A DNA stretch of 64,000 nucleotides, from the NCBI GenBank assembly GCA_045631425.1, contig JAZQUR010000105.1, positions 13,917 to 77,916 of the forward strand, read 5' to 3'. A program made the position numbers and the translations under genes. The DNA is from Treponemataceae bacterium. GTDB lineage: Bacteria; Spirochaetota; Spirochaetia; Treponematales; Treponemataceae. Position 1 is the first letter of the stretch. The number at the start of each line of letters is the position of its first letter. The notes beneath the pieces were generated by a model. The model saw nothing but the letters and a program-made list of their open reading frames with translations. It did not search any database and had not been told where the DNA came from. Positions 1-64,000 of this stretch are shown one piece after another.

Positions 1-153
1 TCTCGCGGTATCTTAACTGCTTGGAAAAAAGATGAAGACCTAGCAGCAAAACGGGAAGCTGGAACTCTTACAATGGACGATATTGTAGCCGCAGCCACAA
101 AAGCCGCAAAAGAATCCACAGAAGTTCTACTAGAAGCCAAAAACAGTTTATAA
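1..153 (+). CDS. 3' end of an ORF entering from upstream (last 50 codons, product not identifiable)
   Basis: Frame 1 is open from base 1 to TAA at 151-153 (...EAGTLTMDDIVAAATKAAKESTEVLLEAKNSL*). It ends 11 nt before the next start, so it is probably in the same operon. Confidence 0.4.
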   Translation, partial: SRGILTAWKKDEDLAAKREAGTLTMDDIVAAATKAAKESTEVLLEAKNSL

Positions 154-164
154 GGTAAATATCA

Positions 165-1919
165 ATGTGTAAAGAAAATCATAAAACTCTTGGAACTGGA
201 AAAGTTCTTTTATGCCAAGAAGTTGTAAAAGGCATTTATCACCTAGAAGTAGATATTTCAGAAATGAATGTTTGCCCACAGGCTGGTCAGTTTTTTATGC
301 TAAAGGCTGAAAAATCCAACGTATTTTTAACTCGTCCAATCAGTATCTACAAAATTGATAATAATGATGGCAAACTAAAAATCCACTTTTTAATCATGCT
401 TCTTGGGAAAGGAACAAAAGAACTTTGCGAAATGGAAGTTGGAAAAACAGTTTCTTTAACAGGTCCTTTAGGAAATGGATTTTCTGCACCAGATTCATCT
501 GAAAAAGTTGCTATTATTGGTGGGGGAATCGGTGTTGCTCCAGTAGCAGGTTTTGCATCAACCTTAAAAGAAAACTCTTTTGACTTTTTCGCATGTTTCA
601 AATCTGGCACCTATGGAATCGAAGATATAAAAGCAAACAAACTTTTTATCACTACAGACGACGGCTCTGTAGGCATAAAAGGTATGCTTCCATCAGTTTT
701 CAACGCTGATCTAATTTCAAAAGAAAAATACACAGCAGTTTACGCCTGTGGCCCAGAACCAATGCTAAAATACGTGCAACAAATCTGCAAAGAAATGGGC
801 GTAAAGTGCTATCTAAGCATGGAAGCTCGCATGGCTTGTGGCGTTGGCGCTTGTCTTGGCTGTACTATCAACACAACAGAGGGAAATAAACGCTGTTGTA
901 AAGACGGTCCAGTTTTTGACGGTGATATTTTGATTTTCGGTGAACCTCGAAAAAACAACTCTCCTAAAATCAACCCAGAAGAAACTTTTGAACCAGAGCT
1001 GACTTGTAGCGTTGCTGGAGTAAAATTCCAAAATCCAGTGATTGCAGCTTCTGGAACTTTTGGTTTTGGAAAAGAATACGAAGAACTTGTTGATGTAAAT
1101 GCTTTGGGCGGTATTTGTTCAAAGGGCTTAACCTTTGAGAAAAAACCTGGAAACACTGGCATCAGATTGATAGAAACTCCATCTGGAATTATCAACTCTA
1201 TCGGTTTGCAAAATCCTGGAATCCCACATTTTATCCAACACGAATTACCAGAAATGCTAAAATACAAGGCAACTTCTATTGCAAATCTTTCTGGCTCATC
1301 AATCGAAACTTACGTTGAAGGTGCAAAACTTCTAGACAACACAGATATTCCAATGATTGAGCTAAATATTTCTTGTCCAAACGTGAAAAAAGGCGGAATG
1401 GGTTTTGGTCTTGAACCAGATTTGGCTTACGAAGTTGTAAAAGAAGTTCGCGCTGTAACTACAAAACCATTGATGGTAAAACTTTCACCAAACGCACCAT
1501 ACTTGCTAAAAATTGTGGAAGCTGTTATTAACGCAGGAGCTGATGCTATCAGTATGGTAAACACATTCCAAGCTATTGCTATTGATGTGGAACGAGGTAC
1601 AACAATTTTCGACAATGTTCGGGCAGGACTTTCTGGTTCAGCTGTAAAACCAATCGCCCTTCGCATGGTTTTTGACGTTTGCCAATACATCAACACACTG
1701 CCAAAAGAAAAGCAAGTTCCAGTTGTTGGTCTTGGTGGAATTACCACTTGGAAAGACGCTGTTGAGTTTATCATGGCAGGAGCTGCTGCAGTTCAAGTTG
1801 GAACAGCAACCTTCATCAACCCAAAAGCAATGGAAGAAATTGTTGATGGCGTAAAGGCTTTTATGAAGCGAAAAGGCTATAAATCAATCGAAGAAATGCG
1901 CGGTATTGCGTTGAAATAG
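165..1919 (+). CDS. pyrD: Fused dihydroorotate dehydrogenase B: electron-transfer subunit (PyrK-like, aa 1-~260) plus catalytic subunit (PyrD class 1B, aa ~275-584)
   Basis: The N-terminal half has an FAD/NAD-binding fold and the 2Fe-2S motif CGVGACLGC...CCKDGPVF. The C-terminal half has FQNPVIAASGTFGFG, NSIGLQNPG, ELNISCPN and GLGGI, typical of PyrD 1B. Confidence 0.9.
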   Translation: MCKENHKTLGTGKVLLCQEVVKGIYHLEVDISEMNVCPQAGQFFMLKAEKSNVFLTRPISIYKIDNNDGKLKIHFLIMLLGKGTKELCEMEVGKTVSLTGPLGNGFSAPDSSEKVAIIGGGIGVAPVAGFASTLKENSFDFFACFKSGTYGIEDIKANKLFITTDDGSVGIKGMLPSVFNADLISKEKYTAVYACGPEPMLKYVQQICKEMGVKCYLSMEARMACGVGACLGCTINTTEGNKRCCKDGPVFDGDILIFGEPRKNNSPKINPEETFEPELTCSVAGVKFQNPVIAASGTFGFGKEYEELVDVNALGGICSKGLTFEKKPGNTGIRLIETPSGIINSIGLQNPGIPHFIQHELPEMLKYKATSIANLSGSSIETYVEGAKLLDNTDIPMIELNISCPNVKKGGMGFGLEPDLAYEVVKEVRAVTTKPLMVKLSPNAPYLLKIVEAVINAGADAISMVNTFQAIAIDVERGTTIFDNVRAGLSGSAVKPIALRMVFDVCQYINTLPKEKQVPVVGLGGITTWKDAVEFIMAGAAAVQVGTATFINPKAMEEIVDGVKAFMKRKGYKSIEEMRGIALK

Positions 1920-1936
1920 GGAATTGTCCCATAAAA

Positions 1937-1979
1937 AGCAAAAAGCTCTTGCATGTGTTATTTGCAAGAGCTTTTTTTT
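1937..1979. terminator. Bidirectional rho-independent terminator between convergent genes
   Basis: 9-bp stem GCTCTTGCA (1945-1953) / TGCAAGAGC (1963-1971), with an A-run upstream and a T8 run downstream. Confidence 0.75.
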
Positions 1980-2895
1980 ATCCCCGTAAGTGTTCCACCA
2001 TTTTCTTTACTTCAGCCTCTCCGCCTCGGCAAAGTGCTGTAACAAATGGACGTCCCAACATTACTTCTGAAACCCCGAAATAACTTGCTGTCTTTAAGTC
2101 TTTTTTTGTGCGAAGGCCACCATCAACCCAAAGTTCGCCACAATAATTTTTTAGTTCTGAGCCGTATTCTTTCAAAAACATTGCAGTGCTACCAATTCTG
2201 TTTTCAACCCGGCCGCCGTGGTTCGAAATTACCACAATTTCTGGCTTCACTTCTTTTACAAGTTCCACATCCTCTTTTGTGAAAACCCCCTTTATAGCAA
2301 AAGGAAGCTTGGCATGTTTTTTCAACCCGTTGATTTGAGCTGGTGTTTTTCGTTCAAGTTGCACAAGATTTCGCATTGTCACGATATTATAAGAATCAAT
2401 ATCCACACCAATAATCTCAGAAACTCCCGTACACCATCCAATTCGCTCAATAATCTTTTGATTTGGATAGGGTTTTATAAAAACTGCTGATTTTATGCTT
2501 TTTGAAGAATTTTTTTGCTGCAAAAAATTTATCGCTTGAATTCCACTTTGAAGTTTGATATCAGGACAGCCATCACCGATAGAAAGATTTGCACCAGCCT
2601 TGTAAGCAGCCTCTGTTAACGCAAAGTAAAAGCTTTCTTCATCAGCCCAACCAACGTTTTCCACAGCCCCTGTAATAGGCGCCAATCTGATTTTAGGCAA
2701 TTCGATGGATTCTGAGATTTTATTAAAATTTTCAATTTCTTTTCTAAGGATTTTCCAATCTTTACAGTTAGCCTGAAAATTAACGCTATCGTTAAATCCT
2801 CCCATTCCCGGAAGTTGTCCAACACATCTTTTTCCATGGCAATTTTTACATAAATGACATTTATACGACACTTTAGTCTCCAAAACAAGTTCCAA
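1978..2895 (-). CDS. FMN-dependent alpha-hydroxy-acid dehydrogenase/oxidase family protein with an N-terminal Cys cluster
   Basis: ISNHGGR motif and TIM-barrel FMN-family pattern (FAIKGV, VDGGLR). N-terminal CHLCKNCHGKRC. Its start overlaps the pfk stop by 23 nt. Confidence 0.7.
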   Translation of the reverse strand: MELVLETKVSYKCHLCKNCHGKRCVGQLPGMGGFNDSVNFQANCKDWKILRKEIENFNKISESIELPKIRLAPITGAVENVGWADEESFYFALTEAAYKAGANLSIGDGCPDIKLQSGIQAINFLQQKNSSKSIKSAVFIKPYPNQKIIERIGWCTGVSEIIGVDIDSYNIVTMRNLVQLERKTPAQINGLKKHAKLPFAIKGVFTKEDVELVKEVKPEIVVISNHGGRVENRIGSTAMFLKEYGSELKNYCGELWVDGGLRTKKDLKTASYFGVSEVMLGRPFVTALCRGGEAEVKKMVEHLRG

Positions 2896-3961
2896 CTTCT
2901 CTCGCTGATAATAATAATGGATGATCAGTTGGCACTTTTTTTATCTTTCCTGCAACATTTTCAAGAGGCACTCCTGTTGGAACACCGTTTACCATTGCTA
3001 CCATTTTACCAAACTCACCACGAGCAGCCATGTGAGCCGCAGTTGTTCCACATTGTGTAGCTAAAACTCGGTCATAAGGAACTGGAGTCCCGCCCCGTTG
3101 CAAATATCCCAAAACTGTAACACGAGGCTCTAAGTCAGTAGCGTCCCTTAACTCTTTTGCTATTCTATAAGCGATAGAATATGGCATATCTTTTCGGGCT
3201 TTTTTGAATGCTTTTTTGTCTAGCTTTGCTTCTTCAACAGAAAGAGCCCCTTCAGCCACCACGATGATAGAAAACGGATGGCCGTCCTCTTGCCGTTTTT
3301 TTACGTGACGCGCTATTGGCTCAATATCGTATGGGATTTCTGGAATCAAGATGACATCACCGCCACCAGCAATTCCAGCGTAAAGCCCAAGCCATCCCGC
3401 TTTGTGTCCCATAACCTCGATTATCATTATGCGGCTATGACTGTGGGCTGTTGTATGAAGTCGGTCAATTGCTTCAGTTGCAACGGAAACCGCAGTATGA
3501 AATCCAAATGTTATATCAGTTTCTGCAAGGTCGTTATCAATGGTTTTTGGTAGGCCGATAACGTTTAGCCCTTCTTGTTGCAATTTTGATGCAGTTGTAT
3601 TTGTACCATTTCCTCCAATGCAAACAAGGGCATCCAAATTCCACTTTTTATAGTTTTCCTTGATAGCATCAACAGCTTCTTGCCCAATCTTAAAAGGCTT
3701 TTCCCGAGATGTTCCAAGAATTGTTCCACCACGAGTTAAAATGCCAGACAACTCATTTGGGGTAAGCTCATGACCAAGCCCCTGCATTAAACCACGAAAA
3801 CCCTGCTCAATGCCGATAACTTTTATACCATATTGATTTATAGCAGTTCGTGCAACCCCACGAATAGCCGCATTTAACCCCGGAGCATCGCCACCAGAAG
3901 TGAGAATTCCTATAGTTTTAACCACAGATTTTTTTGTGGTGATATTTGCATTTCCATCCAT
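2873..3961 (-). CDS. pfkA: 6-phosphofructokinase (short PfkA-type)
   Basis: [39 protein letters not shown] and LGYLQRGG motifs. Confidence 0.9.
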   Translation of the reverse strand: MDGNANITTKKSVVKTIGILTSGGDAPGLNAAIRGVARTAINQYGIKVIGIEQGFRGLMQGLGHELTPNELSGILTRGGTILGTSREKPFKIGQEAVDAIKENYKKWNLDALVCIGGNGTNTTASKLQQEGLNVIGLPKTIDNDLAETDITFGFHTAVSVATEAIDRLHTTAHSHSRIMIIEVMGHKAGWLGLYAGIAGGGDVILIPEIPYDIEPIARHVKKRQEDGHPFSIIVVAEGALSVEEAKLDKKAFKKARKDMPYSIAYRIAKELRDATDLEPRVTVLGYLQRGGTPVPYDRVLATQCGTTAAHMAARGEFGKMVAMVNGVPTGVPLENVAGKIKKVPTDHPLLLSAREVGTCFGD

Positions 3962-4021
3962 AACTTAAGAATAACAGAGAAAAAAGATTTTGGGAATTTC
4001 AAACTTCCAGAAAAGTGAACA

Positions 4022-4585
4022 TCACCGTGTTTTTAGCCATTTTTTTAGCATCACATTTGAAGAAATAAAAGCGATAGGTAACTTTTCAACATCATCTTCC
4101 GAATTGATTTGGTAAAAATCCAAGCCAGAAACTTCGCTTTCCTGAATTTGAAGCTTTTTCAAATCAAAATCGACCGGACATTTACAACTAAAAAATATAT
4201 CGCAAGTTTTGTAAGTGATATTTTTGTATTTGTATGTATTTGGGCTTGTTCCAACAAAACTGATGTCAGACTCTTTCACATCAAGTCCGATTTCCTCTTT
4301 TACTTCACGAACACAAGCAGATTCAGCACTTTCATCAGCATCAATAAAACCACCAGGAAGAGCTAAAAATCCTTTTTGAGGGTCCTTCGCCCGTTTTTCA
4401 AGCAAAACTCGGTTATCCTCTGTGTATAAAATTAGCCCAACAGCAGCAGCCACATTGTTGTATAAATCAAAATCACAATCGCCACAAACCCAATGACGAG
4501 AATTTACATATTCCAAAGAGGATTTCCCACAAAGTGGACAAATTTTCATTTCATTTTCAAAGTCCATATAAAACCTATTTCCCAT
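4022..4585 (-). CDS. NUDIX hydrolase with N-terminal zinc ribbon (NudC-like)
   Basis: CPLCG...CGDC zinc ribbon and Nudix box GGFIDADESAESACVREVKEEIG. Confidence 0.75.
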   Translation of the reverse strand: MGNRFYMDFENEMKICPLCGKSSLEYVNSRHWVCGDCDFDLYNNVAAAVGLILYTEDNRVLLEKRAKDPQKGFLALPGGFIDADESAESACVREVKEEIGLDVKESDISFVGTSPNTYKYKNITYKTCDIFFSCKCPVDFDLKKLQIQESEVSGLDFYQINSEDDVEKLPIAFISSNVMLKKWLKTR

Positions 4586-4614
4586 TCTCTAGAAAAAACG
4601 CGGTAACAGTTCCC

Positions 4615-6954
4615 TTAAAAATATCTAGCAGTTAGTGCTTCTGCAACGCTGTTTGCCCGCTCTAGTGTTCGGTTGATTAGAGGCACAAAAAGTGGCAAAA
4701 GTTTTCTTAAACGGTTAAAAAAGCCTTTCGCATCCCCAAGACCACCTCGCACAAGTTGAACTTTTATAATCAAAGAAGCTTCGTCCGCCAAAAGTGGGAT
4801 AAATCTGAATATCATCACCAAAATCAAACTGGCTGATTTTGAGGGTATCATTTTTGAAAAGCCTTCTATCAAATCTTTTTCGTCTGTGGAATACATAAAT
4901 CCAAAAATCAATAAAATTCCAGTTGCCAAATGCAAAATAGATTTTACAGAAATCAAGATTTTTTCCACCGTGATTTTTATTATTCCAAAGTGGAACAAAA
5001 TTGTATCTCCGGGATTTATGGGGAAAAACAAAAATTGCAAAACTAAGAAAAACAACACCCATGGGAAAAGCACAAAAAAACTTTTCAACGGTTTTTTCAA
5101 AGGAAGTTTTGCAAAAATTGCATAAACCAAAGCAACGCTCAAAGATAAAAGTGATAAAGGTATTGATTTTAGAAAAATTGATGTTAAAAACAATCCCAAA
5201 AATACAAGATATTTTGCTAAAGGCGAAAGTTTATGAATTACCGAGTCTTTTTTTTCGTAAAGCCCAGTAGAAAGCCCGTTTAGTTTTTTTAGTAAACTCA
5301 CCCCTTCTAATCTCTGAAAATCAACTAATTTTTCTTTTGATATTTCGCCCTTAACTTGATATTTTGCAGTTTTCTCAAAATCAACATCACTATCATAAAG
5401 GATTTCGCCATTTTCGATTTTTAACTGACGATTTGCGATTTTTGTTTCTTCTTCACGATGAGTAGAATAAATTACTGTTTTCCCTTGTTTACTGAGTTTT
5501 TCCAATGTTTTGAGAATTTGCTTTCTTCCTTGTGGATCAAGTCCCGCAGTTGGTTCGTCAAAAAGCAAAATAGATGAATCAAGTGCAATTATTCCCGCAA
5601 GAGAAAGTCGTCGTTTTTCTCCGCCAGAAAGTGCCTTTGTATTTCTGTTGCCAAAAAGAGAATAGTCTAATCCAGTTAATTCCATTGATGAAACAACTTT
5701 TTCTTTTAACTTTTTCCCAGTTAATCCTTTGTTGATAGGACCAAAGGCAACATCGTCGGCAGCGAAGTTTTCAAACAAAGCACTTTCCGCTTCTTGTAAT
5801 GCAAGAACAGGACGCTCTGTTGCCAAAATTTCCCCTTCTTGTATTTCAAGCAATCCAGATGCAATCTCGAAAAGGGTAGACTTTCCGCCGCCGCTTTTTC
5901 CCATAATTGCAGTTAGGCTACCTTTCTTAAAAGAAAGTGAAAAATCTTTGTATAGAGGATTTTGCCCCGGATAAGCAAAAGTTATATTTTTGAGGGAAAG
6001 ACTTGTTTCTTGTGTAGAGGCTTCGGTGGCGACACAACCAGAACTAGCTTGTACAGTGTGAAGGGCTGTTGCAGAAGAACCTGCCCAAGACACAGCGTCG
6101 CCCAAGTCACCAGAACTAGCTTGAACAGTGGATTCGACATCTGTTGGAGAACCAACTTGGGAAGCGTGTTCTTCAGAACCAGCTTGTACACAAGAATCGC
6201 TTTTTGCCGAAAAATCAACTTGAAAAGCGACCTCCCCAGAACCAGCCAAAACATCAGCCTCATCAATGCAAAAGTGGGATTTTATAAATGAATCAGTTTT
6301 ATCTAGCGAATTCTCATCTCGGATAAGAACCCCGTTTTCCATCACCAAAATGCGATTGGCACGTTCAGCTTCATCTAAATCATGAGTAATATGAATAATT
6401 GTTTTGCCTTTTTGATTTTCGCCGTCAAGAAAGTCTAAAATCTCTTTTCGGGAAACTGGATCAATCATAGAAACAGATTCATCTAAAATCAGCAAATCAG
6501 GATTCAAAGCCAAAATTCCTGCCAATGCCAATTTTTGTGTCTGTCCCAAAGAAAGATTTGCAGTAAAATCCTCAATTTTTTCTTCCAAAGAAACTGTTTT
6601 CAAAGAGGATAAAATGATTTCTTCTGTTTCTGTAGCTGAAAATCCCAAGTTATTTGGGCCAAATCCAGTATCAGTTTTTACGATACTTGCAATTATCTGA
6701 TTTTTTGGAGATTGAAAAACAATTCCTACAGGAGCCTTGCTTTCTGAAAAGATTTTTACATTTCCAGAAGATGGCTGGTAAATCCCGCACAAAAGCCGAG
6801 CAAGAGTACTTTTTCCAGAGCCATTTAATCCCAAAATTGCCACATAACTGCCTCTAGAAACAGCAAATGAAACATTTTTTACTGCTTCTAGATTATTTTC
6901 CCTATAAACATAAGAAAGATTTTCAGCAAGAATGATATTATTTGTATTCATCAA
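4615..6954 (-). CDS. ECF transporter triple fusion: EcfA-like ATPase + EcfA'-like ATPase + EcfT-like transmembrane component
   Basis: Two ABC cassettes (GLNGSGKST / LSLGQ / LILDE and GKSGGGKST / LSGGE / LLFDEP). They are followed by a multi-TM tail with CbiQ/EcfT-like motifs (RFIPLL, QLVRGG, ALTARYF). Confidence 0.85.
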   Translation of the reverse strand: MMNTNNIILAENLSYVYRENNLEAVKNVSFAVSRGSYVAILGLNGSGKSTLARLLCGIYQPSSGNVKIFSESKAPVGIVFQSPKNQIIASIVKTDTGFGPNNLGFSATETEEIILSSLKTVSLEEKIEDFTANLSLGQTQKLALAGILALNPDLLILDESVSMIDPVSRKEILDFLDGENQKGKTIIHITHDLDEAERANRILVMENGVLIRDENSLDKTDSFIKSHFCIDEADVLAGSGEVAFQVDFSAKSDSCVQAGSEEHASQVGSPTDVESTVQASSGDLGDAVSWAGSSATALHTVQASSGCVATEASTQETSLSLKNITFAYPGQNPLYKDFSLSFKKGSLTAIMGKSGGGKSTLFEIASGLLEIQEGEILATERPVLALQEAESALFENFAADDVAFGPINKGLTGKKLKEKVVSSMELTGLDYSLFGNRNTKALSGGEKRRLSLAGIIALDSSILLFDEPTAGLDPQGRKQILKTLEKLSKQGKTVIYSTHREEETKIANRQLKIENGEILYDSDVDFEKTAKYQVKGEISKEKLVDFQRLEGVSLLKKLNGLSTGLYEKKDSVIHKLSPLAKYLVFLGLFLTSIFLKSIPLSLLSLSVALVYAIFAKLPLKKPLKSFFVLFPWVLFFLVLQFLFFPINPGDTILFHFGIIKITVEKILISVKSILHLATGILLIFGFMYSTDEKDLIEGFSKMIPSKSASLILVMIFRFIPLLADEASLIIKVQLVRGGLGDAKGFFNRLRKLLPLFVPLINRTLERANSVAEALTARYF
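6031..6255 (-). repeat. Degenerate tandem repeat (period ~63-72 nt, 3-4 units) encoding the Ser/Gly/Ala/Gln-rich linker between the two ATPase cassettes
   Basis: ACCAGAACTAGCTTGTACAGTG at 6037-6058 and ACCAGAACTAGCTTGAACAGTG at 6109-6130, with decayed copies near 6174-6190 and 6236-6252. The protein repeats (S/T)VQA(G/S)S three times. The region is locally GC-rich and open in several frames. Confidence 0.7.
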
Positions 6955-8104
6955 CCATTTCTTTTATGCGTTGTAGTGCGATTTTGATTTTGTTGATGTC
7001 TGTGGCGTAACAACAGCGGATAAAACCTTCACCACCAGCTCCAAAAACTGTTCCTGGAACTACAGCCACTTGATGCTTTTCTATCAACTGAGTTGCGAAT
7101 TCTTCAGAAGTTAATCCAGTTTTTCTAATGTCTGGGAACATATAAAATGCGCCTTCTGGCTCTGTGCAAGGTAAGCCCATTTCTTTGAAGGCTTTGTACA
7201 TCAAATTGCGGCGTTGTTGATAAGAAACTCGCATTTTCTCAACTTCGTGGCCACCGTTTTTCAAGCCTTCCAAAGCACCGTATTGGCTCATAATTGGAGC
7301 ACAGATGCTTGAATATTGGTGAAGTTTATGAACTTCTGCCATCAATTCAGCTGGAGCACAAACGTAACCAATACGCCAACCTGTCATAGCAAAGGCTTTT
7401 GAAAATCCGTTTAGAACGATTGTGTAATCTTTCATTCCTGGGAAAGAGCCGATTGAACAATGCTCATTATCATCGTAAACAAGTTCGCAATAAACTTCGT
7501 CAGATAAAACCCAGATTTCATGTTTTTTTACAACTTCTGCAATTTTTTCCAATTCTGATTTTGGAATCATTCTTCCAGTTGGATTGCTTGGAGAACAAAT
7601 CATGATTGCCTTGGTTTTTGGAGTGATAGCAGCCTCGATTTGTTCTGCAGTTGGATAAAATCCGTTTACACTTGTGTCTATGTGGACAAGTTTTGTATCA
7701 CACAAAGCTGCCAAAGGCTGATATGAAACATAACAAGGTTCACAAATAATGATTTCATCACCTGGATTTAAGATTGAACGCAAAACGGCATCTACAGCTT
7801 CAGAAACACCGATAGTAACCAAAATCTCGTTTTTTGGATTGTAGTCAAGACCGTATTTTGTAAGATATTCTGCGATTGCTTCTCTAAGTTCTAGCAATCC
7901 CCAGTTTGATGTATAAGATGTGTGTCCTTGTTCAAGGTGATAATAAGCTTCTTCACGAATACTCCATGGAGTTGGAAAGTCAGGCTCCCCAACACCCAAA
8001 GAAATAATATCATCACGACCAATTATCAAATCAAAGAACTTTCTAATTCCTGATGGTGGAGTTTCTAATATTTTTTTTGAAAATCTATCTTCTCTTGTGT
8101 TCAT
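6938..8104 (-). CDS. Class I/II pyridoxal-phosphate aminotransferase (AspC/AspB-like)
   Basis: SNPTGR and SKAFAMTGWRIGY (PLP-lysine motif); length 388 aa. Confidence 0.9.
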   Translation of the reverse strand: MNTREDRFSKKILETPPSGIRKFFDLIIGRDDIISLGVGEPDFPTPWSIREEAYYHLEQGHTSYTSNWGLLELREAIAEYLTKYGLDYNPKNEILVTIGVSEAVDAVLRSILNPGDEIIICEPCYVSYQPLAALCDTKLVHIDTSVNGFYPTAEQIEAAITPKTKAIMICSPSNPTGRMIPKSELEKIAEVVKKHEIWVLSDEVYCELVYDDNEHCSIGSFPGMKDYTIVLNGFSKAFAMTGWRIGYVCAPAELMAEVHKLHQYSSICAPIMSQYGALEGLKNGGHEVEKMRVSYQQRRNLMYKAFKEMGLPCTEPEGAFYMFPDIRKTGLTSEEFATQLIEKHQVAVVPGTVFGAGGEGFIRCCYATDINKIKIALQRIKEMVDEYK

Positions 8105-8589
8105 TATGCAGTTACTCCTTCTCTAGAGTCTTTCTTTTCATCAACGTATACGATTTCGTTTTCTTTATAAGTTTTTAATACAAAGTGAGTCTTTGTGCTT
8201 CTAACACCGTTAAGTGTTGAAAGTTTACGAGCAACGAAAAATGAAACATCTTGTAGACTTTCACCTTCGATAATTACTTGTAAATCATATCCGCCTGACA
8301 TTAAATATAATGATTTTACCTGAGGGAAACGGTAAATACGTTCAGCAATAGCATCAAATCCGTGTTCTCTTTCTGGAGCAACCTGAATTTCGATAACAGC
8401 TTGTACTAGGTTTTTGCTTTTTGGGTCTTTTTCAGGATTTACGATGGCTGCGTATTTTAAAATTACACCATCATTTTCAAGCTGGGCGATAATGGCGGCA
8501 ACTTCTTCCACAGTTTTTTTTGTCATGGCCGCTATATCTTCTAAGGCCAAACGAGCATTATTTTGTAGTAAGTTTAAAATTTCTTCCAT
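8104..8589 (-). CDS. Lrp/AsnC family transcriptional regulator
   Basis: HTH plus AsnC/RAM-domain pattern. Start placed at the ATG (MEEILNLL), which sits 7 nt after GGGAGG, rather than at the upstream TTG of the ORF track. The stop overlaps the aminotransferase start by 1 nt. Confidence 0.85.
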   Translation of the reverse strand: MEEILNLLQNNARLALEDIAAMTKKTVEEVAAIIAQLENDGVILKYAAIVNPEKDPKSKNLVQAVIEIQVAPEREHGFDAIAERIYRFPQVKSLYLMSGGYDLQVIIEGESLQDVSFFVARKLSTLNGVRSTKTHFVLKTYKENEIVYVDEKKDSREGVTA

Positions 8590-8616
8590 TAGATTGCCTC
8601 CCAAAAAAATTAATGA

Positions 8617-8750
8617 GGAAGTTTTAACTTCCGAGTTAATTTTTTTACGCTATTTCGCAGCAAAGCGAGAAATAGCAAATAAATAGGAAAGTTTGCAACG
8701 CAAACTTTAAGGAAAGGACTTCGACGCTATTTCAGGAGAAGTTCTTTCCT
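8617..8750 (-). promoter_or_regulatory. Cluster of four consecutive stem-loops in the gap between the ABC module and lrp (candidate leader/attenuator or terminator stack)
   Basis: Stems 8617-8622/8627-8632, 8649-8658/8665-8676, 8689-8696/8700-8707 and 8710-8722/8738-8750. ACGCTATTTC is repeated at 8647-8656 and 8724-8733. On the minus strand the last hairpin is followed by a T7 run just before the lrp RBS. Confidence 0.4.
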
Positions 8751-8876
8751 GTATCTCCATTTTGAATGTTTGCAAAGATTTTTACGTTCTTTTAGAATAG
8801 TGATTTTTATAGTTTTTTACAACTATATGCGAAGAATTTTAATAATGTCGGGCATGGATGTTTGGCTAAGGGGACG

Positions 8877-9464
8877 CTATAAAAGGTTTCTAAAATATTT
8901 TGAATTAAAAATAGGATAAATAAATCCACAAACCACAAAGGAACAAATAATGGCTAAAATTGTTGGAAGATACATAGAATAAACGCCTAAAACCAATGTT
9001 ATTATTAGTGAAAAAATATCATTTCCTTTGGTTAAAATTGTTACAAAATAAGACAAGAAAGTTACAAATATCACTAAAAGAAAAAGTCGTAAAATTGCTA
9101 AAGCAGAAATTCCACCACCTAAAGTTGAAGAAATTAGGAACAAACCGTAAATTACCAAAGCAAAGAAAAATTTTGAAACCAAAATTGATATAAAACTAGT
9201 TTTGATATTCAGCAAAAAAATCATTCCACCAGTAGTAAAGTCGTTTTTTGTAACATCAAAAATAAACTGAAAAATTAATACTGATAAAAACACCCCCTGG
9301 TACAAGGAAAGATTTTGAATACCTTTATTTACCAAAATAAAATTTCCAATCAAAAAAACAACAAAAAGAGCAAACCACTTTTTATTTTTTAGAAATTCTA
9401 AAAATTCTTTTTTTATGCAGATTAAAAATTTCATTATAAAAATATCCTTATTATTTTTACGCAA
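8877..9464 (-). CDS. Small polytopic membrane protein, putative permease partner of the adjacent ABC ATPase
   Basis: About 5-6 predicted TM segments. The N-terminus (MKFLICIKKEFLEF from the alternative start at 9434) is paralogous to the N-terminus of ORF 10096-10680. Confidence 0.65.
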   Translation of the reverse strand: MRKNNKDIFIMKFLICIKKEFLEFLKNKKWFALFVVFLIGNFILVNKGIQNLSLYQGVFLSVLIFQFIFDVTKNDFTTGGMIFLLNIKTSFISILVSKFFFALVIYGLFLISSTLGGGISALAILRLFLLVIFVTFLSYFVTILTKGNDIFSLIITLVLGVYSMYLPTILAIICSFVVCGFIYPIFNSKYFRNLL

Positions 9465-10074
9465 ATGTTTTATATGCTTCTTTTAATTCATCTACAGAAA
9501 CATTTTTCTCTTGGTTTTGCCAAGAAATTTCACCTTTTTTGATAAACAAAATATTATCTGCAACTTCAGTTGTTAAATATAAATCGTGGGAAGTTATGAC
9601 AATTGTTCGATTAGCATTTTTTAGGATTTTTACAAGATTTTCTGCATTTGTAGGATCAAGAGACGCAAAAGGCTCATCTAAAAACAAAATTTCTTCTTTA
9701 CTTGCTAAAGCCACAATTAATGAAGCCATCATTTCTTGTCCTGTAGATAATCTTCTTATCGGAGATTTCGCAAATTCTTGTGCATTAAAAAGCTCGTAAG
9801 CTTCTCTCCAATTATCATTTTCTTTTGCATTGATTATATCTAAATGTTCTTTTAGGGAAAAATGTTGAATTAATCCTCCAGAGGAAGGAACAAGCCATCC
9901 TTTTGTTTCTTTTATATCCGTAATAAAGATGCCAGAAAGAATCTTTAGTAAAGTTGTTTTTCCAGCACCATTATGTCCACAAATTACAGTAATTTTATTT
10001 TCTGGAATTTCAATTTCAAAATCTTTGAATATCTCTTTTTTTCTATTGTATTTAAAATTTACATTATACTTCAT
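9457..10074 (-). CDS. ABC transporter ATP-binding protein (short, 205 aa)
   Basis: Walker A GHNGAGKTT, signature LSTGQ, Walker B ILFLDEPFASLD, H-loop SHD. Confidence 0.9.
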   Translation of the reverse strand: MKYNVNFKYNRKKEIFKDFEIEIPENKITVICGHNGAGKTTLLKILSGIFITDIKETKGWLVPSSGGLIQHFSLKEHLDIINAKENDNWREAYELFNAQEFAKSPIRRLSTGQEMMASLIVALASKEEILFLDEPFASLDPTNAENLVKILKNANRTIVITSHDLYLTTEVADNILFIKKGEISWQNQEKNVSVDELKEAYKTFA

Positions 10075-10095
10075 TGTTTTTCCTTTTTTTTATTT

Positions 10096-10680
10096 TTATA
10101 TTTGTGTTCTATAGTGATTTGATTCTGATAATTTCCAAGCCGCAAAAAAAGCTAAAAGTGCCAAACAAATTGATATTAAACTGATTAGAAAAATATTGTT
10201 TAATAATAACAAGCATAATAATAATATAAAAGTAATTCCCATAGTGAGGAAAGTTGTTGTAGCCTCAGACCCTTTACCTAATATTGCCCCTAAATGCATT
10301 AAGGCTGATGTAAAAACTATCATTGGAACTAACCAAAATATATCAATAACTGAAAATATATCATTTATTATTGGAATAATCGCTACAACCTCTATTGCCA
10401 ACATAAGTATCGAAGCTAAAATTTTTGAAATAAAAATATCTAGATATGAAGCCTTCACATTATAAACAAAAACTATCCCTTTCATTTTTGTATCTGCAAC
10501 AAATGATTCAAATATATATTCGTTGGCAACCATTAATATAAACCAAGAATAAAAGGGTTTACCCAATTCAACACTTTTTTTTTCAAATAAATATAAAACT
10601 CCAACAATTACAACAATTAGTGACCAACCTCTATAATTGCAGAACAATTCTCTAAATTCTTTTTTTAATAACGTTTTCAT
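10096..10680 (-). CDS. Small polytopic membrane protein, paralogue of 8877-9464
   Basis: Hydrophobic with ~5-6 TM segments. Shares the N-terminal KKEF.E motif with the other flanking membrane protein. Confidence 0.65.
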   Translation of the reverse strand: MKTLLKKEFRELFCNYRGWSLIVVIVGVLYLFEKKSVELGKPFYSWFILMVANEYIFESFVADTKMKGIVFVYNVKASYLDIFISKILASILMLAIEVVAIIPIINDIFSVIDIFWLVPMIVFTSALMHLGAILGKGSEATTTFLTMGITFILLLCLLLLNNIFLISLISICLALLAFFAAWKLSESNHYRTQI

Positions 10681-10755
10681 ATTTTCCCCTTTTTTTTACA
10701 GGGACTATCATATATACACTAATTATCTAATGTTTTCTAATAGTCCCCTTTATTA

Positions 10756-10818
10756 TTAATATGCTGGAGTAGATATTAATAACATTGCGATAACGATGAT
10801 AACTGTTTTTGTAATCAT
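10756..10818 (-). CDS. Unannotated 20-aa hydrophobic peptide ORF (MITKTVIIVIAMLLISTPAY) upstream of the ABC module
   Basis: Minus-strand AGGAGG is 8 nt upstream of the ATG. TTGACA (10873-10878) and TATAAT (10848-10853) are upstream with a 19-nt spacer. Too short to appear in the ORF track. Confidence 0.4.
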   Translation of the reverse strand: MITKTVIIVIAMLLISTPAY

Positions 10819-10991
10819 TTCAGCGTCCTCCTTTTTAAGATATTTTCATTATAAATCTACTTTTTTCATTCTGTCAAATTTTATTTTTTTTGTCATTTTG
10901 TTTTTTTATATCAATTTTTCTTTAAGATTCTTCAAATATGAGAATCAACTTCCTTCTTTACCTTATGCAAAGTTTCAACTATAATTTTCCT

Positions 10992-11870
10992 ATGGCAAAT
11001 AATGATAATAAAAAGAAAAATGATATTGGTTTTGCAATTTGGCTAGTGGCTGCACTTATAGTTTTTATTGTGTTTTTAGTTTCTAGAGAAAGAATGTTGA
11101 CTGTTCTAAAAGAAACAGATTTTTTTAACAAGGTTTTTGGTTCTGAACCTCAATTTATAACAAATTTTGAGCCAAAACATACAGATTCTCAAAAAGCAGA
11201 AACAGAAATCACTGAAGAAATCATTCTGGAAAATATCAATTCAACAAATCAAAATACAATTACTCTAAATGTGGATAATAACAAATCTAACAATTCTTCA
11301 GTTGGAAGCTCTACTGGAAAAACAGCTGAACCTGAAAATACAGTTGAAATCCCACAATCAAGAGAGGAAACACCTGTAACTCCAGTTCAACCAGAAGAAA
11401 AAACTGAAACTCCAAAAAAAGTAGAAACCCAAAATGCTGTTTCAGAATCAAAAATGAAGCAAACTTTGTTTTTCATCGTGATTTCAGGCGATGGCTCTGT
11501 TGTTAGAAAAGAAATTACACGAGAAATTCCAAAAACGAACACACCTTTAGCTGCAGCCATTAACGCATTGCTTTCAGGCCCAAATATTTCTGAACTAGAA
11601 TCTGGATATATGTCCCTTATTCCAAACGGAACAAAACTTCTAGGCGCATCCATAAATAACGGCGTTGCAACTATTAATTTTAGCGAAGAGTTTTTATTCA
11701 ACAAATACGGTGTAGAAGGGATTTATGGGCAGCTAATGCAAGTTGTGTATACTGCAACCGCTTTTAGCAATATTAATAGTGTACAATTTTTGGTAGAGGG
11801 CGCAAAACAAGATTATCTTGGAGAAGGAATCTTTGTAGGCTCTCCACTTCCACGTTCAGCATTTAAATAA
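10992..11870 (+). CDS. GerMN domain-containing membrane-anchored protein
   Basis: N-terminal TM anchor, low-complexity linker, and a C-terminal GerMN-like pattern (PLAAAINALLSGP, GVATINFSEEF, QVVYTATAF, VQFLVEG). Start set at ATG 10992. Confidence 0.7.
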   Translation: MANNDNKKKNDIGFAIWLVAALIVFIVFLVSRERMLTVLKETDFFNKVFGSEPQFITNFEPKHTDSQKAETEITEEIILENINSTNQNTITLNVDNNKSNNSSVGSSTGKTAEPENTVEIPQSREETPVTPVQPEEKTETPKKVETQNAVSESKMKQTLFFIVISGDGSVVRKEITREIPKTNTPLAAAINALLSGPNISELESGYMSLIPNGTKLLGASINNGVATINFSEEFLFNKYGVEGIYGQLMQVVYTATAFSNINSVQFLVEGAKQDYLGEGIFVGSPLPRSAFK

Positions 11871-11991
11871 TTTAACATCAATATTTATTGAATGTTTTAT
11901 TACAATTTTGTATCATAAGGCAAAATAGATTGTGCTAAATCCACTAACAACACAATCTGGAGAGGTGTTTATTACAAGCTCGGAGGTTACT

Positions 11992-13968
11992 ATGAACGTT
12001 TCTGCATTGGAAAAAGTGGCATTGTCAATCCGTAGCCTTTCAATGGATGCTATTCAAAAAGCAAAGTCAGGTCACCCAGGCCTACCATTGGGATGTGCAG
12101 AGTTGGCATCGGTTTTATATGGTGAAATCCTTAACCATAATCCTAAAAATGCTGCTTGGTTAAACAGAGATCGTTTTGTCTTATCTGCTGGACATGGATC
12201 TATGCTTTTGTATTCTATCCTACATTTAAGTGGATATGATGTTTCTTTAGACGACATAAAGAATTTTCGTCAATTAGATTCAAAATGCCCAGGACATCCT
12301 GAATATGGAGTTACTCCTGGTGTTGAATGTACAACAGGGCCATTAGGACAAGGTATTGCCATGGCAACTGGTATGGCTTTGGCTGAAACAATGCTTGCAG
12401 CTAAATTCAACACAGAAAATCATAAAATTGTTGATCACTACACTTATGCACTTGTTGGCGAAGGCTGTTTGATGGAAGGTGTTTCTTCAGAAGCTTCAAG
12501 TTTTGCTGGTGCATATAAACTTGGAAAACTTATCGTTTTCTATGATGAAAATAAAATCACTATTGATGGTTCAACTGACATTGTTTTCTCAGAAGACATC
12601 CAAAAACGTTATGAAGCTTACGGATGGCAAGTTCTACGTGGTTCTATGTACAACATGGAAGAAATTGCTAAACTTGTTGAAAGTGCAAAAGCTGATGACA
12701 GACCATCATTAATCATTCTAAAATCTGCTATCGGAAAAGGTGCTCCAACTGTAGAAGGCAAATCTGCTGCACACGGTGCTCCAATTGGTGAAGAAGGGGT
12801 TGCTGAAGCAAAGAAAAATCTTGGATTAAATCCAGAAGAACACTTCTTTGTTGCAAAAGAAGCATACGATTACTTCGCAGAAAAACAAGCAGAATATTCA
12901 GCAAAGGAAGAAAACTGGAACAACACTTTTGACGCTTGGGCAGAAGAAAATCCAGAACTTCTAAAACTATGGAACGCATATCACAACAATGAACCAGTTT
13001 CTGAAATCACAGATGATATGTTCCCTACTTTTGAAGTTGGTGAAAATCTTGCAACACGTTCTGCTGCAGGAAAAGCTCTAACATTCTTAACAGAAAAATT
13101 CCAAAACTACGTTGGTGGTAGTGCAGACTTGTGCGGACCTAACGCTATCAAATTTGCTCCAAATAGTGGTGTTTATTCTCCAGAAACAAGAGATGGACGT
13201 TACATCAACTTTGGTATCAGAGAATTTGCAATGTCTTGTATCTGTAATGGTCTTGCATTACACGGTGGATTAAAACCATTCTGTGGAACATTCCTTGTAT
13301 TTGCAGACTACCTAAGACCAGCTCTACGTCTTTCAAGTTTGATGGAATTGCCTGTTGTGTACATCTTCACACACGATTCAATCTACGTTGGAGAGGACGG
13401 ACCTACACACCAACCAGTTGAACTAGTTTCTTCACTACGTGGAATTCCTGGTGTACAAGTGCTACGTCCAGCTGATGCTCAAGAAGCAGTTGAAGCATGG
13501 AAAATCGCAAACGAAGTTAAAGATCACCCAGTATGTATCTGTTTAACACGTCAAAATATCCCTGTATTTGAAAAAGAAGATCCAGATTGGAAAAACACAA
13601 TCAAAACAGGTGCTTATATTGCTAAAAAAGCAAGTGACAAGCCAGATGTTACAATTCTTGCAACAGGTTCTGAAGTTTCTCTTGCACTTGAAGCAGCAAG
13701 TAAGTCAAAGAAAGCTGTTCGCGTTGTTTCAGTATTAGATAAGACAGCTTTTGAAAAGCAACCTCAAGTTTTAATTGATACAATTCTTGGTGGTGCAAAA
13801 AAAGTTGTAGTTGCTGAAGCTGGTATTTCTCAAGGTTGGGAAGGCTTTGCTACAAGCAAAAATGACTTATTTAACATCAATCGTTTCGGAACTTCTGCAC
13901 CTGCAAACATTGCAGCAAAAGGTCTAGGATTTACAGCTGACAACCTTCTAAACGTTATCGAAGGCTAA
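11992..13968 (+). CDS. tkt: Transketolase
   Basis: SGHPG, GHGSMLLYS, GPLGQG, GEGCLMEG and THDSIYVGEDGPTHQP motifs. GGAGG lies 6 nt upstream of ATG 11992. Confidence 0.95.
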   Translation: MNVSALEKVALSIRSLSMDAIQKAKSGHPGLPLGCAELASVLYGEILNHNPKNAAWLNRDRFVLSAGHGSMLLYSILHLSGYDVSLDDIKNFRQLDSKCPGHPEYGVTPGVECTTGPLGQGIAMATGMALAETMLAAKFNTENHKIVDHYTYALVGEGCLMEGVSSEASSFAGAYKLGKLIVFYDENKITIDGSTDIVFSEDIQKRYEAYGWQVLRGSMYNMEEIAKLVESAKADDRPSLIILKSAIGKGAPTVEGKSAAHGAPIGEEGVAEAKKNLGLNPEEHFFVAKEAYDYFAEKQAEYSAKEENWNNTFDAWAEENPELLKLWNAYHNNEPVSEITDDMFPTFEVGENLATRSAAGKALTFLTEKFQNYVGGSADLCGPNAIKFAPNSGVYSPETRDGRYINFGIREFAMSCICNGLALHGGLKPFCGTFLVFADYLRPALRLSSLMELPVVYIFTHDSIYVGEDGPTHQPVELVSSLRGIPGVQVLRPADAQEAVEAWKIANEVKDHPVCICLTRQNIPVFEKEDPDWKNTIKTGAYIAKKASDKPDVTILATGSEVSLALEAASKSKKAVRVVSVLDKTAFEKQPQVLIDTILGGAKKVVVAEAGISQGWEGFATSKNDLFNINRFGTSAPANIAAKGLGFTADNLLNVIEG

Positions 13969-13979
13969 TCGGTTTTTAC

Positions 13980-14027
13980 AAAGAGCTTTTATCGTCTATA
14001 ATTATGGAGGATAAAAGCTCTTTTTTT
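13980..14027 (+). terminator. Rho-independent terminator after tkt
   Basis: 13-bp stem AAAGAGCTTTTAT / ATAAAAGCTCTTT followed by a T7 run. Confidence 0.8.
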
Positions 14028-14066
14028 GGTACACTATGCCACAAAATAATATTATGAGGAAAAAAA

Positions 14067-14687
14067 ATGACAACTAAACAAAAATATGCAATTTTGCTTA
14101 GTCTTATCACAGTTGGTGCTCAACTTTATTCTACAGTAGTGTTGATAATTGAACGCGGATGGTTAGCATTTCAATATTACACAATGGACAGTAATATTTT
14201 CGCAGCCATTACATCAATCTTGATGATTTTTTTATTGCTATCAAAAGGTTCTGTTTCTCAAAAAATTCACAACCTTCGCTACTACTCAACTTGTTGTGTA
14301 ACAGTAACTTTTATCGTTGTTATCGCAATTTTGATTCCACTTGATGGATTGGAAAATTTTGCAAGTTGGCTTTTTGAAGGCACAGATTTCTGGCTGCACA
14401 CAGTTGGACCACTTTTAAACATTGCAAGTTTCTTGTTCTTAGAGCATGAATGTAAAATCACAAAACGCGAAACATTCTTAGCTCTTATTCCAACCATTAT
14501 TTATGCAGTTATCGCTATTGTTCTAAACCTTGTAAAAGTTATTTATGGACCATATCCTTTCTTACACGTTTACGAACAAAGCATTTTCATGACTTTTGTT
14601 TGGCTCATTGTTATCAGCGCATTAGTTTATGGGATCGCATTGTTACTAAAATTTGGAAATACAAAACTTCAAAAAAATAAAGCATAA
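14067..14687 (+). CDS. Six-TM membrane protein, tandem paralogue 1 (AIG1/FAR-17a-like motifs, tentative)
   Basis: YYTMDSNIFA, RYYSTCCVTVT, WLHTVGPLL, ALIPTIIY and GPYPFLHVYEQSI are shared with the next ORF. Confidence 0.7.
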   Translation: MTTKQKYAILLSLITVGAQLYSTVVLIIERGWLAFQYYTMDSNIFAAITSILMIFLLLSKGSVSQKIHNLRYYSTCCVTVTFIVVIAILIPLDGLENFASWLFEGTDFWLHTVGPLLNIASFLFLEHECKITKRETFLALIPTIIYAVIAIVLNLVKVIYGPYPFLHVYEQSIFMTFVWLIVISALVYGIALLLKFGNTKLQKNKA

Positions 14688-14731
14688 ATCTCTTTTTGCT
14701 AAATTTGCTAAAAATACATAAACTATTTGAT

Positions 14732-14777
14732 AAGGATTGTTTTGGGATTATTTCTTGAAAACAATCCTTTTTTTTTC
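14732..14777 (+). terminator. Rho-independent terminator between the tandem paralogues
   Basis: 12-bp stem AAGGATTGTTTT / AAAACAATCCTT followed by a T-run. Confidence 0.8.
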
Positions 14778-14862
14778 TCGGAAAGCTAACAAATTATTTT
14801 CTTAGGCATAACTTATTATTATTTTAAAATTAGATTTAAAAATTACAGGAGTAAAAAAAGTT

Positions 14863-15498
14863 ATGAAAATAAAACAAAATCTAGCATTGATTACAAACTT
14901 AGTATGTGCCGTTTTGCAAATTTATGCTTTAACAATGGCTTTTATGGCACGAGGTTTTTCACCTTTGCAATATTACACCATAGACAGCAATATTTTTGCT
15001 TGTCTTTCTTCCATCGTTTTGGTGTGTTCCTTATTGATAAAGGGAAGAACGCCGCTTTGGGTTCATAAATTCCGATATTACGCCACTTGCTGTGTAACTG
15101 TTACCCTCGTAGTTGTTTTGGTGATTTTAATACCATCAGCAGGATTCCGCTCTGCTCCAGAATTACTATTTCATGGAACAAACCTATGGCAACACACTAT
15201 TTGTCCGCTTTTAGGGATTTGTAGCTTTTTATTTTTTGAAAAAGATGAAAAGTTAGACGTAAATCAAAGTACATACGCTTTAATTCCCACATTGATTTAT
15301 GGAATCGTAGCAATTCTTTTGAACGCAATCCGAGTGATAAGAGGACCTTACGCTTTCTTCTACATTTACGAGCAAAGTATCCTTGTAACTTTTATGTGGA
15401 TGATTATAATTTTGGGAATTGCCTACATCCTAGCAGAGTTGCTAAGACGAGGCAATTTGAGATTAGGCATCAACTCAAAAACTTACCCATCAACTTAG
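14863..15498 (+). CDS. Six-TM membrane protein, tandem paralogue 2
   Basis: YYTIDSNIFA, RYYATCCVTVT, WQHTICPLL, ALIPTLIY, GPYAFFYIYEQSI. Has its own RBS (AGGAG). Confidence 0.7.
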   Translation: MKIKQNLALITNLVCAVLQIYALTMAFMARGFSPLQYYTIDSNIFACLSSIVLVCSLLIKGRTPLWVHKFRYYATCCVTVTLVVVLVILIPSAGFRSAPELLFHGTNLWQHTICPLLGICSFLFFEKDEKLDVNQSTYALIPTLIYGIVAILLNAIRVIRGPYAFFYIYEQSILVTFMWMIIILGIAYILAELLRRGNLRLGINSKTYPST

Positions 15499-15611
15499 AG
15501 AATTTTCCCTCCTTTTTTTGTTGCCTTTTATGACAAAAAGGTCTAAAATTGTAAAAATCATAGATTAATTGAAATGTCTATTAATCTATAAAAAATTAGG
15601 AGGGATTCTCA

Positions 15612-16520
15612 ATGAATACAAAAAAAATTGTTGTTATCTGTTCTGTTTTGGTTGTACTTGTAGTACTTCTTGTTTCTTCATTCAGCGTTGTTGGACCAAC
15701 AGAAAGAGGTATCAAAGTTACACTTGGTGTGGCAGACGAAGTTGTTTTAGGACCAGGTCTAAAATTCAAAACACCTTTCTTGCAAAAAATCCAGAAATAC
15801 GATTTAACACCAATCCAATACGTTTCATCTTTTAATAACGTTAGCGATGCTGCAATTACTTTGGATAAACAATCTATTCTTGTAAATTTCGAACTATTTT
15901 GGCGTTATGATGAAAGCAAACTATACAATGTTGCTACAAGATACAAAACTCGCGAAAGTTTATATCAACCAATTTCAACATCTCTAAAAGGTATCATCAA
16001 GGATTGCGTTGGTAAAAAATCAATCAACGACATTACAGCAAACCAATCTTTACTTACAAATGAAGTTATTGAAAGACTTGTTGATGATATCGCTTATCTT
16101 CCAATCATTGTTGATAAATTTACAATCACAAACATTGATTGGTCAGCTGAATACGACAAACAAATCGAAGAAACAGCAAAACTAAGTCAACAAGTTGAAC
16201 AAGCTAAGCAACAAGCTCTAATTGTTGAAGCTCAAGCTCAAAAACAAGTTAAAGAAGCACAAGCAAGACTTGAAGCTGAAAAACTAAATGCAGAAGCAGA
16301 AATTGCAAAAGCAGAAGGTGAAGCAAAGGCTAAAAAGATTCGTGCAGATGCTGATGCTTACGAAGCTCAAAAAATCGCAGAAAACCAAGCTGCTTATTCA
16401 AAACAATGGCAATATGAAATTGATCTAGAAAAGGCAAAAAGATGGAATGGTAAAGAAGTTCCAGATGCAGCATATATTGTTCCAGGAACTGGAGCTGTTG
16501 TTCCTCTAAAGACAAACTAA
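15612..16520 (+). CDS. SPFH/band-7 (prohibitin-like) domain protein with a C-terminal Ala/Glu/Lys/Gln coiled coil
   Basis: N-terminal TM anchor, SPFH-like core, then an AQAQKQVKEAQARLEAEKLNAEAEIAKAEGEAKAKK coiled coil. RBS is AGGAGGG. Confidence 0.8.
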   Translation: MNTKKIVVICSVLVVLVVLLVSSFSVVGPTERGIKVTLGVADEVVLGPGLKFKTPFLQKIQKYDLTPIQYVSSFNNVSDAAITLDKQSILVNFELFWRYDESKLYNVATRYKTRESLYQPISTSLKGIIKDCVGKKSINDITANQSLLTNEVIERLVDDIAYLPIIVDKFTITNIDWSAEYDKQIEETAKLSQQVEQAKQQALIVEAQAQKQVKEAQARLEAEKLNAEAEIAKAEGEAKAKKIRADADAYEAQKIAENQAAYSKQWQYEIDLEKAKRWNGKEVPDAAYIVPGTGAVVPLKTN

Positions 16521-16536
16521 TAAAAGCACTTTAAAA

Positions 16537-16586
16537 CAAAAAAGGTGAGTTAGCAATCTTTTCAGATTCAACTCACCTATATTTTA
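16537..16586. terminator. Bidirectional terminator between the SPFH gene and murA
   Basis: 9-bp stem AGGTGAGTT (16543-16551) / AACTCACCT (16570-16578), flanked by an A-run and a T-rich run. Confidence 0.65.
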
Positions 16587-16590
16587 TATA

Positions 16591-17871
16591 TTAGGCATCA
16601 ACACGGGTAATGTGAGCGCCTAAAGATTGTAGGCGTTCTACCAAATGTTCATATCCTCTTTCGATTTGATATACGTTGCGGATTATACTTTCTCCTTGGG
16701 CGCTTAGAGCAGCAATAACCAAAGCCATACCTGCTCTAACGTCTGGGGAAACAAGTTCATCGCCATGAAGTCTACAAGGTCCAGAAACAACAGCTCTGTG
16801 TGGATCACACAGTGTGATTCTTGCACCCATTCCAATCAACTTATCAACAAAGAACATTCTTGATTCGAACATCTTTTCAAAAATCAAAACTGTACCAGAA
16901 ACCTGAGTTGCAACAACTGTCATAACGCTGGTTAAGTCAGCTGGAAATCCTGGCCATGGAGAGTCATCGATTTTGGGAGTCATTCCACCAAGATCTGTAT
17001 CAACTTGCATAGATTGACCCATTGGTACAGTTAAAGTTGTTCCTTCAACTTCCCAGTGAATACCAAGTTTTTTGAAAGCCAATTTAATTGGACGTAAATC
17101 TCTAGGTTCAATATCTGTAATTGTGATGGAACCTTTTGTTGCAGCTGCAAGCCCGATAAAAGAACCAATTTCCATGTAATCTGGACCGATTCTATATTCT
17201 GTTCCGTGAAGTTCTTCCACACCGTCAATAGTCAAAATGTTTGAGCCAACACCTGTGATTTTTGCACCCATTGATTTCAGCATATTACACAAGTCTTGGA
17301 CGTGTGGCTCACTTGCAGCGTTTGTGATGATAGTTTGACCTTCTGCCAAAACAGCAGCCATCACTGCATTTTCTGTAGCTGTTACAGATGCTTCATCCAA
17401 GAAAATATCTGCCCCTACAAGTTTATTTGTAGAGAAAACAAATTGGCCATTTGCTGAAATATTTACTCCAAGTTCTTGAAGTGCCAAAAAGTGAGTATCA
17501 ACACGACGGCGACCAATTACATCTCCTCCTGGAGGAGACATAATTACTTTTCCGCTTCTAGCAACTAAAGGCCCTGCAAATAAGATTGAGCCACGAATTT
17601 TTTTTGTAAATGTAGCAGGGATTTCTGATTTATCAATATTTTTTGCTTCTACTTTCCAAGAGTTTGAACCTAGCTTTTCAACAGAAACACCTAGAGAACG
17701 CAAAACATCAAACATAACTCCAGTATCTTCAATTTCTGGAATATTGTTTAGGATTACAGGTTCTTTTGTTAGAATACAAGCTGCAATACATGGAAGGGCT
17801 GCATTTTTATTTCCACTTGCTTTAATTGTTCCCTTGATTGGGAAACCACCTTCTACGTGATATTCTACCAT
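16591..17871 (-). CDS. murA: UDP-N-acetylglucosamine 1-carboxyvinyltransferase
   Basis: Recognisable over the full length ([36 protein letters not shown]). Confidence 0.95.
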
Positions 17872-17872
17872 T

Positions 17873-19114
17873 TTATGCCTCCGCCCATAATTTTACTAAT
17901 TCAATTACAGTTTTTGTAGATGCTTCCATCTGATTTAAAGAAGCCCATTCGCTTCTTGAGTGGAAGTTATGTCCACCTGTGAAAACATTTGGAGTTGGAA
18001 TTCCCATTTCTGTAAGTCTTGAACCGTCTGTTCCACCACGAATAGGGTTGAAAACCGGTGTAATTCCAAGATTTTTTACAGCTTGTGTTAATTTTTCTAC
18101 AACAAGCGGATTTTCGTCCAACTTTTCTTTCATGTTTACATATTGTTTTGTGTGTTTTACATCAACTTTTCCACCTGGGAATTTTGCTTCGATGGCTTTT
18201 GCAAAGGTGTCGATTGCATCAAGACGTCTTTGCATTTTTTCCATTGTAAAATCACGGTTAAAAATTGTTAGATTACTTTGCTCAATTCCACCAGAAATCT
18301 GCATTGGAGCATAAAATCCTTGATAACCATCTGTAGCTTCTGGGCTTTCTGTTTGTGGTAAAAAGTTCACAAATGCACTAAGCATTGTAATTGAGTTTAC
18401 CATTGTGGCACGAGCAGTTCCTGTGTGAGTAGAAACACCAGTAAATGTTACATCTGATTTGAAAGCAGTAAAACATTCTACTTCTAGTTCACCGATATGA
18501 CCGCCGTCTAGAGTGTAGCATTGTTTTGACTGAATCCAATCAACTGGAACGTTATCCATACCGTGACCAGTTTCTTCGTCTGGAGAAAAGATAACTTCGA
18601 TTTGTCCGTGAGGAATATTATCTTTGATGATGGATTCCATTGCGGTCATAATTGCAGCGATACCAGCTTTGTCGTCTGCACCAAGCAATGTTGTTCCGTC
18701 AGTTGTAATAATTGTTTCGCCAACAGAAACTTTCAAATCATTATCTTTTGCAGGATCTAAAAGAATTCCGTTTCCAATGTTCAAAACGCTTCCATCATAG
18801 TTTTTGAAAACTTGTGGATTTACGTTTTTTCCAGTTACTTCATCAACTGTGTCCATGTGAGCCAAAAATCCAACTGATGGGAAATTTTCATATCCCTTTG
18901 TTGCTGGAAGTCTTGCGCAAACATAAGCATGTTCTGAAACAAAAATATCTGTAATCCCGATGGATTTTAGTTCTTTTTCGAGTTCTTTTGCAAAATCAGT
19001 TTGCATTGGACTTGAAGGCTGAATTCCATTATCAGCATTTTCTGTGTTACTTTCTGTCCAAGTTTTTACGTATCGCAAAAATCGTTCTAATAAAATGTCT
19101 TGAGTATTTTCCAT
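17873..19114 (-). CDS. pepT: Peptidase T (tripeptide aminopeptidase, M20B)
   Basis: [26 protein letters not shown] and GGTDGS motifs; 413 aa. Confidence 0.9.
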
Positions 19115-19197
19115 AACCTATAGAATACGCTATTTTTAAGGTTTTGTGTAGTAGGGAAAATTGATGGATAGAAATTGCCACGCGGATTTGTTCGTAG

Positions 19198-19326
19198 CTA
19201 ACGATTTTCAGTTTCTGATAATGTTATGAATTTTCTGTCATCAAAATTCTCTAGTACTTTCATTTGCTGAATAGCTATTTTGTTTAATTTTTCTAAGCGT
19301 TCAGTTTGTGGAAATCCTTCATTTAT
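19198..19326 (-). pseudogene. Detached 3' fragment (42 codons + stop) of the KilA-N gene, separated from its body by the repeat+IS insertion
   Basis: The open minus-strand frame reads INEGFPQTERLEKLNKIAIQQMKVLENFDDRKFITLSETENR*. Deleting 19330-20787 in silico joins it in frame to ...NLNAVF of ORF 20779-21489. Confidence 0.7.
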
Positions 19327-19369
19327 AAAGGTGGTCAAGATGTCATTATATAAATGTTTAGGAAAAAGT

Positions 19370-19570
19370 GGTACTCTGATTTGACGGAATCAGAGAGTCG
19401 GCGGAAGGTTCTAACGTCCCGTGAAGAAGCCTTTACAAAAGTAATCACTTACTTCGAGGTCAAGATTAATCAAAACCGACCGTCGTATGACATAAATGCA
19501 GCAAGGGGACATTTCCCCTTGACTGCGAATAGGAGTACGGCTAACCACAACCAGACATTTACTCCTGATT
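19370..19570 (+). ncRNA. Candidate IS110 bridge RNA (target-binding and donor-binding loops)
   Basis: AACGTCCC (19413-19420) is the reverse complement of the right target half. GGTCAAG (19458-19464) equals the left target half. TATGACAT (19486-19493) is the reverse complement (7/8) of the left IS terminus. ATAGGAG (19529-19535) equals the right IS terminus. Closing stems: GTCGG/CCGAC, a 12-bp hairpin at 19498-19526, and AGGAGTA/TACTCCT. The exact 5' and 3' ends are unknown. Confidence 0.6.
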
Positions 19571-19595
19571 CCATTTTATCATAAAGAGGAAACAA

Positions 19596-20676
19596 ATGGA
19601 ACAGAAACGATTTGTAGGAATTGACCTAGGAAAAAGAACTTTTGAAATAAAGTTCATAACAAGCAATGGAAGTGTGACAGGCACAAATGGAAAAACTTGT
19701 CCATCGGGAAGAAAAGAATTATATAAAAAAACTTCTTCCTACAGATAGAATAGCAATAGAAGTTTGTTCATTAGGAATGGTAATGGCAAAAGAAATAATA
19801 CAACAAGTTGGAGCTGAAGTAGTTTTATTAAATCCAAGCCAAATTGCTTTAATTTATCGCTCTGTAAAAAAGAATGATAAAGAAGATGCCTTAAAACTTG
19901 CAAGACTTGTTCAAAAGTTCACAAATGAAGAATTACCAAAAGTTGAATTGCCAACGGAACATGAAGAAAACTTACGACAAATTTTAACAGAATTAAGACA
20001 GTTAAAAAATGATAGAACAAAAGAAATAAATAGAGTTCATGCAATTTTTGTTGAATGTGGTATTACAGAAATAAAAAAGAGTAATTTAGCTACACACAAA
20101 AATCGAAGTGAATGTATAAGAATACTTAAAGGTATTTTCTTATCACAAGCAGAAAGAAGTTTAAGAAAACTTGAACTGATAGAAACTCAAATATTAGAAG
20201 TAGAAGAACTTTTGGATAAAGAAATTGATGGAGATAAAAGTATAGAAACTTTAATTACAGTCCCAGGAGTAGGAAAACAACTTGCGTCTTCTTTTGTTGC
20301 ATTTTTGGGAGATGGTTCTAGATATCCGAATGTATCTTCAATTGGGGCAGCAACAGGGCTTGTTCCACGACTTGATATGTCTGGTACAAGTTTAAGATTA
20401 GGGCATATAACAAAAAAAGGAAATTCAAATTTGAGATCATTACTTATTCTTGCGGCATGGTCACATGTAAGAGCAAAAAATGGAGGTGCTCTTAAAGAGA
20501 AATATTTATATATGACTATAGCTCAAAGCAAAAGTAAAAAAGTTGCTATTGTTGCGATAGCAAGAAAAATAGCAGAGTTAATGTATTCTTTATTAAAAAA
20601 TAATACACAATACGAAAAAAGAGCTCCTGTATCTATTAAAAAATTAGCAACAGAAGCTCTTGTAGTAGCTAGTTAA
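19596..20676 (+). pseudogene. IS110-family DEDD recombinase/transposase, frame broken by one extra A in an A7 run
   Basis: Frame 0 reads MEQKRFVGIDLGKRTFEI...KELYKKTSSYR*. The +1 frame continues ...LLPTDRIAIEVCS, KNDKEDA, VPGVGKQLA, DMSGTS, ITKKGNSNLR. Removing one A from 19725-19731 gives a 359-aa ORF. Confidence 0.85.
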
Positions 20677-20700
20677 AACATGGAATCAGGAGTCATGGTA

Positions 20701-20706
20701 TTGACA
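20701..20706 (+). promoter_or_regulatory. Outward-facing perfect -35 hexamer (TTGACA) in the IS right end
   Basis: It lies 11 nt from the IS end. After circularisation it would sit 17 nt from CATTAT (19344-19349) in the left end. Confidence 0.4.
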
Positions 20707-20717
20707 AATATCATAGG

Positions 20718-20782
20718 AGGGACGTTTCACTTAAACCCTTGACTCACCTTTGTTTCTGGTCTTCAAACATTGTAGAACCTAA
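20718..20782 (+). repeat. 73-bp hairpin repeat, copy A (right part; the 10-bp left part is at 19330-19339, split by the IS)
   Basis: GGACGTTTCACTTAAACCCTTGACTCACCTTTGTTTC is near-identical to 23425-23461 (36/37 over these 37 nt). ATAAA flanks the composite on both sides (19325-19329 and 20783-20787). The element supplies the TAG stop of the truncated KilA-N ORF. Confidence 0.75.
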
Positions 20783-21489
20783 ATAAAAACAGCATTCAAG
20801 TTTTCCATATTGCTTAGACAAATCAACTGATTAATTGTTGCGTAATCTCTGATGTTTCCTTTTAAGTCTGGATTTTCATCTCGCCATTCTCTAGCAGTTT
20901 TTCCAAACATCGCCACGTTTAACATGTCAGCTTCATCAGCATAGACGAATGATTTTTGTGCTGGAGTTAGTTCTTGCGGAATTAGATTTTGTTTGATTGC
21001 GTCTGTGTGGATTCTGTAATTGATTTTTGCAAGTTCCCTTTTTGCTGACCAACCAAGGAGTTTTTGTTCTTCTTCTTTTAGGCGTTGGAATTCTTCAATT
21101 AGGTATAGTTTAAAAGGTACACTGATAGCAGAACCGAATTCGAAAGCAATGTCTTTATGTGCGTATGTTCCACCATAACGACCTTTTTTGACAACAATTC
21201 CAATTGCGTTTGTTTTTTCTATCCATTCACTACAACTTAAAACAAAAGATGGTAATCCTGCTTGCATTTTAAAGTGGTCAAATTCGACCACTTTAAAATC
21301 TGGATTATGAATCATTTCCCAAGTTCCAAGGAATTCTATTGTATAACGATTTCTCAGCCAATTTTTAATAACATCAGCAGCTCTAGATTCATTTTCTTTA
21401 GCACCAGCCATATCTGTAAGACTAATATAGTCTTTCTCTTCAAAATTGATAATTGTAACTTCGGTATTTTGAACATTAATCTTTGCCAT
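20779..21489 (-). CDS. KilA-N domain protein, 3'-truncated by insertion of the 73-bp repeat
   Basis: KilA-N-type N-terminal pattern (YISLTDMA, TIEFLGTWE, GRYGGTYAHKDIAFEF). The ORF ends ...NAVFI* with the stop inside the repeat. Only 12 nt downstream of recQ. Confidence 0.75.
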   Translation of the reverse strand: MAKINVQNTEVTIINFEEKDYISLTDMAGAKENESRAADVIKNWLRNRYTIEFLGTWEMIHNPDFKVVEFDHFKMQAGLPSFVLSCSEWIEKTNAIGIVVKKGRYGGTYAHKDIAFEFGSAISVPFKLYLIEEFQRLKEEEQKLLGWSAKRELAKINYRIHTDAIKQNLIPQELTPAQKSFVYADEADMLNVAMFGKTAREWRDENPDLKGNIRDYATINQLICLSNMENLNAVFI

Positions 21490-21501
21490 TTTTACTTTTC
21501 C

Positions 21502-23349
21502 CTACTTTTTCAAAAAATTCTCGATAGTGCGAACTATAAAATCACCGTACTTTTCGATTTTTCTCTCTCCAAGCCCATACACATCTTCTAGCTCAAAATC
21601 CGAAAGTGGTTTTAGCGCCACAAGTTGCTCCAGCGTTTTATCACCAAAAATGATATAAGGCGGAACATCCTGCTCTTGTGCAAGACTTTTTCGCAATTTC
21701 TTTAGTTCATCGAAAAGCAACTGATCCTTTCTAGAAAGCTGTTTTGCAACTTTTTCCACAGGCGCTTTCCCAATATTTCCAGTTGGAAAAAAAGGCAAAA
21801 AGATTTTCGACCTTTCAAAAAGCTCTTTTCGCGCCTTTTCCGTAAGAGAAATCACACCAAAATCCTCTGACTTTGACAAATATCCATCCCCAATCAAAAG
21901 CTGAGTTAAGTTTATCCAGTCAGTTTTCGAATATTCCGTCCCAATTCCATAAACAGAAAGAGATTGATGATTATTTTTGAGGATTTTTTCCTGCTTTGAG
22001 CCCAGCAAAACATCAATTACATAGTGAGTCCCAAATCTCTCTTGTGTGCGAAGAATTGCAGACATCAACTTTTGACAAGGAATTGTAACATCCATCAAAA
22101 GAGAGTTTTTATTTTGACAACATGAACAACAAGTTTCGACCTCCTCTTCTGAAGTTGGCTCAATTTTTTCCCCAAAATGATTTAACAAAAATGCTCTTTT
22201 ACAAGTTTGAGTTTCTGCATACTGAACCATCTTTTTGAGCTGCTCGTGAGCAATTATTTGCTCCTTTCCAGGCTTTTCATCAATAAAAAAGCTGATTTTC
22301 TTTGTGTCACCGTAACTGTAAAGCAGCAGCGCAGTTGACGGAAGCCCATCTCGTCCAGCCCGACCAATTTCCTGATAATACTGTTCTATAGATTTCGGCA
22401 AGTCATAGTGAATTACATATCTTACATTGGGCTTGTTTATTCCCATACCAAAAGCAAGGGTAGCCACGATAATCTTTACATCATCTTTGATAAAGGCATT
22501 TTGATTTTGACTTCGCACTTCATCCGACAAACCTGCATGATATGGAAGCACAGAAAATCCCGCAATTTTTAGCAAAGAAGACAATTCATCAACTTTTTTC
22601 CGAGAAAAACAATAAATTATCCCGCTTTCCTTTGAGTGACTTTTCGCAAAATCCAAAGTTATTTCATCAGCTCGAGAAAGCTTTATCCCATGGATTTTTT
22701 TGTTGCTTGACCCACTTTTAGAAGTTACCTCTAAAAAGATGTTTGGACGATTAAAACTTGAAACGTACTGAAAAAATCCACGAGTTTTACCCAGTTGTAA
22801 AGTCGTTACAATATCTTTTCTAACAGTTTCCGTAGCTGTAGCAGTTAAGGCAAGACAAACAGCTTTTGGAAATTGCTTTGTGATTTCAGCAATTCGACGA
22901 TATTCGGGACGAAAATCGTGTCCCCACTCAGAAATACAATGCGCCTCATCAATGGTGATACAAGAAACTTCCACTTCCGATAAAAGATTTTGGATACGTT
23001 CTGTTACAAGAGTTTCTGGCGCCAAATATAAAAGCTTAATCTCGCCTTTCCGAATTAAATTCATGTTGTAAAGATATTCGTCCCAATCAAGTGTGGAATT
23101 CAAAAAAAGGGAAGGAATCCCCACAGAGTTTAGACCTTCAACTTGGTCTTCCATCAAAGCGATAAGAGGGGAAATTACAACTGTAAGCCCAGAAAACACA
23201 AGACTCGGAATCTGATAACAAAGAGATTTTCCGCCACCAGTTGGCATAATAGCTAAAGTGTCTTTTCCTGCAAGAATAGAGTCTATTATTTCTTTTTGTC
23301 CCGGGCGAAAATCGCTATATCCATAATATTGTTTTAAAAGTTTCTTCAT
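21502..23349 (-). CDS. recQ: ATP-dependent DNA helicase RecQ
   Basis: YFGYSDFRPGQ-type start, PTGGGKSLCYQ, DEAHCISEWGHDFRPEY, the Zn-binding Cys cluster, RQC, and a C-terminal HRDC-like segment. Confidence 0.95.
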   Translation of the reverse strand: MKKLLKQYYGYSDFRPGQKEIIDSILAGKDTLAIMPTGGGKSLCYQIPSLVFSGLTVVISPLIALMEDQVEGLNSVGIPSLFLNSTLDWDEYLYNMNLIRKGEIKLLYLAPETLVTERIQNLLSEVEVSCITIDEAHCISEWGHDFRPEYRRIAEITKQFPKAVCLALTATATETVRKDIVTTLQLGKTRGFFQYVSSFNRPNIFLEVTSKSGSSNKKIHGIKLSRADEITLDFAKSHSKESGIIYCFSRKKVDELSSLLKIAGFSVLPYHAGLSDEVRSQNQNAFIKDDVKIIVATLAFGMGINKPNVRYVIHYDLPKSIEQYYQEIGRAGRDGLPSTALLLYSYGDTKKISFFIDEKPGKEQIIAHEQLKKMVQYAETQTCKRAFLLNHFGEKIEPTSEEEVETCCSCCQNKNSLLMDVTIPCQKLMSAILRTQERFGTHYVIDVLLGSKQEKILKNNHQSLSVYGIGTEYSKTDWINLTQLLIGDGYLSKSEDFGVISLTEKARKELFERSKIFLPFFPTGNIGKAPVEKVAKQLSRKDQLLFDELKKLRKSLAQEQDVPPYIIFGDKTLEQLVALKPLSDFELEDVYGLGERKIEKYGDFIVRTIENFLKK

Positions 23350-23414
23350 ATAAAATTATATATCTTTTTTTTGCGAAATTTAAATTTAACCTTAGATTGT
23401 AGGCACAAAATACA

Positions 23415-23487
23415 GTTGGTCAAGGGACGTTTCACTTAAACCCTTGACTCAACTTTGTTTCGATTCTATTTAAATTATAGAATCGAA
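23415..23487 (+). repeat. 73-bp hairpin repeat, copy B (uninterrupted; carries the predicted IS target GGTCAAG|GGACGTT)
   Basis: 8-bp stem GTCAAGGG (23419-23426) / CCCTTGAC (23441-23448) with a 14-nt loop. The distal part (ATTATAGAATCGAAATA) overlaps the last 6 codons of the HD-domain gene. Confidence 0.75.
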
Positions 23488-24789
23488 ATATGATATATAG
23501 TTGATTTTGTACTTACTGTTGGGGAACAAATATTCGTGTAATTCCACAAAATAGTCGTCAGTCATACTAGCGATAAAATCTGCCACAATTCTGTTTGGCT
23601 CAGATTTCTCATAAGGATTTTCATCAGATTTGCCATCACCGGAATTGTAGTAGAAAGTGTTTTTTTTCACAAAATCAATGTGATGTTTAAATATTACAGA
23701 ATCTCGGTTTTCTTTGATTAAGTCGTCCAAAAGTTTGTAGTAAACTTCAGAAAACATTGGCTTGATTTTATTATCTACATCATCTTGGACTTTTTCAGTT
23801 TTATAGATTTTTTCATAGTTCTCTTTTTTGGAGATTTTCAACGCGTTGTAGGATTCCGCACTTAATTGCAAATAATTTTTCCCATAACTATTATTGATAA
23901 TATCTACTGTAAGATTATTAATTATGGCTGCATTATTTGTGCCAATTTCAGAAGATGAAAAATCATTTTCACGTTCAAGGATTTTTGCAGTTATGGCGTC
24001 CTGTCTATCTTTTCCAAGATAAGCAATCATATCACAAATGCGAACAACACATGCTTCCAAAGTGATTGGAACAAGCTTTTTGATTGCGCTATTTCCCTCT
24101 TTGTCGCAGGAAATCATTTGAGCATCAAAACGAGCAAAACCTTCTTCTGAGGATTTTGGAGCTTCGGCTGGTTTATATTCTTTTAGCTCAAACTCACCGT
24201 TATGACAAATTATGCCATCTAAAGTTTGCAAAGAAAGATTACGCTTAAAAATTGTATCTAAAACTCTTGCACTGTGAATATTATGATTAAAGTAAACGGC
24301 AATTTCCTTTTGCATGATTTCAGATAAAAAACTTTCCCCAGCGTGACCAAAAGGTGTATGCCCAATATCGTGGCCAAGAGCAATAGCCTCTATCAAATCA
24401 GTGTTTAATCCCAAAACTGCGCCGATGGAACGTGCAATCCGAGAAACAAGCTGAACATGCAAGGCTCTACGAGTTATATCATCATTTTTATAAAAAGAAA
24501 AAACCTGTGTTTTATCGGCATAGCGATTATAAACTGGAAGATGCAAGATTTTCTCTGTATCCCGAACAAAAGCCGGTCGCCAAAGATTTTCCTTATCCCG
24601 TGAATTATCACGTCGCAAAACATCTTGATTTTGAGTTTTGTAAGGACTTTCGAGTTTTTTCCGTTTATCTTCTTCGATTTTTTCTTGGATTTCAGGCAAA
24701 AGTTTTTTATACATAAGTTGATTATAGCATATCCACATAAAAAAAATATAGCCAAAAGTTTTGTTGCTATCTCCTAATAATTTCATCAT
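23470..24789 (-). CDS. HD-domain dGTP triphosphohydrolase-like protein
   Basis: FVRDTEKILH, KTQVF and ALGHDIGHTPFGHAGE motifs. The start is uncertain: ATG 24714 (MYKKLL) is an alternative to 24789. Confidence 0.8.
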   Translation of the reverse strand: MMKLLGDSNKTFGYIFFMWICYNQLMYKKLLPEIQEKIEEDKRKKLESPYKTQNQDVLRRDNSRDKENLWRPAFVRDTEKILHLPVYNRYADKTQVFSFYKNDDITRRALHVQLVSRIARSIGAVLGLNTDLIEAIALGHDIGHTPFGHAGESFLSEIMQKEIAVYFNHNIHSARVLDTIFKRNLSLQTLDGIICHNGEFELKEYKPAEAPKSSEEGFARFDAQMISCDKEGNSAIKKLVPITLEACVVRICDMIAYLGKDRQDAITAKILERENDFSSSEIGTNNAAIINNLTVDIINNSYGKNYLQLSAESYNALKISKKENYEKIYKTEKVQDDVDNKIKPMFSEVYYKLLDDLIKENRDSVIFKHHIDFVKKNTFYYNSGDGKSDENPYEKSEPNRIVADFIASMTDDYFVELHEYLFPNSKYKINYISYFDSII

Positions 24790-24939
24790 AGCTTATTTTA
24801 ACTAGAACTCTTTCAACACTTATAATTCCTTTTTCTCCATGTTATATCTTTTACTAACCATGGATATTAAATTATATGCACAAAATTTTTCATTTTTTGA
24901 AAAATCAAGAAGTTTCAATCTGCTTTCCCATATCCAATA

Positions 24940-24968
24940 TTGAAATAACCCATAAAAATCACTATAAT
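24940..24968 (+). promoter_or_regulatory. Sigma70-type promoter of purL (TTGAAA-17-TATAAT) ending 6 nt before the ATG
   Basis: TTGAAA at 24940-24945, a 17-nt spacer, TATAAT at 24963-24968, and ATG at 24975. There is no SD in between. Confidence 0.55.
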
Positions 24969-24974
24969 ACTAAA

Positions 24975-27900
24975 ATGTTTCGTCTTTATATTGAAAGAAA
25001 AAATGGTTTCGAGAATGAAGTTAACCGCATCTTCGGTGAAATAAAAGGCTTCCTCGGTGTTGATGGCATAACTGGTTTACGTTATCTAAATCGTTATGAT
25101 ATTGAAAATGTTTCAGAAGAAACTATAAAAGCAGCATCTTGCCGCATTTTCTCTGAACCTCAAAGTGATATTTGTTACTTTGACCACATTCCTTTAAATG
25201 AAAATGATACAGTTATTGCTTGGGAATATCTTCCAGGACAATACGACCAACGATCAGATTCAGCAGAACAATGTCTATCTCTTTTAACAGGTGGAAAACC
25301 ATCAAATGTACGTTGTGCAAAAATGGTAGTTCTATCTGGCAATATTTCTCCTGCTGAAATCGAAAAAATCGAAAAATACCTAATCAACCCAGTTGATTCT
25401 CGTCTTGCAAGTCTAGAAATCCCAGAAACTCTAAAAATGACTATGGAACTTCCTGGTGACATTCCAGTTTTCGAAGGATTTACTAAACTTTCAGAAAAAG
25501 AACTTGCTGACCTTCGTGACAAAATGGGTCTTGCTATGGATATGGCAGACATCCTTTTCTTACAAGATTATTTCAAAAAAGAAGGCAGAGATCCTTTTGA
25601 AACAGAAATCCGTGTTTTAGACACATATTGGTCTGACCACTGTCGTCACACAACTTTTAACACAGTTTTAGATGACGTTGAAATCGAAAAATCAGAATTA
25701 ACAGAACCAATCCTATGTTCTCTTGAAGAATACAAAGAACTTAGAAAAGAGCTTTATGCAGAAAGAGCCGAAAACGGTGAAAAACCAACTACTCTTATGG
25801 ACATGGCTTGTATTGGTGCAAAATATCTTAAAAAAATTGGCAAACTTGATGATATTGAACTTTCAGCTGAAATCAATGCTTGTTCTATTTACATTGATGT
25901 TGATGTTACTGACGTTATAAACAATGGCGAAACAAAAACAGAACGCTGGCTTTTACAGTTCAAAAACGAAACTCACAATCACCCAACAGAAATTGAACCA
26001 TTTGGTGGCGCTGCAACTTGTATTGGTGGTGCTATCCGTGACCCACTTTCTGGTCGTGCTTGGGTTTATCAAGCTTTGCGTGTTACTGGTGCTAGTGATC
26101 CAACTGTTCCTCTTTCAAAAACTCGTGACGGTAAACTTCCTCAAATGAAGCTTACTCGTGAAGCTGCAGCTGGTTTCAGTTCATACGGTAACCAAATCGG
26201 TCTTACAACTGGTCAAGTTGCAGAAATCTATCACCCAGGATTTGAAGCAAAACGTATGGAGCTTGGTGCAGTTATCGCAGCAGTTCCAGCAGAAGTTGTT
26301 AAACGCGAAGAACCAGAAGCAGGTGATTGCGTTGTTCTAGTTGGTGGTGGTACAGGTCGTGACGGTATCGGTGGAGCAACTGGTTCATCAAAAGCTCACA
26401 CTGTAAAATCTGTAACAACAGCTGCCGCTGAAGTTCAAAAAGGTAACGCTGTAGAAGAAAGAAAAATCCAACGTCTTTTCCGTAACCGTGATGTATGTCG
26501 TATGATTCGTCGCTGTAACGACTTCGGTGCTGGTGGTGTTTCTGTAGCAGTAGGTGAACTTGCTCCAGGTCTAGACATCAACCTAGACGCAGTTCCAAAA
26601 AAATACGAAGGTCTAAACGGTACAGAACTAGCAATTTCTGAAAGCCAAGAACGTATGGCTCTAGTTGTTCGCGAAAAAGATGTTGATGCAATCATCAAAG
26701 CAGCAAACGACGAAAACCTAAACGCAACAGTTATTGCAAAAGTAACAGATACAAATCGCCTTGTAATGAAATGGCGTGGCAAAACAATCGTTGATATTGA
26801 TAGAAACTTCTTAGACACAGCTGGTGCTAGTCGCAACGCAAGTGCAAAAATCGTTGCACCAGAAAAAGTTTCTTCTCCATTAGCAAGTCCTCTTGCTTCT
26901 GTTGTAGAAGTTCTAAATCAAGATTGTGGATGCAATGGTGGCACAGAAAACAAACCTGGTGAAAAACTTTCTAAAGCATGGCTTACAAACTTAAAAGACT
27001 TAGCAGTTTGTTCTCAACGTGGTCTATCAGAAAGATTTGACGGTTCTATCGGTTCTGCAACAATCAACTTCCCAATGGGCGGTCGTTATCAAGCAACTCC
27101 AGAATCTGGCTGTACTGCAAAAATCCCAGTGCTTCCTCCATTTGAAACAGAAACTTCTAGTTTAATGACATTTGGATATGATCCTCGTGTTGCACAATGG
27201 AGCCCATATCACGGTTCACAAGTTGCAGTTCTTCAATCTCTTGCTCGTATCGCTTCTCTTGGTGGTAAACCAGATTCATGTCGTTTAACTTTCCAAGAAT
27301 ACTTTGAACGTACATCAAGCAAAGAAGCTTGGGGTAAACCAACAGCAGCTCTTTTAGGTGCTCTATCTGCACAAAAAGCAATGGGAACAGCTTCTATCGG
27401 TGGTAAAGACTCTATGTCTGGAACATTCCAAGATCTAAACGTTCCACCAACACTTGTTTCTTTTGCAGTTGCAACAGAAAAAGCTAAAAACGTAAATTCT
27501 GGTGCATTCAAAAAAGCAGACAGCAAAGTTTACTTTATCCCAACTCAATATAACAAAGACTTAACTCCATCTTTCGAAGATTTTAACAACAATGCAAACA
27601 CATTGTACAATCTAAACAAAGACGGAAAAGTTGAAGCAATTTATTCTGTAAGTGCTGGTGGTATTGCAGAAGCTGTTTCAAAAATGGCTTTCGGTAACAA
27701 AATCGGTTTCACATTCGACGGTGATTTCTACGGAAAACTAAAAGCAGCTTATCCAGAACAAGCTTCAATTCTTGCAGGACAAGGAAAAACTTGTACAAGT
27801 TGGCTTTTATTCTTGCCATTGTACGGTTCTCTTATCACAGAAGTTTCTTCAGAAAATGTTGCTGATTTTGAAAAAACATTCGGCGACAAAGCTATTTTCT

Positions 27901-28949
27901 TAGGAACAACAACTGCAGAAAGACAAATTTCTGTAAAAAAATCTGTTATCGACCTAGAAGAAGCTCTTGCAAACTGGGAAAACACACTTTCTGTAGTATT
28001 CCCACCTATCGCAAAAGATGCTGATAAGAAAACAGAAAAACTTCCAGAATTTGCAACTGCTGAACATCAATCTTTAATTGATGCTAGAAAATCAATTCCA
28101 AATGTTATGCCTTCAAAAGCAAAACCAAAAGTATTGCTTCCTGTTTTCCCAGGAACAAACTGTGAGTTCGATATGGCTCGTGCTTTTGCTTTATCTGGCG
28201 CAGATACAAAAATTGTTGTATTCCGCAACAATACACCACAGGCTCTTGAAGAATCACTTCAAGAACTACAAAAAGAACTTTCAACAGCTCAAATCCTAGC
28301 TCTTTCTGGTGGATTCTCAGCTGGTGATGAACCAGATGGTTCTGCAAAGTTCATTTGTAACGTACTAAGAGAAAGCAGAATTGCTGACGGTGTTATGAAC
28401 CTAGTTGATAACAAAAAAGGTCTAGTTCTCGGTATTTGTAACGGATTTCAAGCTTTAATTAAGGTTGGTTTGTTACCATACGGAAAAATCCTTTCTCCAT
28501 CAGAAGAAATGCCAACTCTTACATACAACTGTATCAACAGACACATTTCGAGAGTTGTTCGTACTCGTATGGTTTCTGCAACTAGCCCATGGGCAAACGA
28601 CCCAACTATCCTAGAAGCAAAAACACACCTAGTACCAATTTCTCACGGTGAAGGTCGCATTATCATTAGTGATGAACTTGCAAAAGACTTGTTCGCAAAA
28701 GGTCAAGTTTATACACAATATGTTACAGAAGACGGAATTCCTGTAATGAGTGAACCAGACAATCCAAACGGATCAATGTTCGCTATCGAAGGTATCACAA
28801 GTCTTGACGGCCGTATCCTTGGTAAGATGGGACACAGTGAAAGAACAATCGGCTTTGGCGAAAACGGAAAATCAGATTCACTTCTAAAAAATATTAGTGG
28901 TGATAACTGTCAAAACCTATTTGCTGCCGGTGTTCGTTACTTTAACTAA
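24975..28949 (+). CDS. purL: Phosphoribosylformylglycinamidine synthase, single-chain large type
   Basis: MFRLYIERKNGF start typical of large FGAM synthases, ETHNHPT, duplicated AIR-synthase-like domains, and a C-terminal glutaminase domain (GICNGFQ, HGEG). The 33-codon upstream extension in the ORF track was rejected. Confidence 0.95.
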   Translation: MFRLYIERKNGFENEVNRIFGEIKGFLGVDGITGLRYLNRYDIENVSEETIKAASCRIFSEPQSDICYFDHIPLNENDTVIAWEYLPGQYDQRSDSAEQCLSLLTGGKPSNVRCAKMVVLSGNISPAEIEKIEKYLINPVDSRLASLEIPETLKMTMELPGDIPVFEGFTKLSEKELADLRDKMGLAMDMADILFLQDYFKKEGRDPFETEIRVLDTYWSDHCRHTTFNTVLDDVEIEKSELTEPILCSLEEYKELRKELYAERAENGEKPTTLMDMACIGAKYLKKIGKLDDIELSAEINACSIYIDVDVTDVINNGETKTERWLLQFKNETHNHPTEIEPFGGAATCIGGAIRDPLSGRAWVYQALRVTGASDPTVPLSKTRDGKLPQMKLTREAAAGFSSYGNQIGLTTGQVAEIYHPGFEAKRMELGAVIAAVPAEVVKREEPEAGDCVVLVGGGTGRDGIGGATGSSKAHTVKSVTTAAAEVQKGNAVEERKIQRLFRNRDVCRMIRRCNDFGAGGVSVAVGELAPGLDINLDAVPKKYEGLNGTELAISESQERMALVVREKDVDAIIKAANDENLNATVIAKVTDTNRLVMKWRGKTIVDIDRNFLDTAGASRNASAKIVAPEKVSSPLASPLASVVEVLNQDCGCNGGTENKPGEKLSKAWLTNLKDLAVCSQRGLSERFDGSIGSATINFPMGGRYQATPESGCTAKIPVLPPFETETSSLMTFGYDPRVAQWSPYHGSQVAVLQSLARIASLGGKPDSCRLTFQEYFERTSSKEAWGKPTAALLGALSAQKAMGTASIGGKDSMSGTFQDLNVPPTLVSFAVATEKAKNVNSGAFKKADSKVYFIPTQYNKDLTPSFEDFNNNANTLYNLNKDGKVEAIYSVSAGGIAEAVSKMAFGNKIGFTFDGDFYGKLKAAYPEQASILAGQGKTCTSWLLFLPLYGSLITEVSSENVADFEKTFGDKAIFLGTTTAERQISVKKSVIDLEEALANWENTLSVVFPPIAKDADKKTEKLPEFATAEHQSLIDARKSIPNVMPSKAKPKVLLPVFPGTNCEFDMARAFALSGADTKIVVFRNNTPQALEESLQELQKELSTAQILALSGGFSAGDEPDGSAKFICNVLRESRIADGVMNLVDNKKGLVLGICNGFQALIKVGLLPYGKILSPSEEMPTLTYNCINRHISRVVRTRMVSATSPWANDPTILEAKTHLVPISHGEGRIIISDELAKDLFAKGQVYTQYVTEDGIPVMSEPDNPNGSMFAIEGITSLDGRILGKMGHSERTIGFGENGKSDSLLKNISGDNCQNLFAAGVRYFN

Positions 28950-28997
28950 TTTCATAAAGGGGAAGGAGCAAGCCTAAAAAACTTGCTCCAAAAAACA

Positions 28998-29933
28998 ATG
29001 AAAAAAATTATTTTCGTTTTACTAGCATTATCTATGCTATTCTTTGTTGGTTGTAAATCAGAACCAGTAGAATGGCTAACAGATTTAGACCAAGCAACAC
29101 TTGCTGCAGAAGAAAATAACAAAGACTTACTTATTTTCTTTAGTGGACTTGGTTGGGACGGATATTCAGAACAATTTACTTCTGAAATTCTTTCAAATGA
29201 AGCTTTCCTAAAAGAAGTTGGACCAAGTTACATTCCAGTTCAACTAAATATCGTTTTAGAAGAAGAAGGTTTAACAGAAGAAGAAATTGCAATTAATCAA
29301 TCAAATTATATGCTTGCATATTCTTTAAGCGTTTCTTCAGTTCCATCTATTATGATACTTACACAAGATGGAAATCCTTATGGAAGTATTCTTTACACAG
29401 CAGATTCAACTGTTGATACAGTAGTTTCAGAATTAAAAGCTATCAAAAAATCTGGCGATGCAATTCATAAACTAACTGCAAAAATTGAAAAAGCAACAGG
29501 TGTAAACAAAGCTAAACTTATTGATGAACTATATTCTTCAGTTTCAGAAGAATTTTCATATCTGTTCACAGATTACATTGCTGAATTTCCATCTCTAGAT
29601 CCAGAAAACAAAACTGGAAAACTTGGAAAATACAAACTTCTTCTAGCATACGACGAATCACTAGCTATCTTCAGCGAATCAGGTGATATCAGCGCTGCTT
29701 CACAAGTTTTCATCGACTTAGCAGAATCAGGACTATTAACTGTAGAAGAATATCAAACAGCATACTACAACGCAGCTTACCTAGAAAGCTATGGTGGAAA
29801 AATTCTAACAGATAACACAATTCCATATCTACAAAAAGCTTATGACGTTGCTCCAGATTCAGATTTTGCAGGTTCTCTCCTTTCGATAATTGAATCACTT
29901 ACAAGTATGCAAAATTCAACAGGAGACGAATAA
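28998..29933 (+). CDS. Lipoprotein with an N-terminal thioredoxin-like fold lacking CxxC
   Basis: Lipobox LFFVGC. DLLIFFSGLGWDGYSEQF sits where thioredoxin-like proteins carry WCxxC. Confidence 0.5.
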   Translation: MKKIIFVLLALSMLFFVGCKSEPVEWLTDLDQATLAAEENNKDLLIFFSGLGWDGYSEQFTSEILSNEAFLKEVGPSYIPVQLNIVLEEEGLTEEEIAINQSNYMLAYSLSVSSVPSIMILTQDGNPYGSILYTADSTVDTVVSELKAIKKSGDAIHKLTAKIEKATGVNKAKLIDELYSSVSEEFSYLFTDYIAEFPSLDPENKTGKLGKYKLLLAYDESLAIFSESGDISAASQVFIDLAESGLLTVEEYQTAYYNAAYLESYGGKILTDNTIPYLQKAYDVAPDSDFAGSLLSIIESLTSMQNSTGDE

Positions 29934-31214
29934 GTGCCTTCCTCGGAACCTCCCTCTAATATTGTAGAATTACTTGCAGTTGCAGTAGTTCTACTGATAT
30001 TATCTTCTTTATTTTCTATGTCAGAAAGTGCTTTCTTATCTGTAAACAAGTTAAGAATCCGCTTTTTGCGTAGAAAAAAAGTCAAAAAGGCCATTAGAGT
30101 TGGTAAGCTCCTTGATAAACAAGACGAGCTTATCAACACAATTCTAATTGGCAACAATATTGTAAACATTTCTATTTCATCAATTTTAACCAAAATATCT
30201 CTAGAACTTTTCGGAAGTGCTGGTGTCGCTGCTGCAACTTTTGTGGTTACACTTCTCTTGTTGATATTTGGTGAAATCACGCCAAAAACCCTCGGCTCAA
30301 AATTCCCAGAAAAAATCGCCTTTGGTCTCTCAGGTTTTCTAACTTTTTGGAAATTTGTTTTACATCCACTAGTTTTTATTTTTACGAAAATTTCAAATCT
30401 AGCAAAAATTCTAACTGGCGCCAAAAACACCAAAAATCAAAAATCCTTCACAGAAGAAGAAATCAAAACTTTTATTGAGGTTGGGGAAGAAGAAGGAACT
30501 GTAGAAAAAGACGAAAAAGAAATGCTTCACAAGGTTTTCAAATTCACAGATTTGGAAGCAAAAGATATTATGCAACCGCGAACAAAAATGATTACGGTTG
30601 ACATAAACGCAAAATACAACGATATTATCGAACTTTCACAAAAAACTCATCTTTCACACTTTCCTGTTATCAATTCAAATATTGATGATATTTGTGGAAT
30701 TCTCCACTTAAAAGATGTTATCCCGTTTTTTAACAACCAAGAGAATTTTTCCGTTCGCAACGTAATGAAAAAGCCTCTTTTTATCCCTGAAACAAAGAAA
30801 ATGTCCTCAATTCAAGAAGCAATCCGTGAAAGCAACCAATCTATCGCCATCGTTTTGGACGAATATTCTGGAACAGCGGGTTTGCTTACCATCGACGATA
30901 TTTCTTCCGAGATTTTCGGGACTCTAAGCGATGAGTATGATTTTATCCAAGCGATAGAAATCGAAGAAAAATCTGCAACAAGCTTTACATTAAAGGGAAA
31001 TGCCCGACTTGTTGATATTAACGAGAAGCTAAAAATCAGCCTAAACTCTGAAGTAAACGAAACTATTAACGGTTGGATTTGTGAACAACTAGATGCATTA
31101 CCAGAAATTGGAAACAAAATCAGCTTTTCTGGTTGGACATTTACCGTTGCAGAAGTTTCAAAAAATATGGCAACTAAAATCTGTGTAGAAGCAGAAGAGG
31201 AGGGCAATCTATGA
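29934..31214 (+). CDS. CNNM/DUF21-CBS-CorC_HlyC family protein (TlyC-like hemolysin family), paralogue 1
   Basis: GTG start. DUF21 TM region (SAFLS, LIGNN, GEITPK), a CBS pair, and a CorC/HlyC C-terminal domain. Confidence 0.85.
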   Translation: MPSSEPPSNIVELLAVAVVLLILSSLFSMSESAFLSVNKLRIRFLRRKKVKKAIRVGKLLDKQDELINTILIGNNIVNISISSILTKISLELFGSAGVAAATFVVTLLLLIFGEITPKTLGSKFPEKIAFGLSGFLTFWKFVLHPLVFIFTKISNLAKILTGAKNTKNQKSFTEEEIKTFIEVGEEEGTVEKDEKEMLHKVFKFTDLEAKDIMQPRTKMITVDINAKYNDIIELSQKTHLSHFPVINSNIDDICGILHLKDVIPFFNNQENFSVRNVMKKPLFIPETKKMSSIQEAIRESNQSIAIVLDEYSGTAGLLTIDDISSEIFGTLSDEYDFIQAIEIEEKSATSFTLKGNARLVDINEKLKISLNSEVNETINGWICEQLDALPEIGNKISFSGWTFTVAEVSKNMATKICVEAEEEGNL

Positions 31215-32467
31215 ACCTAGTATTTTCCCTCGCACTTTTGATTCTTCTAATCGGAATGTCCGCATTCTTTTCTTGTAGCGAAACAGCCTTTTTAAGCTTA
31301 TCAAAAGTGAAACTTCGCCAAATGCTAAAAGAAAACAAAAAGAAAGCTTTACCAGTTGCAAAACTAAAGCAAAACACAGACAATCTTTTAACTCTGATTT
31401 TGGTTGGCAACAATTTTGTAAACACTTTTTCATCATCTTTGGCAACATCCTTGGCACTAACACTTTTTGGCTCAAGTGGTGTGGGAATCGCCACCGCTGT
31501 GATGACAGTGCTTATTATCATTTTTGGGGAGATTTTGCCAAAATCCTATGCGGCATTTTTCCCAGAAAAAGTTTCTCAGAAGTTAGCAAAACCTTTAACA
31601 CTGCTAAAAAACTTGTTAAAGCCCATTATCATCATTTTTGCGGCTTGTACAAAAGCAGTTTCAAAATTTGTGGCGCTTTTTCAGAAAAATCCTCTTCCAT
31701 CAGTAACCGAAGAAGAATTGAAAACTCTCATCGACGTGGGAGATGAAGAGGGAACTCTGGAAACTGGGGAAAAAGAGATGCTTTACAAAATCTTTGAGTT
31801 TACAGACCTTCGTGTGCGAGATATTTTACGCCACCGTTCTTTTGTAAAATCTATTGATGGGAAAGCAACTTACGAAGAAACCCTTGCAAAATTCATCGAA
31901 TCGGGATATTCACGCCTTCCAGTTTTCAAAGATGATTTTGAAACAATTTTAGGAACAATCCACTATAAAGACGTTTTATATTTTTCCGGGAATAAAAAAG
32001 AGTTTTCCCCAGAAAAAATTGCGCGAAAAGCTTTGTTCATACCAGAAACAATTTCTGTTATCACTTTGTTGATGCGATTTAGAACAGAAAAACACACTTT
32101 CGCAGTGGTTGTTGGAGAACACGGCAATTTAGAGGGAATCGTTACCACAGATGATATTCTAAAAGCAGTTTTCGGACGTATTACAGACGAATACAACTCA
32201 AAATCTGTTGCCCCTGAAGAAAGAATCCGTGTTACAGGACGCCGAGAATTCTTGATTCCAGGAGATATGTCCCTAAATGATATAAATCGGATTTTCAGCA
32301 CAGACTTTGAATCCGAGGATTTTGATACTCTTGGTGGATGGCTTTTAGAAAATATTGGCTATCTTCCAGAAAATGGCGAAAAATTAAAAATCGGTTCTAT
32401 AACTTTCACAGTTGAAGATGTGGGAAGTCGCCGAATTCAAAGTATTCGTATGCGGTACGAAAGATAA
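31211..32467 (+). CDS. CNNM/DUF21-CBS-CorC_HlyC family protein, paralogue 2
   Basis: Same architecture (TAFLSLS, LVGNN, GEILPK). ATGA overlap with paralogue 1. Confidence 0.85.
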   Translation: MNLVFSLALLILLIGMSAFFSCSETAFLSLSKVKLRQMLKENKKKALPVAKLKQNTDNLLTLILVGNNFVNTFSSSLATSLALTLFGSSGVGIATAVMTVLIIIFGEILPKSYAAFFPEKVSQKLAKPLTLLKNLLKPIIIIFAACTKAVSKFVALFQKNPLPSVTEEELKTLIDVGDEEGTLETGEKEMLYKIFEFTDLRVRDILRHRSFVKSIDGKATYEETLAKFIESGYSRLPVFKDDFETILGTIHYKDVLYFSGNKKEFSPEKIARKALFIPETISVITLLMRFRTEKHTFAVVVGEHGNLEGIVTTDDILKAVFGRITDEYNSKSVAPEERIRVTGRREFLIPGDMSLNDINRIFSTDFESEDFDTLGGWLLENIGYLPENGEKLKIGSITFTVEDVGSRRIQSIRMRYER

Positions 32468-33321
32468 AAATCATAGAAAAAGCTAGAAAAGCCTCCCGTA
32501 CCTCCGTAGGTTGGATATCCATTTATGTATGTCACGCCTTCGAGGATTGGAGTGTTTTCTACTTTTCCGCCTAAAATCAAAGTGGATTTTTCAGAAAAAT
32601 CGTAGCCCAAGCAAATATCATTTTTTACAAGAAAAAACCCAGAAACACAATCTTGGAAAACCATATTTCGCTCTACATGAACATCTGTGCAAACTCCAGA
32701 AGCATAACCTAAATATCCTTCAAAATTAATAAAAGCATTTTCCGCAAAATATGTCTTGGCACCAAAACCAACGTAAAAAGAAGTTAAATAAGGATTATAA
32801 GTTATAACAGTTCCAGAAAGAGTTCCCTCGGCTTTTCCGTAAGGCTCCCAGTCTTTGTAATAATACCAGCCATTCAAACCGTAAAACTCTGTATCAAGAA
32901 CATTTAACTGAAAAATCAGTTTTCCAGAGTTTTTTTTGCTAAAATCGAATATAAACCCAAAATCAAAAGAAAAACTGTTATCCTTTGCAACAACTAAATC
33001 ATGGCAGGAATATCGGGTAATATCATCTTGTGCAGTTTCATCAAGCCAGTCGTAATCTTCCATGGTTCCACCAAAAGTTGCAACTTCTGTAGAAAACCCA
33101 AGTCCCAAAAAATACTTCTTAAACTCAAAATCTACATCAATTCCCAAATTAACTTGATTTTCAACCTGCCAATCAAGCTGACTTACTTTGTAATCTCCCG
33201 CAAAAACATACTCTTTTGCAGTTCCATTTTTCAAACTGATATTTGGAGATAAATAAAATCCTTCAGAAAATAAAAAAAAGCCAACAAAAAGATAGAGAAG
33301 TGAAATCAGTGTCTTTTTCAT
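32437..33321 (-). CDS. Omptin-family outer-membrane protease homologue
   Basis: KVSQLDWQ and GGTMEDYDWLD align with OmpT KVSQLDWK and GGNMVDQDWMD. A D-x-D pair (EDYDW) and a D-x-H pair (TDVH) are both present. Has a signal peptide. Its 3' end overlaps the convergent gene by 31 nt. Confidence 0.7.
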   Translation of the reverse strand: MKKTLISLLYLFVGFFLFSEGFYLSPNISLKNGTAKEYVFAGDYKVSQLDWQVENQVNLGIDVDFEFKKYFLGLGFSTEVATFGGTMEDYDWLDETAQDDITRYSCHDLVVAKDNSFSFDFGFIFDFSKKNSGKLIFQLNVLDTEFYGLNGWYYYKDWEPYGKAEGTLSGTVITYNPYLTSFYVGFGAKTYFAENAFINFEGYLGYASGVCTDVHVERNMVFQDCVSGFFLVKNDICLGYDFSEKSTLILGGKVENTPILEGVTYINGYPTYGGTGGFSSFFYDFYLSYRIRIL

Positions 33322-33339
33322 TGGCTTTCCTCGTAAAAA

Positions 33340-34116
33340 TTATTCTTCGTCTTTGTTTTCTTCTTCTGAAGAAGCAAGTGGGTCAACTTTGTACAATTTG
33401 CAAAGCTGTTTTCGTAAAGCATCCATATCACGGTGATAAGGCGCTGTAAAAGTCATTCTCTCACGAGTTACAGGATGCACAATGCTTAGTTGATAAGCGT
33501 GCAAACCAAGGCGAGCAAGCAGCGGTCTTTCTTCAAAAACATCCCCGCGGTAAGAACGCTTAATATCACTTAGGCGAACTGGCTTTTGATTGCCGCTATA
33601 AAGTGGATCACAAACAATACTGATTCCCAAATCTTGTAAGTGAGCACGAATTTGGTGAGTTCGCCCAGTAACTGGGTCAGCCTGAATCCAAGAATATGGA
33701 CCAACAGTTCCCAAAAGCTTAAAGTTAGTAACAGATTCTTTTCCCATTCTCTTGTTTACAACAGTTCTATGGCGAGGGTCTCCGTCTGGCAAAAGTTTAG
33801 CTTTGTGAGTATATTCTTCCCAAGCTGGTCGACCATGAACCAAAGCGTGATAAGTTTTGTGAACTTCTCTACGTTCAAAGGCAATAGACAAAAATCTGTG
33901 AGCATCAGCAGTACGAGCATAAATTACGATACCAGAAGTGTCTTTATCAATTCGGTGAACTGCCAACAATCTTCCAAATTCTTGTTCTGCAAGTTTATCC
34001 AAACGAGGTGCATCTTTGTCATAACGATCTGATGCAACCAAAAGCCCAGAAACCTTATTCAAAACTACAATGGATTCATCTTGATATATTACTGAGTAAT
34101 TCTTTATTGCTTTCAT
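33340..34116 (-). CDS. RluA-family pseudouridine synthase
   Basis: HRIDKDTSG catalytic motif and GRTHQIRAH. Confidence 0.9.
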   Translation of the reverse strand: MKAIKNYSVIYQDESIVVLNKVSGLLVASDRYDKDAPRLDKLAEQEFGRLLAVHRIDKDTSGIVIYARTADAHRFLSIAFERREVHKTYHALVHGRPAWEEYTHKAKLLPDGDPRHRTVVNKRMGKESVTNFKLLGTVGPYSWIQADPVTGRTHQIRAHLQDLGISIVCDPLYSGNQKPVRLSDIKRSYRGDVFEERPLLARLGLHAYQLSIVHPVTRERMTFTAPYHRDMDALRKQLCKLYKVDPLASSEEENKDEE

Positions 34117-34300
34117 ACAAAATCAGTATATCAAATATCTGCAAAAAATCCTATAAATCCTCGGAAAAATCTATATTCTATCGAATAAAATTTTGTTAAT
34201 TTAAATTTTACTTGATATAATCTCTTTATAAGCGTAAGATTTAAATAGATTATTTTAATCTTAATATTCCCTTAATCAAAACAAAAGGATATTTACAAAT

Positions 34301-35668
34301 ATGAAAGGATTTTTTGATTTTACAGTTGATGAACTTGGACCATGTAAGGTTGATTCTCCAATTCAACTTTCAAAATCCCATGGTGATATGGTTGCAAACT
34401 ACGTTTATGATAACGAATTTGTTCGCTACAACGTGGATATTACAGGTGACGTTTCAAAAGAAGACGAAGAATTATGCAAAAAAAATCTAATACAAAAAGC
34501 AGGTCCCCGTGAAAAAATTTATTTTAATCCAAAACACGTAAACGCAGGTATCTGTACTTGTGGTGGTTTGTGTCCAGGATTAAATGACGTTATTCGTGCT
34601 GTAGTTCGCTGTTTGTGGAATCGCTATGGAGTGCGCCGAATTCGTGGTATTCGTTTTGGATTCAAAGGACTTTTACCAGAACAAGGATTTGACACAATCG
34701 ACTTAAACCCTGATTTAGTTGATGATATTCACAAAACAGGTGGTTCTTTCTTAGGAACAAGCCGTGGCGGTGGCGATAAAGTTATGGAAATTGTTGATGC
34801 TATAGAAGCATTAAACATGAATATGATTTTTATTGTTGGTGGAGACGGAACACAAAGAGGCTCTCTTGATATTGCTAACGAAATTGAAAAACGCGGCCTA
34901 AAAGTTGCAGTTGTTGGTATTCCAAAAACTATTGATAATGACCTTATCTTTATTCAACGTTCTTTCGGTTTTGATACAGCTGTTCAAAAAGCAACAGAAG
35001 CGGTTGCTGCAGCCCACATGGAAGCTCACTCACACATTAACGGTATCGGTTTAATCAAATTGATGGGTCGGGAATCTGGTTTTATTGCCACAGCTACAGC
35101 TCTTGCAAGCCACGAAACAAACTTCTGTTTAATTCCAGAAATCCCATTTGATTTGGACGGTGAAAACGGATTTTTAGCTGAACTTGAAAAACGAATTGTA
35201 AACAGACATCACGCTGTAGTAATTGTAGCAGAAGGGGCAGGGCAGGAGCACTTAAAAGCAACTGGCGAACATGATGCTTCTGGAAATATTAAACTTGGGG
35301 ATATTGGTATTTTCCTAAAGGATAAAATCACTGAATACTTTAAGGAAAAGAAAATCCACATTAACTTGAAATATATCGATCCAAGTTATCAGATTCGTTC
35401 TGCACAAGCAAATCCAAGTGATTCAATCTATTGTGAACGTCTTGGAAATAACGCTGTTCACGCTGCAATGGCTGGTAAAACAAAAATCGTTATCGGTTTA
35501 GTTCACAATAAATACGTTCATTTGCCAATTCGATTGGTAACAGCAAAACGCAACAAGGTAAATCCAGAAGGTTCAATGTGGCGCGATGCAATCGATGCAA
35601 CAGGTCAACCAACTTTAATGGTAAACGATAAAGAAGCAGTTATTGCAAAACTAAAAGCAGAACAATAG
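34301..35668 (+). CDS. 6-phosphofructokinase, long (plant/spirochaete-like) type; phosphoryl donor not assignable
   Basis: [33 protein letters not shown] and MGRESG motifs; 455 aa. Confidence 0.85.
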
Positions 35669-35690
35669 TTTAGACCTTTAGCAAAAAAGA

Positions 35691-35801
35691 AACCCTGTGG
35701 GAAACTCTAAAAGCATGTGAGTTTTCCACAGGGTTTTCCACTTTTAAACAGACTTTTCCACAACCTTATGCAAAAACTAAGTAAGTTTTCCACAGGTTGT
35801 G
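35691..35801. promoter_or_regulatory. Intergenic hairpins carrying 4 direct TTTTCCAC(A/T) motifs plus one inverted degenerate copy (DnaA-box-like); also plausible bidirectional terminators
   Basis: TTTTCCACA at 35721-35729, 35754-35762 and 35786-35794. TTTTCCACT at 35733-35741. TGTGGGAAA at 35696-35704. Long hairpin 35691-35707/35718-35734 and a second stem CACAACCT/AGGTTGTG. Confidence 0.45.
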
Positions 35802-35813
35802 AGTTTAGTTGTT

Positions 35814-36803
35814 TTATTGCAAAATTTTTGCCATGCCTAAATCTGTTAGGATAATACCTTTTTCTTCAGGGTCAATATTATAGTGTTCACCTTCAACTAA
35901 TTCTAGAAAAGAGGCATAACCCACTGCTTCTTCTAGAGAAGAAAAATAAAGAGTATCTTCATCTAAAATGTTACCATTTGGATCCATGAAATACCACCAT
36001 TCTTCACCTGCACCGCCCATTATAGCTTCAATTTTTGCCATGCCTGATTCAGTCATTTTTATTGTATATAAATCAAAATCTACAGTGTAATCAGTGTTTT
36101 CGTTTAGTTCAAATTCTTTAACCATGTTCATAAATAGCAAATATGGCATTTCATCAACTATATTTTCCATATCATCATCAGCATAAATCTTGAAAGATCC
36201 CGTAATTTTTTTAAACCCAAGTTCAGTCAAATTAATTTTTTTATCTGAATCAAAACTGTAATCTTGTCCTTCATAAAGACCATCAGTATAAATGAACTCA
36301 ACCAATAAAACTTCAAAAACATTTTGATCATTATAGCATAATGTCCATACTTCAAAATAAGATTTTTCACCTTTTATACAAGTGTATGTTTCATCGTCTG
36401 CTATAAAAGTAAATTTATTATCAGTTAATTTTGATGTTGTAAATGTTATTTCTTCGTCATTTTCTGTTAATCTAATAGTTGCTACATCATCTAAAACAGA
36501 ATATGTAAAAGGTATTTCATCTATCTCTAATATTGGAGCTTCTTCCCCGTTTGCTTTATACTCAATAAGTCCAATTTTACCATTTGCATCATCAACAAAT
36601 TCTATGTATCCTTCAATTTCTGATTCTCCATACATTTCATAATTCATCACATACACATTGCCCTTAAAATTATTTACAGGAGCAACTGGTGTTGGCTCTG
36701 GATCTGGTGTAGGTGCTGGTTGTTCTGGTGTTGGACATCCAACAAAAGCAAAAGCAGCTAATAGAAGCATTAGCCCTAAAACAATTTTTTTTAAGTTTTT
36801 CAT
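35814..36803 (-). CDS. Lipoprotein of unknown function with a Pro-rich tether
   Basis: Lipobox FAFVGC followed by PTPEQPAPTPDPEPTPVAP. An internal (L/M)T(E/D)xG(M/F)(A/K)KI motif occurs three times. Confidence 0.6.
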   Translation of the reverse strand: MKNLKKIVLGLMLLLAAFAFVGCPTPEQPAPTPDPEPTPVAPVNNFKGNVYVMNYEMYGESEIEGYIEFVDDANGKIGLIEYKANGEEAPILEIDEIPFTYSVLDDVATIRLTENDEEITFTTSKLTDNKFTFIADDETYTCIKGEKSYFEVWTLCYNDQNVFEVLLVEFIYTDGLYEGQDYSFDSDKKINLTELGFKKITGSFKIYADDDMENIVDEMPYLLFMNMVKEFELNENTDYTVDFDLYTIKMTESGMAKIEAIMGGAGEEWWYFMDPNGNILDEDTLYFSSLEEAVGYASFLELVEGEHYNIDPEEKGIILTDLGMAKILQ

Positions 36804-37004
36804 AAAAACCTCATAAGATTATTAATTTTTTTTTACACATACGTATAAAAAGAAGTTTGCACAAATAGATATTATCAATATACTTTTTGCACAAACCACA
36901 TATTCATAATATCTTATTTACAGTTAATGTCAATGTCTATTTTTACAATTTGTATATTATTATTCTATGTAACTGATTTGTAAAATTAATAATACTTACA
37001 ATTA

Positions 37005-37325
37005 ATGAAACTAGAAATTCAAACACGTTTAGCTCATAACATAAAACGTCTACGAAAAAATCAAAATCTCACCCAATTTGAATTGGCAGAAAAAGCAAAT
37101 ATTTCAGAAGCTATGGTGAAAAGCATAGAACTTTCCCTTTCATGGCCTAGCGAAAAAACTCTGACACAACTTTCAGATGCATTAAATACTGATATCCTTA
37201 ACTTTTTCATTCCCGAAAACCCAGAATCTACCGTAAAATCCTCTCTTTATTCTCAGATAAAAGACTCTATCACCGAAAACTACAACAATTATCTCCAAAA
37301 AATTTTTAGCGAAATCAACATTTAA
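37005..37325 (+). CDS. XRE-family helix-turn-helix transcriptional regulator
   Basis: IKRLRKNQNLTQFELAEKANISEAMVKSIE HTH_3-type pattern. Confidence 0.8.
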   Translation: MKLEIQTRLAHNIKRLRKNQNLTQFELAEKANISEAMVKSIELSLSWPSEKTLTQLSDALNTDILNFFIPENPESTVKSSLYSQIKDSITENYNNYLQKIFSEINI

Positions 37326-37380
37326 TATAAACACCTATATTTCCTAACACCGTCCCCAATTTCAATGTTATACTATCCTC

Positions 37381-38328
37381 ATGAACTATCTCGGAATTGA
37401 TTTAGGTGGCACAAACATTGTTGCTGCTGTTGTAAACGCTGATTATCAGATTGTTTCTGAAGCCAAAAATCCAACTTTATGCCCACGACCTTGGCAAGAA
37501 ATCTTGGATGATATTGCAAAAACTGCTCTAGAAGCTGTAGCAAAAGCAAATCTCAAAATATCCGACTTTGCATTTGCTGGAATTGGAAGCCCAGGAATCA
37601 TCTCTGTGGAAACTGGAACCGTTATTGCCGCCGTGAACCTAGGATTTTCAAATGTTCCCCTTTCATCATACTTGTCAGAAAAACTAGGAATCCCCGTTAT
37701 CCTGGAAAATGATGCAAATGCAGCCGCCTACGGTGAATTCAAAACTGGCTTTGCCCAAAACACAAAAAACTTTGTAGCTCTTACTATTGGAACTGGAATT
37801 GGAAGTGGTGTTATCCTTGATGGAAAGATTTTCCGAGGCAGCAACGGAATCGCTGGGGAACTTGGCCACACTGTAATCAAACTAGGCGGCAGACCTTGTT
37901 CATGCGGAAGAAATGGCTGTGTTGATGTTTACGCTTCTTCCACTGGACTTATCACTACCACCAAAGAATTCATGGAATCTAACAAATCAAGTTTGATGTG
38001 GGAACTTTCTCAAAATGATATTTCAAAGGTAACCGGAATTACTGCATTTAAAGCCGCCCGCCAAGGTGATAAAACCGCCCTAGAGGTAATCGCATCTTAC
38101 ACTGAAGTACTTGCAGCTTGTATTTCAAACATCATAAACACATTCCAACCGGATACAATTACTATCGCAGGTGGAATCAGCAAAGAAGGCGATTTCTTAT
38201 TAAATCCTGTAAAATCCCTTGTGGAAAAAGAAATCTTGAAAAATCCTTCTTGCCCACAGCCTAAAATCGAAATCGCCAAACTCCAAGACAACGCGGGAGT
38301 TATCGGGGCTGCACTTTTAGGCATTTAG
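37381..38328 (+). CDS. ROK family sugar kinase (glucokinase-like)
   Basis: GIDLGGTN, ENDANAAAYGE, and the ROK zinc motif GHTVIKLGGRPCSCGRNGCVDVYAS. Confidence 0.85.
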   Translation: MNYLGIDLGGTNIVAAVVNADYQIVSEAKNPTLCPRPWQEILDDIAKTALEAVAKANLKISDFAFAGIGSPGIISVETGTVIAAVNLGFSNVPLSSYLSEKLGIPVILENDANAAAYGEFKTGFAQNTKNFVALTIGTGIGSGVILDGKIFRGSNGIAGELGHTVIKLGGRPCSCGRNGCVDVYASSTGLITTTKEFMESNKSSLMWELSQNDISKVTGITAFKAARQGDKTALEVIASYTEVLAACISNIINTFQPDTITIAGGISKEGDFLLNPVKSLVEKEILKNPSCPQPKIEIAKLQDNAGVIGAALLGI

Positions 38329-38350
38329 TTTTAGGCATTTAAACAAAAAA

Positions 38351-38405
38351 ACACCACAAGCCGACATTTTTTCAAACATCAACTTGTGGTGTCTTTCATC
38401 TTTTT
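38351..38405 (+). terminator. Rho-independent terminator after the ROK kinase gene
   Basis: 10-bp stem ACACCACAAG / CTTGTGGTGT followed by a T-rich tail. Confidence 0.6.
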
Positions 38406-38482
38406 ATCAGATTGAACTATTTATACTACATCTGAATTTGCGGTCATTGAGCCTGTCGAAATGACTCCTGCGGAAATAGCTA

Positions 38483-39076
38483 CTATTTTTTCAAGCCTTC
38501 AATAGCCAATCCGATACTTCCGTATAAATCATCTACATTTTCAGAATCCAAAATTGCCAATCTAAAAACTGTTGATTCAATCAATGAATAAATCATTTCA
38601 TTACATGCTTTTACATTAACATCTTTGAATTCACCTTTTTTAATACCATCAATCAAGATTTTTGAAAGTAGGTGACGAAGACGAATTGTTCTACGACGAA
38701 CTCTTTCTCCAGGATCTTTCCCTGTTTTTTGTAGTTGCAACAAATAAATCAAAACAACACTAAACAAACGTCGGTTTTCAACACATTTTTCAAGAATTCT
38801 GATAGTAACTCTTTTTAGAATTTCTGCTGATGTCAATGTTTCATCACACATAATTTCCACAAGACTTTTTTCTAATCCTTCTGTAAGTTGCTTAATACTC
38901 CACAAAAAGATTTCACGCTTGTTTTTGAAGTAGATGTATAGAGTTGTTCTTGTAATTCCACATTTGTCAGCAATTTTTTGGAAAGTTGCATCTTCATATC
39001 CTTCACTGATAAAAACATCTAATGCTCTATCCAAAATTTCCCTTTTTCTTTTGTCGTGTTCTACGATAATTGCCAT
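38483..39076 (-). CDS. TetR/AcrR family transcriptional regulator
   Basis: N-terminal HTH FISEGYEDATFQKIADKCGITRTTLYIYFKNK. Confidence 0.85.
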   Translation of the reverse strand: MAIIVEHDKRKREILDRALDVFISEGYEDATFQKIADKCGITRTTLYIYFKNKREIFLWSIKQLTEGLEKSLVEIMCDETLTSAEILKRVTIRILEKCVENRRLFSVVLIYLLQLQKTGKDPGERVRRRTIRLRHLLSKILIDGIKKGEFKDVNVKACNEMIYSLIESTVFRLAILDSENVDDLYGSIGLAIEGLKK

Positions 39077-39103
39077 TTTTCCTCCAAATATTCCTTGCTA
39101 ATT

Positions 39104-40255
39104 TTAATATATATAAAAACGGGTATCCAAGTTTCCACATTTAAGTGATTTTATACTTGTTGCCTTTTTACCAATAGATTCTTCAAACTTATCGTGAGAT
39201 GTGATAAATCCCATGTTCCATCCTTCAAAAGAATCAAACAAACAAGCCATATCACCATAAAGTTCTATAGCCAAATCAGAATCACCAATTCGCTCACCAT
39301 AAGGCGGATTTGATAAAATCAAACCAGTTTCATAAGGTGCTTCGATATCTTTGAAATCCGCTTGTTCAAAATCCGGACGTTGGATACGAGCATCGCTACC
39401 AATCAACTGCAAAGCACGTCCAGCTGTAACACAAGCGTGTTCTGCATTTAGTCTTGCTCTAGAAACTGCCACCGGGTCAATATCAGTTCCAGTAATGCGA
39501 GCTTCACATTCTGGGCGGATTTTCTCAGCTTCAGCCCGTTTGATTTCCAAAGCTCGTTCAGCATTGAAAATTGGTAAAGTTTCCAAAGCAAAGCGACGAC
39601 CAAATCCCGGTGCCACATTATATGCATACAAAGCAGCTTCTATGGCCAATGTTCCAGAACCACAAAATGGGTCGTGAAGTGGAGTTTTTCTTCTCCAGCA
39701 CATCATCTGCAACAAAACAGCCGCAGTTGTTTCACGAAGTGGCGCAACACCACCATCAGTTCTGTATCCACGGCGATTCAAAGGAGTTCCAGATAAATCA
39801 AGCAAAACCAAAACATTGTCATTATCAAGGTAAATACGAACTGTTGCTGTATCCCCAGTTTCTGGAAGAACATGCATTCGCCAGATTTTTCCAAGTTTAG
39901 TGTAAATCGCCTTATGTGCCATAGATTGAATACTATGTTCAGAGTTCAATTTACTTTTATATGAACGAACTTTATCGATTACAACCTTTACATCTTTCTT
40001 AAAATAATCTTGCCAATTAATTGCAACAATTCCGTCAAAAAGGGCATCAAAGTCTGTTGCTTTAAAATTACCTAATTGCAAAAAAATTCTGTCTGCACAG
40101 CGAAGACACAAATTTGAACGAAACATTCCGTCTTCATCACATGAAAACATAACACGCCCAGGAGCGCGACCTGTAGTTTTATATCCTAATAATTTGATTT
40201 CATTGGAAAGGATTTTTTCAGCCCCAATTCCACATAATGCAACAAGATTTACCAT
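39104..40255 (-). CDS. THUMP-domain class I SAM-dependent RNA methyltransferase (RlmL/COG0116-like)
   Basis: THUMP-like N-terminus, DPFCGSGT SAM motif and NPPYGERIG catalytic motif. Confidence 0.8.
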   Translation of the reverse strand: MVNLVALCGIGAEKILSNEIKLLGYKTTGRAPGRVMFSCDEDGMFRSNLCLRCADRIFLQLGNFKATDFDALFDGIVAINWQDYFKKDVKVVIDKVRSYKSKLNSEHSIQSMAHKAIYTKLGKIWRMHVLPETGDTATVRIYLDNDNVLVLLDLSGTPLNRRGYRTDGGVAPLRETTAAVLLQMMCWRRKTPLHDPFCGSGTLAIEAALYAYNVAPGFGRRFALETLPIFNAERALEIKRAEAEKIRPECEARITGTDIDPVAVSRARLNAEHACVTAGRALQLIGSDARIQRPDFEQADFKDIEAPYETGLILSNPPYGERIGDSDLAIELYGDMACLFDSFEGWNMGFITSHDKFEESIGKKATSIKSLKCGNLDTRFYIY

Positions 40256-40378
40256 AACGACACAATAACATTTTCCATAAAATTGTTCAAACTGTTTTTC
40301 AAATATTTATTAATTACTTCGATAAAATCCTTAAATCTTTTCCTTTTTAATTTGAAATTTATCCCTTATACTTAATGT

Positions 40379-41872
40379 ATGGCAAAAAAATACGTTATCG
40401 CCCTTGATCAGGGAACCACATCTTCACGAGCAATTATTTATGATAAAAATGCTCATCCTCTTGGTAGTGCTCAAAAAGAGTTCACACAGTATTATCCAGA
40501 ACCGGGCTGGGTTGAACATGACGCCGAAGAAATCTTCAAAAGTCAACTTAGCGTTATGCAGTCTGTTATTATCAACAATGACATCAAAATGGATGAAATC
40601 GCTGCTATCGGAATAACAAATCAGCGTGAAACCGTTGTCCTCTGGGATAAAGAAACTGGAAAACCTGTGTACAACGCTATAGTTTGGCAATGTCGTCGAA
40701 CAGCTCCTCTTTGCGAAAAATTGATTTCAGATGGTTACGAAGACATTATCCGAGAAAAAACTGGTTTAAAAATCGACGCTTATTTTTCTGGTACAAAAAT
40801 CAAGTGGATTTTGGATAATGTTCCAGGTCTTAGGGAAAGAGCCGAAAGAGGCGAGATTCTTGCAGGAACTATTGATACTTGGCTTATCTGGAAACTTTCA
40901 GGTGGTTCTGTTCACGCCACAGACGTAACAAATGCAAGCCGTACAATGCTTTTTAATATCTATTCTCTTGATTGGGATTTAGACTTGCTAAAACTTTTAG
41001 ATGTTCCACGTTGCATTTTGCCAGAAGTAAAAGATTCTTCTTGTGTTTTCTGTACCACAGACGCTGATGTTTGTGGATTTTCCGTGCCTATCGCCTCAGC
41101 CATCGGTGACCAACAGTCTGCACTTTTCGGACAAGGCTGTTTCAAAAAAGGTGATGCAAAAAACACTTACGGAACCGGCTGTTTTATGCTGATGAATACA
41201 GGCAATTCCCCAGTTGTTTCTAAACAACTTTTAACAACTATCGCCCTAGGAATGAAAGGCGAAGTTCAGTACGCCCTAGAAGGTAGCGTTTTCATAGGCG
41301 GCGCTGTTATAAAATGGCTTCGTGATGAACTTGAACTTATTTCAACTGCACCAGAAGTTGACCGCCTAGCCGAATCAGTTCCCGACACAAATGGCGCATA
41401 CCTTGTACCAGCCTTTGTTGGACTTGGCACTCCTTACTGGGATATGTACGCTCGTGGCACCATCGTTGGCCTTACTCGTGGGGTAAAAAAAGCCCACATT
41501 TGTCGAGCTGCACTAGAAGGAATCGCTTACCAAGTAAAAGACGTTCTAGAAACAATGATAAAAGACTCTGGAACTCCAATTAATTCCCTAAATGTTGATG
41601 GTGGTGCTTGTGTTTCAAACATTATGATGCAATTCCAAGCAGACATTCTTAACACAAAGGTACATCGTCCAAAAAACGTAGAAACTACTGCATTGGGAGC
41701 AGCCTATCTCGCTGGTCTTGCAACTGGTTTCTGGAAGTCAAAAGAGGAAATCATCAACCGAAGAGAAACTGATAAACTTTTTGAACCAGACATGACAGAA
41801 GAAAAGCGAACAGCTTTGTGCGATGGCTGGAAAAAAGCAGTTCAGCGTTCTCTAAATTGGGAAGAATCCTAA
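40379..41872 (+). CDS. glpK: Glycerol kinase
   Basis: [28 protein letters not shown] and NTYGTGCF motifs. Confidence 0.95.
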
Positions 41873-41911
41873 AATCATCAAAAAAGTGAATTGCTAATTT
41901 TTGGAGGAAAA

Positions 41912-43363
41912 ATGATTTACGACGTTACAATTATCGGAGCTGGAATAGTTGGAGCTTCTATTGCAAGAGAATTGTCTAGATATAATCTAAAAATCGCCAT
42001 TGTAGAGCAAAACTCAGATGTATCAACTGGCACTTCAAAAGCAAATTCTGGAATCGTTCATAGTGGCTACGATCCAGAGCCAACTTCTTTGATGGCAAAA
42101 CTCAATGTGGAAGGCTCAAAGCTTTACCCAAAATGGGCAGAAGAACTACACTTTGACTACAAAAACATTGGTTCCCTTGTTATTGCATTTTCAGATGAAG
42201 ACTTAAAGCACATAGAAACATTATTTCAGCGTGGTAAAGAAAATGGCGTTGAAAATATGAAATTGCTTTCAAAAGAAGAACTTTTAGAAATCGAACCAAA
42301 TATCAATCCAGAAGCTGTGGGCGCCCTACTTGCAGAAACTGCTGGAATTATCTCCCCATATCAAGCGACTTGGGCCATTGCAGAAAACGCTGTGGAAAAC
42401 GGCGCAAAAATCTTCCTAGAAACAAAAGTGCATAACATCACCAAAACTGATAATTGGATTGTTCACACTGGAAAAGGCGATATTGAAACTCACTATTTGA
42501 TAAATGCGGCTGGTCTTTTTGCAGACAAAATCAGCAAAATGGCTGGTGCTCGAAATTTTGTGATAAAACCAAGAAAAGGCGAATACTTTTTGTTGGATAA
42601 CAATGTTGGTAACTTGTGCAAACACACAATCTTCCAAACACCAGATGCTTTTGGAAAAGGTGTTCTTGTTACCCCAACTGTAGACGGAAATATTTTGGTT
42701 GGCCCAAGTGCAGAAGATTCCCAAGACAAAACCGACACATCTACAAGTCGTCCTTTCCAAGATTTGATAATGGACAAAGCCGAAAAATCTATCCCAAATA
42801 TCCCACGTCGAAACATTATCAATTCTTTTGCAGGAGTTAGAGCCATTCCTTACGATGAAGAAACTGGTAATAAAATATCAGATTTTATCATTGAAGAAGA
42901 TGCAAATCAAAAAGGCTTTATCAATGTAGCAGGAATTTGTTCCCCAGGATTAACAGCAGCACCAGCCATCGGGAAATACGTTGCTGAACTTCTCAAAAAA
43001 TCTGGCCTAAATCTTTCCGAAAACAAAGATTTCATCCCAATAAGAAAAGGCATAGACAACTTTTTCACAGCAACACCTGAAAAACAACAGCAACTCATCG
43101 AAGAAAATCCACTTTACGGAAGAATCATCTGTCGCTGTGAAATGATAACAGAAGCTGAAATCGTAAAAGCCATTCACTCTACAATCGGAGCAAAAGATTT
43201 AGACGGCATAAAACGCCGCGTTCGTGCCGGAATGGGAAGATGTCAAAGTGGTTTTTGCTCTCCAAAAATCACTGCAATTCTAAGTCGAGAACTAAATATC
43301 CCTCTAACATCTGTTACAAAAATGGGTGGAAGTTCTTATATCCTAAACACACAAACAAGATGA
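41912..43363 (+). CDS. FAD-dependent oxidoreductase with a C-terminal BFD-like [2Fe-2S] domain (glycerol-3-phosphate dehydrogenase/oxidase-like)
   Basis: YDVTIIGAGIVGASIA dinucleotide fold. ICRCEMITEAEI...GMGRCQSGFC BFD-like motif. Start is at the ATG after GGAGG. Confidence 0.8.
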   Translation: MIYDVTIIGAGIVGASIARELSRYNLKIAIVEQNSDVSTGTSKANSGIVHSGYDPEPTSLMAKLNVEGSKLYPKWAEELHFDYKNIGSLVIAFSDEDLKHIETLFQRGKENGVENMKLLSKEELLEIEPNINPEAVGALLAETAGIISPYQATWAIAENAVENGAKIFLETKVHNITKTDNWIVHTGKGDIETHYLINAAGLFADKISKMAGARNFVIKPRKGEYFLLDNNVGNLCKHTIFQTPDAFGKGVLVTPTVDGNILVGPSAEDSQDKTDTSTSRPFQDLIMDKAEKSIPNIPRRNIINSFAGVRAIPYDEETGNKISDFIIEEDANQKGFINVAGICSPGLTAAPAIGKYVAELLKKSGLNLSENKDFIPIRKGIDNFFTATPEKQQQLIEENPLYGRIICRCEMITEAEIVKAIHSTIGAKDLDGIKRRVRAGMGRCQSGFCSPKITAILSRELNIPLTSVTKMGGSSYILNTQTR

Positions 43364-43370
43364 GGCAAAT

Positions 43371-44687
43371 ATGAATACTGTAAATTATGATATTGTAATT
43401 ATCGGTGGAGGACCAGCCGGTCTTGCTGCTGCAATAGAAGCAAAAAAAACTGGAACTGATAAAATCCTCATTTTAGAAAGAGATACACGCCTTGGTGGTA
43501 TTCTTCTTCAGTGTATTCACAACGGATTTGGATTGCATCACTTTGGGGAAGAACTAACTGGTCCAGAATACGCCCACAGATTTGTTGAAGAAGCAAAATC
43601 ACTTGGAATTGATTACAAAGTTGATACTATGGTTTTAGATATTTCCACATTTCCTGTGGAAAACTCAGACACACCTGTTCATGTTGTAAATGCTATTAAC
43701 ACAAAAGACGGGATTTTATCCATTCAAACAAAAGCTATTGTTCTCGCTATGGGATGTCGCGAAAGAACTCGTGGCGCCTTGGTTATTCCTGGAACTCGTC
43801 CAGCAGGTATTTTTACAGCAGGTTCTGTTCAACGATTTGTAAACATTGACGGATATCTTCCTGGAAAAAAAGTTGTTATCCTAGGTTCTGGGGATATTGG
43901 GCTGATTATGGCTCGTCGTCTTACTTTAGAAGGCGCTGATGTAAAACTTGTTTGCGAAGTTATGCCATTTTCTGCAGGTCTTACCCGAAACATTATCCAA
44001 TGTGTAGAAAATTTTAACATCCCACTAAAATTTAGCCATACAATTACAGAAATCCACGGAAAAGAAAGGGTAGAAGGCGTTACCGTTTCCCAAGTTGATA
44101 AATACAGAAAACCAATTCCAGGAACTGAAGAATTTATCCCTTGTGACACACTGCTTTTATCAGTTGGGCTTATCCCCGAAAACGAAATTTCTACAAAATG
44201 CGGTGTTGCAACTGATTCTGCAACTTCAGGTCCTATCGTTAATCAAAATATGGAAACCTCAATCAAAGGTATTTTCGCTTGTGGCAACACAGTTCATGTC
44301 CACGACCTTGTAGACTTTGTTACAGCAGAAAGCCTTACCGCAGGAAAGAGCGCTAGTCTTTACGTGCAGGGCAAAAACCCAGCAAATACTCGAAATGTAA
44401 CCTTACGTGCAGGAAATCGCGTTCGATACACAGTTCCACAACATTTGGACTTACCAATAAATCAGGAAGAAACACAAGACAAGCTTAAAATCATGTTCCG
44501 TTCCACAGACGTTTATCGTGATGTGCAAATTGTGGTTTACTCCGAAACCCAACGAATAAAAGCCCAAAAGAAAAAGATTATTCGTCCGGGAGAAATGCAA
44601 GTTGTTGAACTAAACCAAAGCCAAATCAATATGATAAAAGGCAATATTACCGTAACCATCGAGCTACCAGAGGAGGATGTAGAATAA
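43371..44687 (+). CDS. NAD(P)/FAD-dependent pyridine nucleotide-disulfide oxidoreductase family protein
   Basis: YDIVIIGGGPAGLAAA and a second GSGDIGLIMARRL Rossmann motif. Confidence 0.8.
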   Translation: MNTVNYDIVIIGGGPAGLAAAIEAKKTGTDKILILERDTRLGGILLQCIHNGFGLHHFGEELTGPEYAHRFVEEAKSLGIDYKVDTMVLDISTFPVENSDTPVHVVNAINTKDGILSIQTKAIVLAMGCRERTRGALVIPGTRPAGIFTAGSVQRFVNIDGYLPGKKVVILGSGDIGLIMARRLTLEGADVKLVCEVMPFSAGLTRNIIQCVENFNIPLKFSHTITEIHGKERVEGVTVSQVDKYRKPIPGTEEFIPCDTLLLSVGLIPENEISTKCGVATDSATSGPIVNQNMETSIKGIFACGNTVHVHDLVDFVTAESLTAGKSASLYVQGKNPANTRNVTLRAGNRVRYTVPQHLDLPINQEETQDKLKIMFRSTDVYRDVQIVVYSETQRIKAQKKKIIRPGEMQVVELNQSQINMIKGNITVTIELPEEDVE

Positions 44688-45061
44688 TGACTGAAAAAAT
44701 CACTCAAACTTGTATCATTTGTCCAATGGGATGCAACATGGAAGTTACTTTGGACAGAGAAAAGGGAATTGTGGAAAATGTTTTGGACAATGGCTGTCCA
44801 CGTGGTGCAAAATACGCAGAAAAAGAACTTCTAAATCCAACTAGAACGCTTACCACCACTATAAAAGTTCTACAAGGAAACTTAGCTGTTGTTCCAGTAA
44901 AATCAAAAGATGAGCTACCCAAAGATAAACTTCTTCAATACATGGAAGTTATTCGCAGAACTTCTGTAAAAGCCCCTATCAAAGTAGGTGATATTTTGAT
45001 AAAAGACATTCTCGGTTCTGGAATCGATATTGTGGCTTGTGCTGATGTAGAGAGAGACTAA
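44687..45061 (+). CDS. DUF1667-like small Cys-containing protein
   Basis: CIICPMGC...NGCPRG pattern. About 124 aa, start-overlapped with the preceding oxidoreductase. This is the third member of a trio I recall as recurrent next to glpK. Confidence 0.6.
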   Translation: MTEKITQTCIICPMGCNMEVTLDREKGIVENVLDNGCPRGAKYAEKELLNPTRTLTTTIKVLQGNLAVVPVKSKDELPKDKLLQYMEVIRRTSVKAPIKVGDILIKDILGSGIDIVACADVERD

Positions 45062-45156
45062 AAAAGTTTCTCCTAAAAGACTTTTTTTCTACACGAATTA
45101 CTATTCTTTTTGTATTTTCAGTGTATATAAAAAAACTTTTCTTTTAGGAGAACATT

Positions 45157-45858
45157 ATGAAAAAGTTATTATCAGTCCTACTAATTCTTGCTTTAGGATT
45201 AGTAGTTTATGCCCAAGACTACGACTATGGCGTAAATGACGAAATTCCATCACAAGACTTTACATTGTTTTATGTTGGAGCAGAAATTGGTGCTAGTACA
45301 ATTAACAATCTAGCAATCAACGATGGAAGTGGTTTCGCTTTCTCTATTTCCCCACTTATTGGTGGTGAAATTAGCCCAGTTCTAGGTATTCGCCCATTTA
45401 GTAACACAAATATGGCGGTAGAAATCAATGTCTTAGTAGATAACCTAGATTATATCGCCTTTAACGCTGGGATAAATAATTCTGATGTAAAGTTTACTTC
45501 TGAAATTATTAGCCCACAAATTTTGGCAATTTACACTTTCGGTGGTGGACACATTAGACCATTCTCAGGATTGGGATTCGGCGCAAACTTTAACTCACTT
45601 TTAGTTGAAGCAAAAACCCTTGATACAGACGGCTCTCTAAAAACAGAAACCACAACTTATGACATTAACACATCTTTCAGTATGGTCTTAAAATCTGGTG
45701 TAAAATTCAGCATTCCTAGAACAAACTTTGATCTTTACGCCTTTGGCCGCTATAACGTGAACTTCCCAACAAAAATCACTTACAACAATCAAAGCGTAGA
45801 ATCTTTGATGAACTCATCAAATCTTTCTGTAGCAGTAGGTGCAGTATTTAACTTCTAG
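45157..45858 (+). CDS. Outer-membrane beta-barrel protein
   Basis: Signal peptide, alternating amphipathic strands, C-terminal ...AVGAVFNF. Confidence 0.65.
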   Translation: MKKLLSVLLILALGLVVYAQDYDYGVNDEIPSQDFTLFYVGAEIGASTINNLAINDGSGFAFSISPLIGGEISPVLGIRPFSNTNMAVEINVLVDNLDYIAFNAGINNSDVKFTSEIISPQILAIYTFGGGHIRPFSGLGFGANFNSLLVEAKTLDTDGSLKTETTTYDINTSFSMVLKSGVKFSIPRTNFDLYAFGRYNVNFPTKITYNNQSVESLMNSSNLSVAVGAVFNF

Positions 45859-45885
45859 TTGATTTCTAACCAAATTAACAAACTT

Positions 45886-45938
45886 AGGTTGCCTAACTTT
45901 CTTATCTTTTTTGAAGATTTTTAGGCAACCTTTTTTTT
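45886..45938 (+). terminator. Rho-independent terminator
   Basis: 11-bp stem AGGTTGCCTAA / TTAGGCAACCT followed by a T8 run. Confidence 0.75.
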
Positions 45939-45985
45939 ATCTTTTTCCCGATCAAAACCCGCTTTCAATCCCCACAAATACAAAA

Positions 45986-46030
45986 GGATATTTCACTTAA
46001 ACCCTCCAATAATTGTAGAACCGAAATAAA
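45986..46030 (+). repeat. Partial/deleted copy C of the 73-bp repeat
   Basis: TTTCACTTAAACCCT (45991-46005) is identical to copies A and B. ATTGTAGAACCGAAATAAA (46012-46030) matches 20769-20787 at 18/19. The left hairpin arm and the IS target are missing. Confidence 0.6.
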
Positions 46031-46043
46031 TTCCTTCATTAAC

Positions 46044-46073
46044 TTGATATTTGTATCAATAGTTTGATATAAT
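46044..46073 (+). promoter_or_regulatory. Putative sigma70 promoter of pheT (TTGATA-18-TATAAT)
   Basis: TTGATA at 46044-46049 and TATAAT at 46068-46073, 36 nt upstream of the ATG. Confidence 0.5.
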
Positions 46074-46109
46074 TGATTATCTTGTTTTAATGAATTTAAG
46101 AGGATAAAA

Positions 46110-47834
46110 ATGCCTAAAATTGAAGTAAATGAAAAGTTATTTTTTAACTTACTAGAAACAAAATATGACTATGACACACTAGAAGAAAAACTCACTTGTG
46201 CAAAAGCTGAATTAGACGAAAAAGCTGATGAAGCTCTTCCTGAAAATGAACGCACAATCAAAATTGAGTTAAACGATACAAACCGCCCAGACCTTTGGTC
46301 AACAGCTGGTGTTGCACGCCAACTTCGCCAAAAAAATGGTGGAACAACTGCTGATTACAGCAAATTCCTTTCATCAAAAGGTAATCTAAAAGACTACGGA
46401 AATCGCGTTGTAAACGTTGAACCAGGACTAGAAGAAGTTCGTCCATACATGACAGCTTTCGTTATTTCTGGAAAACCAATCGACGAACCAATGCTTCTTG
46501 ATATTATCCAAACTCAAGAAAAACTTTGCTGGAACTACGGAAGAAAACGCCGCTCAATTTCTATGGGTGTTTACCGTTCAGCTCAAATTGAATGGCCAGT
46601 TAAATATCACCCTGTAGATCCAGATAAAACATCTTTTGTGCCACTTGCATATGAAGAAAAAATGACTTGTCGTCAAATTCTTACAGACCATCCAAAAGGA
46701 AAAGAATTCGGTTGGATTCTAAAAGACGCAAAAGTTTTCCCTCTATTGTCTGATGCAAAGGGCGAAACAATGTCTATGGCACCAATTATCAACAGTGCAA
46801 CATTAGGTGCTGTTCAAGTTGGGGACAAAGACCTTATGGTAGAAATGACAGGTACAGATATGCCAGGTCTTCTACTTGCTACAATGATTGTTGCTTGTGA
46901 CTTCGCTGATGCTGGTTACGAAATCTTACCAGTTTGTGTAAAACACCCTTATGATACAGGATTTGGTAAAGAAATCGTTACTCCATATTATTTCCAAGAC
47001 ACAACAAAAGCATCTCTAAATGCTATCAACAAACGTCTTGGTTCATCTCTTACTGCAGAAGAAGCTGTAAAAGCTATCAACTTGATGGGAAGCACAGCTA
47101 CAACTGAAGCAAAAGGCGATGACACAATTATTACAGTAACTCCACCACCTTACAGAAATGACTTCCTACACGAAGTTGACGTTGCAGAAGACGTTATGTG
47201 TGGTATGGATTTATCATTCTTCGGACCAGAACGTCCACGTGACTTCACAATCGGACGTCTACTACCTGTAACACTTTTAAGCCGAAAAACAAAAGAGCTT
47301 ATGGTTGGTATGGGCTACCAAGAAATGATTTTCAACTACCTAGGTTCAAAAAAAGATTATATCGATAATATGTGTATCGAAGGTAACGACGTTATTGAAA
47401 TCTCAAACCCAATGAGTGAAAACTATCAGTTTGTACGCCCTTCTATCATTCCATCATTGTTGAATGCTGAAGCTGGTTCTGCAAACGCTGTTTATCCTCA
47501 CAAAATCTTTGAAACTGGTAAAATCGCTTTCTTGTGTGAAGAAGAAAACACAGGAACTCGCACACGCCAAAATCTAGGATTTGTAACAGCTGCTGCTGAT
47601 ACAAACTTTAACACAGTTGCTTCAGAAGTTGCCACATTGCTTCACTTCTTAGACTACGAATACAACGTTGCAGAAGCTGAGGATCCACGTTTTATCCCTG
47701 GACGCCAAGCAAAAATCCTAAAAGATGGAAAAGCAATCGGTATTTTCGGAGAAATCCACCCACAAGTTTTGGAAAACTGGCAAATCACAGTGCCTTGTAC
47801 AGCTTGTGAACTAGATTTAGAAGAACTTCTATAA
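46110..47834 (+). CDS. pheT: Phenylalanine--tRNA ligase beta subunit, archaeal/eukaryal-like type
   Basis: 574 aa, with no bacterial-type N-terminal tRNA-binding/B1 architecture (bacterial PheT is ~800 aa). Has a B3/4-like and a B5-like region (NRPDLWS, YRNDFLHEVDVAEDV). No pheS is adjacent. Confidence 0.85.
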   Translation: MPKIEVNEKLFFNLLETKYDYDTLEEKLTCAKAELDEKADEALPENERTIKIELNDTNRPDLWSTAGVARQLRQKNGGTTADYSKFLSSKGNLKDYGNRVVNVEPGLEEVRPYMTAFVISGKPIDEPMLLDIIQTQEKLCWNYGRKRRSISMGVYRSAQIEWPVKYHPVDPDKTSFVPLAYEEKMTCRQILTDHPKGKEFGWILKDAKVFPLLSDAKGETMSMAPIINSATLGAVQVGDKDLMVEMTGTDMPGLLLATMIVACDFADAGYEILPVCVKHPYDTGFGKEIVTPYYFQDTTKASLNAINKRLGSSLTAEEAVKAINLMGSTATTEAKGDDTIITVTPPPYRNDFLHEVDVAEDVMCGMDLSFFGPERPRDFTIGRLLPVTLLSRKTKELMVGMGYQEMIFNYLGSKKDYIDNMCIEGNDVIEISNPMSENYQFVRPSIIPSLLNAEAGSANAVYPHKIFETGKIAFLCEEENTGTRTRQNLGFVTAAADTNFNTVASEVATLLHFLDYEYNVAEAEDPRFIPGRQAKILKDGKAIGIFGEIHPQVLENWQITVPCTACELDLEELL

Positions 47835-47840
47835 TTGATA

Positions 47841-47875
47841 AAAGCCCTTTACCTTTACGGTTTAGGGCTTTTTTG
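47841..47875 (+). terminator. Rho-independent terminator after pheT
   Basis: Stem AAAGCCCT / AGGGCTTT followed by a T-run. It lies inside the N-terminal extension proposed by the ORF track for the next gene. Confidence 0.65.
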
Positions 47876-47888
47876 TTATGCTAACCAA

Positions 47889-48620
47889 ATGGAAAACCTA
47901 AACAAATGCTACAAATGCTTCCGTCCCTTTGAAACTTGCTATTGCAAAGATATAGTTCCCATAAAAACTGATATTAAATTTGTATTTCTTATGCATCCAA
48001 AAGAAGCCTACAAACAGCGAACTGGAACTGGACGACTTGCTCACCTTACACTTATTGATTCTGAAATCATCGTTGGTGTTGATTTTACAGACAACCCTAG
48101 ATTAAACACCCTTATAACAGATGAAAAATATTTTCCAGTGGTAATGTATCCTTCAGAAGATGCCTGGACAGCTACAGATTATAGAGAAAATCCGCCCCAC
48201 ACACTAAAAGAAGCCAGTGAAGGGAAAACCTTGCTTGTTATCCTTGTGGACGCAACTTGGGCCTGTGCAAAAAAAATGGTAAAACTTAGCAAAAACCTTC
48301 ATACTTTGCAAAAAATCTCTTTTACAGCAGGATATAAAAGCATTTACACTTTTAAAACTGAGCCCCAAGAAGATTTTATCTCCACAATAGAAACTTGCTA
48401 TTATTTGCTAAAAGAATTAAGTGAAGGTCAGTTTTCCACAACTCTTACACAGCCTGATTTTGACCCAGAACCTCTTATGAACATCTTCAAAAAAATGATT
48501 CATACTCAACTGGAAAGTCAGCGTTTACGTGAAGAATCTGGAGAGCCAGACCGATATCAACTTGCAGGTTCTATTCGAGCAAAAAAACGAGCTTTGCGAG
48601 AGCAACAAGGTCAAAATTAA
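47889..48620 (+). CDS. DTW domain-containing protein (tRNA-uridine aminocarboxypropyltransferase family)
   Basis: CxxC...CYC N-terminal motif (CYKCFRPFETCYC) and a DATW motif (LVDATWACAKKM). Start set at MENLNK, after the terminator. Confidence 0.8.
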   Translation: MENLNKCYKCFRPFETCYCKDIVPIKTDIKFVFLMHPKEAYKQRTGTGRLAHLTLIDSEIIVGVDFTDNPRLNTLITDEKYFPVVMYPSEDAWTATDYRENPPHTLKEASEGKTLLVILVDATWACAKKMVKLSKNLHTLQKISFTAGYKSIYTFKTEPQEDFISTIETCYYLLKELSEGQFSTTLTQPDFDPEPLMNIFKKMIHTQLESQRLREESGEPDRYQLAGSIRAKKRALREQQGQN

Positions 48621-48699
48621 ACTACTAATTTAAACTACTTTTACAATGAAAATAAACGTGATACACTTTATTTATATAAAATCAAATTAGGAGGATAAA

Positions 48700-49731
48700 A
48701 TGAATATTATTAGTGTAGAAAATATTAGCAAACAGTTCAAAACTCCAAAGAAATTTCCGGGTTTTATTGGAGCAATTAAAAGTTTATTCACAAGAGAATA
48801 TACAATAAAAAACGCTGTTCAAAATATCAGTTTTGATATTGAAGAAGGCGAAATTGTTGGATATCTTGGAGCCAACGGAGCTGGAAAATCCACTACAATC
48901 AAAATGATGACAGGGATTTTAACACCAACTGAAGGCAAAATCACCATTAACGGAATTGTTCCCTACGAACAAAGAGAAAAAAATGCAAGAAGCATCGGTG
49001 TTGTTTTCGGTCAAAGAACTCAGCTTTGGTGGGATATTCCATTGAATGAAACCTACACTCTTTTGAAAAATATGTATGATATTTCAGATGAAGATTATGA
49101 AGAACGCTATAAATTTCTTGATGACGTTCTAGGTCTTTCAGAATTTATTATGCAACCAGTTAGAACCTTATCTTTAGGCCAGCGAATGAAAGCTGATATT
49201 GCGGCTGCACTTCTACATAATCCTAAGGTAATTTTCTTAGATGAACCAACAATCGGTCTTGATGTTGTTGTAAAGGAAAGAGTTCGTAAAGCAATTCTTG
49301 AAATCAATAAAAAATATAAAACCACAATCATTTTAACAACCCACGACTTACATGATATTGAAGAATTATGTAATCGTATTATCGTTATTGATAAGGGCCA
49401 AAAATGTTACGATGGAAATATTCAAGAATTAAAGAACGAATATGGCTATTTGAGCAAAATCAATCTTCGAATTGAAGAATTTGAAACAGTTTCTGTGGAG
49501 GATGTACAATCAGTTTTCCAAGGAATGAATCATTCTGACGAATTTAATGTGGAAAAAACAGAAGAAGCCTTTGTTATCACTTTTAATAAAAAATTCTGCA
49601 CTGTTTCTGAAATTATGGAACGTTTATTTAAGAAATTTTCAGTGGCAGATTTTGTTGTCGAAGAAACTGATATCGAAGAAATTGTTAAAAAGATTTATTT
49701 AAAAGCTGAGGCAAGAGGAATTGAAAACTAA
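48700..49731 (+). CDS. ABC transporter ATP-binding protein (ABC-2 type system)
   Basis: GANGAGKST, LSLGQRM and IFLDEPTIGLD motifs, with a C-terminal extension. Confidence 0.9.
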   Translation: MNIISVENISKQFKTPKKFPGFIGAIKSLFTREYTIKNAVQNISFDIEEGEIVGYLGANGAGKSTTIKMMTGILTPTEGKITINGIVPYEQREKNARSIGVVFGQRTQLWWDIPLNETYTLLKNMYDISDEDYEERYKFLDDVLGLSEFIMQPVRTLSLGQRMKADIAAALLHNPKVIFLDEPTIGLDVVVKERVRKAILEINKKYKTTIILTTHDLHDIEELCNRIIVIDKGQKCYDGNIQELKNEYGYLSKINLRIEEFETVSVEDVQSVFQGMNHSDEFNVEKTEEAFVITFNKKFCTVSEIMERLFKKFSVADFVVEETDIEEIVKKIYLKAEARGIEN

Positions 49732-50569
49732 TAAAAAGCATTTAATATCAAATCCAAAATATAGAATTAGTTCATATTTGCCCTTTACAAGAAATGCGAT
49801 TCAAACATTGTTGTCTTATCGGTCAAATATTCTGTTTTATTTTATTGGAAATATTTTAAAAATCTTTGTATTCTTTTTTCTTTGGAAGGCGATTTTTGCT
49901 TCCAGTGGAGAAGAAATACTAAGAGGTTTTTCATTTCCAGACATGGTAATTTATTTGATTTTAACAAATTTCATCTATGAATTAAGTGGAAATGTTGGAA
50001 GTGAAATGCACGAAGAAATTTCTTCTGGGCAAATTTCAATGTCTTTGATAAAACCTATTTCCTTTAGATTTAGGATTTATTTTACTTCCCTTGGAGACAC
50101 AATTTACAGTTTTATGATGTCTGGTGTACCAAGTTTAGTTGCAACTTATATCATTGCATACATTTATGGCATTTCAAGTCAATTAACCATTGGAAATCTG
50201 ATCTTATTTTTGTTATCTCTTATTCTTTCGTTGATTGTAAGAATGTCCTACACTTTTATTGTAAGCTTGCTAGGTTTTGTAACTACAAATATGTTTGGTG
50301 TATGGCAAGTAAATAATGCAATTGTAAGATTGTGTTCGGGAGCAATTATTCCTCTAACTTTCTTTCCTGGAGTTATAAGAAAGATTTTTGAATTTTTGCC
50401 TTTTTCATCTTTCATTTCTACACCACTAAATATCTTTTTAGGGAAGTTTTCTAATATTGAGCTACTAAAGGCCTTTGGCTTACAAATTTTTTGGATTTTG
50501 CTCTTTAATCTTTTTGGAAACTTTGTTTGGAAAAAGGTAATCAAACATCTTATTATTCAAGGAGGTTGA
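49721..50569 (+). CDS. ABC-2 family transporter permease
   Basis: Polytopic membrane protein; its TTG start overlaps the ATPase gene. Confidence 0.7.
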   Translation: MKTNKKHLISNPKYRISSYLPFTRNAIQTLLSYRSNILFYFIGNILKIFVFFFLWKAIFASSGEEILRGFSFPDMVIYLILTNFIYELSGNVGSEMHEEISSGQISMSLIKPISFRFRIYFTSLGDTIYSFMMSGVPSLVATYIIAYIYGISSQLTIGNLILFLLSLILSLIVRMSYTFIVSLLGFVTTNMFGVWQVNNAIVRLCSGAIIPLTFFPGVIRKIFEFLPFSSFISTPLNIFLGKFSNIELLKAFGLQIFWILLFNLFGNFVWKKVIKHLIIQGG

Positions 50570-50570
50570 T

Positions 50571-51368
50571 GTGAAATTTAAGCGATACGTTAAATTATAT
50601 TTTGGATATTTGGCTCAAAATCTAAAAAGTTTAATGGAATTTAGACTAGACTTTTTTATTGGTCTAGTTGGATTTTTCTTTTTACAGGCTTGTGGCGTTA
50701 TTTTTATTTCTTTAGTGTTTTCATCAATTCCAAACCTTAAGGGCTGGAGTTTTTATGAAGTTTTGTTTATCTACGGATTTGCACAAATTCCACGGGGTTT
50801 AGATCACGTTTTTACAGATAATCTTTGGCTTTATGCAGGATGGAAAATTGCAAAGGGAGAAATGGATAGACTTTTAACTCGTCCACTAAATCCACTTTTT
50901 CAGTTAATTGCAGAAAGATTTCAGCCAGACGGAATTGGAGAATTTCTAATTGGTTTGATTTTAACAATTCTAGCAGCAACAAAACTTGGAATTGAATTTA
51001 CAGTTGGAAAAGTTTTAGTTTTTATCGTTTCAGTAATTTGTGGTGCAATTATAATCACCGCAATTAAATTGTTTTATACTTCATTTGCATTTTGGGTAAA
51101 GCGTTCTCAAAGTTATTTGTATACAGCTTATAACTTTAATGAATTTTGTTATTATCCAATTTCAATTTATAACAAAACAATTCAGTTTATTTTAACTTTT
51201 ATTATCCCATTTGCTGTAACTTCATATTTCCCTGCTTCATATTTGCTAGGGAAGGGAAGTTTTGAATTGGGATTTTTCTTTCCAATTATCGTTTCTGTTA
51301 TTGGATTAAGTGTTTCTTATTTCTTTTGGAAAATAGGGCTAAAACACTACGAAAGTGCTGGAAGCTGA
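50571..51368 (+). CDS. ABC-2 family transporter permease (second subunit)
   Basis: Polytopic membrane protein; its GTG start is 1 nt after the preceding stop. Confidence 0.7.
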   Translation: MKFKRYVKLYFGYLAQNLKSLMEFRLDFFIGLVGFFFLQACGVIFISLVFSSIPNLKGWSFYEVLFIYGFAQIPRGLDHVFTDNLWLYAGWKIAKGEMDRLLTRPLNPLFQLIAERFQPDGIGEFLIGLILTILAATKLGIEFTVGKVLVFIVSVICGAIIITAIKLFYTSFAFWVKRSQSYLYTAYNFNEFCYYPISIYNKTIQFILTFIIPFAVTSYFPASYLLGKGSFELGFFFPIIVSVIGLSVSYFFWKIGLKHYESAGS

Positions 51369-51377
51369 TAAACAAAA

Positions 51378-51425
51378 AAGGCGAGTTTAAAACTATAAAA
51401 AGTTTCAAACTCGCCTTTCTTTTTA
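51378..51425. terminator. Bidirectional terminator
   Basis: 11-bp stem AAGGCGAGTTT / AAACTCGCCTT, flanked by an A-run and a T-run. Confidence 0.75.
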
Positions 51426-51435
51426 GCAAAGCAGA

Positions 51436-51834
51436 TTATTTGTTAGTAAAATATCCTACTAAACCTAAAATCCATCCACCTAAAATCATATAGAATCCAT
51501 ATGTTGCAATATCAACAAAGAATTTTCCAATTCCTTTAGCGAACATATTATCACTATATGAAATTATTAATAAAACACCACCAGCAATAGATATAACTAA
51601 GCCTAAAAGTTTTAGCAATCCACCTTTTTTAACAAAGCAAGAAACTAAACCTAAAACAGCACCTACAATAATTAATAAAGCAGCAATACTTGTTGTTCCA
51701 AAATTATCAAAATTGATAAAGTCAAAACCATTTAATGTTCCAATAAAAAGATCGAATACTGGACAACAGAATCCAATTACAACTAAAGCCATTCCAATTA
51801 GATAAATTAGTGGCAAACTCTTTTTTTTAGCCAT
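51436..51834 (-). CDS. Small 4-TM membrane protein of unknown function
   Basis: 132 aa, Gly/Ile/Leu-rich hydrophobic segments, plausible RBS (GGAGG). Confidence 0.55.
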   Translation of the reverse strand: MAKKKSLPLIYLIGMALVVIGFCCPVFDLFIGTLNGFDFINFDNFGTTSIAALLIIVGAVLGLVSCFVKKGGLLKLLGLVISIAGGVLLIISYSDNMFAKGIGKFFVDIATYGFYMILGGWILGLVGYFTNK

Positions 51835-51903
51835 ATTATTTCCTCCAAATAAGCTAATTTAAGATTATTGTAGCACAGTTTTCTCAAATCACAATGAAAA
51901 TAT

Positions 51904-51936
51904 TACAAAAAAACCCTAAGTCTTTTCGACTTAGGG
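51904..51936 (-). terminator. Rho-independent terminator after the acyl-CoA ligase gene
   Basis: Stem CCCTAAGTC / GACTTAGGG followed on the minus strand by a T8 run. Confidence 0.75.
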
Positions 51937-51957
51937 CAAGCAACAAACAAAAGTAAT

Positions 51958-53880
51958 TTATTCTTCGTAAATACTTTTTATTTCCTTAGCATAAATATCA
52001 GCGATTTTGTATCGCATGATTTCTTGTTTTGCAGAAAGTTCAACACCAATTTCAAATGGTTTTTCCAAAATAGCAAATCCACAAATTCTTTCAAAAGGCT
52101 TAAATCCTGTTTTACCATTTACTTGTGCTGCAATTTCTGAATCAATTAGCTTTTTGATTTCAGGATGTTTTAACAATTCTGCATAAGTTCCGTTGTTTGG
52201 AATGTAATTTTCACGTGCATATACTTTGATTTCTTCTTCAGCTAGAAGAACCAATGCACCAAGACTTCTTTCATCTTGTCCAACAACAACAGCATTTGAA
52301 ATATATCTTGATTCAGTAATTTTCATTTCGATTGGAAGAGGTTCAACATTCTCTCCACCACGCAAAACGATTGTGTCTTTCATACGTCCACGAAGAACAA
52401 TTTCCCCATCAACTGTGAACATACCAATATCACCTGTATCGAACCAACCATCTTTATCAATAACTTTTGCTGTTAGTTCTGGCTTGTTGTAATAACCTTG
52501 CATTACAGTTCCACCACGAACAAGAACTTTACCTTTTTGTCCTACAGGAAGGATTTCTCCATTTTCCCCAACAATCTTTGCTTCAAGACCACGTAAAGGT
52601 TTTCCAACTGTTCCCATTATAGGTTTTGCAAAAGGTCTTACTGATACAACTGGAGAAGTTTCAGTTAAACCATAACCTTCAACAACATTTACACCAACAG
52701 CCCAGAAAAATTCGTCGATAGCTGGAGGAAGAGCACCACCACCAGAAACACCACCTACAAATCTATTTCCAAGTTTTGATCTAATCTTGCTAAATACAAG
52801 TTTTCCACCAAGTGCTTTTAGTGGAGTTAAAATCAACCATGGAATAAAACAAACAATCCATGTTAATAAAATACTATCTTTCTTGAAACGAGCTTCTCTT
52901 CTAAACATCTTGCGACCAAGTTTGCTTTGAATAAGAGCCACATTTGTAAAAAATCTAAATAAACTGTAAACAATACCACCTGTTTTGCGCATTGTACGCA
53001 TTACACCGTCGTAAACAGCTTCAAAAACACGTGGAACTGCTGGCATCAACTGTGGATTTAATGCTTGCATATCAGCCAAAAGAATACTTCCGATTGGCTT
53101 TGAGTAACATAATGCACCACCTTGGCAAAGGCTTACATATTCACAAGCTCTTTGGAAAGCGTGCCATACAGGAAGAACACAAATAACTTTGTCACCTGGC
53201 TTTACTGTAATTCTATCAGATGCATCATCCAACTGTGCGATAAAGTTTGAATGTGTTAGCATTACACCTTTTGGCTCACCAGTTGTTCCTGAAGTAAAAA
53301 TGATACAAGCTAATTCGTTTCCTTCACCTTTAGAAATTTCATTTTCCATAAAGTCAGGATTTGCTTTGTTGTACTCACTTCCTTTTGCCATAATTTCTTC
53401 AAACGTGTAGTGTTCAATATTTTGTTCTCTTAATTGAGCTAAAACATCTTCTTTGATTTCATCAAAACAAATAAATCTTTCGAGAAGTGGTAAATCTGCT
53501 TTTAATCCCAAAATCTTTTTAATTTGATTTGAGTTTTCTGCAATTACAGTTCTACATTCTGCAAATGAAAGAATGTATCTTAAATCATGCTCAGTTGCAT
53601 CACACCCACGAGGAACGTCAATGGCACCAATTGCCATAAGCCCCATATCTGCTTGGAACCATTCTTTTCTATTGTCAGAAATCAAACCGATGTGATCTCC
53701 TCGTTTGATTCCCAAAACTGTTAAACCAGCTCCAAAATCTTTGACTTTTTCAAATAATTCTTTGTATAAAATCTCTTGGAATTTACCTTTTTTATCTTTT
53801 GAATACTGTGCTGGAATATTTGGATATTCATTAGCAATTTTACGTAAAAGTTTTGGTAAAGTTGTTTCTTTAATTTCCAT
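51958..53880 (-). CDS. Long-chain fatty acid--CoA ligase (AMP-binding enzyme family)
   Basis: IIFTSGTTGEPKGV, GYGLTE, GWFDTGD motifs. Start set at the ATG (MEIKE), 7 nt after GGAG. Confidence 0.85.
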   Translation of the reverse strand: MEIKETTLPKLLRKIANEYPNIPAQYSKDKKGKFQEILYKELFEKVKDFGAGLTVLGIKRGDHIGLISDNRKEWFQADMGLMAIGAIDVPRGCDATEHDLRYILSFAECRTVIAENSNQIKKILGLKADLPLLERFICFDEIKEDVLAQLREQNIEHYTFEEIMAKGSEYNKANPDFMENEISKGEGNELACIIFTSGTTGEPKGVMLTHSNFIAQLDDASDRITVKPGDKVICVLPVWHAFQRACEYVSLCQGGALCYSKPIGSILLADMQALNPQLMPAVPRVFEAVYDGVMRTMRKTGGIVYSLFRFFTNVALIQSKLGRKMFRREARFKKDSILLTWIVCFIPWLILTPLKALGGKLVFSKIRSKLGNRFVGGVSGGGALPPAIDEFFWAVGVNVVEGYGLTETSPVVSVRPFAKPIMGTVGKPLRGLEAKIVGENGEILPVGQKGKVLVRGGTVMQGYYNKPELTAKVIDKDGWFDTGDIGMFTVDGEIVLRGRMKDTIVLRGGENVEPLPIEMKITESRYISNAVVVGQDERSLGALVLLAEEEIKVYARENYIPNNGTYAELLKHPEIKKLIDSEIAAQVNGKTGFKPFERICGFAILEKPFEIGVELSAKQEIMRYKIADIYAKEIKSIYEE

Positions 53881-54006
53881 AGGGATCTCCACTAAAAAAT
53901 TTTACTTTAGTCGTTGCCATTCTCGCTCTGACTTATCGACAATAGGTGAAAATATGTCAATATAACGTAATAAAGTATACTAAATTCTAAAAATAACTAC
54001 AAGATG

Positions 54007-55473
54007 TTATTCCAAAATATAAGTTTTTCCGTAAGCTATAACTTCTACATCATTGTATCCATTTTCGTTTAGCACACGAGTAAGATTTTTTTGTGCAGCT
54101 TTTTCACCATGAACCAAGAAAATCTTCTTTAATCGGCTTGTATCTATTTCTTTTAGCCATTCAAGTGTTTCGTTATAGTCTGCGTGAGCAGAAAAAGCGT
54201 TAATTTGCTCGATTGTAGCATTTACTTTTTTCCATTCACCCATAACCTTAACTTCTTCTTCACGATTTTGCAGTCTACGACCCAGTGTATTTTCAGCCAT
54301 AAATCCAACTAACAAAATTGTTGTGTTTGGATCTTCGATGTTATTATACAAGTGGTGAACAATACGACCAGCTTCACACATTCCGTCAGCACTTATAATA
54401 ATCATTGGGCCTTCTTCTTCATTTAAGTGTTTTGATTCTTCCACACTTTGCACAAATCGGAGACTGTTAAAACCAAATGGATTTTTATGATGGGTTAAAA
54501 ATGCTTGATGGGTTTCTTCGTCATAACATTCTGGATGAACTTGGAAAATACTTGTGGCATTGGTTGCCATTGGAGAATCCACGTAAATTGGGATTTCTGG
54601 GATTTTTCGTTGTTCAAACAATAAGTGAAAGTAATAAACCAATTCTTGAGTACGTTCGATAGCGAAAGCCGGAATAATAATCTTTCCACCAGTATCTCTA
54701 GCTCGGCGTACAACTTTTGCAAGGATTTCCATTGCTTCATCAGTATTTTCATGCAACCGATTACCATAAGTACTTTCTAGAACAATATAATCAGGAGCAC
54801 CAACATTTGTTTCTGGATTTCTGATAATAGGCTTGTTCTTTCGCCCTAAATCCCCTGTATACAAAATGCGAATTTCATCATCAGGATTTTCTGATTTTAC
54901 ACGACCAAAGAAATTTGCCAATTTTGACTTTTTCTTCTGACCAGTAATTGTAACCATTCCCATTGCAGAACCAAGAATATGTCCCGCGTCAAAAAATTCT
55001 AGAGAAACATCTGGAGAAATGTACATTTTTCGATTGTATGAAAGTGATACTATTTGATTTGTGATATTAACAACATCTGCCTCGGTAAATAAAGGCTTCC
55101 AAGTAAATTTTTCGCCTTTTTTTATCGCTTGTTTTTGACGAAAGGCTGCGTCATGGGCTTGGATATTTGCACTATCCATCATTATAAGATTTGCTAAATC
55201 TCTTGAAGCGGGAGTTGCGTAAATATTCCCCTTAAAACCTTTTTTTCCAAGCATAGGTAAAAGCCCACAGTGGTCATAATGAGCGTGGGTCAAAATCACA
55301 GTTTCAAGTTTGTCCGCCGCAATATCAAAATCTCTGTTTTTTTGGTCAGATTCGTTCCATTTTCCTTGAAAAGCACCACAGTCAATAAGAATTGGACGAC
55401 CATCAATTTCTAAAACATGTTTTGAGCCAGTTACTTCTTCAGCGGCTCCTAAAGAATAAATTATTACACTCAT
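54007..55473 (-). CDS. MBL-fold metallo-hydrolase with beta-CASP/RNA-specificity domain (RNase J/CPSF-like)
   Basis: THAHYDHCG motif. Later D/H motifs (FFDAGHILGS, ESTYGN, AHAD) fit the beta-CASP layout. Confidence 0.8.
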   Translation of the reverse strand: MSVIIYSLGAAEEVTGSKHVLEIDGRPILIDCGAFQGKWNESDQKNRDFDIAADKLETVILTHAHYDHCGLLPMLGKKGFKGNIYATPASRDLANLIMMDSANIQAHDAAFRQKQAIKKGEKFTWKPLFTEADVVNITNQIVSLSYNRKMYISPDVSLEFFDAGHILGSAMGMVTITGQKKKSKLANFFGRVKSENPDDEIRILYTGDLGRKNKPIIRNPETNVGAPDYIVLESTYGNRLHENTDEAMEILAKVVRRARDTGGKIIIPAFAIERTQELVYYFHLLFEQRKIPEIPIYVDSPMATNATSIFQVHPECYDEETHQAFLTHHKNPFGFNSLRFVQSVEESKHLNEEEGPMIIISADGMCEAGRIVHHLYNNIEDPNTTILLVGFMAENTLGRRLQNREEEVKVMGEWKKVNATIEQINAFSAHADYNETLEWLKEIDTSRLKKIFLVHGEKAAQKNLTRVLNENGYNDVEVIAYGKTYILE

Positions 55474-55552
55474 ATCTACATATTAAAACTAAAAAAAGAA
55501 ATGAGCAAATTTATTTTATAATTCAGTGATATATAATGTACAAATTTTCTAG

Positions 55553-56368
55553 CTAATTTTTGATTTTTTCAATTACAAGACAAATCAAGAAAACTATCAA
55601 GTTTGCCACAACGATACTTGCTCCTGCAGGAGTTGACAATCCAAAAGATGCCACAATTCCAATAAAAAAGCAAAATACAGAAATAATTGCTGAGCAAATT
55701 ACAACCTTAATAAAACTTTTGAAAACTCGCATGGCACTTAGGGCTGGAAAAACAATCAAACTTGATATCATCATGGCTCCCATTAAACGCATTCCGATTA
55801 CGATTGTTAGGGCTGTTAAAACTGCAATTAATCCGTTGTAGGCTTCTACTTTTATTCCGCTGGCTTTTGCAAAAGCTTCGTCAAAAGTCACCAAAAAAAT
55901 CCGATTATAAAGCACAACAAATAGAGAAATAACGATAAGAGCCAAAATCACACTGATAATAACATCTGTCTTTGAGATAGAAAGCACACTTCCAAACATA
56001 TAAGATGTTACATCAGTATTTAAGCCAGAAGTAAGTGATGTTACGATAATTCCAATGGCAAGGGAGCTACTACTGATTAACGCGATTGAGGCATCACCTT
56101 TTATCCCGCTAAAAGAACTTACACGTAAAAGCAAAAATGCCGCTACAATACAAACTGGAATAGAAACTGCAAGTGGCGCCCAGTTAAACGCCAGCGCAAT
56201 AGCCATTGTTCCAAAGCCAACGTGAGAAAGCCCGTCCCCAATCATGGAATAGCGTTTTAAAACAAGACTTACTCCCAAAAGAGACGAACACAAAGCAATC
56301 AAACTTCCCGCAATTAGCGCCCGAATAATAAATCCATAAGAAAATAAATCACTAAAAAATTCTAACAT
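55553..56368 (-). CDS. znuB: Metal (Zn/Mn) ABC transporter permease
   Basis: ABC-3 family pattern with ~8 TM segments. Operon context with the ATPase, the SBP and a Fur-family regulator. Confidence 0.8.
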   Translation of the reverse strand: MLEFFSDLFSYGFIIRALIAGSLIALCSSLLGVSLVLKRYSMIGDGLSHVGFGTMAIALAFNWAPLAVSIPVCIVAAFLLLRVSSFSGIKGDASIALISSSSLAIGIIVTSLTSGLNTDVTSYMFGSVLSISKTDVIISVILALIVISLFVVLYNRIFLVTFDEAFAKASGIKVEAYNGLIAVLTALTIVIGMRLMGAMMISSLIVFPALSAMRVFKSFIKVVICSAIISVFCFFIGIVASFGLSTPAGASIVVANLIVFLICLVIEKIKN

Positions 56369-56383
56369 TTTTACTCCAAAAAA

Positions 56384-57115
56384 CTAAACATGACTTGCGT
56401 GACAACCAGTTCCACAGTGATGACATAAATGAGTTTCGCAAACTTCCACATTTGTCATTGTTTTATATAACTCAGATTTTTCATAATCCCCTGCAGTTCC
56501 AAAAAACAAAGGTTTTCTATCCATGTGTAAAATGTGGGTTGCGTTTTGCACAGCCCGATTTACATCATGGGAAACCATAATCACAGCGATTTTTTCTTTT
56601 TGATTTAATTCCCGAATTGTAGAATATAATTCGTCAGTTACAACTGGATCTAAACCAGTTACAGGCTCGTCCAAAACAAGCAAATCTTTCCCAGCGCACA
56701 AAGCTCTAGCAAGTAAAACTCTCTGTTGCTGTCCCCCAGATAAATCCCGATAAGACTTTTTCGCAATTCCCGAGAGCCCAAGCTTTTCTATTTGCATGTC
56801 CGCCATCTTTTTATCTTCTTTGCTGTAAAAAAGGTTTTTCTTTATACAGCCTGATAAAACAACTTCCCAAACAGAAGCAGGAAAATCCCGTTGAATAGAG
56901 CTTTGCTGAGGTAAATATCCAATTTTCCACTGTGATTTTGAGATTTTTCCCTTATTTAAAGGCAATAATCCCAAAGTTGCTTTAACAATAGTTGTTTTTC
57001 CAGAGCCATTTGCCCCAACAATGCACAAATAATCCCCAGAATTTATGGAAAAGTTCACATTTTCACAAGCAACATAATTTCCGTATGTTACAGACGCATT
57101 TTCGCATTTTATCAT
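56384..57115 (-). CDS. znuC: Metal ABC transporter ATP-binding protein with a C-terminal Cys/His-rich tail
   Basis: GANGSGKTT, LSGGQQQR and LVLDEP motifs. The tail is CETHLCHHCGTGCHASHV. Confidence 0.85.
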   Translation of the reverse strand: MIKCENASVTYGNYVACENVNFSINSGDYLCIVGANGSGKTTIVKATLGLLPLNKGKISKSQWKIGYLPQQSSIQRDFPASVWEVVLSGCIKKNLFYSKEDKKMADMQIEKLGLSGIAKKSYRDLSGGQQQRVLLARALCAGKDLLVLDEPVTGLDPVVTDELYSTIRELNQKEKIAVIMVSHDVNRAVQNATHILHMDRKPLFFGTAGDYEKSELYKTMTNVEVCETHLCHHCGTGCHASHV

Positions 57116-57128
57116 TTTTACTTTCCTT

Positions 57129-58118
57129 TTATCGCATTCCCTTTTCTAAAGTTAAAGCATTTTTTTTCATCAAAGAAACCCAAGTTTCCCCATTATCAAA
57201 ATCTTCTTTTGAAATATTTTGCACAGAATGCAATTCAAGTCCATCCACATTTGCTGATTCCGCCACAGTATCAGCAATTTTATGATTGCTTAATTCAATG
57301 TAAAAAACAGCTGGCAAATCTTTTTCTTTCACAGTATTGATAAGAGTTACAATGGTTTGTGTACTAGCTTCCACCGCCGAACTACAACCAGAAAAAGCCG
57401 CTAAATATTCGATTCCATAATATTTTGCAAAATACTGAAGAGGAAATCTATCTGCCATCACAATAAAGTTTTCAGATTTTGCTTCCAAAACTGATTTTAT
57501 CAGATTTTCCACATCATCAATTTGCTTTTTGTAATTTTCCCCATTTTCCACAATTTTGGCTTTATCATCGCTAGAAAGTTTTTCCACATTTTCCAAAGCC
57601 GAAACAACAAAGTCCAGCATTTTTCTAGCATTTTCTGGGCTTGTCCAAACGTGCTCGTCCGCTTCAATTTCTTCCCGACTATGACCGTGATGATGACCTT
57701 CCTCTTCGTGAGAATGTCCATCCTCTAAAAAATGGTCTTCCTCAAGCAAAATCACACTATCCACCAATTTAACAGATTTTGGACGATTTTCCATAGATTC
57801 CAAAAGTTCAAAAACCCATTCATCACTTTCGCCGCCATTATAAACAAACAAATCTGATTTTTGGATACCAATCAAATCTTGAGGCGTTGGGTCGTAAGAG
57901 TGGATTTCTGCCCCCGGTTTTATCAGCATTTTAATATTGATATTATCAAGGTCTTTTGTTGCAGCTCGGACAAAATCGTAGCAAGGAAAAGTTGTCACCA
58001 CGATGTTGATTTTATCATTCTCGGCGGCAGTGCTTGAGGATTTTGAACAAGATGCAAAACTGGATAAAATCCCAAATATCAATATACAAAATAAAAATCG
58101 ATAAAAAGTATTTTTCAT
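57129..58118 (-). CDS. znuA: Metal ABC transporter substrate-binding lipoprotein (ZnuA/TroA family) with a His-rich loop
   Basis: Lipobox SFASC. His/Glu loop DGHSHEEEGHHHGHSREE. DEHVW motif. Confidence 0.85.
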   Translation of the reverse strand: MKNTFYRFLFCILIFGILSSFASCSKSSSTAAENDKINIVVTTFPCYDFVRAATKDLDNINIKMLIKPGAEIHSYDPTPQDLIGIQKSDLFVYNGGESDEWVFELLESMENRPKSVKLVDSVILLEEDHFLEDGHSHEEEGHHHGHSREEIEADEHVWTSPENARKMLDFVVSALENVEKLSSDDKAKIVENGENYKKQIDDVENLIKSVLEAKSENFIVMADRFPLQYFAKYYGIEYLAAFSGCSSAVEASTQTIVTLINTVKEKDLPAVFYIELSNHKIADTVAESANVDGLELHSVQNISKEDFDNGETWVSLMKKNALTLEKGMR

Positions 58119-58139
58119 TTATAAATCATTTTCCTTATT

Positions 58140-58547
58140 TTAATTCTCAGTTTCTTTTGACGCACACAAATTGCATCTTCCATAAAATATAGTTTTTTCT
58201 CTGTCCATGGCAAATCCGTGTTCTTTTCCAATATGGTTTTCCAAGTTTTCCACAAGACCACATTCTAGATGTATCACTTTTCCACAATCAAAACACTTTA
58301 AGTGATAATGTTGTCCACAATGTCCTGAGTTATATTGCCAACAAGCCTGTCGACCGCCAACATCAATAAATTTTTTGATTTTTCCTTCTTTTTCCAAGGA
58401 TTCAAGATTTCTGTAAATCGTAGCAATTCCGATTTTTGTATTATTCTGTGCTAAAAATCCCAAAACATCAGAAGCCCCAAGTTGAGAATCCTTGTTAGTT
58501 TCAAAGCATTTAATTATTAAATTTTTTTGCTCAGTGTTATATCCCAT
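58140..58547 (-). CDS. zur: Fur family transcriptional repressor (Zur-like by context)
   Basis: Winged-helix N-terminus, HHLKCFDCG...C..C structural Zn motifs. First gene of the znu operon. Start set at MGYNTEQ. Confidence 0.8.
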   Translation of the reverse strand: MGYNTEQKNLIIKCFETNKDSQLGASDVLGFLAQNNTKIGIATIYRNLESLEKEGKIKKFIDVGGRQACWQYNSGHCGQHYHLKCFDCGKVIHLECGLVENLENHIGKEHGFAMDREKTIFYGRCNLCASKETEN

Positions 58548-58552
58548 AATAT

Positions 58553-58571
58553 GAAAATGATAATCATTCTC
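58553..58571. promoter_or_regulatory. Fur/Zur box
   Basis: GAAAATGATAATCATTCTC matches the classical 19-bp Fur box GATAATGATAATCATTATC at 17/19. It lies in the divergent zur / MATE intergenic region, 6 nt from the zur start. Confidence 0.75.
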
Positions 58572-58675
58572 AATTTTAAAATCAAGTGGAAACAAGATCA
58601 TTGAACGAAATCGAAACCTGTTTATATTACAAATGTACCTTGCTTAAAATACTGCTATCCCATATAGTCAGAGTT

Positions 58676-60055
58676 ATGAAATCAGAAGAAAACCTATTAT
58701 CCAATACAAACACAAAAACCGAAGCAAAAACCTTTTACAAATCTCTTTTTAAAATTGTAGCCCCAATCGCAATTCAAAACTTTATCACCTGTGCTGTAAA
58801 CTCTGTAGACGTTTTTATGCTAGGGCTAGTTTCCCAAACTGCTATTGCTTCTGTTTCTTTGGCAAGCCGAGTTCAATTTTTGTTGGCAATGTTTTTTACA
58901 GGACTTTCCTCTGGCCTAATAATGCTCACTGCCCAATACTGGGGCAAAAAAGACGCAAAATCAATTCGCACATTAATGGGAATTGCCTTACGAATATCTA
59001 GCGTAGCTGGAATTATTTTCTTCTTATTAACCTTCTTTTTCTCCCGTCAATTAATGCTAATTTTCACAGACGACATTAATTTGATTGAAAACGGAGCTTT
59101 ATATCTAAAAACCGTTAGTATTTCCTATTTTTGTCTTTCTATTTCCCAAGTTTTTCAGGCTTTATTAAAAAGTCTTGAACACGTAAAAACCGTAACTTGC
59201 ATCACCTTTTTGGCTTTAGGCTTAAACATCATTTTAAATGCAACTTTTATCTTCGGACTTTTCGGCGCTCCAAAATTGGGACTTTTCGGAGTTGCCCTTG
59301 CCACAACCATTGCAAGAATCATAGAAGTAATAATAAGTATACTTTTTGCAAGAAGAATAAAAGAAGTAAAACTTTCCCTTTCTGCAATTTTCTGCAAAAA
59401 CAAACTTCTAACAACAGATTTTATAAAATATTCACTACCAGCCATTGGAAACGAATTTGTTTGGGGTGCAGCTTGGGCTTCTTATTCAATAATTCTAGGA
59501 CACATGGGAGAAGAAATAGTTGCAGCAAACTCAGTCATTTCCACAGTTAGAGATTTAACAAGCGTTTTATTCTTTGGAATGGCATACGGTGGAGCAATTT
59601 TACTTGGAAAACAAATTGGAGAGGGAGATTTATCTCTTGTAAAAAGAAATGCCAGTCGATTAGTAAAATCCACAACTTTAGTGGGCGTAATAAGTGCTTG
59701 TATTTTGTTTTGCCTAAAACCAGTTTTGCCACTTGTTGCAGAATTAAGCCCCCTTGCTGCAAGTTATCGAGATTCCCTTTTATTGATAAACTGTTTTTCT
59801 TCAGTTGGAGCCGCCATAAATACCGTATTAATCTGTGGAGTTTTCCGCGCAGGAGGAGATGCCCGATATGGCTTAGTAGTTGATGGCATAATTATGTGGT
59901 GTGTTTCCGTTCCATTAGGATTTTTAGCCGCCTTCTTATTCAAATTACCCCCAGTTTGGGTTTATTTTATCCTTTACCTAGACGAACTAGAAAAAATGCC
60001 CCTTGTAATCAGACACTACAAAAAAGGAACTTGGCTTAAAAACATTACAAGATAA
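58676..60055 (+). CDS. MATE family efflux transporter
   Basis: 12-TM pattern with a MATE-type N-terminus (FKIVAPIAIQNF). Start set at MKSEEN. Confidence 0.85.
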   Translation: MKSEENLLSNTNTKTEAKTFYKSLFKIVAPIAIQNFITCAVNSVDVFMLGLVSQTAIASVSLASRVQFLLAMFFTGLSSGLIMLTAQYWGKKDAKSIRTLMGIALRISSVAGIIFFLLTFFFSRQLMLIFTDDINLIENGALYLKTVSISYFCLSISQVFQALLKSLEHVKTVTCITFLALGLNIILNATFIFGLFGAPKLGLFGVALATTIARIIEVIISILFARRIKEVKLSLSAIFCKNKLLTTDFIKYSLPAIGNEFVWGAAWASYSIILGHMGEEIVAANSVISTVRDLTSVLFFGMAYGGAILLGKQIGEGDLSLVKRNASRLVKSTTLVGVISACILFCLKPVLPLVAELSPLAASYRDSLLLINCFSSVGAAINTVLICGVFRAGGDARYGLVVDGIIMWCVSVPLGFLAAFLFKLPPVWVYFILYLDELEKMPLVIRHYKKGTWLKNITR

Positions 60056-60142
60056 TTCTTTGGAGGGAGAAGTCTCTCCCTGGCTCACACTTCGTTGTTC
60101 GCCACCCTCTCTAGCGGGTGACACCCCCGCAACGCCCCCAGG

Positions 60143-60188
60143 ACAAAAAAAAGAACTTGAGTTCATTTACAAAACCCAAGTTCTTTTA
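60143..60188 (+). terminator. Rho-independent terminator after the MATE gene
   Basis: Stem AAGAACTTG / CAAGTTCTT with a T-run; preceded by A8. Confidence 0.6.
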
Positions 60189-60275
60189 TCAAATCATAGT
60201 GATGCCCGATTATAGCTAAACGAGAATTTTCTAAAGAAAATTCTCGTAGACTAAAAAAATACAGGATGAATTTTT

Positions 60276-61325
60276 TTAGTCTCTAAAACTGGGACGCACA
60301 ACACGGAACCCAAGGTAGCTGCCGCGGCCATACGGGTCGTTGAGGTTACGGTAAGAAACCGACGCGTCGTAAGCGTAGCCATACCAAAGACCACCGCGGC
60401 GAACGCGGCAACTACCCATACCAAACGTCGGGTCAGTTGGGTCAGTTTCTTCACCTGTGCTTACTGTTCCATACCAGTCATAACACCACTCATATACATT
60501 TCCGCTCATATCGTAGATTCCAAGTCTATTTGCTGCTTTTTTTCCTACCTCATGTGTACCTTTTCCTGACACATCACTTGTTACATCACTGTCTCCTGTT
60601 ATACCTGTAATATTATTGTAACAATACCAACCTACACTGTCTAAACCAGAGTTATCTGATAAACTATATGATGTATCTGTCGCTGTATCTGCACCACTAA
60701 ATGTATAATTCCAATCTGGTTGAGTTGGGTCGCCGCCTCTTGCTGCATATTCCCATTCTGCTTCTGTTGGTAAACGATAACCTGTTGCATTTGCGTTTAA
60801 TGTTACAGTTGCTCCATATATGTAATATCCAGTTTTTCCACTTGCTTGTTTTACTTCTGTTACTTCAATGTTGTATGCAGGTGTTAATCCTTCTTTTATA
60901 CTTAATGCATTACAGTACCATACTGCATCATACCAAGTTACTCCTTCTACAGGACGTTTTTCCTGTTTTTCACCTTCAAACAATGTGTAGTCTGTACTGT
61001 CTTTTGTACAATAATTTGGATTAGATTCTAATTCGTATTCTTTTCCATCAACAGTTACCTTTTGTCCAGCCATTACTCTTGCGTATTCTTCTTGGGTTAC
61101 TTCGTATTTACCCATGTAAAAATCGCTTAATGTTACAGTTCGACCTTCTACAAATACGCCTTCGTAATTATTTGTGTTTGCAGCGCCTTCTATTGTACCA
61201 CCTTTTACTTCTACCATTTCTGGTACTAAAATTTGTTCATGTGGTGGTACTGTTTCTTTTACATAACCACATAAAATTATACTTGAAACAACTAAAATCA
61301 TTGCAATCCATTTTGCTTTTTTCAT
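60276..61325 (-). CDS. Formylglycine-generating enzyme (SUMF1/FGE) family lipoprotein
   Basis: Signal/lipobox (SSIILCG). GYRLPTEAEWEYAARGG, NVYEWCYDWY, RGG.W and LGFRVVR motifs. Confidence 0.85.
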   Translation of the reverse strand: MKKAKWIAMILVVSSIILCGYVKETVPPHEQILVPEMVEVKGGTIEGAANTNNYEGVFVEGRTVTLSDFYMGKYEVTQEEYARVMAGQKVTVDGKEYELESNPNYCTKDSTDYTLFEGEKQEKRPVEGVTWYDAVWYCNALSIKEGLTPAYNIEVTEVKQASGKTGYYIYGATVTLNANATGYRLPTEAEWEYAARGGDPTQPDWNYTFSGADTATDTSYSLSDNSGLDSVGWYCYNNITGITGDSDVTSDVSGKGTHEVGKKAANRLGIYDMSGNVYEWCYDWYGTVSTGEETDPTDPTFGMGSCRVRRGGLWYGYAYDASVSYRNLNDPYGRGSYLGFRVVRPSFRD

Positions 61326-61746
61326 TTTTCCTCCATCTTTTGAAAAATCAAATTCATTTTTAAGTTTTATTTTCGAAAACTATTTTACGGTCTTTTTCTA
61401 TAATTAGAATACAAACCAAATTCAAATTTTAAAAACAAAAAACTAGTATCTTCCCCCAAAGTTTTTCCACTACGGATAAAATACTGGCTTTATTTTGTTT
61501 ATATCAAAAATCGACAATTATCGCTTGAGTTTCTGAGTTTATTTCTGTGCATTTTATTTGTCATCATACTTTTAATACTTTAACACTGTTAATGTTATTT
61601 TTCAATTTTTTTTACAGTTCATCATAACGACTGTTCAATGAAAAAAACAGCCAGTAAAATATACAATTTTTTTTAAATTTTGAAAACTTTTTGTAATAGT
61701 AAATATGGAGAGATTTTCTACACATTTTACAAAAAAGGACTTTCAC

Positions 61747-62658
61747 ATGAATAACCGAAACTACAAAGACTCTGTCTTCGTTGACCTTTTCGCAAAAGAC
61801 ATTAATGCAAAAGAAAACTTCGTTTCCCTTTACAACGCCCTACATGGCACAAACCTTGATTTTCACACCACCAATGTCGAACCTGTTATGATAGAGCAAG
61901 TTCTCTATAAAAGTTTTTACAACGACATCGCCATGCTTATCGACAATAAAATCGTTATCCTTATCGAACACCAGTCTACAATTAATGAGAATATGCCTTT
62001 TCGAATTTTAGAGTACATCACTCGCATTTACGAGAAAATCACAAAAAGCAAAAACAAATTCGGTAGAAAACTGATTCAACTTCCAGTTCCAGAATTTTAT
62101 GTTTTTTACAATGGCAAAGAAGATTACCCAACTGAAAAAACACTAAAACTTTCAGATGCATTTCTTCCACCCGACGAAAAACACGGCAAAATACTAGATT
62201 TTCCACTTGAAATTACAGTAAAAGTTGTTAATATTAATGTTGATAAGGATAACGAAGTCTTAAAACGCTGTCAGGTTTTAGAGCAATACTCCGAATTTGT
62301 GAATCTTGTTAGATATTCTATTTCAACTGGAGTAGAAGATCCTTTTAAAGCAGCTATAGAAGCTGCAATTAAAACCCATGTTTTAAGCGATTACTTAGAA
62401 CGAAAAGCAACCGAGGTGCGAAACATGATATTAACAGAATACGACTACGACACAGATATTGCTGTACAAAGAGAAGAAGCCTACGAAGAGGGCTTAAACA
62501 AGGGAATTTCTCAGGGGATTAGTCAGGGAGCTGAACAAACAAAAATTGAAACTGCTAAAAATTTATTAAGTGAAAACTTACCTATTGAACAGGTTGCTCG
62601 TTGTATAGGACTTTCACTTGTAGAAGTTGAAAAACTTGCTGCTGAACTTTCAAAATAA
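61747..62658 (+). CDS. Rpn-family recombination-promoting nuclease / putative transposase (PD-(D/E)XK)
   Basis: YKDSVFVDLF, the IEHQS core, and a C-terminal GISQGISQGAEQ repeat followed by an HTH-like tail. Start set at MNNRNYKD. Confidence 0.75.
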   Translation: MNNRNYKDSVFVDLFAKDINAKENFVSLYNALHGTNLDFHTTNVEPVMIEQVLYKSFYNDIAMLIDNKIVILIEHQSTINENMPFRILEYITRIYEKITKSKNKFGRKLIQLPVPEFYVFYNGKEDYPTEKTLKLSDAFLPPDEKHGKILDFPLEITVKVVNINVDKDNEVLKRCQVLEQYSEFVNLVRYSISTGVEDPFKAAIEAAIKTHVLSDYLERKATEVRNMILTEYDYDTDIAVQREEAYEEGLNKGISQGISQGAEQTKIETAKNLLSENLPIEQVARCIGLSLVEVEKLAAELSK

Positions 62659-62670
62659 TAACTAACCACA

Positions 62671-62714
62671 AAATAGGTATTTAAGTTTAACACACTTAAA
62701 TACCTATTTTTTTT
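62671..62714 (+). terminator. Rho-independent terminator after the Rpn gene
   Basis: 16-bp stem AAATAGGTATTTAAGT / ACTTAAATACCTATTT followed by a T-run. Confidence 0.85.
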
Positions 62715-62906
62715 AGATTCTACAACATTTGATAAACTAAAAAAAGCTGAAAAAATGACAACATCATAATCAGATAAATTCAAAATCGTAATGGATAATT
62801 GGAGAAAAAAGCACTCTGATTGTTTTTTAACAGATGAACTGGTTTGAACAATAAATCCCTATTAAATACTTGAAAATCCACATAAATATCAGTATTCTTT
62901 ACAGTT

Positions 62907-64000
62907 ATGGAACAAATTAAGAGAACACATACTTGTGGTGATTTACGCAAGTGTGATGATGGAAAAACAGTTATATTAAATGGATGGGTTCACCGTATTC
63001 GTGAACATGGCGGTATCACTTTCTTAAACTTACGTGACCGCTACGGTATTACACAAGTAGTTGTAGACTCAGACTCATCTCAAGCTTTATTAGACACAGC
63101 AAAATCACTTCGCATGGAATTCTGTATTGCTGTTGAAGGTTTAGTAAGAGCACGTCCTGACTCAATGATAAACAAAGATATGGCAACTGGTGAAATCGAA
63201 CTTGTTGCAAAAGATATCGAAATCCTTTCAAAATCTGACGTTCTACCTTTTATGATTGATGAAGTTCAAAAAGATGGAACTCCAGTTATTCCAAACGAAG
63301 ACTTACGTCTAAAATATCGATATTTGGATTTGCGTACAGCAAAAATGCAACACAACATCATTTTAAGAAGTAAAGTTGCCTTTGCAACCCGAGAATATCT
63401 AACTGAAAAAGGTTTCTTGGAAATCGAAACACCAACTTTTATCAAATCAACTCCAGAAGGAGCACGTGACTACCTAGTACCAAGCCGCGTTCACCCAGGA
63501 ACATTCTACTCTTTGCCACAAAGTCCACAGCTTTACAAGCAAATTCTAATGGTTTCTGGATTTGATAAATATTTCCAAATCGCTCGTTGTTATCGTGACG
63601 AAGATGCTCGTGGAGACCGCCAACCAGAGTTTACACAAATTGATATGGAGCTTTCTTTCACAGATCGTGAAGAAGTTCTTTCTGTTACAGAAGGAATGAT
63701 GCAACACATCTTCAAGAAAACTCTAAATTATGATTTACCTGCAAAATTCGACAGACTTTCATGGACAGACGCTTTCGATTTTTACGGTTCAGACAAACCA
63801 GACCTACGTTTTGACCTAAAAATGCAAGATGCAGCTTTTATGGCTGATTTATCTGACTTTGTTGCTTTCAAAGCTGGTGCTGCAAATGCTGACCCAACTT
63901 TACCACGCCACAAACGCTCTGGATTAAAAGCTCTTGTTGTAAAAAATGTAGCTGACAAATATAGCCGCAAAATGATTGAAGCTCTTGAATCAAAAGCAAA
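62907..64000 (+). CDS. aspS: Aspartate--tRNA ligase (5' part; runs off the window end)
   Basis: MEQIKRTHTCGDLR..., GWVHRIREHGG.TFL.LRDRYG, LRYRYLDLR, FLEIETP, QSPQLYKQ and FQIARCYRDEDARGDRQPEFTQID motifs. Not in the ORF track because there is no stop in the window. Confidence 0.95.
   Translation, partial: MEQIKRTHTCGDLRKCDDGKTVILNGWVHRIREHGGITFLNLRDRYGITQVVVDSDSSQALLDTAKSLRMEFCIAVEGLVRARPDSMINKDMATGEIELVAKDIEILSKSDVLPFMIDEVQKDGTPVIPNEDLRLKYRYLDLRTAKMQHNIILRSKVAFATREYLTEKGFLEIETPTFIKSTPEGARDYLVPSRVHPGTFYSLPQSPQLYKQILMVSGFDKYFQIARCYRDEDARGDRQPEFTQIDMELSFTDREEVLSVTEGMMQHIFKKTLNYDLPAKFDRLSWTDAFDFYGSDKPDLRFDLKMQDAAFMADLSDFVAFKAGAANADPTLPRHKRSGLKALVVKNVADKYSRKMIEALESKA

What the first reader, a model, noticed from the sequence alone, without database searches (positions are those of the whole stretch)
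19340..20717. IS110-family element whose left end reads as a two-loop bridge RNA matching its own target and its own termini
The boundaries are fixed by an uninterrupted copy of the host repeat at 23415-23487, which reads TGGTCAAG|GGACGTTTCAC. The 256-nt non-coding left end contains two modules with the same geometry.

Module 1 (target-binding):
- The 5' arm AACGTCCC (19413-19420) is the reverse complement of the right target half GGGACGTT.
- The 3' arm GGTCAAG (19458-19464) is identical to the left target half, including the AG.
- The module is closed by GTCGG/CCGAC (19397-19401 and 19476-19480).

Module 2 (donor-binding):
- The 5' arm TATGACAT (19486-19493) is the reverse complement (7/8) of the left IS terminus ATGTCATT.
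- The 3' arm ATAGGAG (19529-19535) is identical to the right IS terminus, including the AG.
- The two arms are separated by a 12-bp hairpin (19498-19526).

AG occurs at both junctions, which suggests it is the core dinucleotide. This is the target-binding-loop plus donor-binding-loop logic reported for IS110 bridge RNAs. The sequence therefore predicts a programmable recombinase, its guide RNA and its natural target all within one window.
Basis: partly seen in the sequence, partly recalled or inferred. Interest (0 to 1): 0.75.

Follow-up and report, generated by a model that had tools for sequence, protein, structure and literature searches.

The report
IS110 insertion sequence with bridge RNA
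This is a 1.38-kb IS110-family mobile element from a Treponema-like genome whose upstream non-coding end encodes a two-loop bridge RNA matching its own insertion site and its own ends. That is a well-supported but already known kind of RNA-guided recombinase system, and this copy has a broken recombinase gene.

Summary

The interpretation also holds. The recombinase is an IS110-family RNA-guided transposase (NCBIfam, 213 bits).
- In 29 related guide pairs from Treponema metagenomes, the two target-loop arms change together with the flanking DNA (0 of 20,000 permutations).
- The RNA stems show compensatory changes at 26 of 44 pairs.
- A covariance model built here hits the window once (19369-19541) and also hits the left end of the catalogued ISLin1.

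Corrections:
- The element spans 19340-20719.
- The recombinase gene is frameshifted (A7; eight relatives have A6).
- The arm order is the reverse of IS621. [quoted passage not shown] This is the IS1111/IS5075 order, and it equals IS621 geometry read on the opposite strand with a canonical CT core.

Durrant et al. 2024 already list ISLin1 as having a left-end bridge RNA. This is therefore a new member of a known kind. The unusual polarity is the only possibly new point.

The parts
19340..20719 (+). IS110-family insertion sequence (1,380 bp including one copy of the AG core), 99.2-99.5% identical to five metagenomic copies
   Evidence: Filled site compared with empty site; blastn against L001, L002, L039, L040 and L062.
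19333..19339 (+). Left target half plus core (GGTCA+AG), identical to the target-loop 3' arm
20719..20726 (+). Second core base plus right target half (G+GGACGTT), complementary to the target-loop 5' arm
23418..23431 (+). Uninterrupted natural target GGTCA-AG-GGACGTT. It lies in the 5' arm of the hairpin GTCAAGGG (23419-23426) / CCCTTGAC (23441-23448) of an intact host repeat (about 23409-23490).
19369..19541 (+). Bridge RNA core (173 nt): 5' stem-loop, target-binding loop, donor-binding loop. The transcript probably starts near 19356.
   Evidence: Covariance-model hit of 194.8 bits, the only one in the window; 94.4% of cells paired and 26 of 44 pairs with compensatory change.
19374..19395 (+). 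5' stem-loop CUCUGAUU-UGACGG-AAUCAGAG
   Evidence: helix 1: 6 of 8 pairs with a change on both sides.
19403..19410 (+). Target-loop closing stem, 5' strand (GGAAGGUU), pairing with 19474-19481 (AACCGACC).
   Evidence: helix 2. Both options have some compensatory support and they exclude each other.
19413..19420 (+). Target-loop 5' guide AACGUCCC. [quoted passage not shown] It corresponds to the IS621 'left target guide' once the site is read on the opposite strand.
19422..19456 (+). Target-loop distal stem-loop with a bulged A at 19451
   Evidence: helices 3 and 4, 7 pairs with a change on both sides.
19458..19466 (+). Target-loop 3' guide GGUCAAG (left flank plus AG core), followed by the handshake dinucleotide AU, which equals the first two bases of the element
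   Evidence: In L024 the handshake bases and the element's first bases both read TT.
19482..19487 (+). Donor-loop closing stem GUCGUA, pairing with UACGGC at 19536-19541
   Evidence: helix 5.
19487..19493 (+). Donor-loop 5' guide AUGACAU, complementary to the element's first 7 bases ATGTCAT (19340-19346)
   Evidence: In relatives 5-7 of 8 positions pair.
19497..19527 (+). Donor-loop distal hairpin (12 pairs plus a U.G pair, bulged A at 19522)
   Evidence: helix 6: 10 of 12 pairs with a change on both sides.
19529..19535 (+). Donor-loop 3' guide AUAGGAG, identical to the right terminus plus core (20713-20719)
   Evidence: The guide is ATAGGAG in all 38 aligned RNAs except L102 (ATAAGAG) and the interrupted L016 and L025; nearly every right end reads ..CATAGG.
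19596..20676 (+). Recombinase gene, frameshifted at the A7 run 19725-19731. Deleting one A gives 359 aa with D10, E55, D94, D97 and S262.
20701..20706 (+). TTGACA -35 box in the right end. When the ends are abutted it lies 17 nt upstream of CATTAT (19344-19349), giving a junction promoter.
   Evidence: No promoter-like site lies upstream of the RNA in the integrated copy.
19561..19574 (+). ACTCCTGATTCCAT, a perfect 14-nt complement of 20680-20693 (ATGGAATCAGGAGT). The two segments bracket the recombinase ORF.
   Evidence: the pairing covaries between clades.

Best explanation
**What it is.** An IS110-family insertion sequence of the ISLin1-like spirochaete clade. It sits in one orientation in the 5' stem arm of a host intergenic hairpin repeat, at GGTCA-AG-GGACGTT.

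**The RNA.** Its 256-nt left end encodes a bridge RNA made of a 5' stem-loop, a target-binding loop and a donor-binding loop.
[quoted passage not shown] The next two bases, AU, match the element's first two bases (handshake).
- Donor loop: AUGACAU pairs with the left terminus and AUAGGAG pairs with the right terminus plus core.
- Read on the strand opposite the recombinase gene, this is exactly the IS621 geometry with a CT core: left guide 5', right guide plus handshake 3'. Relative to IS621, the RNA and recombinase genes are therefore inverted with respect to the recombination sites. The resulting arm order is the one seen in IS1111-type elements.

**Expression.** It is probably driven by a promoter formed only when the ends are joined in a circle (TTGACA in the right end, 17 nt, CATTAT in the left end).

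**What is shown.** Boundaries, family assignment, RNA structure conservation, arm-flank covariation, and the frameshift.

**What is inferred.** Transcription, RNA-protein complex formation, and recombination chemistry, all by homology to IS621 and ISCro4. This copy is non-autonomous unless the extra A is a sequencing error. Its RNA is identical to that of intact copies.
For: **Family**
- Pfam PF01548 and PF02371.
- NCBIfam NF033542 'IS110 family RNA-guided transposase', 213 bits against a cut-off of 140.
- PDB sequence hits to the ISCro4 and IS621 transposases.
- DEDD residues and the SG serine are conserved.

**Boundaries and core**
-.

**Guides**
- Exact matches, with 0 of 200,000 shuffles reproducing them.
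- Six insertions carrying the identical RNA at the same position and in the same orientation; five are in the same repeat family.
- 29 distinct guide pairs. The 3' arm matches its own left flank at 129 of 174 non-core positions, against 55.8 +/- 7.3 when flanks are permuted. The summed best 5'-arm runs are 187 against 90.5 +/- 7.1. Both are 0 of 20,000 permutations.
- Examples: L003 AGCGUGCC pairs with GGCACGCT; L007 GGGCGAAAG equals its flank; L101 pairs at 10 of 10; L017 compared with L009 differs as GCCCGAT compared with GCCCGC.

**Structure**
- Fold z = -5.55.
- 94.4% of cells paired against about 40% in the slid controls. 26 of 44 pairs carry compensatory change. Conserved G.U pairs fit only the + strand.
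- The model also hits the ISLin1 left end at 66.6 bits.

**Polarity**
- IS621 checked on L038. IS5075 checked on L144.
- The invariant core base is A, which is the invariant T of CT on the other strand (Hiraizumi 2024).

**Non-coding left end**
- The 76-aa ORF there is not conserved in relatives.
Against: - There are no expression, binding or activity data.
- Rfam 15 has no matching family, and the published bridge-RNA models were not available.
- The structural alignment was fitted to the model, which inflates the paired percentages.
- The target loop's closing stem is ambiguous.
- The donor 5' arm is imperfect in many relatives (5-7 of 8).
- The register of the target 5' arm relative to the core shifts by 0 to 2 nt between specificity groups.
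- Some copies sit in flanks with 1-3 mismatches to their guides (L001, L016, L063, L088, L090).
- The recombinase ORF in the window is broken.
Confidence: 0.9

Rival explanations
1. The arm matches are chance complementarity within an ordinary structured 5' leader of the recombinase mRNA and have no guide function.
For: Each single 7-mer match has a 1.4-2.3% chance in a shuffled left end. There are no expression data.
Against: All four matches together occur in 0 of 200,000 shuffles. The arms covary with the flanks across 29 guide pairs, with 0 of 20,000 permutations reaching the observed score. The geometry matches IS621 on the opposite strand, down to the handshake dinucleotide.
Confidence: 0.01
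2. The left-end segments act at the DNA level, as internal copies of the ends and target that the recombinase binds, or as fossils of earlier insertions. They are not RNA guides.
For: Sequence alone cannot tell DNA pairing from RNA pairing for the arms. The family has a 7-bp subterminal inverted repeat (ATGATAT/ATATCAT) and a 14-nt internal inverted repeat.
Against: The stems between the arms keep pairing through compensatory changes and conserved G.U pairs that work on one strand only. The arms lie in the unpaired internal loops, as in IS621. Homologous systems have been shown by experiment to use RNA (PMC11208160, PMC11187229).
Confidence: 0.03
3. The element belongs with the IS1111 group, as a seekRNA element whose non-coding region has moved upstream, rather than with the IS110 group.
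For: The arm order is the IS1111 order, with the top-strand complement 5'. It has a 7-bp subterminal inverted repeat. BLASTP to IS4321 gives 1e-27 against 8e-23 to IS621. Siddiquee et al. note rare IS1111 members with an upstream non-coding region.
Against: The non-coding region is upstream. The closest named relative, ISLin1, scores better to IS621 (1e-25) than to IS4321 (1e-12). Durrant et al. place ISLin1 in the IS110 group with a left-end RNA. The two simple internal loops resemble IS621, not the multi-loop reported for many IS1111 RNAs.
Confidence: 0.15
4. The A7 run is a programmed slippage site that still yields full-length recombinase, rather than a defect.
For: Homopolymeric A runs can support transcriptional slippage in IS elements (my own knowledge, not checked here).
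Against: All eight close relatives examined have A6 and an in-frame 359-aa ORF. Seven A's is short for efficient slippage.
Confidence: 0.04

Closest known systems
IS621 bridge RNA system (E. coli; Durrant et al. 2024 PMC11208160; Hiraizumi et al. 2024 PMC11208158)
   Same: - DEDD plus serine recombinase.
- RNA encoded in the left end upstream of the recombinase gene.
- 5' stem-loop, then target loop, then donor loop.
- 8-9-nt 5' guide and 7-nt 3' guide followed by handshake bases.
- 2-nt core whose T (here the A on the sense strand) is invariant.
- Target is a repeated extragenic hairpin.
- The promoter is split across the joined ends.
   Different: - About 24% protein identity, and no hit with the RNA model built here.
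- The core reads AG, not CT, on the recombinase sense strand.
- The arm order is reversed relative to the gene (searches compared).
- There is no linker between the two loops.
- The donor 3' guide is contiguous here.
ISLin1 (Leptospira interrogans; ISfinder IS110 family)
   Same: - Closest named element, 34% identity at E = 3e-73.
- Same right terminus, CATAGGAG.
- Same left-end RNA family, 66.6 bits.
- Already listed by Durrant et al. as IS110 group with a left-end bridge RNA.
   Different: - Different genus, different targets, and only 34% identity.
- The guides of the one copy examined match its flanks imperfectly.
IS1111-type seekRNA elements (ISEc11, IS5075/IS4321; Siddiquee et al. 2024 PMC11187229)
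   Same: - The order of the two target matches is the same: the top-strand complement is 5' and the bottom-strand match is 3'.
- Subterminal inverted repeats are present.
   Different: - In those elements the non-coding region is downstream of the recombinase gene.
- Their inverted repeats are longer.
- About 25-27% protein identity.
CazIS110-1 (Caloranaerobacter azorensis; bioRxiv 10.1101/2025.10.25.684509)
   Same: It is reported to transfer only the top strand. The junction bases in this family follow that prediction.
   Different: It is described with the IS621 arm order. Relatedness was not tested.

Membership tests
IS110 family (DEDD RNA-guided transposases) | N-terminal RuvC-like DEDD domain and C-terminal Tnp domain with the SG serine | tested here: met
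   PF01548 and PF02371. NF033542 at 213 bits against a cut-off of 140. D10, E55, D94/D97 and S262 (the D-x-x-D alignment is ambiguous by 3 residues).
IS110 family (DEDD RNA-guided transposases) | Precise, orientation-specific insertion with no duplication beyond a shared 2-nt core | tested here: met
   Filled and empty sites differ by exactly the element plus one AG. Six copies are at the same position and in the same orientation.
Bridge RNA / seekRNA | Structured non-coding RNA in the long non-coding end, with guide segments in internal loops | tested here: met
Bridge RNA / seekRNA | Guides covary with the target flanks and match the element's termini | tested here: met
   The donor 3' guide and the right terminus are almost invariant, so they match but cannot covary.
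Bridge RNA / seekRNA | The RNA is transcribed, binds the recombinase and is required for recombination | not testable with these tools
   There are no transcriptome or biochemical data. The junction promoter TTGACA-N17-CATTAT is inferred from sequence.
IS110 group, IS621-type bridge RNA | [quoted passage not shown] | tested here: not met
   Reversed here. IS621 was verified on L038.
IS110 group, IS621-type bridge RNA | Long non-coding region upstream of the recombinase gene (left end) | tested here: met
   The left end is 256 nt and the right end 43 nt.
IS1111 group | Long non-coding region downstream of the recombinase gene | tested here: not met
   Only 43 nt lie between the stop codon and the right terminus.
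IS1111 group | Subterminal inverted repeats of 7-17 bp | tested here: inconclusive
   Relatives have the 7-bp repeat ATGATAT/ATATCAT five bases in from each end. The window copy matches at 6 of 7.
Rfam families | A match to a curated RNA family | tested here: not met
   Nothing better than E = 2.3 among 4,227 models. No bridge-RNA family matched.

The most novel reading that the evidence does not exclude
The ISLin1/Treponema clade represents a third arrangement of RNA-guided IS110-family elements. The bridge RNA is encoded upstream of the recombinase, as in IS621. However, the whole RNA-plus-recombinase cassette is inverted relative to the recombination sites, so the CT core lies on the antisense strand and the arm order is IS1111-like.

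In addition, the natural junctions of this family record transfer of the CT strand only: where donor and target cores differ, each junction keeps the base predicted by top-strand exchange.
Probability: 0.3. Interest if true: 0.45.

Novelty: new member of a known kind. Interest (0 to 1): 0.3.

Why it matters
The window holds a complete natural example in 4 kb: recombinase, guide RNA, occupied target and an intact empty target. It comes from a lineage (gut and rumen Treponema) that has not been studied for bridge recombinases.

The family supplies dozens of naturally reprogrammed guide-target pairs. It also has a polarity opposite to IS621, which could help define which features of bridge RNAs are fixed and which are free.

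For annotation, it shows that the 256-nt 'non-coding' left end and its 76-aa ORF should be called as an RNA gene.

It does not change what is known about how these systems work.

Tried and rejected
- **Rfam search of the region:** only chance-level hits.
- **Left-end ORF (76 aa, 19354-19584) as a protein:** rejected, because relatives have at most 8-34 aa open in that region (only the 92%-identical L003 keeps 75 aa).
- **Antisense transcription of the left end:** rejected. The reverse-complement RNA would pair with the 5' halves of each DNA strand, which fits no known geometry. The conserved G.U pairs also exist only on the + strand.
- **Promoter for the RNA in the integrated copy:** none found.
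- **Second copy of the element or the RNA in the window:** none.
- **Donor hairpin's 9-nt identity to the host repeat stem (CCCTTGACT):** treated as chance, with about 0.14 expected. It does not covary in L003.
- **Using IS4321 locus L143 to check IS1111 polarity:** that copy is cut by IS26, so IS5075 locus L144 was used instead.
- **Deciding IS110 versus IS1111 by pairwise BLAST:** inconclusive.
- **Literature on ISLin1:** nothing useful.

Full report
**1. What is in the sequence**

The string GGTCAAGGGACGTTTCAC occurs once uninterrupted, at 23418-23435. At the finding it is split as GGTCAAG | ATGTCATT ... CATAGGAG | GGACGTTTCAC. The insertion is therefore 1,380 bp with AG at both junctions: 19340-20719, or equivalently 19338-20717.

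The target lies in the 5' arm of a hairpin (GTCAAGGG-N14-CCCTTGAC) in a host repeat. The window holds one intact copy and one interrupted copy of that repeat.

The 256-nt left end folds much better than shuffles (z = -5.55). Each arm match alone has a 1.4-2.3% chance. All four together occurred in 0 of 200,000 shuffles.

**2. The protein**

Two ORFs (19596-19748 and 19687-20676) are separated by a +1 frameshift in an A7 run at 19725-19731. Removing one A gives a 359-aa protein.
- It scores 213 bits on NCBIfam NF033542, 'IS110 family RNA-guided transposase'.
- It carries PF01548 and PF02371.
- It matches the solved ISCro4 and IS621 transposases.
- It keeps D10, E55, D94/D97 and S262.

Hundreds of 358-360-aa relatives exist. 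Five copies that are 99.2-99.5% identical in DNA, and two copies at about 89%, all have A6 (a further partial copy, L041, also has A6). The window copy is therefore a frameshift mutant or carries a homopolymer error. Its left-end RNA is identical to that of the intact copies.

**3. Relatives and the covariation test**

Genome and metagenome scans and contig look-ups gave about 140 loci, mostly gut and rumen Treponema assemblies.
- Six insertions with the window's exact RNA sit at the same position and in the same orientation with different upstream DNA. Five are in the same repeat family. One (L001) has two mismatches in the right flank.
- Relatives with different arms sit in different flanks that match them:
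  - L003: AGCGUGCC with GGCACGCT, and AGUCAAG with AGTCAAG.
  - L007: AGAGUGUU with AACACTCT, and GGGCGAAAG with GGGCGAAAG.
  - L017 compared with L009: GCCCGAT compared with GCCCGC.
  - L095, L098 and L101: 9-10 contiguous pairs.
- Over 29 distinct guide pairs, the 3' arm matches its own left flank at 129 of 174 non-core positions, against 55.8 +/- 7.3 when flanks are permuted. The summed best 5'-arm runs are 187 against 90.5 +/- 7.1. Both are 0 of 20,000 permutations.

The permutation ignores relatedness between sequences, but the margin is very large.

**4. RNA structure**

RNAalifold on 27 sequences recovered the donor hairpin, both closing stems and part of the 5' stem-loop, with 14 compensatory pairs.

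A covariance model was built from 13 sequences with a hand-checked structure.
- It finds one hit in the window (19369-19541, + strand, 194.8 bits).
- It hits every relative searched down to about 44% protein identity and the left end of ISLin1 from Leptospira at 66.6 bits.
- It does not hit IS621, IS5075 or relatives at 25-30% identity.

On the 38-sequence alignment, 94.4% of cells pair against 37-46% when the partners are slid. 26 of 44 pairs have changes on both sides, and 0 of 500 shuffles reach the observed score. That alignment was fitted to the model, so these numbers lean towards the structure.

Conserved U.G and G.U pairs exist only on the + strand. The 76-aa ORF in the left end is not conserved in relatives.

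The target loop's closing stem is ambiguous.

**5. Geometry compared with known systems**

I checked IS621 directly on an E. coli locus.
- Its 5' arms (AUCGGGCCU, ACAGUAUC) have the sense of the left flank and of the right end, plus CT.
- Its 3' arms are antisense to the right flank and to the left end.
- This agrees with the papers.

Here the order is the reverse. Reading target and donor on the opposite strand turns AG into CT and gives exactly the IS621 scheme:
- left guide AACGUCC+C;
- right guide GGUCA+AG;
- then AU, which pairs with the last two bases of the flipped left-donor arm. This is a handshake guide as defined by Hiraizumi et al..

In L024 both the handshake bases and the element's first two bases are TT. 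Across the family the first core base (A, the T of CT) is invariant and the second varies, as reported for IS621.

Siddiquee et al. reported that IS1111-type seekRNAs have the top-strand complement 5' of the bottom-strand match, the reverse of the IS110 type. I confirmed this on IS5075, with AAAACGGAAA followed by UAUUUUC.

The Treponema/ISLin1 clade therefore combines an upstream RNA (IS110 layout) with the IS1111-type arm order and a 7-bp subterminal inverted repeat. Pairwise BLAST does not settle which group it is closer to. Durrant et al. list ISLin1 as IS110 group with a left-end bridge RNA.

**6. Expression**

The right end carries a perfect TTGACA at 20701-20706. When the ends are abutted it lies 17 nt from CATTAT at 19344-19349, a 10-of-12 promoter that exists only in the circular or joined form. 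No promoter-like site precedes the RNA in the integrated copy. This mirrors IS621 but is inferred from sequence.

**7. Verdict**

The thing is a bridge-RNA-bearing IS110-family element, a kind described in 2024 and already predicted for its nearest named relative. It is a new member of a known kind.

The reversed polarity in a left-end-encoded RNA, the junction pattern that fits single-strand transfer, and the pairing that brackets the ORF are modest points that may be new.

Noticed in passing
window 19561-19574 and 20680-20693: A perfect 14-nt complement (ACTCCTGATTCCAT / ATGGAATCAGGAGT) brackets the recombinase ORF, from just upstream of the ribosome-binding site to just after the stop codon. 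The pairing is kept by different sequences in other clades (for example CTCCAGTCCTT / AAGGACTGGAG) and tolerates G.U pairs, which suggests an RNA-level 5'-3' interaction of unknown role.
   Followed up: partly
related loci L004, L007, L018, L042-L061, L064, L073 (right junctions): Where donor and target differ at the second core base, the left junction always keeps the donor base (G) and the right junction keeps the target base (A or C). About 25 insertions show this. It fits transfer of the CT strand only, as claimed for CazIS110-1, and does not fit a 2-nt heteroduplex segregating 50:50.
   Followed up: partly
related loci, target-loop 5' arm (window 19413-19420): The register of the 5' arm relative to the core differs between specificity groups by 0, +1 (the window group) or +2 nt (L015). 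The 3' arm register is fixed. This is unexplained.
   Followed up: partly
window 19516-19524, compared with 20736-20744 and 23441-23449: The 3' half of the donor-loop hairpin (CCCTTGACT) is identical to the 3' stem arm of the host target repeat. About 0.14 such matches are expected by chance, and there is no clear covariation in L003.
   Followed up: partly
L038 1478-1570 (E. coli IS621 locus): The first ~72 bases of the IS621 left end, from the terminus to ATCGGGCCT, are directly duplicated. The repeat boundary falls at the element's own left-target-guide sequence ATCGGGCCT, as if IS621 had inserted into the guide-encoding DNA of another copy.
   Followed up: no
L016 and L025, left end: Two relatives carry an insertion of about 35 nt (GCGGCAGTAGCAGGTGCGTGCTGCCACACAC..) that interrupts the donor-loop 3' guide ATAGGAG. 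These are probably dead RNAs.
   Followed up: no
window 20720-20785 and 23425-23490: Beyond the target hairpin, the host repeat carries a second hairpin. It is a perfect 12-bp stem at 23458-23487 in the intact copy and is degenerate in the interrupted copy. Neither has a T-run, so it is not a standard intrinsic terminator.
   Followed up: no
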